This document shows positions 1-44,284 of a DNA stretch of 44,284 nt, in pieces. Origin of the DNA: a virus (lineage: Duplodnaviria > Caudoviricetes); IMG/VR virus record IMGVR_UViG_3300029290_000003, positions 1 through 44,284 of that record. The stretch is one strand, 5' to 3'. The notes beneath the pieces are model-generated. The model saw nothing but the letters and a program-made list of their open reading frames with translations, was not told the DNA's origin and did not search any database. The position numbers and the translations under genes were made by a program. Position 1 is the stretch's first letter. Each line of letters starts with the position of its first letter.

Positions 1-306
1 TTAATGAATACCTTTGCTTGTATCTATAGTGATGCGATCAATAAAGTCTGCCAGCCATAAAATAAAATCATCTTCGCTTTTATGCTTCGGAATCAAGCTC
101 ATATCTAATCTAATGGGTAGTTCATTTTTTTTACTAACAATAGAACCTTCGAAGTTGACAAAGTTATATAAAAACTTTAGCTCAGTACCTGCAATAGCTT
201 GTTTGATTTCCATAAGGAGGTTATTTAAGTTTTTAAAGTGGTTGTTTGAATAATTACTCTTAATATTTTTATTAATTTTTTCTGCTAATAGTAAGTATTT
301 TGGCAT
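1..306 (-). CDS. hypothetical protein, paralog of 716..1171
   Basis: ORF with GGGAG RBS; aligns by eye with the 151-aa neighbour (MPxYLxxAE...YNF...LDMSL.P...ILWLA.FI.RIT). Confidence 0.8.
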   Translation of the reverse strand: MPKYLLLAEKINKNIKSNYSNNHFKNLNNLLMEIKQAIAGTELKFLYNFVNFEGSIVSKKNELPIRLDMSLIPKHKSEDDFILWLADFIDRITIDTSKGIH

Positions 307-629
307 TTTTATCTCCCTATTAATTCTTTATAAAATATGAGTATAGTTTGAAAGTTATAAAAATAAGTTTTTAATTTTTATTAAATTGTTTCTGTATTTT
401 TAGTTTTAATTGATAATTTATGTGTAATATAACTATTTATTGTTTTGAAGTGTGATTTATTTTTGGTTTTTATTCTTGATTAAATTGGTTGGTATTTAGT
501 ATTGACTAAAACACTCGAATTTTATATTTATATTAAATATGCTTAATATTTTAATCTGCTAAGGCTATTTAATATTTACTTGAGACTAAAAGATAATTAA
601 ATTTTTTGTAAGAATAAGGTGGGCTAAAT

Positions 630-652
630 TAAAAAACCGCCCCAGTAGGCGG
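630..652 (-). terminator. intrinsic terminator downstream of 716..1171
   Basis: minus strand CCGCC-TACTGG-GGCGG followed by a U tract. Confidence 0.65.
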
Positions 653-715
653 ATGCTGAATTTACAGCGAGATATAGAAGTGTAGTGGACGATCACTTCT
701 ATATTTTTTATATAC

Positions 716-1171
716 TTATTTTTCTTCTTTTATAATTTTAGTAAAAGCATCTGACTTGAAATAATTAATGATCATCTCTCCATCATCCCCTGTAGAAGAT
801 GATACTTTGAGGGGTTCTTCATAAGTAAACTTAAAATCTGGAGGAATAAATTTTGAGATTGGTGGAAGCTTTGCCTCACCTCCTGTTGTGATTCTTTCAA
901 TAAAACCCGCAAGCCAAAGAATATATTCATCTTTATTTTTATATTTTGGCATCAGGCTCATGTCTAACTTTATGGCACATTCTTCTAATGGCTTGGTTAA
1001 GCATTCTTCAAAATCTATAAAATTATATTTAAGTTTAAACTTGGTTCCTTTAATTTCGTTACGGATTGCACCAACTAAATGATTTAAGTTCTCTGCTGAG
1101 CTTTCTGAAAATAAATTTTTGTCCTCAATTTTTTTATACACATTCTCAGCGATGATTAAATATTGTGGCAT
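716..1171 (-). CDS. hypothetical protein, paralog of 1..306
   Basis: ORF with GGGGAG RBS; similar to 1..306 plus a C-terminal extension. Confidence 0.85.
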   Translation of the reverse strand: MPQYLIIAENVYKKIEDKNLFSESSAENLNHLVGAIRNEIKGTKFKLKYNFIDFEECLTKPLEECAIKLDMSLMPKYKNKDEYILWLAGFIERITTGGEAKLPPISKFIPPDFKFTYEEPLKVSSSTGDDGEMIINYFKSDAFTKIIKEEK

Positions 1172-1364
1172 CTCTATTTTCTCCCTTTTATAGTTAAGCT
1201 ACTCACTCAGCCTTTTAAGGAAGTATGATAGATATCATGTTTTCTAATGTAATTGTTGTACTACCAATTGTAATTAATGTGTTTTTGTGAAAACTGCAAG
1301 CATAACCATCCGAAAAAATTCAGAATAATGCAAAATAAGTCTCATTTTATGGATGGAAACTACT

Positions 1365-1790
1365 TTAACCAAAAAATATTTTTAGTTCATCCAAAGTTGG
1401 AAGTTGATTATAAGATTCATCAGCCGCAATTGTATTGGCCCAATTTGACTTTGAAACAATGCAAAAGTTAAGTTTTTTTAGTACAGTAAGCTCTTGATCT
1501 AAAAGACCTAAAGGGATCCACATAAACTGAGTGCTACCTACTAAGTTTGGTACTGGTGATCCACATTGGCTGCAAAATGAAGATGTGAAGCCTGTTTCTT
1601 TTTTATAAGTGCGGACAAGTTCTAAACCTGACAACCACTCAAATTTATCTTTGCTTACTAATGTTGCTGCATTTGCCCCCGTTCCGGTTTGTTTACGGCA
1701 AAGACTACAGTGGCAGTGATAGACTGTGTTTATTTCATTAGTAATTGAAAATTTAACTTCATTGCATAGACAAGAACCCACGTGACTCAT
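1365..1790 (-). CDS. GFA / CENP-V family Zn-binding protein
   Basis: GSCLC, CHCSLCRK.TG and FCSQCGS motifs; start moved to MSHVGSCLC. Confidence 0.9.
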   Translation of the reverse strand: MSHVGSCLCNEVKFSITNEINTVYHCHCSLCRKQTGTGANAATLVSKDKFEWLSGLELVRTYKKETGFTSSFCSQCGSPVPNLVGSTQFMWIPLGLLDQELTVLKKLNFCIVSKSNWANTIAADESYNQLPTLDELKIFFG

Positions 1791-2112
1791 CTCAAGCATC
1801 CTTAAAAATAATATTGAATATAGCATTAGGCATAAAAGGGTTAAATTTTACATTATATTTTTTAATGGATATGTCTTCTAAGAAGTGCAAATAAATATAA
1901 GGAATTGCTAGCGCTGAGGCTTGGCAGAATGTATTTATAACGTTTAATATGAATTTTGACATATAAATTGAATATAAAAATGCTGTGATGTGTTTATCTT
2001 GGATGCGACTTCAAAGCTTACATGATTAATCAACTCTATCAGCATAATAGTTTTTTATAAATATAATCAATATTTTAGATTTAATTGGTGTTTATTTGGT
2101 GTTTTGGCCAAC

Positions 2113-2121
2113 TTATCCACA
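2113..2121 (+). promoter_or_regulatory. perfect DnaA box upstream of the SRAP gene
   Basis: TTATCCACA exact match. Confidence 0.45.
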
Positions 2122-2218
2122 AGTGATAAAACAACAAAACCGACTAGATTTTTTGATCTGTCGGCCCCTTCTGAGTAGTAATATAAAGTTAGTCGGAAAT
2201 AATAACAATGGTAGATAT

Positions 2219-2854
2219 ATGTGCGCCAATTACGAACCTATAAGTAAAGATCGTGTTCACCTTCTAGATCTCTTCGAACCAACTTTCGACTATAAAGCCG
2301 ATGTTTATCCGGGTTATGACTGCCCTCTTATTTTTTCTAAAGACGGGAAAATTGAATGGCGTCAAGTTAAGTTTGGCATAATCCCACCTTGGAACCATGA
2401 TCTTAAATTCTCAAAATATACTTATAATGCTAGAACTGAAACGGTAGATAAAAAACCGAGCTTTCGACATGCTTGGGCCAAAAGTCAATTTGCCTTGATA
2501 CCAGTCGAAAAGATTTATGAACCGCGATATGTAAATGGGAAAGCAGAACGCTGGGGAATTTTTAGAGAAGATGGTTTGCCTTTTACAGTGGCTGCTATTT
2601 ACGACTCAACCGTTATTGATGGTCAACAAGTTCGATCTATGTCGATGCTGACCATAAATGCTGATAATCACCCTTTCATGAGCCAGTTCCATAAGCCTGA
2701 AGATGAAAAGAGATCGATTATTGTCATTCCAGAAAAGTATCGAGAAGATTGGTTGAACTGTAATAAAGAAGATGCTCATCAATTTTTCTTTGAAATGCCC
2801 CTAGGTGAATTTACTGCTGACTATTTCCCAAAGCAAAGAAAAACAGTCAATTAG
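2219..2854 (+). CDS. SOS response-associated peptidase (SRAP/YedK/HMCES family)
   Basis: start corrected to MCANY so the catalytic Cys is residue 2; YNARTET, IYEP and FHKPEDEKR motifs. Confidence 0.93.
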   Translation: MCANYEPISKDRVHLLDLFEPTFDYKADVYPGYDCPLIFSKDGKIEWRQVKFGIIPPWNHDLKFSKYTYNARTETVDKKPSFRHAWAKSQFALIPVEKIYEPRYVNGKAERWGIFREDGLPFTVAAIYDSTVIDGQQVRSMSMLTINADNHPFMSQFHKPEDEKRSIIVIPEKYREDWLNCNKEDAHQFFFEMPLGEFTADYFPKQRKTVN

Positions 2855-2914
2855 TACCGTTCACTTTCCGACCAAATGCACTAGTGACCGCGACAAGTTA
2901 TGACTAGTACTTAT

Positions 2915-2923
2915 TTATCCACA
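2915..2923 (+). promoter_or_regulatory. perfect DnaA box upstream of umuC
   Basis: TTATCCACA exact match. Confidence 0.45.
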
Positions 2924-2968
2924 GTTTTTTAAATTTGAATTTAAGCAGGCTCAGCTCTACCATTTATT

Positions 2969-2989
2969 TTGAATTTGTAACGTTTTCAA
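2969..2989 (+). promoter_or_regulatory. Acinetobacter UmuDAb-type SOS operator
   Basis: TTGAATTTGTAACGTTTTCAA, 18/21 match to the UmuDAb palindrome as I recall it (TTGAAAATGTAACTTTTTCAA); 7 bp before the umuC ATG. Confidence 0.75.
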
Positions 2990-2996
2990 GATAACC

Positions 2997-4289
2997 ATGA
3001 GAGAGCGAATCTTTGCACTTGTCGATGTGAATAACTGCTATGTCAGTTGTGAGAGGTTTTTTAAACCTGAGTTGAATAACCGCCCCGTTATTGTGCTTTC
3101 GAATAACGACGGCTGTGCAGTAGCTCGAAGTCAAGAAGCTAAGGACCTTGGAATTAAGATGGGGGTTCCTCTCTTCCAGATTAGAGACATTGTAGAAAGA
3201 CATAATGTTGTGGTTCTATCAAGTAACTACAGTGTCTATGCAGAGATGAGCAAAAGGTTTATGGCTATCTTGCGAACCTATGTTACTGAGAGCGAACAAG
3301 AAGTCTATTCAATTGATGAGTGTTTTCTAGACCTAACAGCTTATTTAAATAATTATGATCTAACGACGTATTGCCATGGCATGAAGGAAAGAATTTGGAA
3401 ATGGATTGGCCTTCCAGTATGTATTGGGATTGGCAGATCAAAGACTGAGGCAAAGATAGCAAATCACATTGCAAAGAAGAACAAAGCATTTGATGGTGTG
3501 TGTAATTTAGTTGCGATGGATCCTTGCAATAAAGAGTCATATCTATCATCGATCGATGTAAGTGAAGTTTGGGGCGTTGGTAGGCAGCATACTAAAAAGC
3601 TAAATGGTATGGGCATAAACACTGTTTTAGATTTAGCTATGGCCTGCCCTGAATATATTCAGCAACAGTTTTCTGTGGTCATGAAGAGAACCGTTTATGA
3701 GCTGCAAGGCATATCCTGCATTGAGATTGAGCATTCCCCACCAAGTAAAAAGCAGATCATTTCATCTAAATCATTTGGTCAGAAAGTTACTGAACTCATA
3801 GATCTACAAGAAGCTGTTTCACTCTACATGCAAAATGCTGTGGTCCGGTTAAGAAAAGATAGATTGCTATGCGGCTGCATTATTGTTTTCGCTCAATCAA
3901 ATCCATTCGACAAGCACAAACCTTTCTTTAATAGATCACAGTCACTTCCGGTTAGTGTGCCGACCGACAATGTTTTGAAAATGGTGCAGATAGCCACTTT
4001 TTTAATGAGACATCTATATGCGCGAGGAATTGAATATAAAAAATGTGGGGTGATTTTGACAGGCTTGGAGCCTAAAGATACCTTTACCTATGATCTTTTG
4101 ACAGACTGGGATAAGGTCGAAAAGGACGAGAACTTGATGACTACTATCGAACAAGTAGTCGAGAAGTTTGGAAAGCATAAAATTGCTGTGGGTAGTTGTA
4201 GATTGCCTAATCGTGGTTGGTCCATGACCAGAGATAAACTAACGCAGAATTATTTTAGTTGGGAAGGCTTACCTAAGATTAATAAGTAA
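2997..4289 (+). CDS. umuC: Y-family DNA polymerase V catalytic subunit
   Basis: ALVDVNNCYVSCE, VLSNNDGC and YSIDECFLD motifs; C-terminal WSMTRDKLT. Confidence 0.95.
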   Translation: MRERIFALVDVNNCYVSCERFFKPELNNRPVIVLSNNDGCAVARSQEAKDLGIKMGVPLFQIRDIVERHNVVVLSSNYSVYAEMSKRFMAILRTYVTESEQEVYSIDECFLDLTAYLNNYDLTTYCHGMKERIWKWIGLPVCIGIGRSKTEAKIANHIAKKNKAFDGVCNLVAMDPCNKESYLSSIDVSEVWGVGRQHTKKLNGMGINTVLDLAMACPEYIQQQFSVVMKRTVYELQGISCIEIEHSPPSKKQIISSKSFGQKVTELIDLQEAVSLYMQNAVVRLRKDRLLCGCIIVFAQSNPFDKHKPFFNRSQSLPVSVPTDNVLKMVQIATFLMRHLYARGIEYKKCGVILTGLEPKDTFTYDLLTDWDKVEKDENLMTTIEQVVEKFGKHKIAVGSCRLPNRGWSMTRDKLTQNYFSWEGLPKINK

Positions 4290-4291
4290 AC

Positions 4292-4411
4292 CTATAGAGC
4301 CTTTACACAAATACCAACATTTACAGAAGTGTTAATAGTGTGAGCTGTGCAACCCGAGCAGATTAAACACAGCAATGTAATGATCGATGCAACTTTAGTA
4401 CGTTTACACAT
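4292..4411 (-). CDS. small lipoprotein (39 aa), last gene of the lysis cassette; absent from the ORF track
   Basis: MCKRTKVASIITLLCLICSG-CTAHTINTSVNVGICVKAL; basic N-terminus, hydrophobic core and lipobox; starts 5 bp after the endolysin stop. Confidence 0.7.
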   Translation of the reverse strand: MCKRTKVASIITLLCLICSGCTAHTINTSVNVGICVKAL

Positions 4412-4416
4412 ATAAG

Positions 4417-4971
4417 TTACTTCTTTAAAAATAATGCTCGTTCAGCTTCTCGGCGACGAACTAGACCTTTCATAACTTTTCTGTCTGCCTTGTTCCAAAC
4501 TAAGAACTGATCAGCAGCTCCTTGATAATCACCTTTATTGAGTTTCTTCAATAAGGTTGAATTATTAAAAGCACCTGAGCCAATGTTGTAAGTCAACGAC
4601 ACCAAAGCATCAAATTGATTTTGAGTTAAAGGCACTGTCACCGATTCATTTACAGTCTTTTCAAATTTAGCTAAGTCATGTTTAAAGTAGGCTTTGGCTT
4701 GTTCTGGTGTGCAAGTGTCACCTTGCTTTACCTTCACGCCATTTGGATAAACTGTGGTGCCTGTACCAATGGTCCACACCCCAACACCGTCGTCGTAAGC
4801 TGTAAATCGAGTGCCTTCAAAACCTGTTATTAGGTCTACACCAAAATCACTTGTTGTTTTCCCATCTGGTGCAAGTTTCTCGACTACTTTATTTAGGTCG
4901 TCTACTTGTGCTTGTGTAAGCTTGCCGCCTGCAATAACTCGGGCAGCATTGAAGAATGGTTTAGTTGTCAT
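4417..4971 (-). CDS. endolysin, GH24 lysozyme
   Basis: E-x8-D-x5-T triad (FEGTRFTAYDDGVGVWTIG), LTQNQFDALVS and GLVRRREAE; start at MTTKP. Confidence 0.95.
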   Translation of the reverse strand: MTTKPFFNAARVIAGGKLTQAQVDDLNKVVEKLAPDGKTTSDFGVDLITGFEGTRFTAYDDGVGVWTIGTGTTVYPNGVKVKQGDTCTPEQAKAYFKHDLAKFEKTVNESVTVPLTQNQFDALVSLTYNIGSGAFNNSTLLKKLNKGDYQGAADQFLVWNKADRKVMKGLVRRREAERALFLKK

Positions 4972-5179
4972 TGGATTCACCTTTCTTTTTCTCCAACTCG
5001 GAGCTACCAAAATAAAAGCCACATGCAGTTGTCATAGCCCCTGCAATGAAGCCCAATGCTGTATTAATCAGATTGCTGTTTTCTCGCGGCATATCCACAA
5101 AAAATAAAGCAATCACTAACACAAACATCAATCCCACCAATGCGAAAGCTAGATAAGCGCGAGTATTTTCACTATTCAT
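4961..5179 (-). CDS. holin (2 TM)
   Basis: two hydrophobic helices, GFYFGSS motif, charged tail; overlaps the endolysin start. Confidence 0.8.
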   Translation of the reverse strand: MNSENTRAYLAFALVGLMFVLVIALFFVDMPRENSNLINTALGFIAGAMTTACGFYFGSSELEKKKGESNDN

Positions 5180-5526
5180 GGAGTGCCCCTAAATGCGATT
5201 TTTGATTCAATGACAGCAACCTTTTGATTGGTATCTGAAATGCGTTGATGCAAGGCCTGGTTATTTGAAACAATCCAAGTGCAAAAGGTGATCATTCCAG
5301 TAAGTGCAAACCCTCCAAAGAACTTGAGAAAAGTAATAGCACCTTCTGTTTTTTGAGCACCTGACTCTAGCTTCTCAATCTTTCTTGCATTCTCTTCACT
5401 CTGGGCTTTCTGGTGTTCATTAATAGCTTTTAATTGAATTAAGCTTTCGGATAGCGACTTAACCTCTTGCCGAATATCATCCACCTTCTTTTCTAAGCGG
5501 ATACCATAACTTTCTGTATCTGACAT
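5176..5526 (-). CDS. lysis-cassette membrane protein (coiled coil, single TM, coiled coil; holin/XhlA-like)
   Basis: position and hydropathy pattern. Confidence 0.6.
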   Translation of the reverse strand: MSDTESYGIRLEKKVDDIRQEVKSLSESLIQLKAINEHQKAQSEENARKIEKLESGAQKTEGAITFLKFFGGFALTGMITFCTWIVSNNQALHQRISDTNQKVAVIESKIAFRGTP

Positions 5527-5547
5527 GCCTTCCCCCTAACGTTAGGC

Positions 5548-5573
5548 AAAAAAAAGCCCCAATTAAGGGGCTT
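5548..5573 (-). terminator. intrinsic terminator after the Wzy-like moron
   Basis: AAGCCCC-TTAATT-GGGGCTT plus U tract. Confidence 0.8.
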
Positions 5574-5589
5574 GTAAAGATGTTGAGTG

Positions 5590-6840
5590 TTAGCTCTCTT
5601 TTAGTCGAGCATGATAGAACAATGTACCGAAATACACGCCCCATGATAAATATGTGATAGACCATGCGAAGTTTTTAGAGAAAACGACCATGAATGCAAC
5701 TTGAAGGCACATTAAAAAACAAAATGCCCAGTAAGGATTTTTCAAATCTTTTAAGTAATAAAAGAATGAACTAAAGAGAGTACCAAAGATAACTGCAATA
5801 TAAGCAAGGAAGAACAACAGCCCATACTCTGTATAAGCAGACAAGGCATTGTGAGCATATCCACCCACGTTTTCTGAGCCGACACCGCCTTGGTTTAAAT
5901 AGGCGCCAAAGTCACCAAGTATTGGGTTTTTCTGGATTGTGTCTATTGCAAAATGCTCACGATCATTACGTTGCTGCCAAGACTCATCCTTAGCTGCATT
6001 AAAGATTGCAAACTGCCGAGAATCGCCTAATTCAGCATAATTAGCCACAGCAGCAAAGGCAACAATAGTAAAAATGCTGGCAGCGACAATAAAACTAGAT
6101 TTAATGCGAATAGATCTAATCAAGTGATACGCCATAACAATCAAGAAAAATGCAACTAATTCTGATCGAGCACCAAGCATAAATAAAATAATTAGCAAGG
6201 CTACTGTATGGACTAAATTGGTAATGTTATTTTTAGAGAATGCGATCACAAATGTAGCTACTACCAGTAAATTCCTCGCAATACCCTGATAACTTGCCAA
6301 CTCATCAGTATCTACCAGAACCCCTTTTACAAACGGCAACATGTAGCTATCTTCAGTTATAAAATACCAAACGGAGTATCCTAAAAATAAATAAACGAAG
6401 AATAGACATATTTTTCTCATTCTATCGATATTATATTCCGGTATGTAAAACCCCATGCAATAAAATGCAATCCAAAACAAAATAGTCAGGATTGATTGAT
6501 ATACAGCGAGCGAAACCGAATCATAAAAAGATGCTGCAACTGTGCTAACAATCGCATTAATTAAAGCCAAAAATGCAAGAATTGACAAATATTTAGAGTA
6601 CTTAAACGAATATTTAATCGTAGTCTTACTAGTAATAGCTAATAATACAAAAGCGACTGTTGAAACAATACCGAAGTAGCCACCTAAAAATGGCGGAATG
6701 AATTTATATAAAAGTAATACGTTGTATAAGATATAACCCACAAAAAGCAGTAGGAACATAAGCGAAGAAATGTTCTTATTTATCTCAACAAGTGATATTT
6801 TTGAAGATAAGGAAGCCATACTTGTTACTAAACTAAACAA
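5590..6840 (-). CDS. Wzy / O-antigen ligase family polytopic membrane protein (moron)
   Basis: about 10-12 TM segments; LGARSE motif and a periplasmic loop ending NPILG...YAHNALSAYTEYGL; start may be the ATG at 6819. Confidence 0.85.
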   Translation of the reverse strand: MFSLVTSMASLSSKISLVEINKNISSLMFLLLFVGYILYNVLLLYKFIPPFLGGYFGIVSTVAFVLLAITSKTTIKYSFKYSKYLSILAFLALINAIVSTVAASFYDSVSLAVYQSILTILFWIAFYCMGFYIPEYNIDRMRKICLFFVYLFLGYSVWYFITEDSYMLPFVKGVLVDTDELASYQGIARNLLVVATFVIAFSKNNITNLVHTVALLIILFMLGARSELVAFFLIVMAYHLIRSIRIKSSFIVAASIFTIVAFAAVANYAELGDSRQFAIFNAAKDESWQQRNDREHFAIDTIQKNPILGDFGAYLNQGGVGSENVGGYAHNALSAYTEYGLLFFLAYIAVIFGTLFSSFFYYLKDLKNPYWAFCFLMCLQVAFMVVFSKNFAWSITYLSWGVYFGTLFYHARLKES

Positions 6841-6923
6841 TCAACACAAGAATAAGTTACAAAACTTATTATGTCTATAAACTGTCTAGTTTAAACCCAT
6901 TTAAACTTCCTAAAATTCAAATT

Positions 6924-6946
6924 AAAAAAGCACCCGAAGGTGCTTC
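6924..6946 (-). terminator. intrinsic terminator after the tailspike
   Basis: AAGCACC-TTCG-GGTGCTT plus U tract. Confidence 0.85.
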
Positions 6947-6958
6947 TTTAAGTTTTCC

Positions 6959-9900
6959 TTAAATAAAACTAGCGCCAATTATAATTACCCGGTCCTTATA
7001 ATTAACTGTGCCATCTAGAGAAACATAGACTTTCCCGTCCGTATCGTCATAAGAAAAAACATTGCCATAAATTTCGGCATTGTTATCTTCCCATACAGTT
7101 TCCCATGTGTAGCCGTTCGATGAAGCAATCACAAATGATTTCGCATCAACATCACCTGTTTGCTGAGAATCTTTGCCAAATGACATGAACTTCACGGGAC
7201 TTGTTTGTCTTGCCCACGTACTGCGAGCAAAACTTAACAATACGTTCTTGTTCGCATAGTTCTTCACAACCTCATGAACCATTGCATCACCATCATAAGT
7301 GATAACCCCAACCCCATTAAGGCTTGAATCATCACTACCGAAAGCTATACATCCGTCAAATGGCAGGCCCATAATCATTTGCGATTTAGCACCAGCATCA
7401 ACAGTTGTTGAGCGTTTATGAGTCCATGATTGGCCTAAATCACGCGACCAGAAGAATGAAGCATTATCTAGCGCCGTTGCACCATCGCCTGTCACAATCC
7501 AAACTACATTTTGCTTTGGGTCATATGTCACAGCGTGAATATGTGCCTGAGCTTGATTGTAATTTGTAATGTTTGAAGCGTTGATTACTCGTGACCAGTC
7601 AGTGCCAGTAAAGTCAAAGCACTTGGTGAATGTGTAGCCGTTATCTAACGACACATAACATTTTTGCCCGCCTGTAGTTCCACGTACACCATTCACACCA
7701 CTGTCATAGTCAGAAACAAACATAACGTTTTGGTAATGACTCAAGCACCAATCTTTAACAACATTCACACCGGCACCAAATGTATACCGAGTTCCGGTCG
7801 ATCCATTGAAATTGAATGTTCTCAATGATGTTTGAGAATTTTCAGATATAAGGATTGATTTATTTCCACCGATTACAGCAATGATGAACAGCTCATCATC
7901 GTAAGTTAGACGTGCTTGGAAAATACTATCAACTGTTAAAGCTTCTTTCGTAAAAACTTCTGAACGATTAGGAATAGAGTAGAATTTATTAGCACTTACA
8001 TCGAATACCACAAAGTCTGCTGCACTCGCTGAGCCAACTTCTGTCCACGTTTGTTTCATTGGATGAGGCGCTTTAAAAATTACATCGTTATTCACAAAGT
8101 AAAAAATATCGTCCGCATCAATGATTTCTAGACGTGTTCGCTTTTGCTTGTAATAAAAGTCATAAGCCTTCGATTTTGATCTACGTGCTAGCAACCTAGG
8201 TGGACTATTTGAACAAACAATTTCCGATTTACTAGTAAGCGTTGGCTTAGTTGATTTAAATAGATTACCACCCACCGCAAAAACATCTTTAGCCCCTAAA
8301 TTCACCGCCTCTTTTAAAGATGTGTATTTAGTAAGACCACCTGTTGCAGAGAATCGCTCTTTCGATGCTCTACGCAACTTTTTAATATCAAAACCTTTAG
8401 TTGCATAAGTAAAGGAAGTGTTATTGAAAAAGTAAGGGGAGTAATTGTTGTTGTAATCAGTTCGATATTTTAGCCATGTAAAGTCAAAATCTATTTGTGC
8501 TTCAAGCGGATGATTGTTGATGCGCGTAGCATCAATTGTCACCAGACCTTTGATGTCAGTTAAGTTGTCGAACTCGATATAACCGCTATATACCGCAAGG
8601 CCGCCTGTAACCACCTGATCAACAGATGTCATCTTCTTAATCTGATAGGTTAGTCGGTACTTGTTGTTTGTAAGCGTCCAGTTAAGTACAGCTGGTAGAT
8701 AATAGTCTGTATCGGCTATGTCACCTTTAATGTATAGCTTAAAGGCACGATTTACTTGATCCCATGGGACATGAAATGTGCCTGTATCTACAAACTGACC
8801 AGTGTATCTCTGGAAAACTGTATTGTTTAAAGCAGTGATTTTGATTTTAGATCGCGTTATACCACGTGTATTGTAAGTGGCATTATCGCCCAAAACAGCT
8901 GCACCTGTGTTATCTGGTACATAGTTGTTTAGGTCCACAATAGCTTGACCTTGGTCAAAATAAATTGTGGCGGTCTTGTTGTTTTCGATCACCCCAGTTC
9001 CTGCAGCCCAGAGTGTTCCCTTACTGGTTTTATCAGCAGATTGGTAGATTTGAAGGTTGATCAAACCGCCTGAGCCATAGAACAAGCCCGCAGCGTTTAG
9101 ATACCCCGTTGGAAGATCCTTGAAGAACTCAATTTCTTGAATGGTTGCATTTAACAGCTTATTTTTAGCTACATCCGTACCAACTACCAAGCTTAGATCA
9201 TCCACTCGGACGATTTGTGCAGCAACATCTGTTTTGATTTGCTTAATGGTAGAGTATTGACCATTGAGATCTTTAATTGCTCTTGAAAAGAACAGTCGAT
9301 CACTAGCAATGTAATCTGCTACAAGCAAATCGCTTTGTTGCAACTTATCAAAATCAATTGTTATTGTTCCGCCAATTTCAGCTGCTGTATTGCCATAAGG
9401 TGTAAGCGTTAAAGTCTGAATCCCTGAAAAGGTCACAACCCCACTGAATCGTGAAACATATTTTGTATTGCTTGCGGCTGTCATTGATTCATTCAAGGCG
9501 TCTGGTCGTGCCAAGATGATAGTTAGTGTGCTTGTGGCAGCTACATACGAGAATGCTGCCGCAGTAATGAGCTTACCGTTGTGATCCCCATAAAGTGAAA
9601 GGTCTTTAAAAGCTTTATTTATGCGTAATTGCGTACTATTAACCAAAGGATTTGCATTAGTAAAGATCAGACCATATTTAACATCAAAATATGACATTGC
9701 TTGGTCAAACTGGCTCAAGCCTTCATTAATCCATGTTGTACCATTCCATAGATACATTTTCTTGGTATCAAAGGCATATCCAACAGACGGATTTACAGTA
9801 GGAACTGTGGCAAGTAAGGCTGCTTCAGTCTGATAGGCTTTCCATCCACCTGTTTGCATTAAAATTCTTACAAGTTTTGCAAGTGAAGGATATTGCTGTC

Positions 9901-10009
9901 CCAGCCGGGTTAGCACATCCGCCATGTCATCGCCACTGATAAAAACCTCTAAGCTATCCGCATCAAGCGAGGCGTTTTCCAACTGTTCCCGAGTAATGAT
10001 ATCGCCCAT
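6959..10009 (-). CDS. tailspike / receptor-binding protein with a C-terminal Asp-box (BNR) beta-propeller
   Basis: follows the J-like gene; Asp boxes YVSLDNGYTF, FWSRDLGQSW and ASSNGYTW. Confidence 0.8.
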   Translation of the reverse strand: MGDIITREQLENASLDADSLEVFISGDDMADVLTRLGQQYPSLAKLVRILMQTGGWKAYQTEAALLATVPTVNPSVGYAFDTKKMYLWNGTTWINEGLSQFDQAMSYFDVKYGLIFTNANPLVNSTQLRINKAFKDLSLYGDHNGKLITAAAFSYVAATSTLTIILARPDALNESMTAASNTKYVSRFSGVVTFSGIQTLTLTPYGNTAAEIGGTITIDFDKLQQSDLLVADYIASDRLFFSRAIKDLNGQYSTIKQIKTDVAAQIVRVDDLSLVVGTDVAKNKLLNATIQEIEFFKDLPTGYLNAAGLFYGSGGLINLQIYQSADKTSKGTLWAAGTGVIENNKTATIYFDQGQAIVDLNNYVPDNTGAAVLGDNATYNTRGITRSKIKITALNNTVFQRYTGQFVDTGTFHVPWDQVNRAFKLYIKGDIADTDYYLPAVLNWTLTNNKYRLTYQIKKMTSVDQVVTGGLAVYSGYIEFDNLTDIKGLVTIDATRINNHPLEAQIDFDFTWLKYRTDYNNNYSPYFFNNTSFTYATKGFDIKKLRRASKERFSATGGLTKYTSLKEAVNLGAKDVFAVGGNLFKSTKPTLTSKSEIVCSNSPPRLLARRSKSKAYDFYYKQKRTRLEIIDADDIFYFVNNDVIFKAPHPMKQTWTEVGSASAADFVVFDVSANKFYSIPNRSEVFTKEALTVDSIFQARLTYDDELFIIAVIGGNKSILISENSQTSLRTFNFNGSTGTRYTFGAGVNVVKDWCLSHYQNVMFVSDYDSGVNGVRGTTGGQKCYVSLDNGYTFTKCFDFTGTDWSRVINASNITNYNQAQAHIHAVTYDPKQNVVWIVTGDGATALDNASFFWSRDLGQSWTHKRSTTVDAGAKSQMIMGLPFDGCIAFGSDDSSLNGVGVITYDGDAMVHEVVKNYANKNVLLSFARSTWARQTSPVKFMSFGKDSQQTGDVDAKSFVIASSNGYTWETVWEDNNAEIYGNVFSYDDTDGKVYVSLDGTVNYKDRVIIIGASFI

Positions 10010-10026
10010 TACTTTTCTCCAAGCAT

Positions 10027-10051
10027 AAAAAAAGCCCCGATAAAGGGGCTT
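10027..10051 (-). terminator. intrinsic terminator between the J-like gene and the tailspike
   Basis: AAGCCCC stem plus U tract. Confidence 0.75.
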
Positions 10052-10068
10052 GGATTTCTGTTAATTAA

Positions 10069-12891
10069 TTAAATAAAGTCATGGTCACGCTCATAGAATC
10101 GGACATCGTAGTTAGAAGCCTTAAGCGTATTCGTCATTTGAGTTTGAGGGGTAAGTTCTTCAAGCATGAATGCCTGTGCTTCGGTTTGATCAGCGCGAAC
10201 TAATGTGTAGAGTGTTTTAACGTATCGATCGTCGCTTACAACGAGTGGCTGTACTGGTGGTCGGCTAAGCACTACATGGTATTTATCAGCACCCGCTGTA
10301 CATGGCACCACATCTACAGTGGCATTCGATATTTGCAAGTGAATAAAGTAATCACTACCTACATCAAATGTGCATGGCTGCGATGTTTGGATAATCAATC
10401 CGTCCACTGCTTCAACCTCACCGTCTTGTGTGTCAACAACTGTGTTGTCAGCATTGAGGATTCGGTCATTACGAATCAACAATTCTGACTCGTCCAGAAC
10501 TTCCACTTCACAAGACATGTACTTGTAGCGAAGCTTATTCCACTCACGCCACGCTCTTACTTTCGCTTGAGCTTCATTACGAATACCAGTTGTAGTAATC
10601 TTCAACGGATTCTTAGGCGTAATATCTTCAGGAATAATGTACTTAATGCGGGCATCATCTTCATCTGAAGTATATTCAAGCTCTACACCGTCATAGTCTT
10701 TCTGCACACCAAATGTATAAGACCTTTTTTCAGTTAAAGGCACTTTATTTCGATGATTGAAAAGTAAAACAGCATTCTCTTGCGGCTGCTCAAACTTGAG
10801 ACGAGTTAGACTACCGAAACGATAAGGCTCACAGAAAGCAGAACTAGCCACCATCCCCGCGATTTCTTCAAAGCTTAGATTTTCGTCATCAATGGTGTAA
10901 TTGAACTCCGACATAAGGTCTGAACCAAAATAAGCATTAACTTTGGCAATCTCAGCATTGATTTGTGCAATGTCTACTTCTGCGCTAGTTCGGCGGCCAA
11001 TGTGCTCATCCAAAGCCAGATTTATCAGCGCTTGCCCTGCTGAACGTGTAACCTGTAAAGGACCTGTACCATCAAGTGGAAGTTTTCGATTCACTAAACA
11101 ATTAAGCTTGCGCTCTTTAATTGAGAGCGCACCATCAGTTGCCACTGTACGTGAACGCAATACAGTCACATTGCCATAGTCGCTAATCGTTGAGTCAGCC
11201 ATGCCATACACAGACTTAATCTTGCATGTGTCTTGCGTCTTACCTGCTTGAGTTGCTGTTGTTCGGCTCAAACGGAATCGGAAAGAACCGGCTGTAGGTA
11301 AATCAATATAGATCGTTTTACCAAACTGTGATTTGTTATTAGCTCGAATCTCTTGATTAATGGTTGTGATAGATCCAACTGGATCACCATTATTATCAAT
11401 AGCCTGTAACTCAATAATTACTGTAATTTTTTCTTCCCACACACCGCCTTTACTGTCTTGATAAAAAAGGCCATTTGGAAAGAAGAAGTTAAATACAGCT
11501 TGTGTTGCCTCCGGCATGTCGAAGTTAAACCAACCGACATACTTAGAACTTACAGCATCGAAACGGACTAAAACCTCTTGTCCTTGTGTGCTTTGGTTTG
11601 GAAGTGTCAGCAACTTATCCCAATCGCTGTTAATGGCTGAAGGATTAACTAAAGCAATCGTATCGGCTGTAACACTGTTAATTGTGTAGGTGTCATCCAG
11701 AGAAATAGAGTTAGCATTTCTATTCAGCACCACATCAGAATTTAAGGTGTAGGTTCCATTAACCTTATTCCAGTTTGAATTCACCAACTCAGGATTTGAA
11801 AGGATAATCTCATAGTGGAAACCACCACTAATAAAGGTTTTCGTAACACTAGAAACTTCAAATTGGCCTGAAATAACTGTTGGCTCTGTTTCGGTTACTG
11901 GCGGTGACCCAGAAGTAGTTTCGATGTTTACTACCGCCCCCGAAAGTTGCAACCCCTTAAATAGATTTGGGTTATCTATATTTACCGATGATTCAATAAT
12001 GACAGTATCACTATCATTCACCATGATGGAGCCGCTTAAGTTTACATCCTCAATGCCGTAGACTGCGCCACTCAATGCAACTCGGTCAGTCGCTGCGAAG
12101 TATTGGGTAAAGTCTAAGCCTGTTGCCTTAATTAAGTTAGGGCTTTGGAACCACACATTACTCGACTCGAGAACTGCGCTATTAGGCAATTCGATAGTTT
12201 GGCCATTGATAGATGCAGAGTTGCGTACGAACTTCGGTAGTTCTGTGAATGCCTCACCTACTTGATAAATCGGTGTTCCAATAATCGAAGTAAATGGGTC
12301 ATAAGCTGAAACCGAAGTTCCTGCAATGTTTGCTACATCAGTGTCACCGTCTCGCATATCTAATATTTGACAATAACCGCGCGTAACTGCCATCAAGCAT
12401 TCTTCAATCTCTATGCCATCTTTATAAATAGTGTAGGTTTGTGCGATTAGATCCGGATAAGAGCGAACTCGACCGAAAATATCAGGTATACGGCCATTTA
12501 ATCGCGCTTGGTTTGAGCGTTGAGATAATTCATTGTTTGATGAGCCAACTGTAGGCGACTGCGGCTTAGGCATTGTCAAGACAGTGTAAAGACTGTATGC
12601 CGCTGTGATTGCAACGATTGCATAGTAAAGGAACTGCAACCAAGCAGGCTCGATCACTACATAAAATGTGCCTTCCAAAGTTTGAATATGCTCAAGTTGG
12701 GCATTAATCCTTTTTGGATGGTTAGGAGTGACATCGCAAGTTTCAGCCATTTGGTCGTGATAAATCTTTGCATTCTCAGGCCACACATCAAACTGTTGGT
12801 AGATATAGGCTAGAACATCTTCAACTTTTGCCTCTGACCATGTAGACCGATCATAAACATCAGGAACGATGATGACTTTTTTCAAACTCAT
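10069..12891 (-). CDS. tail tip / host specificity protein (lambda J-like)
   Basis: NQARLNGRIPDIFGRVRSYPDL and final ASNYDVRFY motifs; size and synteny. Confidence 0.85.
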   Translation of the reverse strand: MSLKKVIIVPDVYDRSTWSEAKVEDVLAYIYQQFDVWPENAKIYHDQMAETCDVTPNHPKRINAQLEHIQTLEGTFYVVIEPAWLQFLYYAIVAITAAYSLYTVLTMPKPQSPTVGSSNNELSQRSNQARLNGRIPDIFGRVRSYPDLIAQTYTIYKDGIEIEECLMAVTRGYCQILDMRDGDTDVANIAGTSVSAYDPFTSIIGTPIYQVGEAFTELPKFVRNSASINGQTIELPNSAVLESSNVWFQSPNLIKATGLDFTQYFAATDRVALSGAVYGIEDVNLSGSIMVNDSDTVIIESSVNIDNPNLFKGLQLSGAVVNIETTSGSPPVTETEPTVISGQFEVSSVTKTFISGGFHYEIILSNPELVNSNWNKVNGTYTLNSDVVLNRNANSISLDDTYTINSVTADTIALVNPSAINSDWDKLLTLPNQSTQGQEVLVRFDAVSSKYVGWFNFDMPEATQAVFNFFFPNGLFYQDSKGGVWEEKITVIIELQAIDNNGDPVGSITTINQEIRANNKSQFGKTIYIDLPTAGSFRFRLSRTTATQAGKTQDTCKIKSVYGMADSTISDYGNVTVLRSRTVATDGALSIKERKLNCLVNRKLPLDGTGPLQVTRSAGQALINLALDEHIGRRTSAEVDIAQINAEIAKVNAYFGSDLMSEFNYTIDDENLSFEEIAGMVASSAFCEPYRFGSLTRLKFEQPQENAVLLFNHRNKVPLTEKRSYTFGVQKDYDGVELEYTSDEDDARIKYIIPEDITPKNPLKITTTGIRNEAQAKVRAWREWNKLRYKYMSCEVEVLDESELLIRNDRILNADNTVVDTQDGEVEAVDGLIIQTSQPCTFDVGSDYFIHLQISNATVDVVPCTAGADKYHVVLSRPPVQPLVVSDDRYVKTLYTLVRADQTEAQAFMLEELTPQTQMTNTLKASNYDVRFYERDHDFI

Positions 12892-13208
12892 TTATAAAAC
12901 CTCGTTTCCCGAAAGTTCATGGAAATAATTTCAAGTGGTATGAACTGGACACCACGGCCTGTTAAATGCAAAACCTTGTCGCAATAAAAAAGCCCAACAT
13001 GTGTTGAGCTTCTTGGGCCATTTGAGAAAAAGGCAATGCAGGGCGATTCGGGAACCTCTAACTCTTTGAATGTGCCTTTGCCATTTAGGAAAGCCATTAA
13101 TCTTTTCTTAAGTTTCTCACCTGTAACAGCCTCCCATGCTTCACAAAGAAAATCGTTGCAGGTGTAGTCTTTCGTCCAGACTCGATTATGGAGATGGTCT
13201 AGGTTCAT
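12888..13208 (-). CDS. NlpC/P60-like tail assembly protein (lambda K-like)
   Basis: YTCNDF...THVGLF...VLH motif pattern; synteny. Confidence 0.75.
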   Translation of the reverse strand: MNLDHLHNRVWTKDYTCNDFLCEAWEAVTGEKLKKRLMAFLNGKGTFKELEVPESPCIAFFSNGPRSSTHVGLFYCDKVLHLTGRGVQFIPLEIISMNFRETRFYK

Positions 13209-13548
13209 TTGCTATCATCTCAATAACTTGCTTTATGGTTGGGAGGTGCTTGCCATTTTGGACCACTGTAACATTGGCGTCACTTAACAGTGCATTTAAT
13301 TGCATTAGTTCAGCCCAATTTTTAGGCAGATCACTTACATCGAGAACTAATTTATTTCCTGTTAGCTCGCTATCTACAAGCTGTTCTTCAATTTGCTTAA
13401 TTCTTTCACGAACATTTTTATCCAACTTAATATCTGGTTCATTTTTGAATGTTGGTTCAATTTTGATACTGGGCTCAAGCTTATTTTTGGTAGTTGGAGA
13501 AATTTTAAAAAATATCAAAGCTATGGCACATATAATTACAGCAATCAT
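13186..13548 (-). CDS. hypothetical membrane-anchored protein inserted in the tail operon
   Basis: N-terminal hydrophobic helix; AAGGAG RBS. Confidence 0.65.
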   Translation of the reverse strand: MIAVIICAIALIFFKISPTTKNKLEPSIKIEPTFKNEPDIKLDKNVRERIKQIEEQLVDSELTGNKLVLDVSDLPKNWAELMQLNALLSDANVTVVQNGKHLPTIKQVIEMIANEPRPSP

Positions 13549-13562
13549 TTTTATCTCCTTGC

Positions 13563-14069
13563 TTAAATCATGCCTCGCAACAATGGGAATCTTTCTAGAG
13601 AATAGATTTCACCAGTCTTTACACTATTAAGCTCAGGTGCCTGAGCATCAAAAGTGCAGTTCCCTGAATTGTCTTTCGATAAAGTGGCAATCTCTAAGGT
13701 CTGCAATGAAACCATTGGAGCTGTTAAATCATCATCACGGTAAAGACGCCACCTAACAGAAGGTCGTACTTTCCAATTAGTGCCTAACCGAGCAGATACA
13801 ACCGATTTGATTAGTTCATCATCAACATCGGCAATCGTTAGGTTTAGCTTCTGGTCTAAGTCATTCGTAACTGTAGAGCGCTGAATAGACATTGCTTGAT
13901 AAGTATATGAAATATCAGGCCCTGTTGTTTCATGCTTAACTACCACACCTTCAGTATCGTTTTTCACAAAACGAAATGGCGCTGTAAAGTCTGGATGACT
14001 AATCTCAACGCATTCCAATGGCACTACACCACTGCTTGAGTTTAGAAAGAAGGTTGTATAGTCAGGCAT
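13563..14069 (-). CDS. DUF1833-like minor tail protein (L-like)
   Basis: LECVEISHPDF...GEIYSLERFPLL; synteny. Confidence 0.75.
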   Translation of the reverse strand: MPDYTTFFLNSSSGVVPLECVEISHPDFTAPFRFVKNDTEGVVVKHETTGPDISYTYQAMSIQRSTVTNDLDQKLNLTIADVDDELIKSVVSARLGTNWKVRPSVRWRLYRDDDLTAPMVSLQTLEIATLSKDNSGNCTFDAQAPELNSVKTGEIYSLERFPLLRGMI

Positions 14070-14552
14070 CTAAATATCCTCCATCGCAGCAGGTAAGTCT
14101 TCATTTACCAGTTCTTCTAATGGATTTACCCAATCCCATAGATCATCACTACCGCCTTCATTGCCAATCTCAACAATTAGATCATCCATTCCTTCATCTT
14201 CTGGCTGAGGCTTAACTTCAAACTGTGCTGTAACAGTGAAAACTTTGCCTTCTTTTGCAGACAATGTAGGGCTTTCAATGAAGTAACACTGATAGTCCTG
14301 AACTTCACCGTCATCAATGATTAAACGTGCAATAAATGGTTGGCTTGGTGTGCGTCGCCAAACTCGATAAAAGGCCATCAGATATTGATAGCCACCTTCG
14401 CCCACAACCCACTGAACATTAGCCGTGTGAGAAACATTCTTTAAAGATCGACGGTAGCGACTAGCACCACCGTCTAATCTTTGAGAAATTACACCATCAC
14501 CAACTTTTGCAGTGTAACCACTCTGCGTCACGCAGTATTTAAGCCTGTTCAT
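14070..14552 (-). CDS. distal / minor tail protein (M-like)
   Basis: directly after the tape measure gene; DGGASRYRR motif. Confidence 0.7.
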   Translation of the reverse strand: MNRLKYCVTQSGYTAKVGDGVISQRLDGGASRYRRSLKNVSHTANVQWVVGEGGYQYLMAFYRVWRRTPSQPFIARLIIDDGEVQDYQCYFIESPTLSAKEGKVFTVTAQFEVKPQPEDEGMDDLIVEIGNEGGSDDLWDWVNPLEELVNEDLPAAMEDI

Positions 14553-14554
14553 GC

Positions 14555-17176
14555 TTATCGTCTCCGTTGTGCATTGTAGTTTTGCTGCATAGTTTTCGAG
14601 ATTCGGCTATTAGGATTTGCCAATTGGTTAGATACAGTTTGCTCGGCAATTTGTTGAATACGGATATCCAATGAACCATCGTCGTTTTGCGTTGCAGTAG
14701 CAGTTTGTCCTGGCAATGTGTAGACGTTGACGGTTGGGCCATCACCACTAACACTCCCTAAACTTCCACCACTATTGAGAGCATTAAGAGTATCAACACC
14801 TATTCGTTTTGTAGCTGACGCATTGAGTACATACTCTTGCCCATGTACAACCCCAGCAATATCACGTGTTCCCATATTGCCAGTGTAGCCACCAGTAGCG
14901 AATCCAGCAGCAACACTTTGAATATTCGAGATGATACTTGCTGTTTGTGCTGCCACCGTTGCTGCGGCACTTAAGTTGGCTGGGAACGGAAGTGACATAG
15001 CATTGGCAATCCCCGTTTGAATAGCAACAATTGATTGCGCGATGGCGAATGCCTTTTCTACTGCAAACATGGCTTTGTAGGCAGATGATTGCTCTCCACT
15101 CATGGTTTTAAACATATCGGAAAAAGAACCCGCAATTGCTTGTCCAGAACCAAGAGCTAACGCAGCTCGATCAGCATGGAAGCGTTGTTCGCTCTCCAAC
15201 ATCTTTTGCTGATATTCTTCTTGCGTTATTAGTTGCCATTCAAATGCTTCTTTAATAGCTTCGCCACGTCTAGTTGCCTCTTCTTCAGCAGAAGTATCAA
15301 CACCTGTGGCATCCTGATAATTCATCCAAGCTTGACGACGGCTATCATCGTTCTCAAGGTCTTGAGTTTTATATGAGGCGCCTATAAGAAAGTTCTTCTC
15401 ATCACCAGTTAAACTATTGTTTAAGCGTATTTGCTCACGCTCAAATTCATACTTGGCGCTGATGTTCTGCATGTCAGTTTGGAATGCAGATTGAGCATCA
15501 TTCAGCCGTTGAGCAGATTCAAGGCGCATCCAAGATAACTCTTGTTGATGCTTATCTTTAGCTGCTCTGTAGAATGCCTCCTTATCCTTATCAGTAATAT
15601 CGGTGCGTGCTGCGATTTCCTTCTTAGCCAACTCATATTGGAAGTTAATTTTTTCTTCTTCAGTAAGTCGATATTCTGTCAGTTCGAAAGCAAGCTTTGC
15701 TAAATAAAGATCCTTTTCAGTTTCATAACGTGCTTTTGCAGTCTGTAGAAAAAGTTTCTCCTGCTCACCTGAAAAAGCAAAACGAATATCCTTGAGCTGT
15801 TTTTCATAATCAAGTTGCAACTGATATTCGCGATCAGCAAATTCATAAATCATTCCTTCACGTATTCGCTTTTGCTCTTCAAGTGTTCTATTTAACTCTT
15901 CTTGTGCTTTTGCAGCAGCTTTTGTTGCATCTGAAACTTTGTTCTGCTTATCAAGCCAATCTTGAGCGCCTTTTGTGGCAGCTGTATTGGTTTTATTTGC
16001 TTGTGCCATTAAGTCTGCAAGTTTTGCTGTAGACTTTGACACTGAATCATCAAAGATCTTGTCAGTAGTTTTGCTTAAGTCTTCAATTACAGATAAGTTA
16101 TCCCGATAAGCCATTTTGATGTAGCTGTTTTCCGCTCCTGAAGTAGCGCCTGCTGTAATAAAACTTTTTGCAATTTGCACTCCAGGCAACTTATCAAACC
16201 AACTACTTTGCTGTGCTGCTTGGTTAGTTAATTTAAAAGAATCTAATGCTTGGTTGGTTACACCTGCAATGCTATTTGCAACCAGATTCAGCGCTGCCCA
16301 TACCCCATAAGCAATTGTTGCAACACCTTTCAAAGAGTTTGCTAGCACTTCACCAGCATCTGCCATTCCACGAGCTTTCTTATCCCCATCGCTTAAAGCA
16401 TCTGAGATATTAACTAAAGCAGGAATAACCGAACTTAAAATCTGTCTTTTAAGGCCTTCATATTGCATATCCAACATTTTAGTCTGGACTTGAAGCTCTC
16501 TAGATGCCTTCAGAGTTTTCTCATCCATGATGATGCCAGCGCGTTCAGCAGCTTCACCCCATAAACGCATACCTTCGGCATTGTTCTTTAGCAAAGGTAG
16601 CAACAAGGTAGAGTCTGACGCCATACTTTCCATTAAGAATGACATTTGGTCTTGAGAAAGATTGGCTTCCTCCATTTTCTTAACAAATAAGCCCATTGAT
16701 TCAGGGCCTGATAGTTTAGAAAGCTCTTTAGCCAACTTCATGGCGCCATCTGCGCCTTTCTCGGTTTTAACCGCTACCTGCTCCATGAAGTCAACAAGCG
16801 GGCCAGACCCAGCAGTCAGGAAATCACCAAAGCGCTCATTCCAATCTTTCATGATATCGCTAAGCTTTTCAGCTTCGATACCCATCATTTGTGCACCAAC
16901 AGCCATTTTCTGGAATTCAGCTACTGATGTCTGACTTAGATATGCGAAGCGCTCTAATTCCGCATTATGCTTTGCCATTGTGTCGGCCATTGCAATTATG
17001 GCAGTTGTTGCTCCTGCAATAGCTGTAGCAGCAATGGTGCCATATGACGCAACGAAGCCCTTCATCTTAGTAAGACTACCTTTGAGCTGACCTTCTGCTT
17101 GCTTTAATGGCTCGGTGAATTTGCCAAGTCTGACAAGTAAATCAAGAGTTAATGTTCCTAGTTTAGTTGCCATCAC
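14555..17176 (-). CDS. tail tape measure protein
   Basis: 873 aa, Ala-rich helical; LGTLTLDL N-terminus and FATGGYTG...GVVHGQEYV near the C-terminus. Confidence 0.93.
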   Translation of the reverse strand: MMATKLGTLTLDLLVRLGKFTEPLKQAEGQLKGSLTKMKGFVASYGTIAATAIAGATTAIIAMADTMAKHNAELERFAYLSQTSVAEFQKMAVGAQMMGIEAEKLSDIMKDWNERFGDFLTAGSGPLVDFMEQVAVKTEKGADGAMKLAKELSKLSGPESMGLFVKKMEEANLSQDQMSFLMESMASDSTLLLPLLKNNAEGMRLWGEAAERAGIIMDEKTLKASRELQVQTKMLDMQYEGLKRQILSSVIPALVNISDALSDGDKKARGMADAGEVLANSLKGVATIAYGVWAALNLVANSIAGVTNQALDSFKLTNQAAQQSSWFDKLPGVQIAKSFITAGATSGAENSYIKMAYRDNLSVIEDLSKTTDKIFDDSVSKSTAKLADLMAQANKTNTAATKGAQDWLDKQNKVSDATKAAAKAQEELNRTLEEQKRIREGMIYEFADREYQLQLDYEKQLKDIRFAFSGEQEKLFLQTAKARYETEKDLYLAKLAFELTEYRLTEEEKINFQYELAKKEIAARTDITDKDKEAFYRAAKDKHQQELSWMRLESAQRLNDAQSAFQTDMQNISAKYEFEREQIRLNNSLTGDEKNFLIGASYKTQDLENDDSRRQAWMNYQDATGVDTSAEEEATRRGEAIKEAFEWQLITQEEYQQKMLESEQRFHADRAALALGSGQAIAGSFSDMFKTMSGEQSSAYKAMFAVEKAFAIAQSIVAIQTGIANAMSLPFPANLSAAATVAAQTASIISNIQSVAAGFATGGYTGNMGTRDIAGVVHGQEYVLNASATKRIGVDTLNALNSGGSLGSVSGDGPTVNVYTLPGQTATATQNDDGSLDIRIQQIAEQTVSNQLANPNSRISKTMQQNYNAQRRR

Positions 17177-17191
17177 TTTTCTCCAGCCAAT

Positions 17192-17213
17192 AAAAAACCC
17201 GCTTTCGCGGGTT
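17192..17213 (-). terminator. terminator closing the tail moron
   Basis: AACCCGC-GAAA-GCGGGTT plus U tract. Confidence 0.8.
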
Positions 17214-17229
17214 GGGTAGTTTTTAAGTT

Positions 17230-17913
17230 CTAGGGTTCTTTGAATCCTTCGACATTAAAGGTAAATTGCTTTGTTCCTTCTTGAAAGAAACTAGGCTCAA
17301 CTATAAGTTTCTTTGATACTTTCAGTTTTTCGATAAGCTTCTTGGCAGTTGCTTCACTCTGTACAAATAAGACATCTGTATCATGCGTATCACTGCCGAC
17401 CATTGTTACAGCTTGAATATTTCCACTATCAAATTTGAAATTTACTTTACAACCATCAAAGCTTGAACAAATGAATTGGCCCTTTGTGATATTAATAATT
17501 AAATCAGTCCCACTTTTACCCTTTCGAACCGTCAAGACAAGGTTTGATCCCCCATTGTAAGGAAACTCAAAATCAGCTTGGTTAGTACTTATAGTACGTG
17601 TTGATCTTGTTTCAGTTCCTCGCATCTCATCCTTAGAAACGTTATTAAACCAATTTTCAGGTTTTGCGGGTTCAGATGCCAAACTTGATGCTTGAGCGCT
17701 ATCTTGTGTATCGCCTTGTTTGACTGCTTTGTTTGGTTCTGCTATTTTCCCAATCACAGCAAATAAAATCATAATCCCAAAAAACCAAAGGACTATTTTT
17801 AAAAACAGGCCCATCTTCTTAACCTTGGCACCACACACAGGACAAGCATCTGCTTTATCACTAACTGGTGCACCGCATTCCTTACATGGTTTTATAGCCA
17901 TTTCATCACCCAA
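17230..17913 (-). CDS. zinc-ribbon + TM + periplasmic-domain protein (moron)
   Basis: CKECG...ACPVCG followed by one TM helix. Confidence 0.8.
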   Translation of the reverse strand: MGDEMAIKPCKECGAPVSDKADACPVCGAKVKKMGLFLKIVLWFFGIMILFAVIGKIAEPNKAVKQGDTQDSAQASSLASEPAKPENWFNNVSKDEMRGTETRSTRTISTNQADFEFPYNGGSNLVLTVRKGKSGTDLIINITKGQFICSSFDGCKVNFKFDSGNIQAVTMVGSDTHDTDVLFVQSEATAKKLIEKLKVSKKLIVEPSFFQEGTKQFTFNVEGFKEP

Positions 17914-17941
17914 AAGAATTGAAGTTTTTAGTAGTAAAAAT

Positions 17942-18373
17942 TTAATTTATTTTTGGTTTGCCAATTAATTTATTGACAGCATCCAATACTTTACCCTCAG
18001 TGCTTCGCCATTTATTAAGTGCTAAAGGGTTTTGCTCCCAATCTACTTTTGCAATTTGTTCTCCATTTTCATCATAAAGATCTAATTGGATAACTGATGT
18101 ATATACGGCCATATCCCATGATCTTTGTGCTGAGTAAGTTAATCTATTTTGACATTCAATTGGCTTGGTATCTGAATAGAATTTAGATTTGATCCCATTT
18201 TCAATAAATGCTCTTTCTAAATCATTCTCAAATGATGGAATAGTTACTTTGCTGTTACGTTCAATACAAACTTCACGGAGTGTGTTTAGTTTTGCACTAT
18301 CTAATGCCTTCACGGGTTTACCAGCACAACCAACAAGCCCTAGCATCAGCCCTAATAAAATAATATTTTTCAT
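17942..18373 (-). CDS. lipoprotein, Sbal_3080-like (moron)
   Basis: lipobox LVG-C; VCIERN and LTYSAQRSWDMAVY motifs. Confidence 0.75.
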   Translation of the reverse strand: MKNIILLGLMLGLVGCAGKPVKALDSAKLNTLREVCIERNSKVTIPSFENDLERAFIENGIKSKFYSDTKPIECQNRLTYSAQRSWDMAVYTSVIQLDLYDENGEQIAKVDWEQNPLALNKWRSTEGKVLDAVNKLIGKPKIN

Positions 18374-18396
18374 GAATTACCCCTATCTTTAGAGGT

Positions 18397-18425
18397 AATT
18401 TAACAAGTGGTTAATAATGGCGCAA
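18397..18425 (-). promoter_or_regulatory. sigma70 promoter of the lipoprotein moron
   Basis: TTGCGC-N17-TAAATT with extended TG, just after a terminator. Confidence 0.6.
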
Positions 18426-18426
18426 T

Positions 18427-18447
18427 AAAAACCGCCTTTGAAAGCGG
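18427..18447 (-). terminator. terminator after the tail chaperones
   Basis: CCGCT/GGCGG stem plus U tract. Confidence 0.7.
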
Positions 18448-18465
18448 CCCTTGTTTCTTTTGGAC

Positions 18466-18785
18466 TTATTCTGGTAATTGTGCACGCAAATAAGTTTCTA
18501 AATCCTGCGGCTCAGGCTTGCTTTCATGCGGCATATAATTTAGGGCATCAATCTTGGTGCCTTTTTTTACTTTAGATGAAATATAAAGCGCAAATAAGTT
18601 ACCAATTGCCTGCTCTATTCGGCGTCCCATAAATAAAGATCCACGCTTCTGGCGGTATGCCCGCCAGATGTGGAATTCTTCATTCGTTATTTTTTGCTTC
18701 GCTTCTGCAATGGTGCTTCCACCGATGCCGCAACTGACAAGTTCACACCAGAATTCGTTTCGCTTGAGTTCTTCTTCATCAACTT
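18466..18785 (-). CDS. tail assembly chaperone, -1 frameshift extension (gpT-like part of gpGT)
   Basis: open -1 frame after GGGAAAG: VDEEELKRNEFWCELVSCGIGGSTIAEAK...YMPHESKPEPQDLETYLRAQLPE*. Confidence 0.85.
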
Positions 18786-19157
18786 TCCCATGAAGTTGTT
18801 CACTTCATCTGAGACTGCATAGAAAGCATTGCAAACAGAAACGTCACAATCTAGCACTTCATCAATTGATTTGAAGAATGGCGAACCTTTTGCATCTTCG
18901 CAAATTGAGCCAAGGATACGGGCAGCTTGTAGGCGGATACCATCAATGCTTTCAAGCTTAGAGTTTTCCAAGTCTGTCGGATCAAATTTCCATTTATAGG
19001 CTTTTAAAATTTGCTCCTGGTCTTTGAATGAAAGCTTACGAACAAATACCTGAGCTTCGTAGTCTTCCCCATTTAAAGAAAAATGCACCGTCTTTTCGAC
19101 TGGTGCACCTTGAAAAAGACTAACTTTTTTCAGATTAGCTACTGATAACTTTTTCAT
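18687..19157 (-). CDS. tail assembly chaperone (gpG-like)
   Basis: between the tail tube and tape measure genes; carries an in-frame G GGA AAG slippery site. Confidence 0.85.
   Translation of the reverse strand: MKKLSVANLKKVSLFQGAPVEKTVHFSLNGEDYEAQVFVRKLSFKDQEQILKAYKWKFDPTDLENSKLESIDGIRLQAARILGSICEDAKGSPFFKSIDEVLDCDVSVCNAFYAVSDEVNNFMGKLMKKNSSETNSGVNLSVAASVEAPLQKRSKK
18783..18789 (-). other. programmed -1 ribosomal frameshift site GGGAAAG
   Basis: identical to the lambda G-T heptamer and in the correct phase (ATG GGA AAG). Confidence 0.88.
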
Positions 19158-19165
19158 CTTTCACC

Positions 19166-19627
19166 TTAAGCCTTAGGAATAATCTGAACACCAGTGCTAC
19201 GCTGCATAGTTACTTGGTAGCTTACGAGTGAGTCAGCTTCAAATGTTGGAGTTGATGGAGCTAATGAGGCTTTGTAAGTCCAGAAGGTACGTGTAGTTGG
19301 AACTGTCACTGTGCCTGTAGCAATTGTTGGTTCTGCTGTACCGTCACTTGCACCAATGTAGAAAGTTAATTCTTTGTGAGCGTCAGCCCATTCAAGAAGT
19401 TGAACATGTGTGTCATTTTCTGGATCAAGGTTAAAAGTGATTGAACCATCACCCGGATCATTCAACCCTGTTAAGTAAGACTTTGAACTTGTTTCTTCCA
19501 AACATGTATTTTCAAGTTTAGAAGTACTGTCACTGCCTAAATCGATTGCAGTAATACAGATTGCTTTAGTAATGGCCGTGCCATCAGAAATAAAAACGTT
19601 AGTACCTTGTGTACGTAAAACTGCCAT
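19166..19627 (-). CDS. major tail tube protein
   Basis: TQGT N-terminus and TCLEE...LTGLNDPG; synteny. Confidence 0.85.
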   Translation of the reverse strand: MAVLRTQGTNVFISDGTAITKAICITAIDLGSDSTSKLENTCLEETSSKSYLTGLNDPGDGSITFNLDPENDTHVQLLEWADAHKELTFYIGASDGTAEPTIATGTVTVPTTRTFWTYKASLAPSTPTFEADSLVSYQVTMQRSTGVQIIPKA

Positions 19628-19656
19628 GAGTAGCTACTCCTCAAATTTTAGGCAAT

Positions 19657-19677
19657 AAAAAACCGCCTTTCGGCGGT
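19657..19677 (-). terminator. intrinsic terminator
   Basis: ACCGCC-GAAA-GGCGGT plus U tract. Confidence 0.8.
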
Positions 19678-19700
19678 ATGGATTTGGATTTTTGTGTGAT

Positions 19701-20063
19701 TTAGCGGTCTAAAAACCAATTGGCATCAAAGCCACGGGAAAATAGCTTCGTGTCTTGCTCATAGTTATTGATGCTTGGATTTAGAACATAACTTTGTGGT
19801 TCTAAGGCTTTGCGGATCGCCTCTCTAGCTTCATAAGCTCGCTTTTGCTGTGTGTCGTAGACAATAATTTGGTACATGACATGATCAACATGTGCAGGAC
19901 AATCTAGGTTATTTTCAGCATTACCACCTACTGTTTGCCACACTGCATAAGGTGTAGGTGTATCTAAAGGCGCCAAGTCCTCATAAACACGTAAATCAGT
20001 GCCTAAAATAGCCTTGACCGCAGCATCAGCATTGAGGGTTCGATAAATTGGAAGAAAGCTCAT
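19701..20063 (-). CDS. tail terminator protein (DUF3168-like)
   Basis: RVYEDLAP..TPTPYAVWQ motif; synteny. Confidence 0.8.
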   Translation of the reverse strand: MSFLPIYRTLNADAAVKAILGTDLRVYEDLAPLDTPTPYAVWQTVGGNAENNLDCPAHVDHVMYQIIVYDTQQKRAYEAREAIRKALEPQSYVLNPSINNYEQDTKLFSRGFDANWFLDR

Positions 20064-20521
20064 AGTTTTGCTATTTCCTTGTCTAGTTCAGCACTAAAAG
20101 ACTGACTGAAAGTATCTGTGACCTTTTGAACATTGTTTGCTAATGCTGGGCGCATAAATGGAACTGCAGGAACACCTGAACGGCCATACTCGATCCATCT
20201 CCAATGCCGCGTGTCACCTCCACTTGTAGGTTTAGGAGTTGGGTTAGAGAATGAAGCACCACCATCAACACCAACGCGCATCAATACTTGGCTTTTATCC
20301 TTCATTCTGCCCGCACTGACTTTAATATTCTTAAAGATCTTCGCTGCTGTTTCAGGATCATCAATAGCTTGGGCATTCTGTCTTGCTGCATCACGGACAA
20401 CATTCATTGCTTTGCGAGCAGCGCGCATAGCGGCATTTCTGACTTGACGTTTATTGGTCAATGCATTCATCTTTCGCAAGACTTCATCTAGCCCTTCGAT
20501 TTTTACGTCTACATCAGCCAT
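20060..20521 (-). CDS. HK97 gp10-like tail completion protein
   Basis: IEGLDE N-terminus and WRWIEYG...PFMRPA. Confidence 0.88.
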   Translation of the reverse strand: MADVDVKIEGLDEVLRKMNALTNKRQVRNAAMRAARKAMNVVRDAARQNAQAIDDPETAAKIFKNIKVSAGRMKDKSQVLMRVGVDGGASFSNPTPKPTSGGDTRHWRWIEYGRSGVPAVPFMRPALANNVQKVTDTFSQSFSAELDKEIAKL

Positions 20522-20538
20522 AAGGTTTCTCCTGACGT

Positions 20539-20560
20539 AAAAAAACCGCCTTTAGGCGGT
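20539..20560 (-). terminator. terminator closing the head-tail moron
   Basis: AACCGCC-TAAA-GGCGGTT plus U tract. Confidence 0.8.
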
Positions 20561-20850
20561 TAAGTTAAAACTAGTTGGGATTCTCGATATTTGGCATGAA
20601 CTTTAGTTTCTATTAAACCTTTAGTGCTGAAATCGGTTTCTTTTGACAGTTCTTCAATTTCGAAGCGATAACAGGCTCTAGGGGTTTTAACCACAATATA
20701 CTTATCAGAATCAGACTCAAAGAAATCACCTTCCTGTCCACATGGGTAGAAAGTAAAATCAATGTTTTTATCAGAGAGCTGGACACTATCTTTAATATGT
20801 ATTTCGACTAGATTGTCATTCCAGCCTAGAAAGCATTTACTCATATCCAA
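20560..20850 (-). CDS. hypothetical protein (moron)
   Basis: ORF co-oriented with and adjacent to 20857..21261. Confidence 0.6.
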   Translation of the reverse strand: MDMSKCFLGWNDNLVEIHIKDSVQLSDKNIDFTFYPCGQEGDFFESDSDKYIVVKTPRACYRFEIEELSKETDFSTKGLIETKVHAKYRESQLVLT

Positions 20851-20856
20851 TCCCTA

Positions 20857-21261
20857 TTAAACTTTTGCAGCAATTGCTAATTCACGGAGGGTCACGCCTG
20901 TATGAGTGTTCGCCATCTGTGCTACCCAATATCGATGATTAAACCACTTGCCAAGCTCCCAACAATAAACATCATCAATCGCTTTAGTTTTTGTAGCTTC
21001 TTCTACTTTGGCTTTACCGCCAAATCTAGCAACAATATCATCAGCCTCAACTACATATGCTTGGCCTTTGTCTCCAACTTGAAGACATAATCTCGATTTA
21101 ATTCCGTCCTCATATTGAACAAGCCAGTTATCTGAATCGCTTTCACTTCTTTGTTCAAATACAACAGTGCCCTTTTCACCTGATGGATGCTGTATTATAT
21201 CGCCTTCAAATATTTGACAATTAAGGTAATCACTATATGGGGACTTCTTCTTATTGCTCAT
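20857..21261 (-). CDS. hypothetical protein, YopX-like IFEGDII motif (moron)
   Basis: GAGG RBS; D..NCQIFEGDII motif. Confidence 0.7.
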   Translation of the reverse strand: MSNKKKSPYSDYLNCQIFEGDIIQHPSGEKGTVVFEQRSESDSDNWLVQYEDGIKSRLCLQVGDKGQAYVVEADDIVARFGGKAKVEEATKTKAIDDVYCWELGKWFNHRYWVAQMANTHTGVTLRELAIAAKV

Positions 21262-21339
21262 AATTGCACCTCTGCAATACCTGTTTATGGTTGTGGCAAC
21301 TGTTCAGGTAAAACAGAGTTCGGTGATCAGCCTAGCCAC
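21262..21339 (-). ncRNA. candidate structured cis-regulatory leader RNA
   Basis: TATAAT at 21351-21346; GTGGC/GCCAC closing stem enclosing two hairpins; TACCTG/CAGGTA pseudoknot; RBS hairpin. Confidence 0.5.
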
Positions 21340-21353
21340 TCAAATATTATACA

Positions 21354-21701
21354 CTATTTCGATTTTTCAAGCCCCTGCCCAAGCAAGAAAGTACAGTAAG
21401 TGTAAGAGTCTTCACTATCATCTAAGGCTTGGCTTTTAATTGAGAAAATCCGACCTTTCCAAATCACCTGCATCTTGGTCGTTATGTCTTCTCGATAGCG
21501 GATTTTCATACGAGCCACTACTTCGGATTGGTCGGCTTGTGCTGCAATTAAATCTTTAGCGGATAATGGTGTGACTTTTGCCCAAAGCTTTTTGTACTCA
21601 GACCAACCACCTTCGATTGGGAAGCCGTCTTCATCACGGCCCGGCTCAGTGTATGCTTGAATAACCACTCTGTTTCGAAGTTCGGGTGCTAAATCTGCCA
21701 T
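21354..21701 (-). CDS. head closure / head-tail adaptor (SPP1 gp16-like)
   Basis: LRNRVVIQ...WAKVTPLSAK...IRYREDIT. Confidence 0.88.
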   Translation of the reverse strand: MADLAPELRNRVVIQAYTEPGRDEDGFPIEGGWSEYKKLWAKVTPLSAKDLIAAQADQSEVVARMKIRYREDITTKMQVIWKGRIFSIKSQALDDSEDSYTYCTFLLGQGLEKSK

Positions 21702-21989
21702 TTAAACCCCCATAATTCTAAATTTTTGCAGCAAATCCCAGTAAGCTTTAGGCTTACCTTCTGTGCTTCGGCTATAACGATATTGAACGTAAATTAGTCT
21801 TGCTGAATCTAACCAATCATTATCTAAAATATCAGTTTCATCTACTCGATCAGACTCACTCACAATCACTTTACGATCTAAATCGTTTTGAATTACCTCT
21901 TCTGCATCTGCAATCCATTTAATAATCAACGAATCTTCATCATCTTCGTCAATGCGACAGTGTAGTTTTGCCTGGTCTAAAGTAATCAT
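21702..21989 (-). CDS. head-tail connector (HK97 gp6-like)
   Basis: ITLDQAKLHCRIDEDDEDSLI. Confidence 0.9.
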   Translation of the reverse strand: MITLDQAKLHCRIDEDDEDSLIIKWIADAEEVIQNDLDRKVIVSESDRVDETDILDNDWLDSARLIYVQYRYSRSTEGKPKAYWDLLQKFRIMGV

Positions 21990-22156
21990 TCTGATTTCAC
22001 CTGTTTCGTGCTTTTAACTGGCTTCTTTTCTTCTTGTGGTTCAGCCAGAACGCCTTTGTCTACCAAATGTTTTACTGTTGCTGGATCAGCTTCCCGAGTG
22101 TCACCAGTTTTATAAAACTGATCGCCAAAATGTTCACGTTTAACTTCGTACTTCAT
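21986..22156 (-). CDS. small head-associated protein
   Basis: follows the major capsid gene; GGAG RBS; YKTGD..E...LVDKG pattern. Confidence 0.65.
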   Translation of the reverse strand: MKYEVKREHFGDQFYKTGDTREADPATVKHLVDKGVLAEPQEEKKPVKSTKQVKSE

Positions 22157-22196
22157 TACTATCTCCAAAAAGAAAGGGGCTTTCGCCCCTATTCAA

Positions 22197-23396
22197 TTAA
22201 GGTGTTACAGCAGGTGCCAAATTACCGTAAACAAATGCTTCTGGACGATAAACCGCTAAAGCTAGGCGCTCTTCAGCAAGAATTGTCACCAAGTTCTTAA
22301 CGAAATCGTCCTCGTTCTCTGTTGCCACCTCAACACGAGATAACCAACGGTCGAAGATCTGAGCACCCATCGAGAATGCACCAGTCAAGAACTTACCTGC
22401 TGTGATAGCTTGAGTTTCAACAACTGGAAGGCCCCATAAAGTCGGGTTTAAAGTGCCTTGTGGATTACCAATAATGTATTGGCCAGTTGTGTCTTTCAGC
22501 GTTTCAATGCTTGCCCAGTCAATCGGGTTAAGCACATGACCACTTGCAGGATATTCAGCAAGAATCGCTTGAAGCATTGCATAACGCAAAGTATCAATGA
22601 TCGTTTCTTGTGAAGGTGTTACGCCTGTAGGACGAACATAGGCAGTCGCTTGAGGAATAATCCCCAATAAGTTCTGACCAGTACCGTCACCATTAAGAAT
22701 TTGCTGCTCTTCTTTGAAAGCCAAGCCATAACGCAAACGGCCATCAATGTAAGATTGCAACTGTGAAGCATCATCAAGGATCTGACGTGAAGCTTTCATG
22801 TAATGTGCGATAACTTTGGCAGTTGTGCTTACAAGGTCAAACTTAAGGTCAGACTCAGGCTTTCTAGTTCCTTCAGCCACCATACCAGCGCCATTTGTGA
22901 AGCCAGTCTCACGCACGTATTCAAGTGTATTTCCATCCATACGTCCCTGCATTAGAAGGTCACGGATAGTTAGCTTTCGGTCAGGTGGAGCAATAATGCC
23001 CGGAATTCGAGTAGTTTGAACCAAATCACCCGCTGCACCTGCTGTATCAGTTGTTACTGAGGTAATTGTGGCCTTGATTTCTAAGTTCGCTTTACCACGT
23101 TGCCCAGCCGAACCAGTAAGAGATTTAAATTGCTCAGATTCAACAAACTGACGTCCTAAAGATTTCTGCTCATTAGGTTGATCGTTTGGACGTCGTGCAG
23201 CTTTTTGCTCTACTTCATCAATTCGAGCTTTAAGCTCATTTAACTTAACAATTGCTTCATCGGCAGCTTGTTTAGCACCTTCTGCAATTTTATCGCCATG
23301 TTCACGCTTGCCTTTGAAGTCTTCAGCAATGCCTTTTACTTCATCAACTTGTTTTTTAAACTCTTGAGCGAGTTGTTCTAGGTTTTGTTCAGACAT
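22197..23396 (-). CDS. major capsid protein, HK97 family
   Basis: N-terminal delta coiled coil; EGTRKPES, LNGDG and AEERLALAVYRPEAFV. Confidence 0.97.
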   Translation of the reverse strand: MSEQNLEQLAQEFKKQVDEVKGIAEDFKGKREHGDKIAEGAKQAADEAIVKLNELKARIDEVEQKAARRPNDQPNEQKSLGRQFVESEQFKSLTGSAGQRGKANLEIKATITSVTTDTAGAAGDLVQTTRIPGIIAPPDRKLTIRDLLMQGRMDGNTLEYVRETGFTNGAGMVAEGTRKPESDLKFDLVSTTAKVIAHYMKASRQILDDASQLQSYIDGRLRYGLAFKEEQQILNGDGTGQNLLGIIPQATAYVRPTGVTPSQETIIDTLRYAMLQAILAEYPASGHVLNPIDWASIETLKDTTGQYIIGNPQGTLNPTLWGLPVVETQAITAGKFLTGAFSMGAQIFDRWLSRVEVATENEDDFVKNLVTILAEERLALAVYRPEAFVYGNLAPAVTP

Positions 23397-24048
23397 TGCT
23401 GACTCCTTTTAAAATATTTAAAGCATTAGAAATTGATTTCGCTTCTTTGATTTCTTCCTCTGACTCGCTCAGAAGAGAACGCAAGCCTTTGCTAGCGATT
23501 GCAGTAGCTTGGTTTTTTGAAAATCCTGACTCTCTCAAGAATTTTTCAAATTCTGGTAGTGATGGCAGTTCGCCATCATCTAATTTGGACTTAACGGAAG
23601 TGATGAGGCTGCGCTCATTTGCAGGCTGAGTGACAATCGAGATTTCGCTAAGGTCAACTTCAACTAATTCGCGAACGCCATTTGTCTGTTGATTAGCCTT
23701 TTTGGTTGAGTAGCCAATGCTTAGGCCGTCTATAGCGCCAGCCTTTAAAAGTGCATGAGTAGATTTGGCTCTAGGGACGTCATCTATGAGCAACTTGCCT
23801 TCAACATAAAGGCCTTTTTCGTCTTCATAGATGTTTGTGTAGACGCCGATAGGCTCACTATCGTTGTGGTTCCAAAGAACAGGTGGCATCTTATTTTTGG
23901 CGCGCCATTTTGCGATAGACGCTGTAAATGCACCTGGTAGAATTACGTCGTTATACCAATCGATATTTCCAAATACGGCACCATAGCCAGAAAAAAAACC
24001 GTCCTCTTGGACGGCTTTGATCTCTAAATTAAAACTTTTTCTTGTCAT
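23389..24048 (-). CDS. HK97 prohead protease
   Basis: FSGYGAVFGN.D, VLWNH, GLSIGY and EISIVT.PAN. Confidence 0.95.
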   Translation of the reverse strand: MTRKSFNLEIKAVQEDGFFSGYGAVFGNIDWYNDVILPGAFTASIAKWRAKNKMPPVLWNHNDSEPIGVYTNIYEDEKGLYVEGKLLIDDVPRAKSTHALLKAGAIDGLSIGYSTKKANQQTNGVRELVEVDLSEISIVTQPANERSLITSVKSKLDDGELPSLPEFEKFLRESGFSKNQATAIASKGLRSLLSESEEEIKEAKSISNALNILKGVSNV

Positions 24049-25277
24049 TGAGGATTCCCCTGATTTTCTCCAAGTGGCACCATCTGCATTTGTACTGTGA
24101 GCTTATTAGCCGCCGGATCTGTGGATGCTGGCAAATCCTCCAACTCTCGCGCTTCATTTCGCGTCATTAAGCCGTTCTGAGTCATTTTCACGTAGAAATC
24201 ACCACGTTTAGCTACATCTGATCGCAGCAAGCCATCTACAGAGAATTTAGGACGGTATTTGTATTTGTCTTGGGGCAAAAGTAACTTACGCGCGATTGTT
24301 TGCTCATAGCGCACTAATTGAGGGTTAAGTGCATAAGTCAAAAATCCCTGATTTGTTTGCTCTAGGCTAGATGCCCATGAACTTGCTTTATTAGTGTGCC
24401 CAATTAGTTGAGGTGGAACCCCGAAAGCACGGCAGATTTCTTCAATACCGAAGTAACGAGACTCCAATAATTGAGCGTCTACTGGGTTAATACGGATGCT
24501 ACTTGCGCCTGAAACCTTCATGCCAGCTTCAAGCACCATGTACTTTCCAGCGTTTTCCGGTCGACTAAATTCAGCTAAATTGTTCCGCATTCTTTGGCGT
24601 TGTTCTTTAGTGAGCGTTTGCTCGCCTGTTTCCAGAAAGCCCCCTACTTTTAAGCCATTTTTGAACCAATCTTGTGCTTGGTTGTTGGCATCAAATTGCA
24701 TACCGATGGTTTGCGCAAAGAACTGAATTGCTGATAGGCCAACCAGCCCATCTAAAGTGAATCCTTTAAAGTGAAGGATCTTGTCTTCTGAATATATTGT
24801 GGTTTTGCCGTTTTCGGTGTAATGAAACTCAATTGAGCCTGATTTATTACGTTTTACAATCATTTCACTTGGGAAAAGAGGCTCTAGCGCTATCACTTCA
24901 CCATTTGATCGCTTAGTTATCAGGTTGTATGAGTTACCCCACAAATCCAAACAAGCGCTTTGTACCTGCCAAAATTCACTAGCACACATGTCAGCATTCG
25001 GCGAATCATGCAAAATACGATACAAGTGATGCTCTGTAGCAACCCGTTTTTCGTTGTTGTAAAGCTGAAGTGGTAATGTTGAGATAGTTTCAGCACGTAG
25101 TTTCACACATGCCCAAACCGCTGACAGTTTTAATGCAGTCTCAGGCGTTACAACTGCACCACCTGACGAAATATAGCTATCAAAAGGATATGAAGTATCC
25201 CCTTTTTTTAATTGAGTTCTTCCAGTCAATCGTGACCAGAAACGAGTCCAAAAACCCGTGTCTTGTAAATCGCTCAT
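24045..25277 (-). CDS. portal protein, HK97 family
   Basis: SAVWACV..AETISTLP, ICRAFGVPP and MTRNEARELE. Confidence 0.96.
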   Translation of the reverse strand: MSDLQDTGFWTRFWSRLTGRTQLKKGDTSYPFDSYISSGGAVVTPETALKLSAVWACVKLRAETISTLPLQLYNNEKRVATEHHLYRILHDSPNADMCASEFWQVQSACLDLWGNSYNLITKRSNGEVIALEPLFPSEMIVKRNKSGSIEFHYTENGKTTIYSEDKILHFKGFTLDGLVGLSAIQFFAQTIGMQFDANNQAQDWFKNGLKVGGFLETGEQTLTKEQRQRMRNNLAEFSRPENAGKYMVLEAGMKVSGASSIRINPVDAQLLESRYFGIEEICRAFGVPPQLIGHTNKASSWASSLEQTNQGFLTYALNPQLVRYEQTIARKLLLPQDKYKYRPKFSVDGLLRSDVAKRGDFYVKMTQNGLMTRNEARELEDLPASTDPAANKLTVQMQMVPLGENQGNPQ

Positions 25278-26959
25278 GCTATCACGACGTCCTCTAAATA
25301 ATCATCAATGTCTAAATTCTTGGCAACTGGATTAAGGCTCATTAAAGCAACTGCGTTAAAGGTGGCAATCAATGGGTCAATCTTCCCCACACCTGATTCT
25401 TGCTTGGTGATTCGCATACCATTACCAACCATCACAACACGGGCATTACCTGCTGCCCAAGTCATTAATTGCTGTCCAGCGTGGTAGAGATTGCCTTCAG
25501 CTAATTTGCGCTCTGTGGTGAGGATGTAAGACATAAGCTTGTACCCTTGCGGCACTGCAAACATACTTTCCTCTGGAATCCCTGCCTCAAGTAAGCCATC
25601 TAAAAGCCCACCTAAGCCCAATGGATCAAGCCCGATCTTGTTTAGCTTTCCACTGTCATAAACTTTCTTAGCAATTGCAGCGAGTTGGTCAATGTCATCG
25701 CCAATGCGGTCAACTACTGTGAGAGAACCTTCAGACTTGAAGTCTTCATATTTGGGTACATTCTCTTTACGACGTTCTAAAGCGATCTTATTTGCCCATG
25801 CATGGTTCCATAGCCACCAGATGCGCGGATCTTCTGATAATCGCCCTAAAGCAGCAAAACCAAGTAAGTCATCAAGACCGCCACCATCAATACCCAAAGT
25901 AATGACATCGGATAACTCAATTAGTTGGTCGATTTGAATGTCTTTAGCTTGAGCATTCCAGTATTCAGCACCTGCCCACCGGTTAGCACGAAGATTCATG
26001 CCGATTTCAACATTTAAACGCTTAGCAAGAAAATCTCTTAAATCGTTTTCTTCAGTGCTGTCTTTTGCTTGATCAAAATCATCCTCAAGCTGTTCAATGT
26101 CTACAGATGTTCCATAGTTTGGATTAGGAATATGGAAGTTTTCTTTTTTTAGATATTCCTCACTCTCAATCATGTGCTTTGGATATTCATAGATCAAAGG
26201 AAGAAACTTTTTGTTCTCCTTAATTCCGTCTCTAATATCTCGGGCATAATCCAGTTTCTGTTTGAATACACCACACGGTACTTCGCTAGATTGAGTGGTC
26301 AGATAGATCACACATCCTTCTGGCCGTGATGCTAAACCACCTGTTGCTTCACGAAACATTGATGCTGCATTTGGGTTCTTTTGAAATAAATGAAGTTCAT
26401 CAATTAATATCCAAGAAGCTTTCTTACCACCAACAGTATTAGCCTCAGCGGCCACAACTTTTAAAGTTGCAGTCGTCACTAGGTGGGTAATTGTTTTAGT
26501 GTGTTCAGAAATATTCATAATTTCTGAAAGTTCTTCATCAGCCTTAATAGCGTCACGAATAGGGTTAAAACTGTTGTCTGCAACTTCTTTGGTTGGTGCA
26601 AGAATAATAAGTTCTGCTGAATGTCGATCATTCAAGATCAAGGCTGTCAGCATGATGAAAGCGGCAAGAGTTGATTTAGAGTTTTTCTTAGGAATTAGCA
26701 AAAAGAACTCACGAATTAGTCTTCTACTCTCTTCTTCACTATAGGCTCCGAAAATAGCAGCCACGAACTCAAAAACCCAAGACCGTGTGATTTCTCCCAT
26801 TGTAGGGCAACCCAACACATCAACAACCTTTAAACTTTTAAAAACCTCTAATGCATCTTCTGCTTCATCCGAGAAAAGCGGTTTACATGGGATAAGGCTT
26901 TCACCTTTTATGATCTTTTGCTCCCAATCAGGGCAACTTGTACTCCATTCATGGGTCAT
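25274..26959 (-). CDS. terL: terminase large subunit
   Basis: IPKKNSKST Walker A, ILIDELH Walker B, GIDGG and KIDPLIA. Confidence 0.95.
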   Translation of the reverse strand: MTHEWSTSCPDWEQKIIKGESLIPCKPLFSDEAEDALEVFKSLKVVDVLGCPTMGEITRSWVFEFVAAIFGAYSEEESRRLIREFFLLIPKKNSKSTLAAFIMLTALILNDRHSAELIILAPTKEVADNSFNPIRDAIKADEELSEIMNISEHTKTITHLVTTATLKVVAAEANTVGGKKASWILIDELHLFQKNPNAASMFREATGGLASRPEGCVIYLTTQSSEVPCGVFKQKLDYARDIRDGIKENKKFLPLIYEYPKHMIESEEYLKKENFHIPNPNYGTSVDIEQLEDDFDQAKDSTEENDLRDFLAKRLNVEIGMNLRANRWAGAEYWNAQAKDIQIDQLIELSDVITLGIDGGGLDDLLGFAALGRLSEDPRIWWLWNHAWANKIALERRKENVPKYEDFKSEGSLTVVDRIGDDIDQLAAIAKKVYDSGKLNKIGLDPLGLGGLLDGLLEAGIPEESMFAVPQGYKLMSYILTTERKLAEGNLYHAGQQLMTWAAGNARVVMVGNGMRITKQESGVGKIDPLIATFNAVALMSLNPVAKNLDIDDYLEDVVIA

Positions 26960-26968
26960 AGATTATTC

Positions 26969-27424
26969 CTAACTCGGTAATTGCCTTCTGGCTCCTCTGG
27001 TTGCATATTTTCCAGTAGAAGCCCCTTCTTTTGCTTTCTCTTGCTTAGTCTCTTTCTTGCCCTTTTCTGCCACTTTGCCGTGGATGTATGGAAGGGCTGC
27101 TTGTGCTGCCCGAACTCTTAAAGCCATGTCTTCAACAGGGTCGCTGTAAACAGACTCTAAAAACTCTAGCGGATCAGCAAGATTTTTAGCTGCTTGAATA
27201 GTTGTATTAGTTGTTAATGGTTTAACGTCATGTTTAACAACTTGTTCAGGAGTGGCTTTCTCAAGCCGTTCAAGGTAAGCAATAACATCAGGATCTTTTG
27301 CTAAGCGGGCACCTGCCGCAGATGCAGTCTTTTCAGGGCATCCAGCTAAAATTGCAGCTTCTTTATTATCCTTGCCTTTTCGTTTTGCGAGGGCAAATGC
27401 CTTCTTTTTTTCTGTTAAAGCCAT
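26969..27424 (-). CDS. terS: terminase small subunit
   Basis: LTEKKKAFA...EAAILAG HTH; upstream of terL. Confidence 0.88.
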   Translation of the reverse strand: MALTEKKKAFALAKRKGKDNKEAAILAGCPEKTASAAGARLAKDPDVIAYLERLEKATPEQVVKHDVKPLTTNTTIQAAKNLADPLEFLESVYSDPVEDMALRVRAAQAALPYIHGKVAEKGKKETKQEKAKEGASTGKYATRGARRQLPS

Positions 27425-27469
27425 ATACCCTCCTTTAACATATTTTTGAAAACTGATTTTTTCTTATAA

Positions 27470-27530
27470 GTGAGTGGGCTGGCGGTGTCCGCAGAATTTT
27501 TTAAAAAAACTTTTTACCTCCCCCCTGGTG
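27470..27530. other. putative cos packaging region
   Basis: non-coding GC-rich core (GTGGGCTGGCGGTGTCC) and C tract in AT-rich DNA between the HNH gene and terS, the usual cos position in HK97-like phages. Confidence 0.4.
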
Positions 27531-27537
27531 CTAGTTC

Positions 27538-27693
27538 TCACATTTGTGGGCAAGTTCTAGCTTTTCCATAAACCATCACTACATTTGATTTTTGACTCTT
27601 ACATCTTTCAATACGCAAGTCTGTTAAGTGTTTATCAAGCATGAAGGCACACGACACAAAAAGAATTAAAACAATTACTATGACCACTTTCAT
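27538..27693 (-). CDS. small membrane protein (51 aa); absent from the ORF track
   Basis: GGAGAG RBS; MKVVIVIVLILFVSCAFMLDKH...RTCPQM*. Confidence 0.6.
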   Translation of the reverse strand: MKVVIVIVLILFVSCAFMLDKHLTDLRIERCKSQKSNVVMVYGKARTCPQM

Positions 27694-27728
27694 TGTCTAC
27701 TCTCCTTCAATGTCTTCTCTTCAGTACT

Positions 27729-27911
27729 TTAGAAAAGCTTGCACTCTGCTTCTATCTCTTCTGGCTCTGCATGTCTGACTTTACTTAGGTCTGCGTAATC
27801 TCCAGATGTAAAGTAAACTTTTCCATCTTCTACCTTTTCGACAGTCATAAGATCAACCCAAGCACCCTGTAATGCAACCACATCACCTTTAGCAATCTCA
27901 TTAGTAATCAT
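27729..27911 (-). CDS. small SH3/KOW-like hypothetical protein
   Basis: IAKGDVVAL...MTVEKV; overlaps the HNH stop. Confidence 0.65.
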   Translation of the reverse strand: MITNEIAKGDVVALQGAWVDLMTVEKVEDGKVYFTSGDYADLSKVRHAEPEEIEAECKLF

Positions 27912-28186
27912 AGTCTGCTCTCCAACTGTGTTTTCTTCTTATGACATTCTACACAAAGGCTCTGTAGGTTTGATTCATCATCATTGCCACCCTGAGCAAT
28001 ATTAACGATGTGATCTAACTCAAGGTCCATGGTGACTACACCACAGTACTGGCATGTGTACTTATCTCTTAGGTGTATCTTTGCTTTGAGTCTTCGCCAT
28101 GGTCGACCACCACGACCTGAACCCCAATTGTTCTTACTTGAGGCACGCTGTGTCTGTAGTCTCGGCTTGAGTGTTTGTAGTTTCAT
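27908..28186 (-). CDS. HNH endonuclease (packaging-associated, HK97 gp74-like)
   Basis: RDKYTCQYCG...DHI...GG....NLQSLC..CH..KT. Confidence 0.93.
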   Translation of the reverse strand: MKLQTLKPRLQTQRASSKNNWGSGRGGRPWRRLKAKIHLRDKYTCQYCGVVTMDLELDHIVNIAQGGNDDESNLQSLCVECHKKKTQLESRL

Positions 28187-28367
28187 TTGGATTCTCAAAG
28201 TCTGGTGTCAATCGGATTAGAACTTCTGCTACTTGGTTAACACCTACTGTAGTCTCAACAAAGCTAACACCAGCTAAGTAACTTCCATCACTTAACTTTA
28301 CCTTTGTTCCTTTTGCAGACTTACCACCTGCATATTCAATATTCGCAACACTTAATTGCTTAGCCAT
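28134..28367 (-). CDS. hypothetical protein
   Basis: GAGG RBS; co-oriented. Confidence 0.7.
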   Translation of the reverse strand: MAKQLSVANIEYAGGKSAKGTKVKLSDGSYLAGVSFVETTVGVNQVAEVLIRLTPDFENPNETTNTQAETTDTACLK

Positions 28368-28375
28368 TCTTCACC

Positions 28376-28606
28376 TCAATCCAACGTCTTATTGTGATAT
28401 ACAACTTGTGACTCTTGTTCACTAAGCTGCATTAGCAACTCATTGTTCTGTTCCAATGCCGCCAGTATCACTTGATCCTTCTGTGCTACCTGCTGAATCA
28501 GTATTGTGTTCTGCTCCACTATCTGTGACAACAATTGAAGTATTTCTTTGTTTTCGCAACTGCAATCTTTCTTTGAACAGTTCGTATTGTTGTTTGATCC
28601 ACTCAC
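28376..28606 (-). CDS. coiled-coil hypothetical protein (GTG start)
   Basis: GAGG RBS before the GTG; Q/L-rich heptads. Confidence 0.6.
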   Translation of the reverse strand: MSGSNNNTNCSKKDCSCENKEILQLLSQIVEQNTILIQQVAQKDQVILAALEQNNELLMQLSEQESQVVYHNKTLD

Positions 28607-28634
28607 GACGTTCCTCACATCCTTTACAGGCCAT
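28440..28634 (-). CDS. small CxxC protein overlapping 28376..28606 in another frame
   Basis: MACKGCEERREW; ATG directly after a terminator. Confidence 0.5.
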   Translation of the reverse strand: MACKGCEERREWIKQQYELFKERLQLRKQRNTSIVVTDSGAEHNTDSAGSTEGSSDTGGIGTEQ

Positions 28635-28673
28635 AACGACACCCATTAAAAAACCCTCCGAAGAGGGCTTATT

Positions 28674-28880
28674 TTATTCTTCAAATGTTTCTGACCTTCC
28701 ACCAGTTATACTTTCAGGCTTCTGGCGAACATGAAAAAGGTACTTAAGATTCGCTTCACAACCACGCTTGAACTTGAATACCACTACTTGTTGATTGATA
28801 AACTCGTACTCAACTAGACCATATTTTTCTTTATTTTCATCCAAGAAGGATTTATATGTTTCTAGTGTTGGCTTTTCCAT
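28674..28880 (-). CDS. hypothetical protein
   Basis: ORF followed by a terminator at about 28648-28670. Confidence 0.65.
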   Translation of the reverse strand: MEKPTLETYKSFLDENKEKYGLVEYEFINQQVVVFKFKRGCEANLKYLFHVRQKPESITGGRSETFEE

Positions 28881-28931
28881 TTTTTATACTCAATGATTAT
28901 TTAAGCTGTTCTTATATCAAGTAATGTCTGA

Positions 28932-29402
28932 TTATTGCAAATCATCTGGAGACTTAAGAAAAACACCTAACTCTTTAGTCGCATATGCTTGGATTAATCC
29001 CATGTATTCAGAGAACTGCTTTGTGCTTAATCTTGTTGTAGACGTTTCTCTAATTACACCATTGGCCACTGCTGCATATTGTTCTGACTCTGATTGCTTG
29101 AGCATTGTGATTGCATGGCACATCTCGGCATATTCTTCATCATCACGCCTTAAGATGTGAATTAAAAACTTCTTTTTAAACTCAAAATGACAATCTTCTT
29201 TGTCCTGCCCTGTCTTATTCTGGATTTCCTGCATCCAATCCCAATACAAAGCATTTTGATTTAATGAACGCTTGGTGCTTTGAGGCTTGATGGTAACAAC
29301 TAAAGGCTTACCTTCAATTGCAGCTTCTGCATGGTTCTTATTTAGGTAATTTGTCACATAGTTGATGTCAGAATGGTTTTTGATGACGAATCTCGGTTCC
29401 AT
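28932..29402 (-). CDS. NinB-like recombination protein
   Basis: KRSLNQNALYW...STTRLSTKQFSEYM...GV.L. Confidence 0.85.
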   Translation of the reverse strand: MEPRFVIKNHSDINYVTNYLNKNHAEAAIEGKPLVVTIKPQSTKRSLNQNALYWDWMQEIQNKTGQDKEDCHFEFKKKFLIHILRRDDEEYAEMCHAITMLKQSESEQYAAVANGVIRETSTTRLSTKQFSEYMGLIQAYATKELGVFLKSPDDLQ

Positions 29403-29412
29403 TTTGACCTCG

Positions 29413-29435
29413 CAAAAAAACCACCCGAGGGTGGC
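29413..29435 (-). terminator. terminator after acb2
   Basis: GCCACC-CTCG-GGTGGT plus U tract. Confidence 0.75.
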
Positions 29436-29762
29436 TTAACAACCTGTTGGTTGCGCAACAGCACGAACTAGGGCCATGATGCCTGTCTGAATGTCAGTTT
29501 TCCCAATTGCTGCCCAGCGTAATGGCTCAGCTACTTTGAAGCGTTCATATTCTTGCCATTCAACACTTGCAAAGTCATTTGGAGCTAACTGGGCGCGTTT
29601 AGCTGCTGCTTGTTTAACTTCTAAATCTGTGTTTAAGCGGTTTGCTAATTCAGCCTGAAGTTCAAGTAATTCCGCACCTTTTTCTTTGATGCGATTCATT
29701 AGGTCAACTTCTTCTTGAGAAAGTTCACGATAGCCTTTGATTTTACGATGTTGGTTTTCCAT
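29436..29762 (-). CDS. acb2: anti-CBASS protein Acb2 (cyclic-nucleotide sponge)
   Basis: MENQHRKIKGYRELSQEEVDLMNRIKE...AEPLRWAAIGKTDIQTGIMALVRAVAQP matches the PaMx41 Acb2 signature as recalled (NQHKKIKGYRDLSQEEI...RWLAIGKTDIQTG). Confidence 0.92.
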   Translation of the reverse strand: MENQHRKIKGYRELSQEEVDLMNRIKEKGAELLELQAELANRLNTDLEVKQAAAKRAQLAPNDFASVEWQEYERFKVAEPLRWAAIGKTDIQTGIMALVRAVAQPTGC

Positions 29763-29774
29763 TTTAATTCTCAC

Positions 29775-29802
29775 AAAAAAAGCCCATCATTTCTGACAGG
29801 CT
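29775..29802 (-). terminator. intrinsic terminator immediately upstream of acb2
   Basis: AGCCTGTCA-GAAA-TGATGGGCT plus U6. Confidence 0.75.
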
Positions 29803-29879
29803 CTGCATTTCAGGACTTAAGACTTATCTATCCATAATTACAGGTAGATGCCTTTCACATTAGTCTCGAGATGTGGTGT

Positions 29880-30107
29880 TTAACCACGATAATCATCATT
29901 TCCGTAGTTTTCAAGCTTTATTAAATCTTCATGTGTATCTGAAAGTAAAAGCTTAAATGATTTAGCCAATTCAACCAGATCAGCAGCACGCGCACCGACT
30001 TCTGGAATATTAGTGTGATTAATAATGCACTGGTTTTCAGCAATAACCTTTTCTGCGAACTCGAATGCTCGTTCAATCATTTTAGCCTTTGTTGCTTTAG
30101 TTCCCAT
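29880..30107 (-). CDS. hypothetical protein
   Basis: start overlaps the upstream stop (TGATG). Confidence 0.65.
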   Translation of the reverse strand: MGTKATKAKMIERAFEFAEKVIAENQCIINHTNIPEVGARAADLVELAKSFKLLLSDTHEDLIKLENYGNDDYRG

Positions 30108-30385
30108 CAGAAAACCTCTTCATTGTTAATTAAATTAAGCATCCGCTCTGTTTTTTCTAACCAACCATCAAATAGAGCTTCTGATTCTTGTCTTGTGCCT
30201 AGTTGATATGTGTCGAATAGGAAATGGCACTTATGGCAGAGAGGCACTGTAAACGCATCTGAGGCCTTAATTCCTTTACCCTTGCCATGCTTGCCTGAAT
30301 TAGAATGAGCTGCTTGTGAGTGAGGATAGCCGCATCTAACGCAGGGTAGCGCTCTTATTTCGTTTAGCCTCTTTGTCGAACGCAT
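30107..30385 (-). CDS. DUF968/DUF1364-like Zn-binding HNH-type protein
   Basis: LPCVRCG....AAH...KG.GIKASD.FTVPLCHKCH. Confidence 0.85.
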   Translation of the reverse strand: MRSTKRLNEIRALPCVRCGYPHSQAAHSNSGKHGKGKGIKASDAFTVPLCHKCHFLFDTYQLGTRQESEALFDGWLEKTERMLNLINNEEVF

Positions 30386-30539
30386 TTTCTAGATTCTCTA
30401 TTCTGGTTCTGAGAGTATTTACTTCACGCTGACATTCAGTCTTAAACGTATGGCTGCTGAATAAATGGTTATAGCTTTCTAACCGACTAAGATTACGTTT
30501 ATAGATTTCTAAATTCTTCTTCGCTTCGATTGTGTCCAT
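30336..30539 (-). CDS. hypothetical coiled-coil protein
   Basis: GAGG RBS, MDTIEAKK start. Confidence 0.7.
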   Translation of the reverse strand: MDTIEAKKNLEIYKRNLSRLESYNHLFSSHTFKTECQREVNTLRTRIENLENAFDKEAKRNKSATLR

Positions 30540-30715
30540 TAAGCACCTCATAAATTAGCCTCAACACTAAGTTCTAACAGGCTCTATTTGTGTTCTTTTC
30601 CCACAGAAATTAAGCTCATGCCCTGTTGGTCTTTACTGCTGTTGATTAGATGGATATGAGCCATCTATTTTGATTGGCACTATTCTCCAAAAAAGAAAAC
30701 CCCGCAAATGCAGGG

Positions 30716-30829
30716 CTACAAACACTTTATCTTTCCACACTTTCTGCATTCTTTGATTGGGTCGTCGTTGTAATCCGATCCATATTCCCAAACATGTATG
30801 CAAAAGACCTGCTTAATTATCCGGAGCAT
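30716..30829 (-). CDS. 37-aa Zn-finger-like protein; absent from the ORF track
   Basis: GGAGG RBS; MLRIIKQVFCIHVWEY...ECRKCGKIKCL*. Confidence 0.7.
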   Translation of the reverse strand: MLRIIKQVFCIHVWEYGSDYNDDPIKECRKCGKIKCL

Positions 30830-30846
30830 GTGAACCTCCAAAAAGC

Positions 30847-30872
30847 AAAAAGCCCACGATTAAGTGAGCTTT
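30847..30872 (-). terminator. tR'-like terminator downstream of the Q gene
   Basis: AAGCTCAC-TTAATC-GTGGGCTT plus U tract. Confidence 0.7.
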
Positions 30873-30954
30873 GATGTGTTGGTCTTCGGAAATCCGTAAT
30901 ACGACCAGTATATGAATACTATATCTCCATCAGAGAAATATTCCTAGAATTTTT

Positions 30955-31506
30955 TTACATTTCTTTGTAAGTATTTTTCTTGTACTTTTCGATTGCCTTT
31001 GCAGCTCCATCAATTGCTGACTCGATAGCAAGGCACATCAGTTTTTCATACTGCTTCCAAGTGCCATCATAAGCTTTCAAAGTCATCTCGGATTCTTTAA
31101 TACCTGCAGCTAATTGCAATCTACCTTTAGCTGTAAAGTTATCCTCCATACCCGGCTTGAGTGCAAACATGGTTACCATCCAAGCAACCTTTCTTGCTAG
31201 ATCCTCTAACTTAATATTCTTTGGCTTAGAGCGCTTATCATCATGCGCCCCAACAATCATAATGCTAGCTAGATGCTTCAATATATAATCAAAGTCACCT
31301 TTACTTTTTTCGCCAAAGATAATTACTGACGCAACTGCTTTTTCGAGTTGGGTATCCATTGAAGCAATAGCACCCAAGCGGTCTTGATAGTTCAATGGTT
31401 TCTCTCCTGTTCCGCGGACCACTGGCTCAATACTTGGTGAACTCGCAGTTAAACCATGAGTCAACCATTCAAAACGTTCAAACTTCTCAACTGCTACTGC
31501 ATTCAT
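30955..31506 (-). CDS. probable late antiterminator (Q-like)
   Basis: size and position at the end of the replication/nin operon, before a leader and terminator. Confidence 0.6.
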   Translation of the reverse strand: MNAVAVEKFERFEWLTHGLTASSPSIEPVVRGTGEKPLNYQDRLGAIASMDTQLEKAVASVIIFGEKSKGDFDYILKHLASIMIVGAHDDKRSKPKNIKLEDLARKVAWMVTMFALKPGMEDNFTAKGRLQLAAGIKESEMTLKAYDGTWKQYEKLMCLAIESAIDGAAKAIEKYKKNTYKEM

Positions 31507-31516
31507 TCGACTACCC

Positions 31517-31921
31517 TCAAACTTCTGTAATTTCTATGCCATGCACCGACATCATTAAGTGCTTCTTGATGCGATACTCTGGAAGTGATCTAGTTGTTTT
31601 ACTCTTCACATCCTCAACGATGTAAATGCCATTCTGTGTGTAGACAAAGTCTGCGAAATATCTAAGTGCTGGCTTCTTTCTTTCCTCATTAGCGAATCTC
31701 ACGCCCTCAGCCAGAACAAAAGCTACCTGACACTTCAACTGCTCAATCAAGCCATCCTTTTCCATCAACTTAAGCACTTTGTACCTTTGGGCCTCTTTCT
31801 TACTGTCAAACTTCAACCCATCTAATTCGATACGATGGTTTTGATACTTTCCTTTTGAAGCTCGATGTCCCCACCGAGCATATTTTGAGTTGGCACGTTG
31901 AGCCTCTTTGAATGTGGTCAT
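31517..31921 (-). CDS. DUF1064 PD-(D/E)XK nuclease
   Basis: DGLKFDSKKEAQRY...YFADFVY...VEDVK. Confidence 0.9.
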   Translation of the reverse strand: MTTFKEAQRANSKYARWGHRASKGKYQNHRIELDGLKFDSKKEAQRYKVLKLMEKDGLIEQLKCQVAFVLAEGVRFANEERKKPALRYFADFVYTQNGIYIVEDVKSKTTRSLPEYRIKKHLMMSVHGIEITEV

Positions 31922-32229
31922 TGGTCACGCTCCCAAAACTTAGGTTGCCCAAGTCTTTTCCATTCTTCGTAGTGAGCTGGGCAGACATGTACATCATCAA
32001 CAAAGTTGCCTTCCTCGTCTTTCATTGGCACTTGCTCTGCTAGCTTGTATGCATGAACATTGCAAAGCACGCCATCACAAGTCTTTCCATTAACTGGATA
32101 ATCGCAAAGCCAACTGCCTTCCTTCAGAATTGTCTCTGAGCAAACATTGCAGCAATAAGGAGCAATCCACTTTGGCGACAAGGTAGTCCAAACATAGTGA
32201 TTTCTTTGGTCTAGGTAAGTTATTGGCAT
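31918..32229 (-). CDS. Cys-rich Zn-binding hypothetical protein
   Basis: CNVC...LCDYP...TCD..LC..H...CPAH. Confidence 0.7.
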   Translation of the reverse strand: MPITYLDQRNHYVWTTLSPKWIAPYCCNVCSETILKEGSWLCDYPVNGKTCDGVLCNVHAYKLAEQVPMKDEEGNFVDDVHVCPAHYEEWKRLGQPKFWERDQ

Positions 32230-32810
32230 CCTTCCCCCTTGAGCGCTTGCTCTTCCAACTCACCTCTAATTGCCTGCTCCGCTAGATCTAAAGCTGACAA
32301 CATGCCGTCGTAGTAAGGATTACGATCTTTCTCATAATCGCTTTCTGCTTTTGAATAGAGCTTTTCAATTTGTTCTAAGGCGCTGTTAATTTGCTTTTTG
32401 CGATGAATTGCCAGACTTCTATGTCCTTTACGACTTTGCTCATAGAACTCGCAATGTCTTGTTTTGATCTGCAATTTTCGTTCAAGGTCTTCCACCCGCT
32501 TTTGCAGCTCCTCTGATCGTCTAGTCAACTTCTGCTTTATGCTTAAGTTCTGTTGATGTCGTAGCTCATGCCCTTGAATCAAACTTTTGAGATTCGAAAT
32601 TTCTTGGGCTTGCTCCTCCACTTTCGCTTGCTGTTCTTGGAACATGCTCCATGCTGCATTAAGGGCAATCACATCATTGTGATAGGCTGGATTAATTGAG
32701 TAATAAATCTCTGCCTTTTCATCAAAATCAATTTGCCATGATTTGCACAAATCATAGGTTTTGGTCTGCTCAAACTGCTCTTGCAATGCTTTCTTATCCA
32801 TCTCAAACAT
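32220..32810 (-). CDS. coiled-coil hypothetical protein
   Basis: coupled ORF in the operon. Confidence 0.7.
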   Translation of the reverse strand: MFEMDKKALQEQFEQTKTYDLCKSWQIDFDEKAEIYYSINPAYHNDVIALNAAWSMFQEQQAKVEEQAQEISNLKSLIQGHELRHQQNLSIKQKLTRRSEELQKRVEDLERKLQIKTRHCEFYEQSRKGHRSLAIHRKKQINSALEQIEKLYSKAESDYEKDRNPYYDGMLSALDLAEQAIRGELEEQALKGEGCQ

Positions 32811-33054
32811 CCTTTGATTTACACAGCGGGCTGATGTGGTTTTCTATGTGGGAGTCGTCGCCCATATCGTTGTCAATGCGGTGGCCTGCTGCGATTTCTT
32901 TCTCGCAAGCATGCTTTGTGTTTCTTTTTGAAATGACCGTTTTAAAATCTCTTTCTAGGCTTTTTACAATCAAGCCATCTGAACCCTGCAATGCTTCTAC
33001 AGTAAATTTTTCACCATTCCACATCGCACTATCCCCGACTTTAAACTCACTCAT
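32803..33054 (-). CDS. hypothetical protein (FKVGD SH3-like)
   Basis: AAGGAG RBS, MSEFKVGD start. Confidence 0.7.
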   Translation of the reverse strand: MSEFKVGDSAMWNGEKFTVEALQGSDGLIVKSLERDFKTVISKRNTKHACEKEIAAGHRIDNDMGDDSHIENHISPLCKSKDV

Positions 33055-33196
33055 GGCTGGCTCCTTTAAACATCGACCACACAAACGCTATATATCCAAT
33101 CACGCAAACAACACCGATAAACGTTGTCTTAAAGCCCGCATAAAGAACTGCACTGGCGATAAGAAGTACTGCAACTTCCTGTTGAAATTTACTCAT
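33047..33196 (-). CDS. small 2-TM membrane protein
   Basis: GGAGG RBS, MSKFQQEV start, hydrophobic. Confidence 0.65.
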   Translation of the reverse strand: MSKFQQEVAVLLIASAVLYAGFKTTFIGVVCVIGYIAFVWSMFKGASHE

Positions 33197-33599
33197 CCCC
33201 GCCTCCGTATATTGATTCGTGGACAGCAATTGCTTCCTTGATTTGATCAATGGTGAAAGTTCTTAAATTCTCGTAATAATGTTTGTTGTTTTCGTAGAAA
33301 TAACCTTCATGCATCGTGTCATAGCCAATTGCATCAGCAGGTGCGTTAGTTACAACCGATCGTGTATATTCAACAGGTCCAATCGCCATCACAATGCCCA
33401 AAGACTCCACCAGACGTTTGAGGTCATAAATACAGATATCCCACCAAGCTTTTTCTTGCCCCATACATAAGCCAGCATCGAAACAACAGTCAGCAGCAGG
33501 ATCAAAACTCTTAAATGCAAATTGGTCTTTCTCAAAATCTTCAATTAAGGTTTTGACGTTCTCGACCCCGTACTCACGAATAAACTGTTCTGGTTTCAT
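33189..33599 (-). CDS. hypothetical protein
   Basis: AAGGAGG RBS; coupled. Confidence 0.75.
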   Translation of the reverse strand: MKPEQFIREYGVENVKTLIEDFEKDQFAFKSFDPAADCCFDAGLCMGQEKAWWDICIYDLKRLVESLGIVMAIGPVEYTRSVVTNAPADAIGYDTMHEGYFYENNKHYYENLRTFTIDQIKEAIAVHESIYGGGDE

Positions 33600-33880
33600 A
33601 CCGCCTCCTTGTCATGTCCTGTCATGATTAGCTCCTGCTCTACAAGCGTTGCGTAGCCTGCAATGTCGTGCCAGTTGTCCAAGTAATTAGGGTCACCATT
33701 AACGATGCGTGCCATCTTGTTTGTCATCATGACCAAGGCGAAATGCTGCGAGTCTGATAATGATTCGTTATAGTTCGGAGTAGCTTGAAGTAAGCGCATC
33801 AAGTCATTACTCAACTGAGCAACATCTTTAAACTCCCCATACCGCTCACCGCGTTGTTGCAATGTGTTTTGAATACTCAT
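33596..33880 (-). CDS. DUF6378-like protein
   Basis: TLQQRGERYGEF...KMARIVNGDP...DNWHDIAGYATL. Confidence 0.75.
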   Translation of the reverse strand: MSIQNTLQQRGERYGEFKDVAQLSNDLMRLLQATPNYNESLSDSQHFALVMMTNKMARIVNGDPNYLDNWHDIAGYATLVEQELIMTGHDKEAV

Positions 33881-34302
33881 GCCACTAACTCCTTAAGAAC
33901 CATGATCTCTTTCCCTTTCATCAGGCGCTTATACAAGTTCAAAGTGCACTTGCGAGTACTTCTCATGCTTGAGATATGAGAAGGCGAAACTTTTGTTAGC
34001 TTTCCCAATTGTTGTTGTCTTCCATGTACCTTTGAAATCCAATCAACCAAACCGTCCAAACAATCTTTATTTACGAATGTGTGTTTAAGTGATGGATCAA
34101 CTTCCAGTTCAAACAACTCATCGTTAAGCATTTCCATTTCCATTTCTGTTTTAAGCGCACGAATGATTTCATTTTTAAGCTGATGTTCTGTTCCATTCTC
34201 AAAAGCATCACGAACAGCCTTAACAACACACATCTCGTAAGGTGGGCGATTCTTTAACATCGCTATCTTGTTCAAGTTGTTTCTTACTTCAGTTAGAGTC
34301 AT
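33877..34302 (-). CDS. hypothetical protein with a C-terminal HTH-like region
   Basis: QQQLGKLTKVSPSHISSM. Confidence 0.65.
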   Translation of the reverse strand: MTLTEVRNNLNKIAMLKNRPPYEMCVVKAVRDAFENGTEHQLKNEIIRALKTEMEMEMLNDELFELEVDPSLKHTFVNKDCLDGLVDWISKVHGRQQQLGKLTKVSPSHISSMRSTRKCTLNLYKRLMKGKEIMVLKELVA

Positions 34303-34541
34303 ATCGCCACCCAAAATAGTTGTTTTGCTTTGTCTGTTGGTTTGAGTCCCATTGGTCGAGCATTATCAGATTGCAAATAACCGGCTTCTCTTAATTGATG
34401 AGCGAAGCGTTTTGATTTTGAATAATTACAACCGATCCATTCTTGAATATCCGCGATTGAAGTCTTGCCGCGCTTTTCAATTGAGTTCTTTAAAACCAAA
34501 GCCATTTTTTCGAATTGTTCCACTGTGCTGTGTTGTTTCAC
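34299..34541 (-). CDS. winged-helix DNA-binding protein
   Basis: SIADIQEWIGCNYSKSKRFAHQLREAGYL. Confidence 0.7.
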   Translation of the reverse strand: MKQHSTVEQFEKMALVLKNSIEKRGKTSIADIQEWIGCNYSKSKRFAHQLREAGYLQSDNARPMGLKPTDKAKQLFWVAI

Positions 34542-35911
34542 GCTGCACCTCTCTCTTCCGTTGACTGGTAATACTCAGGGCTTAAGTCAGCGAAAGTTGC
34601 ACGTGACAAGTCAGTAGCTAATCGAACTGTGCCAATCGAGCCATTACGAGCTTTACCAATGATGATTTCTGCTGTGCCCGCTTCTTTAGAGTCCTTGTTG
34701 TAGACTTCATCGCGGTAAATAAACATAATGATGTCTGCGTCTTGCTCTAAGTCGCCTGATTCTTTTAGATCAGCGTTTACAGGACGTTTGTTTGGCCGTG
34801 TTTCCAAGTTACGGTTAAGCTGAGCTAATGCCACCACAGGACAATCAAAGTCGCCTGCCATGCGTTTAAGCTCATTTGAGATTTCCCCGATGTCCTTATC
34901 TGAACGGCCAAAGTTGTTTTTGGTGAGCGGTGTTACCTTTTGGATGTAATCAACAAAGATGGCACCAAGCTTTCCGTATTTAGCAACAACCTTCTTCGCT
35001 GATCTGCGGATAGTTGCCACAGTTGCGCGGTTATTGTCGTCGATCATTAAAGGCGCTTTCTCAAGTACAAGAGCAGCGCTATTCACCTTCTGCGTATCGT
35101 CGCTATTTGGGTCAATATGGCCTGTTAATACTTTGCGTAGCTCTACACCACCAATGCCGCTAATTAAGCGCTGTGCGATTTGTCTGCCCTTCATTTCGAT
35201 TGATATGAAGAGAACCGGCAAAGACTGGTTGATCATCATGTCTGCTGCGATGTTTTGCGCAAACGTTGTTTTACCCATAGAAGGACGTGCGCCGATGATG
35301 ACTAGATCACCTTTGCTGATTTCACCTAGTTTGTTATCTAATGCAGTAAAGCCAGTCTTGATACCGCCTTCATAGGGCATTTGGTTATGAATTGCCATAT
35401 GACGATCAAGGAACTCTTTCACAGCTTCTTTAGAAAACTCATGAGCATGTTTAAGCTTTTCCTCACCTGCTCCAAAATCTAAGTTCTGAACAAGTGATTG
35501 CGCTTTGTTCACGGCAGATTCAGCAGTGTGCGTTGCCATGTCGTTTGCAATTGAGTTAATCAACTTGCTAGTCTCTTGAAGTTTTCTGCGAGTAGAGAAA
35601 TCCTTAAGCTTTTTGATGTGTGTTACTAACAAACTCACATTGCTTGCACGGTTCATGAGGTTCACAAGGAACTGTTCATCGATTTGGTTTGCTTCAAGCG
35701 GATTGGCTTTAATCAACTCGAATACAGTCACCTCATCAAATGCTTCACCCTTGTTCAATTGGCTCTTGATGTGTGCAAAGATGATCTGGTGTTGAGATGC
35801 ATAGAAATCTTGAGAATCGATCTGAGAGATAAACTCATCTGCTGCTTGATCGATTGTCATGAATGTAGACAAGATGCTTTGCTCAACAGGGATAGAAAAT
35901 AATTCAATCAT
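34538..35911 (-). CDS. dnaB: replicative DNA helicase, DnaB family
   Basis: GARPSMGKT, FVDYIQ, LAQLNR and DLKESGDLEQDAD. Confidence 0.96.
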   Translation of the reverse strand: MIELFSIPVEQSILSTFMTIDQAADEFISQIDSQDFYASQHQIIFAHIKSQLNKGEAFDEVTVFELIKANPLEANQIDEQFLVNLMNRASNVSLLVTHIKKLKDFSTRRKLQETSKLINSIANDMATHTAESAVNKAQSLVQNLDFGAGEEKLKHAHEFSKEAVKEFLDRHMAIHNQMPYEGGIKTGFTALDNKLGEISKGDLVIIGARPSMGKTTFAQNIAADMMINQSLPVLFISIEMKGRQIAQRLISGIGGVELRKVLTGHIDPNSDDTQKVNSAALVLEKAPLMIDDNNRATVATIRRSAKKVVAKYGKLGAIFVDYIQKVTPLTKNNFGRSDKDIGEISNELKRMAGDFDCPVVALAQLNRNLETRPNKRPVNADLKESGDLEQDADIIMFIYRDEVYNKDSKEAGTAEIIIGKARNGSIGTVRLATDLSRATFADLSPEYYQSTEERGAA

Positions 35912-36675
35912 TGATCCATCCCCTTAAATTTCTTAGCAACACCTTTGAATTGTGATACTGGTTGTTCAGAGGTGATCTGCTGTGTTTGCTCTTGGTACTC
36001 AGAAAGATTTACGTTTGCTAACCATGAAGCATCAAAACCTTTCCAGTCACGCTCAATGCAAATTCTTAATACAGTGTTGATATCAAGATTCGATTTAGCG
36101 AGTTGGTTTTCAAAACGGCTAAAGCTAGTTTGGTTGTTAGATGCTTTCTTAGTCTTGCGAACAGCTAACCAGTCGCTAACTAACTGATCACTTGCACCTA
36201 GTTTTTTAAGTGAGTCAACAAATGAAAATTTAGTCTTTGAATCACTAATTACATTTGTTTTTGTATTAGTTGTTTTTATATTGTTTTTGTGTGTCGGTAT
36301 TTCCGACAAGTTGCTATCTGAAATATCGACAGCAGTGTCGGTATTTCCGACAGCGGAATTTTCGCTAGCGGTATTTCCGACAGCAATAATATTGTCAGTT
36401 AAGGTGTATTTTGATGGGCGATTTTGGAAAGCAATTTTCTCAACAATACCCATTGAAATAAGTTGCTCAACACCACCTAAAACAGCGTCTTTCTTATAGC
36501 CAGTGCCTTCCACAAGTTGAGAAATGCTAATGTTGTCATTTGACTTGTTCCAGCCACGTGTTTTACGAACAATAAATAAATAACATGGTAGAGCTGCACC
36601 TTTCATTTTTGCCATATAACCCTTATCAATAAGGTCATTCGGCATCATGAATGCATTAGAAATAAAATTAGACAT
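35908..36675 (-). CDS. phage replication initiator (lambda O-like)
   Basis: IVRKTRGWNK..D.ISISQL wHTH; internal iterons; start corrected to MSNFISNAF. Confidence 0.9.
   Translation of the reverse strand: MSNFISNAFMMPNDLIDKGYMAKMKGAALPCYLFIVRKTRGWNKSNDNISISQLVEGTGYKKDAVLGGVEQLISMGIVEKIAFQNRPSKYTLTDNIIAVGNTASENSAVGNTDTAVDISDSNLSEIPTHKNNIKTTNTKTNVISDSKTKFSFVDSLKKLGASDQLVSDWLAVRKTKKASNNQTSFSRFENQLAKSNLDINTVLRICIERDWKGFDASWLANVNLSEYQEQTQQITSEQPVSQFKGVAKKFKGMDQ
36240..36384. repeat. replication origin: iterons plus AT-rich tract inside the initiator gene
   Basis: (GTGT)CGGTATTTCCGACA at 36291, 36335 and 36369, with degenerate copies between; AT-rich 36240-36290. Confidence 0.85.
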
Positions 36676-36991
36676 AGTCCAACTCCACAATTGAAGGTTG
36701 ATAAATCTCACTCTTCCGCGGCTTAAGCTTTTTGTTGTATTTCGGCTTGAACTTCTGAATATAAAAATACTCAACTGCCAATACATGATCTGGACAGCAA
36801 TCAATAACTGCATAGCTATCAAAAAGCTTGTCAGAGTTAAGATGATTTTTTATGCGAAGCTGAACATTCTCAGATGAGCCAACATAGACAACTTCAAAGT
36901 CATACAGCAGAAAGTAAACTTGTGGATTGAACTCACACACAGTTACTGCCATTTCATTGATTTGTGATTTGGTTAAGTAAATATTGTTCAT
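36668..36991 (-). CDS. small GIY-YIG nuclease-family protein
   Basis: VYFL.....VVYVGSSENVQLRIKNH...E..YI.KFKPKYN. Confidence 0.82.
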   Translation of the reverse strand: MNNIYLTKSQINEMAVTVCEFNPQVYFLLYDFEVVYVGSSENVQLRIKNHLNSDKLFDSYAVIDCCPDHVLAVEYFYIQKFKPKYNKKLKPRKSEIYQPSIVELDYV

Positions 36992-37149
36992 CAAACACCC
37001 CACAAAGCATAATTACCGAGTTCAGCTTTAGCCTTAGCTACAGCAGACGCAGTTATGAGTGAAGGTTGACGTACATAAGCCTCAACCGCTTTTTGAAACA
37101 AACTTATCTTTTGATTTAGTTCTGTTTCTGCTAATATTGAATAGTTCAT
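36991..37149 (-). CDS. hypothetical protein
   Basis: GGAG RBS, MNYSILAE start. Confidence 0.7.
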   Translation of the reverse strand: MNYSILAETELNQKISLFQKAVEAYVRQPSLITASAVAKAKAELGNYALWGV

Positions 37150-37200
37150 TTGGTTCGCTCCGATTGAACATTGAGCCTGATCCACGAAATCAGGCTTTTT
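37143..37200 (+). ncRNA. candidate OOP-like antisense RNA
   Basis: TGCTAATAT extended -10 (37129-37137); + strand terminator GAGCCTGAT-CCACGAA-ATCAGGCTT-TTTT. Confidence 0.5.
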
Positions 37201-37520
37201 TATTTGAATAAAATCCGCATGTACTCTGGTGAAGTAAACGCTTGTGCCAACATCACACGTGTTGCCTCAGCAATTTGAGGTGAGCAATACACATCACTTT
37301 CAGGCACAACCTTCAAACCAACGGCTGTCAACAAAAAGCTAATAAACTCAATCTCAGTCCATCCATTTGATTTCTTTTCATTTTTCATCCGTGAAAGCAT
37401 GCTTGCATCCACATTTATCATTTCTGCCACGTGTCTTTGGTTGCTTGCATTCAGTGCTTGCAATATGAGCGATTCGTTATTGCTAGCGCTTGCAGGCAAT
37501 TCATTTGATACTTTGCTCAT
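37200..37520 (-). CDS. CII-like transcriptional activator
   Basis: follows cro; QRHVAEMINVDASMLSRMK HTH and LKVVP. Confidence 0.8.
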   Translation of the reverse strand: MSKVSNELPASASNNESLILQALNASNQRHVAEMINVDASMLSRMKNEKKSNGWTEIEFISFLLTAVGLKVVPESDVYCSPQIAEATRVMLAQAFTSPEYMRILFK

Positions 37521-37528
37521 GGTGATTC

Positions 37529-37717
37529 CTATGCAGCGTTATGACTTTGAATATTTGGGTTTAAAAAAATGTGTGGGTACTGCAATTTGATCTTTGCGGG
37601 TATTCCACGCTTCATCCAGTTCTGGACACGTTGCTTATCTTTGAAGCCAAGCAGCTCTGCCACTTTTGTAGAGCCACCAAGCTTCAAGAGAATTTCTTTG
37701 TCAGCTTCAATTGACAT
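37529..37717 (-). CDS. cro: Cro-like repressor
   Basis: LGGSTKVAELLG....RVQNWMKRGIP; divergent from cI. Confidence 0.85.
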   Translation of the reverse strand: MSIEADKEILLKLGGSTKVAELLGFKDKQRVQNWMKRGIPAKIKLQYPHIFLNPNIQSHNAA

Positions 37718-37729
37718 GGTCGCCTCAAG

Positions 37730-37802
37730 TAAACATTTGTTTAGTACATAGTAAACATCGTGTTTCCTATTGTCAAATCATTTGTTTAACACAAAGTGTT
37801 TA
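37730..37802. promoter_or_regulatory. OR operators and PR promoter
   Basis: AAACA-N2/3-TGTTT palindromes at 37731 and 37753, variants at about 37776 and 37788; minus-strand TTGACA(37776-37771)-N17-TACTAT(37753-37748). Confidence 0.85.
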
Positions 37803-37823
37803 CTTTTTTGGATAATGTGTTTA

Positions 37824-38543
37824 ATGAAAACCTTGGATACTGTGATGAAAGATGAAAAGCCAACCCACCCAACGGTGCTTAGACTTTTAGAAGCAAGCGG
37901 AATGACACAAGAAGAAACTGCCAAGGCTATTGACGAGTTCCCACAGACAATTACAAACTGGAAGAAAAGAGGTGTATCAAAGCAAGGTGCACTTAAGGCA
38001 GCAGCTATTTTTGGTGTTGCAGCAAACTGGATTCTTACGGGGGAAGGAAATAAATCACAAGGAAATGTAACTAAAGTAGTAGAGTGGGATTCGGACACTC
38101 CAGTAGATAATGACGAGGTGGAAATACCTTTTTATAAAGAGGTATTAGTGTCATGTGGATCGGGGTCTTTAGCTGAAATGGTCGGCAATGAAACAAGAAA
38201 ATTAAGATTAAGTAAGGCGACCTTAAGGCAATATGGTGTTGAAGCTTCAAACGCTTATGCGCTAACGGCATTTGGAAACTCAATGTCTCCTGTTATCAAC
38301 AACGGTGCTACCGTATATGTTGATGTAGGTAGAACAAATATTGTTGACGGTAAAATTTATGCAATTAACCACGGGGGTTTGTTTAAATTTAAGTATTTGT
38401 ACAGAATGCCAAAAGGTGGTGTTCGTATAGTTAGCGAAAACAAAGATGAATATCCAGAGGAAATACTCACAGCTGAAGATATTCTTGAGCAAGAGTTCTG
38501 TGTAGTTGCTTACGCATTTAACGTACAAAACTCACTTCCGTAA
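37824..38543 (+). CDS. cI: CI repressor (HTH + S24 peptidase)
   Basis: HTH TQEETAK...TITNWKKRG; SCGSG cleavage region, GNSMSP and FKYL; start is 37824 or 37845. Confidence 0.93.
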   Translation: MKTLDTVMKDEKPTHPTVLRLLEASGMTQEETAKAIDEFPQTITNWKKRGVSKQGALKAAAIFGVAANWILTGEGNKSQGNVTKVVEWDSDTPVDNDEVEIPFYKEVLVSCGSGSLAEMVGNETRKLRLSKATLRQYGVEASNAYALTAFGNSMSPVINNGATVYVDVGRTNIVDGKIYAINHGGLFKFKYLYRMPKGGVRIVSENKDEYPEEILTAEDILEQEFCVVAYAFNVQNSLP

Positions 38544-38549
38544 ACAAAT

Positions 38550-38677
38550 AAACATCATGTTTCAAAAAGGCCGCTTTATGCGGTCTTTTTTTATGTCTAT
38601 GTTTAGAAACAAGAAAACAAAATAATAAACATTTGTTTGCTTTTCTTCTTGACTACAGTAAACACCACGTTTACTAT
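38550..38677 (+). promoter_or_regulatory. OL operators and PL promoter
   Basis: AAACATCATGTTT (38550), TAAACATTTGTTT (38626), GTAAACACCACGTTTAC (38658); TTGACT(38649)-N17-TACTAT(38672). Confidence 0.85.
38565..38592 (+). terminator. terminator after cI
   Basis: AAGGCCGC-TTTAT-GCGGTCTT plus U tract. Confidence 0.8.
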
Positions 38678-38693
38678 TATCTCACCAACCAAT

Positions 38694-38741
38694 AAAAAAG
38701 CCCCTAGCTTTCGACGGACAGGGACTTTTACTCAATGAGTG
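38694..38741 (-). ncRNA. candidate sar-like antisense RNA to the PL leader
   Basis: minus-strand TTGTAC(38775)-N17-CATACT(38752) followed by a hairpin and U tract. Confidence 0.5.
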
Positions 38742-38749
38742 AGATAAGT

Positions 38750-38941
38750 ATGAATCAAAGAATTGAAAAGTACAAGTTAAGCCAAGCCTTTCGGGATGGC
38801 TCGAAAGCTTTTGTAGCTTTCTGGGTTATCACCTTCATTGTATTTACCTTCTTACGTGGCTGTGCCGACGAGCAACACGTCAACGAACTCAAAGCAAAAC
38901 AGAACATGTATGTCCGCGTTCAGGTTGAGGGGGTGAAGTGA
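38750..38941 (+). CDS. first early gene, single-TM protein
   Basis: ORF after PL; hydrophobic helix. Confidence 0.7.
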   Translation: MNQRIEKYKLSQAFRDGSKAFVAFWVITFIVFTFLRGCADEQHVNELKAKQNMYVRVQVEGVK

Positions 38942-39171
38942 TGTCTATTTATGACTGGACAAATGTCCCTAAAGAAGTCAACTGGATAGCTACTGATGCC
39001 AATGGACGTAAGTATGGCTATGTAGATGAGCCTATTTCAATGAATCTTGCTAATTGCTGGCATTCCTTTGGCAAGTGCGCTCCATTAGGTTTTATGGATA
39101 CAGATCTAAACGGCTGTGCAATTTGGGACCAAACATTAGAAAAACGCCCAGAGGAGCCCTCTCATGGATAA
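38938..39171 (+). CDS. hypothetical protein (YDW..P...IAT...W..LE.RP family)
   Basis: coupled ORF; paralog of 40333..40647. Confidence 0.75.
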   Translation: MMSIYDWTNVPKEVNWIATDANGRKYGYVDEPISMNLANCWHSFGKCAPLGFMDTDLNGCAIWDQTLEKRPEEPSHG

Positions 39172-39616
39172 CTACAAAATCAAAGTTAAAGATGAAGGGC
39201 TAGAGCCTATTACTAAAGACCCCGCCTTGATTAGCGGTGCGGAGGCGAAGCTTGCATGGGCTAATGGTAAGGATGTTCAAACTGCAACTTTACCGATTCT
39301 TCATGAACAAAGCTGCTGGATGAATCTTCCAGGAGGCTTTGGGCTTGATGTATTTGATGAAAGCCCAGATCGAGTTTTCCGCCTCAAACCCCAAACCATA
39401 AAGCTTGAGCTTGAGCTGCCGAAGCCTTTTGAGCCGAAGGATGGTGATGAGTGCTTCATTTTTGATAGCGAGCAAGAAGATGGATTCTATCGTTTTATCT
39501 ATAGAGAAAATTCAGGCTTCCACGAAAACTTAATCCAGTTTGGCGCCTATCGCTCCGAAGCAGAAGTAAAGCAAGTCGTAGAGCAACTCAGAAAGATACG
39601 AGGTACTAACTCATGA
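39164..39616 (+). CDS. hypothetical protein
   Basis: GAGGAG RBS; coupled. Confidence 0.75.
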   Translation: MDNYKIKVKDEGLEPITKDPALISGAEAKLAWANGKDVQTATLPILHEQSCWMNLPGGFGLDVFDESPDRVFRLKPQTIKLELELPKPFEPKDGDECFIFDSEQEDGFYRFIYRENSGFHENLIQFGAYRSEAEVKQVVEQLRKIRGTNS

Positions 39617-39996
39617 ATATGTTAGTTGGTAAGCCAGAGCTATTGTGCCCTTCTTTCCCGATGCTTCAAGTATCTGGTGAATTTGAAGTTAAGGACAACA
39701 TCGTCTCATTTGAACTGGAAAGCGGTTGCGCAACTTTGAAATGCAAGATTGTTGCTGATGTTACTAAGCAAGTTCGTGTCGTAGGTTCTCTAATGAATCC
39801 AGAGGACAGCAAGGACCAGTTTTACAACCAACTCGTAGTAGATGACCGAACACATGTTGAAGTGGTTGGTACTGAATATGTAGAGACTCCTATCGGCCTT
39901 CTATTTCAACTTACATCAACACAAGTGGCTGACTTAAACAAGCAGCTTGAGTACTACGCCGAAGAATTGGCAGATGCAGAGTTGAGAGGTGGGTGA
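39613..39996 (+). CDS. hypothetical protein
   Basis: ATGA-coupled ORF. Confidence 0.75.
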   Translation: MNMLVGKPELLCPSFPMLQVSGEFEVKDNIVSFELESGCATLKCKIVADVTKQVRVVGSLMNPEDSKDQFYNQLVVDDRTHVEVVGTEYVETPIGLLFQLTSTQVADLNKQLEYYAEELADAELRGG

Positions 39997-40343
39997 TGGA
40001 CGTTAAAAGCGTACACGCACACCACATTCCAGCAAACAACGGTGTAGATCCAATTGACGTATTCGTTGTGTGGTATGGCGAACAAGCATTTCAGGTCACT
40101 ATCCGTTGTTGGGATTGTGCTTGGACTGCTTACCGTGGAAGTTGTGGCTTCAAGACTATTGAAGAGTACTTCTTGGAACAGTGGTACAGCCAAGAATACC
40201 ATGAACATGTAGTTCAACTCTTCACTACCACCTCAAGACATACAACCCAAAGAGAAGAAAAGTGGTTGTTCAAAGTTGTCAGAAGTATGTGCCAGCACTT
40301 CAAAAAGTTAGCAGAAAAGAATGAGGTGGTTGATGGAAACTAA
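39993..40343 (+). CDS. hypothetical protein
   Basis: coupled ORF. Confidence 0.75.
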   Translation: MMDVKSVHAHHIPANNGVDPIDVFVVWYGEQAFQVTIRCWDCAWTAYRGSCGFKTIEEYFLEQWYSQEYHEHVVQLFTTTSRHTTQREEKWLFKVVRSMCQHFKKLAEKNEVVDGN

Positions 40344-40647
40344 ATACGATTGGTCGTTAGCACCCGCTGATGTTTCTTTAATAGCAACCCAAAGAGATAA
40401 AACCGTGATTGTCTTCAAAGGGAGTATTACCAATTCAGATGTTTGTGCTTATGACGGGTTCTTAGAAGGGTACTGGGGCGGGAAGGATGAATTTTGCAGG
40501 AATAGCAAAAATTGGTCTGTAGAAGTCGCTTGGGCTGATTCGCTTTTACTTATGAACGGTCAATTTTTAGGTAATCCATATGGAATCACCCCTTATGAAG
40601 GCGATTGGAAAGACTCACTCGAACAACGGCCAGCAGAAAAGAATTAG
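40333..40647 (+). CDS. hypothetical protein, paralog of 38938..39171
   Basis: GAGG RBS; KYDWSLAP...IAT...WKDSLEQRP. Confidence 0.75.
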   Translation: METKYDWSLAPADVSLIATQRDKTVIVFKGSITNSDVCAYDGFLEGYWGGKDEFCRNSKNWSVEVAWADSLLLMNGQFLGNPYGITPYEGDWKDSLEQRPAEKN

Positions 40648-40656
40648 GAGAAGATT

Positions 40657-41577
40657 ATGAATGCGCCAGTTAAAACAGAAAATCAGGTTGCTGCTCCTAA
40701 AGATATTAAGCAGTACGTGAGTGATTCAAAGATCCGTCAAAAGTTTGAGGAAATCTTAGGCAAGAAAACTCAAGGTTTCTTGGCATCAGTGATGCAAGTT
40801 GCTAATCAACCACACCTTAAAAATGCAGTGCCTGCAACTGTGGTAAATGCAGCAATGATGGCAGCAACTTTAGATTTGCCAATCAATAGCAACTTAGGCT
40901 TTGCTTACATTGTGCCTTACAAACGCAAGTTTAAAGATGAGCAAGGCAGATGGCAGGAAAGCAATGAAGCTCAGTTCCAAATGGGATACAAAGGATTTAT
41001 TCAATTGGCTCAGCGCTCTGGTCAGTTCGCACGTATTGCAGCAACGCCAGTTTATGAGGGGCAATTAATTTCAGCTAACCCCCTGCTTGGTTATGAGTTC
41101 GATTGGACTATTCCAAACTCAGGTGAGGCAATTGGTTATGTGGCTTTCTTCAAATTATTAAATGGCTTCACTGCTGAGCTATACATGAGTAAAGCAGATG
41201 TATTGAAGCATGCAGGCAAGTACAGCCAATCATTCAAATATGGTGGTGTTTGGAAAGATAACTTTGAAGCAATGGCATTGAAAACAGTTACAAAGCTTTT
41301 GTTATCAAAGCAAGCGCCTCTTTCAATTGAAATGCAAACTGCACAATTAGCTGATCAATCAATTGTTCATGATGTGGCTACAAATGACTTTGAATACATT
41401 GATCATCAAGATTCTGTTGCTGAGTTGGAAACTCCTACGCAGACCTTAGACCAACAACAGTTTTCACAATTAATGGCTTCAATCCAAGAAGGGAAAATGG
41501 ATAAGGCTTATGTATTGAGTGGTGATGCAGGTTATGTCCTCACAACAGAACAGCAACAACAGTTAGCAGGTGCATGA
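40657..41577 (+). CDS. recT: RecT-family single-strand annealing recombinase
   Basis: LGFAYIVPY...AQFQMGYKGFIQLAQRSGQ...W...FEAMALKTV. Confidence 0.93.
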   Translation: MNAPVKTENQVAAPKDIKQYVSDSKIRQKFEEILGKKTQGFLASVMQVANQPHLKNAVPATVVNAAMMAATLDLPINSNLGFAYIVPYKRKFKDEQGRWQESNEAQFQMGYKGFIQLAQRSGQFARIAATPVYEGQLISANPLLGYEFDWTIPNSGEAIGYVAFFKLLNGFTAELYMSKADVLKHAGKYSQSFKYGGVWKDNFEAMALKTVTKLLLSKQAPLSIEMQTAQLADQSIVHDVATNDFEYIDHQDSVAELETPTQTLDQQQFSQLMASIQEGKMDKAYVLSGDAGYVLTTEQQQQLAGA

Positions 41578-42343
41578 AATGTTAAAGATACATCCTCATG
41601 CATTGCATGAAATTATGGGTGAGCCGAGCAAGATTGATCCTGCTCTCATTACCCCTGATGTTGAAGTGATTTTGACTCGCAAAAAGCGCACTGATGCAGA
41701 GAAAGCTTTAATTCAGGAGCTTAAAGATCACACACTATCAGAAGGAGCAAAGTCTGCAGTTGAGCGTTGGGTAGTTGAACAACAGTATGGTTTTAAAGAC
41801 TTTACTGGCAACAAGTACACAGAGAAAGGCTTAACTCTTGAAGACCACGCAATTAAAGCAGTTCAGATGAATAGCCTTTTCACAATGGGTCAGTTCATTG
41901 GAATGCAGAAGAATGAAAAGACTCTTGAAGATGAGTTTTTGATAGGTACGCCCGATATTATTAATGATGATCATGGCCGTGACACTAAGTGCTCATGGTC
42001 TGGTGTACAGCATCCGTTCACTCTAAGACGTGCTGAGAAAAAGACTAAGGAAAATGGTTATGACTGGCAGATGCGCGCGTATATGCGTCTGGCTAACAAA
42101 CCTAAGTGGGCAGTAGATTTCGTTCTACTCCCTACTCCTGAGAACTTGATCTATTCAGAAGATCAACGCGAGCAACAAGTGGTTTTAGTAAATCAAATTC
42201 CACTTAATCAGCGCATAACAACCGTTTGGATTGAACGCGATTTCAATCTAGAAAAATTAATGTTGGTCAAATGCTCTTTAGCTCAAGCATATGCACAAAC
42301 AGTTATTGCAGATCTAAATGGTAATAAGGGAGCAGCAGCATGA
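41570..42343 (+). CDS. PD-(D/E)XK exonuclease (lambda-exo/YqaJ-like partner of RecT)
   Basis: TEKG..LE...GTPD...DTKCSW...YDWQMRAYM. Confidence 0.85.
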   Translation: MHEMLKIHPHALHEIMGEPSKIDPALITPDVEVILTRKKRTDAEKALIQELKDHTLSEGAKSAVERWVVEQQYGFKDFTGNKYTEKGLTLEDHAIKAVQMNSLFTMGQFIGMQKNEKTLEDEFLIGTPDIINDDHGRDTKCSWSGVQHPFTLRRAEKKTKENGYDWQMRAYMRLANKPKWAVDFVLLPTPENLIYSEDQREQQVVLVNQIPLNQRITTVWIERDFNLEKLMLVKCSLAQAYAQTVIADLNGNKGAAA

Positions 42344-42756
42344 CAGATTTGAATAAGTTAAGAAGTGAGTTTGAGGCACTGCCTTTAATTAAAGAGAAGT
42401 TGAATGCTGTTTATTTTGATGAAACTTTAAATTCTTATTTTGCAGCAATGATAAACAGTTCGCCAACAGTCAAATATGTACAAGGTGCATGGATGGCATG
42501 GCAAGAAAAAGCCAAAGCTCAGGTGGTGCCAGAAACTCACACACATAGTGTGATTTTAACGTGTGCTGAATTAAAAGAAGCTTATGACTTTGGTGCACCA
42601 GATGGTGAGATAGATCAATTCCAGATGGAAACTGAAATGCTTATCAAATGGCTCGATGATGGTTATGACGGTGCAGGATACTACTGTTGGTATGCTGATT
42701 TGCCTGAGGAAGGTTGTATTAAGTTGGGTGAAAGCGAATCGGGAGCTGAGGGATGA
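42340..42756 (+). CDS. hypothetical protein
   Basis: coupled ORF. Confidence 0.75.
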   Translation: MTDLNKLRSEFEALPLIKEKLNAVYFDETLNSYFAAMINSSPTVKYVQGAWMAWQEKAKAQVVPETHTHSVILTCAELKEAYDFGAPDGEIDQFQMETEMLIKWLDDGYDGAGYYCWYADLPEEGCIKLGESESGAEG

Positions 42757-42977
42757 GTGAATTTGATATGGCTTATTTTGATGTAAAGCTCTTTATATCG
42801 CGTTGGAGTACTGGAGTTATTTATAAAGGCTTATATGTGGAAATGGATGAGAGTAGAACGTTCGCATATAAAGTCTTTGATAATGAAAACTGCGGTAAAG
42901 AGCTAGAAAGCTTTATTAGTATGCAAGAGGCAATTGAATATATAGATAAAGTTAAAGCGGAAAGTAAGGAGGGGTGA
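42753..42977 (+). CDS. hypothetical protein
   Basis: coupled ORF, AT-rich. Confidence 0.65.
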   Translation: MSEFDMAYFDVKLFISRWSTGVIYKGLYVEMDESRTFAYKVFDNENCGKELESFISMQEAIEYIDKVKAESKEG

Positions 42978-43268
42978 ATGGGAATAATGCAATTTTCAAT
43001 CACTTTGGAGGGCGACGCCCCTCCTCATATTTTGCTTGGTCAAAACCTTGGTGGCGCTATTGTCACCAAGTTGGAACAAGTCAAACGTGAATTGGTCAGT
43101 GCTGCTGAGTTAGCTAAAACTTATAATTTGAGTGTGACCACAATTAGAGAAAAACTGATTTCTATCAATCAGGGCACTGGTGGAAAACACATGTATGACC
43201 CTGAACGAGCACATCAAATTCTGACCAATGATAAAGGAAGTAAACGTGGTAGAAAGAGAGCTAATTAG
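42978..43268 (+). CDS. probable excisionase / HTH DNA-binding protein
   Basis: LVSAAELAKTYNLSVTTIR HTH; basic tail; convergent with the integrase. Confidence 0.7.
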   Translation: MGIMQFSITLEGDAPPHILLGQNLGGAIVTKLEQVKRELVSAAELAKTYNLSVTTIREKLISINQGTGGKHMYDPERAHQILTNDKGSKRGRKRAN

Positions 43269-44284
43269 CTCTCACTACTATTGAACATTTCAACAAGATC
43301 CTGAGCATTTGGATTGTAGTAAGTGTTAATTAATACCCCAATTGTTTTATGCCCTGTTATCTTTGCAAGCACTTCAACAGGCAGTCTTCTTTCGCGAACC
43401 ATTCTAGTAATAGCTTCATGTCTGGCGTCATGGAAATTGATATGATCTAATCCTGCGGCTTTCTTTTGAGTAATCCACACCCTTTTAAAAGTTTCTGTTT
43501 TAACTGGTACTAAACGATCATTTTCAGAAGGAATAATGGACAGTAATCTTTTTGCTTCACGTGATAATGGCACATTTCTAGAATCGCCATTCTTTGTAAT
43601 AGGTAAATGAATGAATCCTTCTTTAATATCACATCTACGCATCGCCAGAATTTCGCCTAATCTCATCGCAGTTTCTAATGCAAAAAGCATTGACCAGCCC
43701 ATATAATGTTTAACAAGCTTAGGGGGAGTAGTTTTATCCCAACCCACTTGCTTTAACATTATTTCTTGCTCTTCTACACTTATTCTTTGATTTCGCCCCT
43801 TTCCTTTTTCTGGTTTTACTACTGCATGCCACACATTTGACTTAATTAAAAAAAGCTCTTTTTGCGCATAAGTAAAAATAGCGGAGAAAATAGAAAACTC
43901 TTGCAGGACGGTACTTGATTTAACTTCTAGCAACCGCTTGTTTCTCCATCTCACAACATCATTAGGTTCGATATCATGAATAGACTTTGATGCTATATCA
44001 CCAAACATATCTTCAAGTTTATTAATCTTGATGCGAATAGTGTTTTTTGATTTTAATTTTATGCCTTTTTCTAAATAATATTTCTCACAGAGATTCTTAA
44101 ATGAAAAATGGGGTTTAATACCATTTTCTATATCAGCTTTACCTGATTTTAATTCAAGTAGTTTTAAAGCTGCCCATTGTTCACACTCCTTTGCGGTGTC
44201 CCGAGTACAAGAATATCTTTGTTTGTTAAAAGTCACGGTGATACGATAAGTTTCACCACGTTTAATAGGTTTGGGAAGCTTCAT
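43265..44284 (-). CDS. int: tyrosine integrase
   Basis: TAMRLGEI, FHDARHEAITR and TGHK...TYY catalytic residues. Confidence 0.96.
   Translation of the reverse strand: MKLPKPIKRGETYRITVTFNKQRYSCTRDTAKECEQWAALKLLELKSGKADIENGIKPHFSFKNLCEKYYLEKGIKLKSKNTIRIKINKLEDMFGDIASKSIHDIEPNDVVRWRNKRLLEVKSSTVLQEFSIFSAIFTYAQKELFLIKSNVWHAVVKPEKGKGRNQRISVEEQEIMLKQVGWDKTTPPKLVKHYMGWSMLFALETAMRLGEILAMRRCDIKEGFIHLPITKNGDSRNVPLSREAKRLLSIIPSENDRLVPVKTETFKRVWITQKKAAGLDHINFHDARHEAITRMVRERRLPVEVLAKITGHKTIGVLINTYYNPNAQDLVEMFNSSES

Follow-up and report, generated by a model that had tools for sequence, protein, structure and literature searches.

The question raised by this locus is what kind of RNA heads a small two-gene insert in the head-tail region of a provirus, and in what manner it might control the genes behind it. 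The window (the whole stretch of DNA analysed, 44,284 nucleotides) is a complete provirus record carrying an HK97-like head-tail block. On its minus strand the head-closure gene (21354..21701; PF05521, phrog_25) and the HK97-gp10-like, or neck, gene (20060..20521; PF04883, phrog_5) are separated by an insert of 832 nt, measured from the stop of the former (21354) to the start of the latter (20521). The insert holds, on the same strand, ORF1 (20857..21261; 134 aa) and ORF2 (20560..20850; 94-96 aa, likely ATG at 20844), and is closed by an intrinsic-terminator-like hairpin with a T run (20539..20561, hairpin 20561-20544). The initial annotation had placed two unknown genes between head-closure and tail-completion genes, and the identities of the flanks, together with the lack of an assigned function for either ORF, bear this out. 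Among 69 loci with a related head-closure gene, 5 had no gp10 gene in view, leaving 64 informative junctions, and in 57 of these the site is empty, the two connector genes being less than 60 nt (mostly 7-8) apart. In four of the 64 the leader is present, its cargo being either that of the window or different, and three have inserts lacking the leader, one of which (L684) consists of ORF2 alone at the same site. With its own promoter-like -10 and terminator-like hairpin, and its absence from relatives, the insert is, as judged by sequence comparison, a moron, and its leader travels with the first gene. The morons of HK97/HK022-type phages are likewise composed of their own -10, cargo and a terminator between head-tail genes; however, the insert in the window differs from these in having a structured leader, which is reused with other cargo both here and at other sites.

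ORF1 is made up of two small domains that are also found apart (phrog_19209, residues 1-74; phrog_29122, residues 75-134). Its first 74 residues are met with singly or in fusion with other domains, and in 10 of 22 relatives this part matches YopX, though below the cut-off. It has 29 relatives, the named ones all being hypothetical proteins from Acinetobacter, the genus to which the named relatives of the window proteins belong; no Pfam match at cut-off and no solved relative was found for it, and its atlas matches reached only 0.80. In RNA run X1, only an ORF1 relative was seen, at a small share. ORF2 is an orphan with one relative and no family. A defence-system reading of the cargo was considered and set aside, as PADLOC matched 2 of 64 proteins, neither of them from the window. 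Elsewhere in the window, a 416-aa ORF with an O-antigen-ligase (Wzy_C) domain (5590-6840, minus strand), lying between tail and lysis genes, is a possible surface-modifying moron, and two ORFs preceding a long 873-aa tail gene (17230-17913 and 17942-18373, minus strand), one of which has an N-terminal zinc ribbon, possibly form a second moron, one lacking a leader of the int-alpA type described below. Near the left end there are also SRAP peptidase and UmuC/DinB-like polymerase genes (2096-4289, plus strand) and a GFA-domain gene (1365-1826, minus strand).

All of the described elements of the leader lie at 21351-21259 on the minus strand. A -10-like hexamer, TATAAT (21346..21351), is situated directly 3' of the head-closure stop codon. 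The perfect hexamer reported in the initial annotation is indeed there, but as a promoter it is weaker than was described, as no canonical -35 is present at 16-18 nt from TATAAT and a consensus promoter scan omits the site; in 103 representatives of the leader, a TAnnnT ending 11-16 nt before the junction C was matched 55 times, versus 0-4 matches per position elsewhere. The three-way junction (21293..21339), with its conserved CUAG...CGAA core, is formed by P1 (21339-21335 with 21297-21293), followed by UA; by P2, a GG/CC closing the 7-nt loop L2 (21330-21324) and followed by GAA; and by P3 (21316-21312 with 21304-21300). In L2, position 2 is a U and positions 3-6 read GAUC, a palindrome, and the loop is predicted to be self-kissing, whereas the anti-Shine-Dalgarno-like loop of P3, viz. 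L3 (21305..21311), has, on match scores and duplex energies, two alternative partners. The proximal one, site A (21278..21283), is an exact 6-nt complement of L3 and a predicted decoy, and the other, site B (21271-21267), overlaps both the ribosome-binding site and the hairpin P4 (21264..21277; P4 region -4.1 kcal/mol), which carries the Shine-Dalgarno sequence GAGG in its loop and is followed by the AUG of ORF1 at 21261. The junction, the L3 complement, the hairpin at the ribosome-binding site and the AUG had all been pointed out previously, and each is present in the sequence. For the window copy the L3:site A duplex, which covaries in relatives, is computed at -8.3 kcal/mol versus -5.4 kcal/mol for the weak L3:site B duplex, full pairing at site B requiring the top of P4 to be open; in the clade of the window, site B has shrunk to the Shine-Dalgarno sequence alone and P4 is firmer, with its stem changing in step among close relatives when inspected by eye. 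The single-sequence fold is not beyond chance (z of -0.8 to -1.6 against shuffles), and the three-way junction, at -7.6 kcal/mol, lies 5 kcal/mol above the minimum predicted (-12.6 kcal/mol); hence, support for the structure has to be sought in the relatives.

Such relatives are numerous. Pattern scans gave 481 parsed matches in 544 loci, of which 308 were distinct, and as the patterns fixed much of the core, its invariance among these matches is partly by construction. Searching named phages at the DNA level returned 11 records, and in the three inspected, viz. Psychrobacter Y8A, Acinetobacter AbP2 and Cronobacter ES2, the element is directly 5' of a gene with an HNH/AP2 endonuclease annotation or domain; E. 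coli genomes gave no DNA match. Viral holders are estimated at hundreds of contigs (about 550), and in model searches of two samples, each of 151 genomes inclusive of its centre genome, a known holder, the leader was found in 29 genomes of one genus and in 11 of one class. Of 63 genome matches from a pattern scan, some lack the structure and are chance-like. In 49 aligned copies, 85.5% of the cells are paired compared with 60.7% in shuffles and 31-48% in slid controls, and 215 cells are changed on both sides versus 77 in shuffles; however, the 49 rows were pre-filtered for P1 and P3 and these counts therefore lean towards structure. Loci gathered on the core alone show P1 by eye in nearly all of the rows listed, and in Cronobacter phage ES2 both L3 and its partner have changed with the pairing kept. 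The comparison of homologs that had been proposed as a check on the fold has thus found P1 and P3 to covary in these 49 copies, and the folded RNA at the start of the moron is, on comparative grounds, confirmed as real and conserved.

If this RNA belongs to a catalogued motif, as the initial annotation had surmised, then Rfam would be expected to hold it. The window gave no match in Rfam either at cut-off or at E 10, and the link to a family is therefore made entirely via relatives, 16 of 20 of which pass the gathering cut-off (35.8 bits) of RF02996 (int-alpA), comprising all 11 of those whose loop is GACG and 5 of the 9 that have a 7-nt loop. One of these members, L600, has the same L2 loop as the window. 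Of 20 loci nearer to the window, one passes RF02996 and five score 25-35 bits, and three of these five, which share 73-74 of 82 leader bases with the window, score 25-30 bits. A model of our own (R1) was built from the window copy and relatives with 7-nt loops; presented with 13 loci that pass the RF02996 cut-off, it recovers 12, of both loop kinds, and it gives the window copy, which was part of its seed, 43.6 bits, and finds no second copy within the window. Like the int-alpA model, the family of the window has a three-way junction, CUAG and CGAAA strands, a CC-rich L3 and a U-rich linker, and the purine-rich 3' end of the model matches site A; the model ends there, however, and lacks P4, site B and the start codon. 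In the window copy itself the three-way junction is present, as are the junction strands CUAG and CGAA and the G closing P1 (GAAC compared with GAAAA in the consensus), and homology is continuous through cut-off-passing members. The neighbourhood of integrase and alpA genes, expected from the family name alone, is not found here, the window copy lying between head-tail connector genes, and many cut-off-passing members also precede genes other than these. As the cut-off fails while structure, core and continuous homology agree, the leader in the window is very probably a divergent member of the int-alpA family, and taken alone it is an ordinary divergent member that would extend the family below the Rfam cut-off; the surmise of a catalogued phage RNA motif has in this way been upheld.

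The int-alpA family is catalogued yet unexplained, and it is common. It reportedly originates from a survey of 224 motifs. Rfam types RF02996 (71 positions) as Gene; sRNA and states no function for it. In the literature searched no function for int-alpA was found: the term is absent from the main text of PMC5737381, the supplement of which may say more, and it occurs in a table of Rfam hits in the available part of PMC12370729 and as a gene-order label in that of PMC13612085. The searched parts of a survey of 10,006 phage motifs (PMC10690425) gave no match, and this survey may hold the motif elsewhere.

The genes behind the leader are diverse. Of 143 representative cargo proteins (from 155 clusters, 12 of which did not contribute, their proteins being truncated, mis-started, chance-like or previously scanned), 51 are of nuclease or homing-endonuclease type, 9 of antirepressor type, 8 are replication proteins, 5 are of other kinds and 70 have no assignment; PHROGs adds endonucleases and replication proteins among those without a domain name, and in the GACG-type cargo 2 of 33 proteins have a Pfam match. 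As the cargo proteins are unrelated, feedback by the cargo protein itself appears unlikely, and neither an Rfam aptamer match nor a single cargo pathway, as expected of a metabolite riboswitch, was found. Direct evidence of expression comes from a homologous cassette (L042), the leader of which shares 73 of 82 bases with that of the window. In three runs from two studies, containing L042 at over 99% identity, sense-strand depth is ~2-10 ahead of the leader and 150-250 after it; the coverage extends over two ORFs, of which the second is a relative of the first domain of ORF1, and falls at about 599. These reads support a local promoter and an mRNA leader in the L042 cassette, rather than an exact start site, and they show this homologous cassette to be transcribed from its own leader while the flanking phage genes are nearly silent; the transcription so observed is that of the homolog and not of the window locus. 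Further, read ends cluster inside L2, 11-12 nt inside the start of P1 (5 molecules in each of two runs). Were the RNA a ribozyme, or else a mainly trans-acting small RNA, then such a cluster, the Rfam typing as an sRNA gene, and those copies (L012, L096, L123 and L548) that lack sites A and B or have a terminator-like hairpin could be accounted for. However, the read ends, being 11-12 nt inside the expected 5' end, are explicable by library preparation, the depth runs through both ORFs, no Rfam ribozyme is matched, and the start codon is located 33-47 nt after the junction in 254 of the 292 copies with an ORF (range searched, 18-74), so that this explanation is regarded as very improbable. The likeness of CUGAUCA/GAA to a hammerhead core, already dismissed in the initial annotation, is likewise without substance, as no Rfam match is found, CUGANGA/GAAA are absent as junction linkers, and CUGAUCA is a variable hairpin loop, one of about 30 versions of L2 (33, a few being chance). 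Of the three options originally offered, viz. a switch, a protein-binding site or a ribozyme, the switch fits best, and the ribozyme is without support. As separate observations, copies with the 5' junction and without sites A and B (L012 at 1198-1305, L096, L123, L548 and L455), some having a terminator-like hairpin behind them, may have decayed or may act in trans, and L3 in L012 and site A in the L007-type leader are complementary to each other.

The features that point to a switch are the two partners of L3. The pseudoknot between L3 and site A that had been proposed earlier is retained; however, the second partner, at the ribosome-binding site, was then missed. In 105 representatives (250 of the 308 distinct sequences were kept on start distance and loop length and thinned to <72% similarity), the best L3 match scores 15.7 versus 11.0 +/- 0.2 with swapped loops, and when the best site is masked a second match remains at 13.0 versus 10.2 +/- 0.2 (highest of 200 swaps, 10.7). 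As the swapped loops share the CC-rich bias, the match is not merely a matter of anti-Shine-Dalgarno composition. In 93 of the 105, a distance of 4-11 nt separates the end of the 3' L3 site from the start codon. The result recurs in a separate set of 13 GACG-type representatives, with 13.4 versus 10.6 +/- 0.6 (highest of 300 swaps, 12.5). The hairpin P4 around site B scores 10.9 versus 7.5 +/- 0.2, with at least 4 pairs in 98 of 118 representatives, and is by itself of moderate stability (median -3.95 kcal/mol). Site A is the stronger partner of L3 in 73 of the 118 and site B in 30, and site A is 13-16 nt from the junction in 81. Linker length is unrelated to P3 length (rho 0.08), and a negative link between linker and P1 lengths was discarded as an artefact of P1 extending into the linker. 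Since one loop cannot hold A and B together, two states follow by inference, and control of translation by two alternative L3 pairings is considered likely. The covariation, the two L3 sites, the transcription of L042 and the empty sites together lend support to the original proposal that a structured leader acts in cis on a moron of two genes.

What would move L3 from one site to the other is suggested by L2, the motif of which was correctly read at the outset, although its self-complementary centre went unremarked. When the 7-nt loop is left free in the scans, position 2 of L2 is U, and 94 of 95 distinct sequences have either GC or AU at positions 4-5. When every other dinucleotide was looked for at positions 4-5, the whole viral collection yielded 4 loci, versus about 550 estimated holders; one of these is chance-like and three are real-looking single-change variants that break the GC/AU rule. 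Four loop backgrounds (GUA-UC, GUC-UC, CUU-AA and CUC-AA) exist in both GC and AU forms that differ in those two bases alone. A cis partner of positions 4-5 was not found among the P1, P3-proximal, linker and ribosome-binding-site columns (maximum 0.14 bits). In copies with a tetraloop, which were first found by model searches, the loop is GACG in 53 of 61 loci when the tetraloop is left free, one other member has GAUG, and the seven non-members comprise two chance-like and five GCAC-loop hits. The latter (L625, L637, L658, L660 and L663; around 1170-1240, minus strand), rejected from the family as they share CUAG...CGAAA but have no P3, show two tandem GCAC-loop hairpins before the Shine-Dalgarno sequence, with an ORF start that is acidic and of low complexity, and occur in high-GC viral contigs. 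A third loop design, from a metagenome scan in which 18 of 26 loci pass the P1/P3 filter (of the eight failing, six are chance-like and two are GACG loops with a P1 mismatch), has a 4-nt palindrome in 6 of 11 distinct loops (chance 0.18 each, p 0.006) and none in the other 5, or in 4 of 9 with related loops merged (p 0.06), and is thus only suggestive. The loop has otherwise been kept self-complementary through compensating changes, as expected of a self-kissing loop, although loops often switch as whole blocks between lineages and the independent events are far fewer than the sequences. A DNA-level operator or methylation site was rejected, as the L2 word alternates between palindromic and non-palindromic 4-mers and self-complementarity is conserved just at its centre. 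Since adjacent bases cannot form Watson-Crick pairs with each other, the simplest reading of these changes is that L2 pairs with a second copy of the leader, and as the positions flanking 4-5 are often mismatched, this kiss may consist of only two pairs. According to the available part of PMC7357161, GACG loops of Moloney virus RNA form a homodimer by two C-G pairs; the same loop of the Moloney murine leukaemia/sarcoma virus leader (PDB 1F5U) is found in one branch of the present family. However, that system serves retroviral genome packaging and not bacterial translation, there is no homology, and the window has a 7-nt GAUC loop.

Two other explanations of L2 need to be weighed at this point. 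If the leader were a monomeric switch, with L3 toggling between A and B, and its trigger were a small ligand or a protein, from host or phage, that recognizes the junction and L2, then the near invariance of the CUAG/CGAA core and the U at L2 position 2, with the tRNA-like closing pairs C-A, C-C and U-A, would find a reason. The 7-nt YUNR loop resembles a U-turn, and some of the loops are similar to anticodon loops for Ala, Ile or Met. However, a single binding partner would need to recognize loops of three sizes, of the GC, AU and GACG types, and yet refuse single-change intermediates, the cargo has no common domain or pathway and the hosts, judging by record titles, belong to several phyla, and the resemblance of the UA/GAA core to a loop-E-type structural module would require no ligand; this explanation is considered unlikely. 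The other is an untriggered damper or folding timer, in which translation would proceed briefly with L3 on A until the RNA refolds to B and P4, L2 being only an internal tertiary contact or a protection of the 5' end. Such a device would need no partner, it agrees with the synthesis of A before B and with the moderate stability of P4, and we regard it as improbable, since L2 positions 4-5 have no cis partner among the columns examined, three self-complementary loop designs are left without explanation, and refolding from the stronger to the weaker pairing needs an extra source of energy.

A trigger by dimerization through L2 is therefore the reading that we marginally favour, and should a dimer form, it would quite probably be the OFF state. 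The complete chain of events, put forward tentatively as something short of an even prospect, is that of a protein-free translational switch which is turned off when two copies kiss via L2. On a lone or nascent message, L3 would pair with site A, which is made first and is stronger, leaving a modest hairpin at the ribosome-binding site, and the gene would be ON. At high local concentration, L2-L2 kissing would join two leaders, each L3 would move to site B, probably that of its partner, and the ribosome site would be locked (OFF). The output of any gene behind the leader would in this manner be capped, e.g. during prophage replication or read-through of the late operon, and the scheme would suit the unrelated and often toxic cargo as well as a moron that is replicated and transcribed through during lytic growth. 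For the family in general, the chances appear evenly balanced that int-alpA leaders are RNA-only concentration sensors, viz. portable 80-nt elements that count their transcripts through loop-loop homodimerization and flip a pseudoknot onto or off the ribosome-binding site, so that any phage gene placed behind them would be under dosage feedback without a protein or metabolite.

The polarity of this switch is not fixed by any computed feature, the linker being uninformative and site B being the stronger partner in a minority of copies as noted above. If the same dimer acted with the opposite sign, then a lone RNA would lock the ribosome-binding site by a cis L3-L4 kiss and the dimer would free it, with nucleases and antirepressors made only in lytic growth. 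All of the L2 evidence applies equally to this possibility, which the copies with a stronger site B favour, and a precedent is available: according to the accessible part of PMC2988022, T-even homing endonucleases are restrained to late infection by hairpins at their ribosome-binding sites, which hold back I-TevI, I-TevII, I-TevIII, segB and mobE. However, site A precedes site B in the transcript and in most copies pairs more strongly with L3, its fixed distance from the junction suits a cis pseudoknot, and the homologous cassette is well transcribed while its flanks are nearly silent, as expected of a lysogen gene; hence, the opposite sign is also held to be improbable. The T-even hairpins are alike in restraining selfish nuclease genes, the commonest named cargo here, but in the part of that source available they are single and are bypassed by an internal late promoter, whereas here the -10 is upstream of the fold, and a junction, a decoy and a self-complementary loop are present; they share purpose, not design.

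Pairing of a loop with a hairpin at the ribosome-binding site is a known means of setting translation, as in the L5-L13 kissing loop of the cobalamin riboswitch and the repZ pseudoknot of IncI/IncB plasmids. However, the former is triggered by a metabolite and the latter by an antisense RNA, and the window has no Rfam match to either. Neither the extended two-site design nor the self-complementary loop, nor a bacterial leader serving as an RNA-only concentration sensor, was found in the literature searched, which covered only part of the supplements. If the dimer model is correct, the leader would be a riboregulator for which another copy of the same RNA serves as the ligand; it would explain both the tolerance of phages for toxic selfish nucleases and the swapping of cargo behind one leader, and it could serve as a copy-number-buffering part for synthetic biology with orthogonal loop codes. 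The comparative pattern gives this family a specific and cheap test. Several prophages or genomes, viz. G003 (L549, L554), G007 (L558, L560) and G094, contain the leader two or three times, the L2 types within one being alike or different, and these are useful for cross-talk tests.
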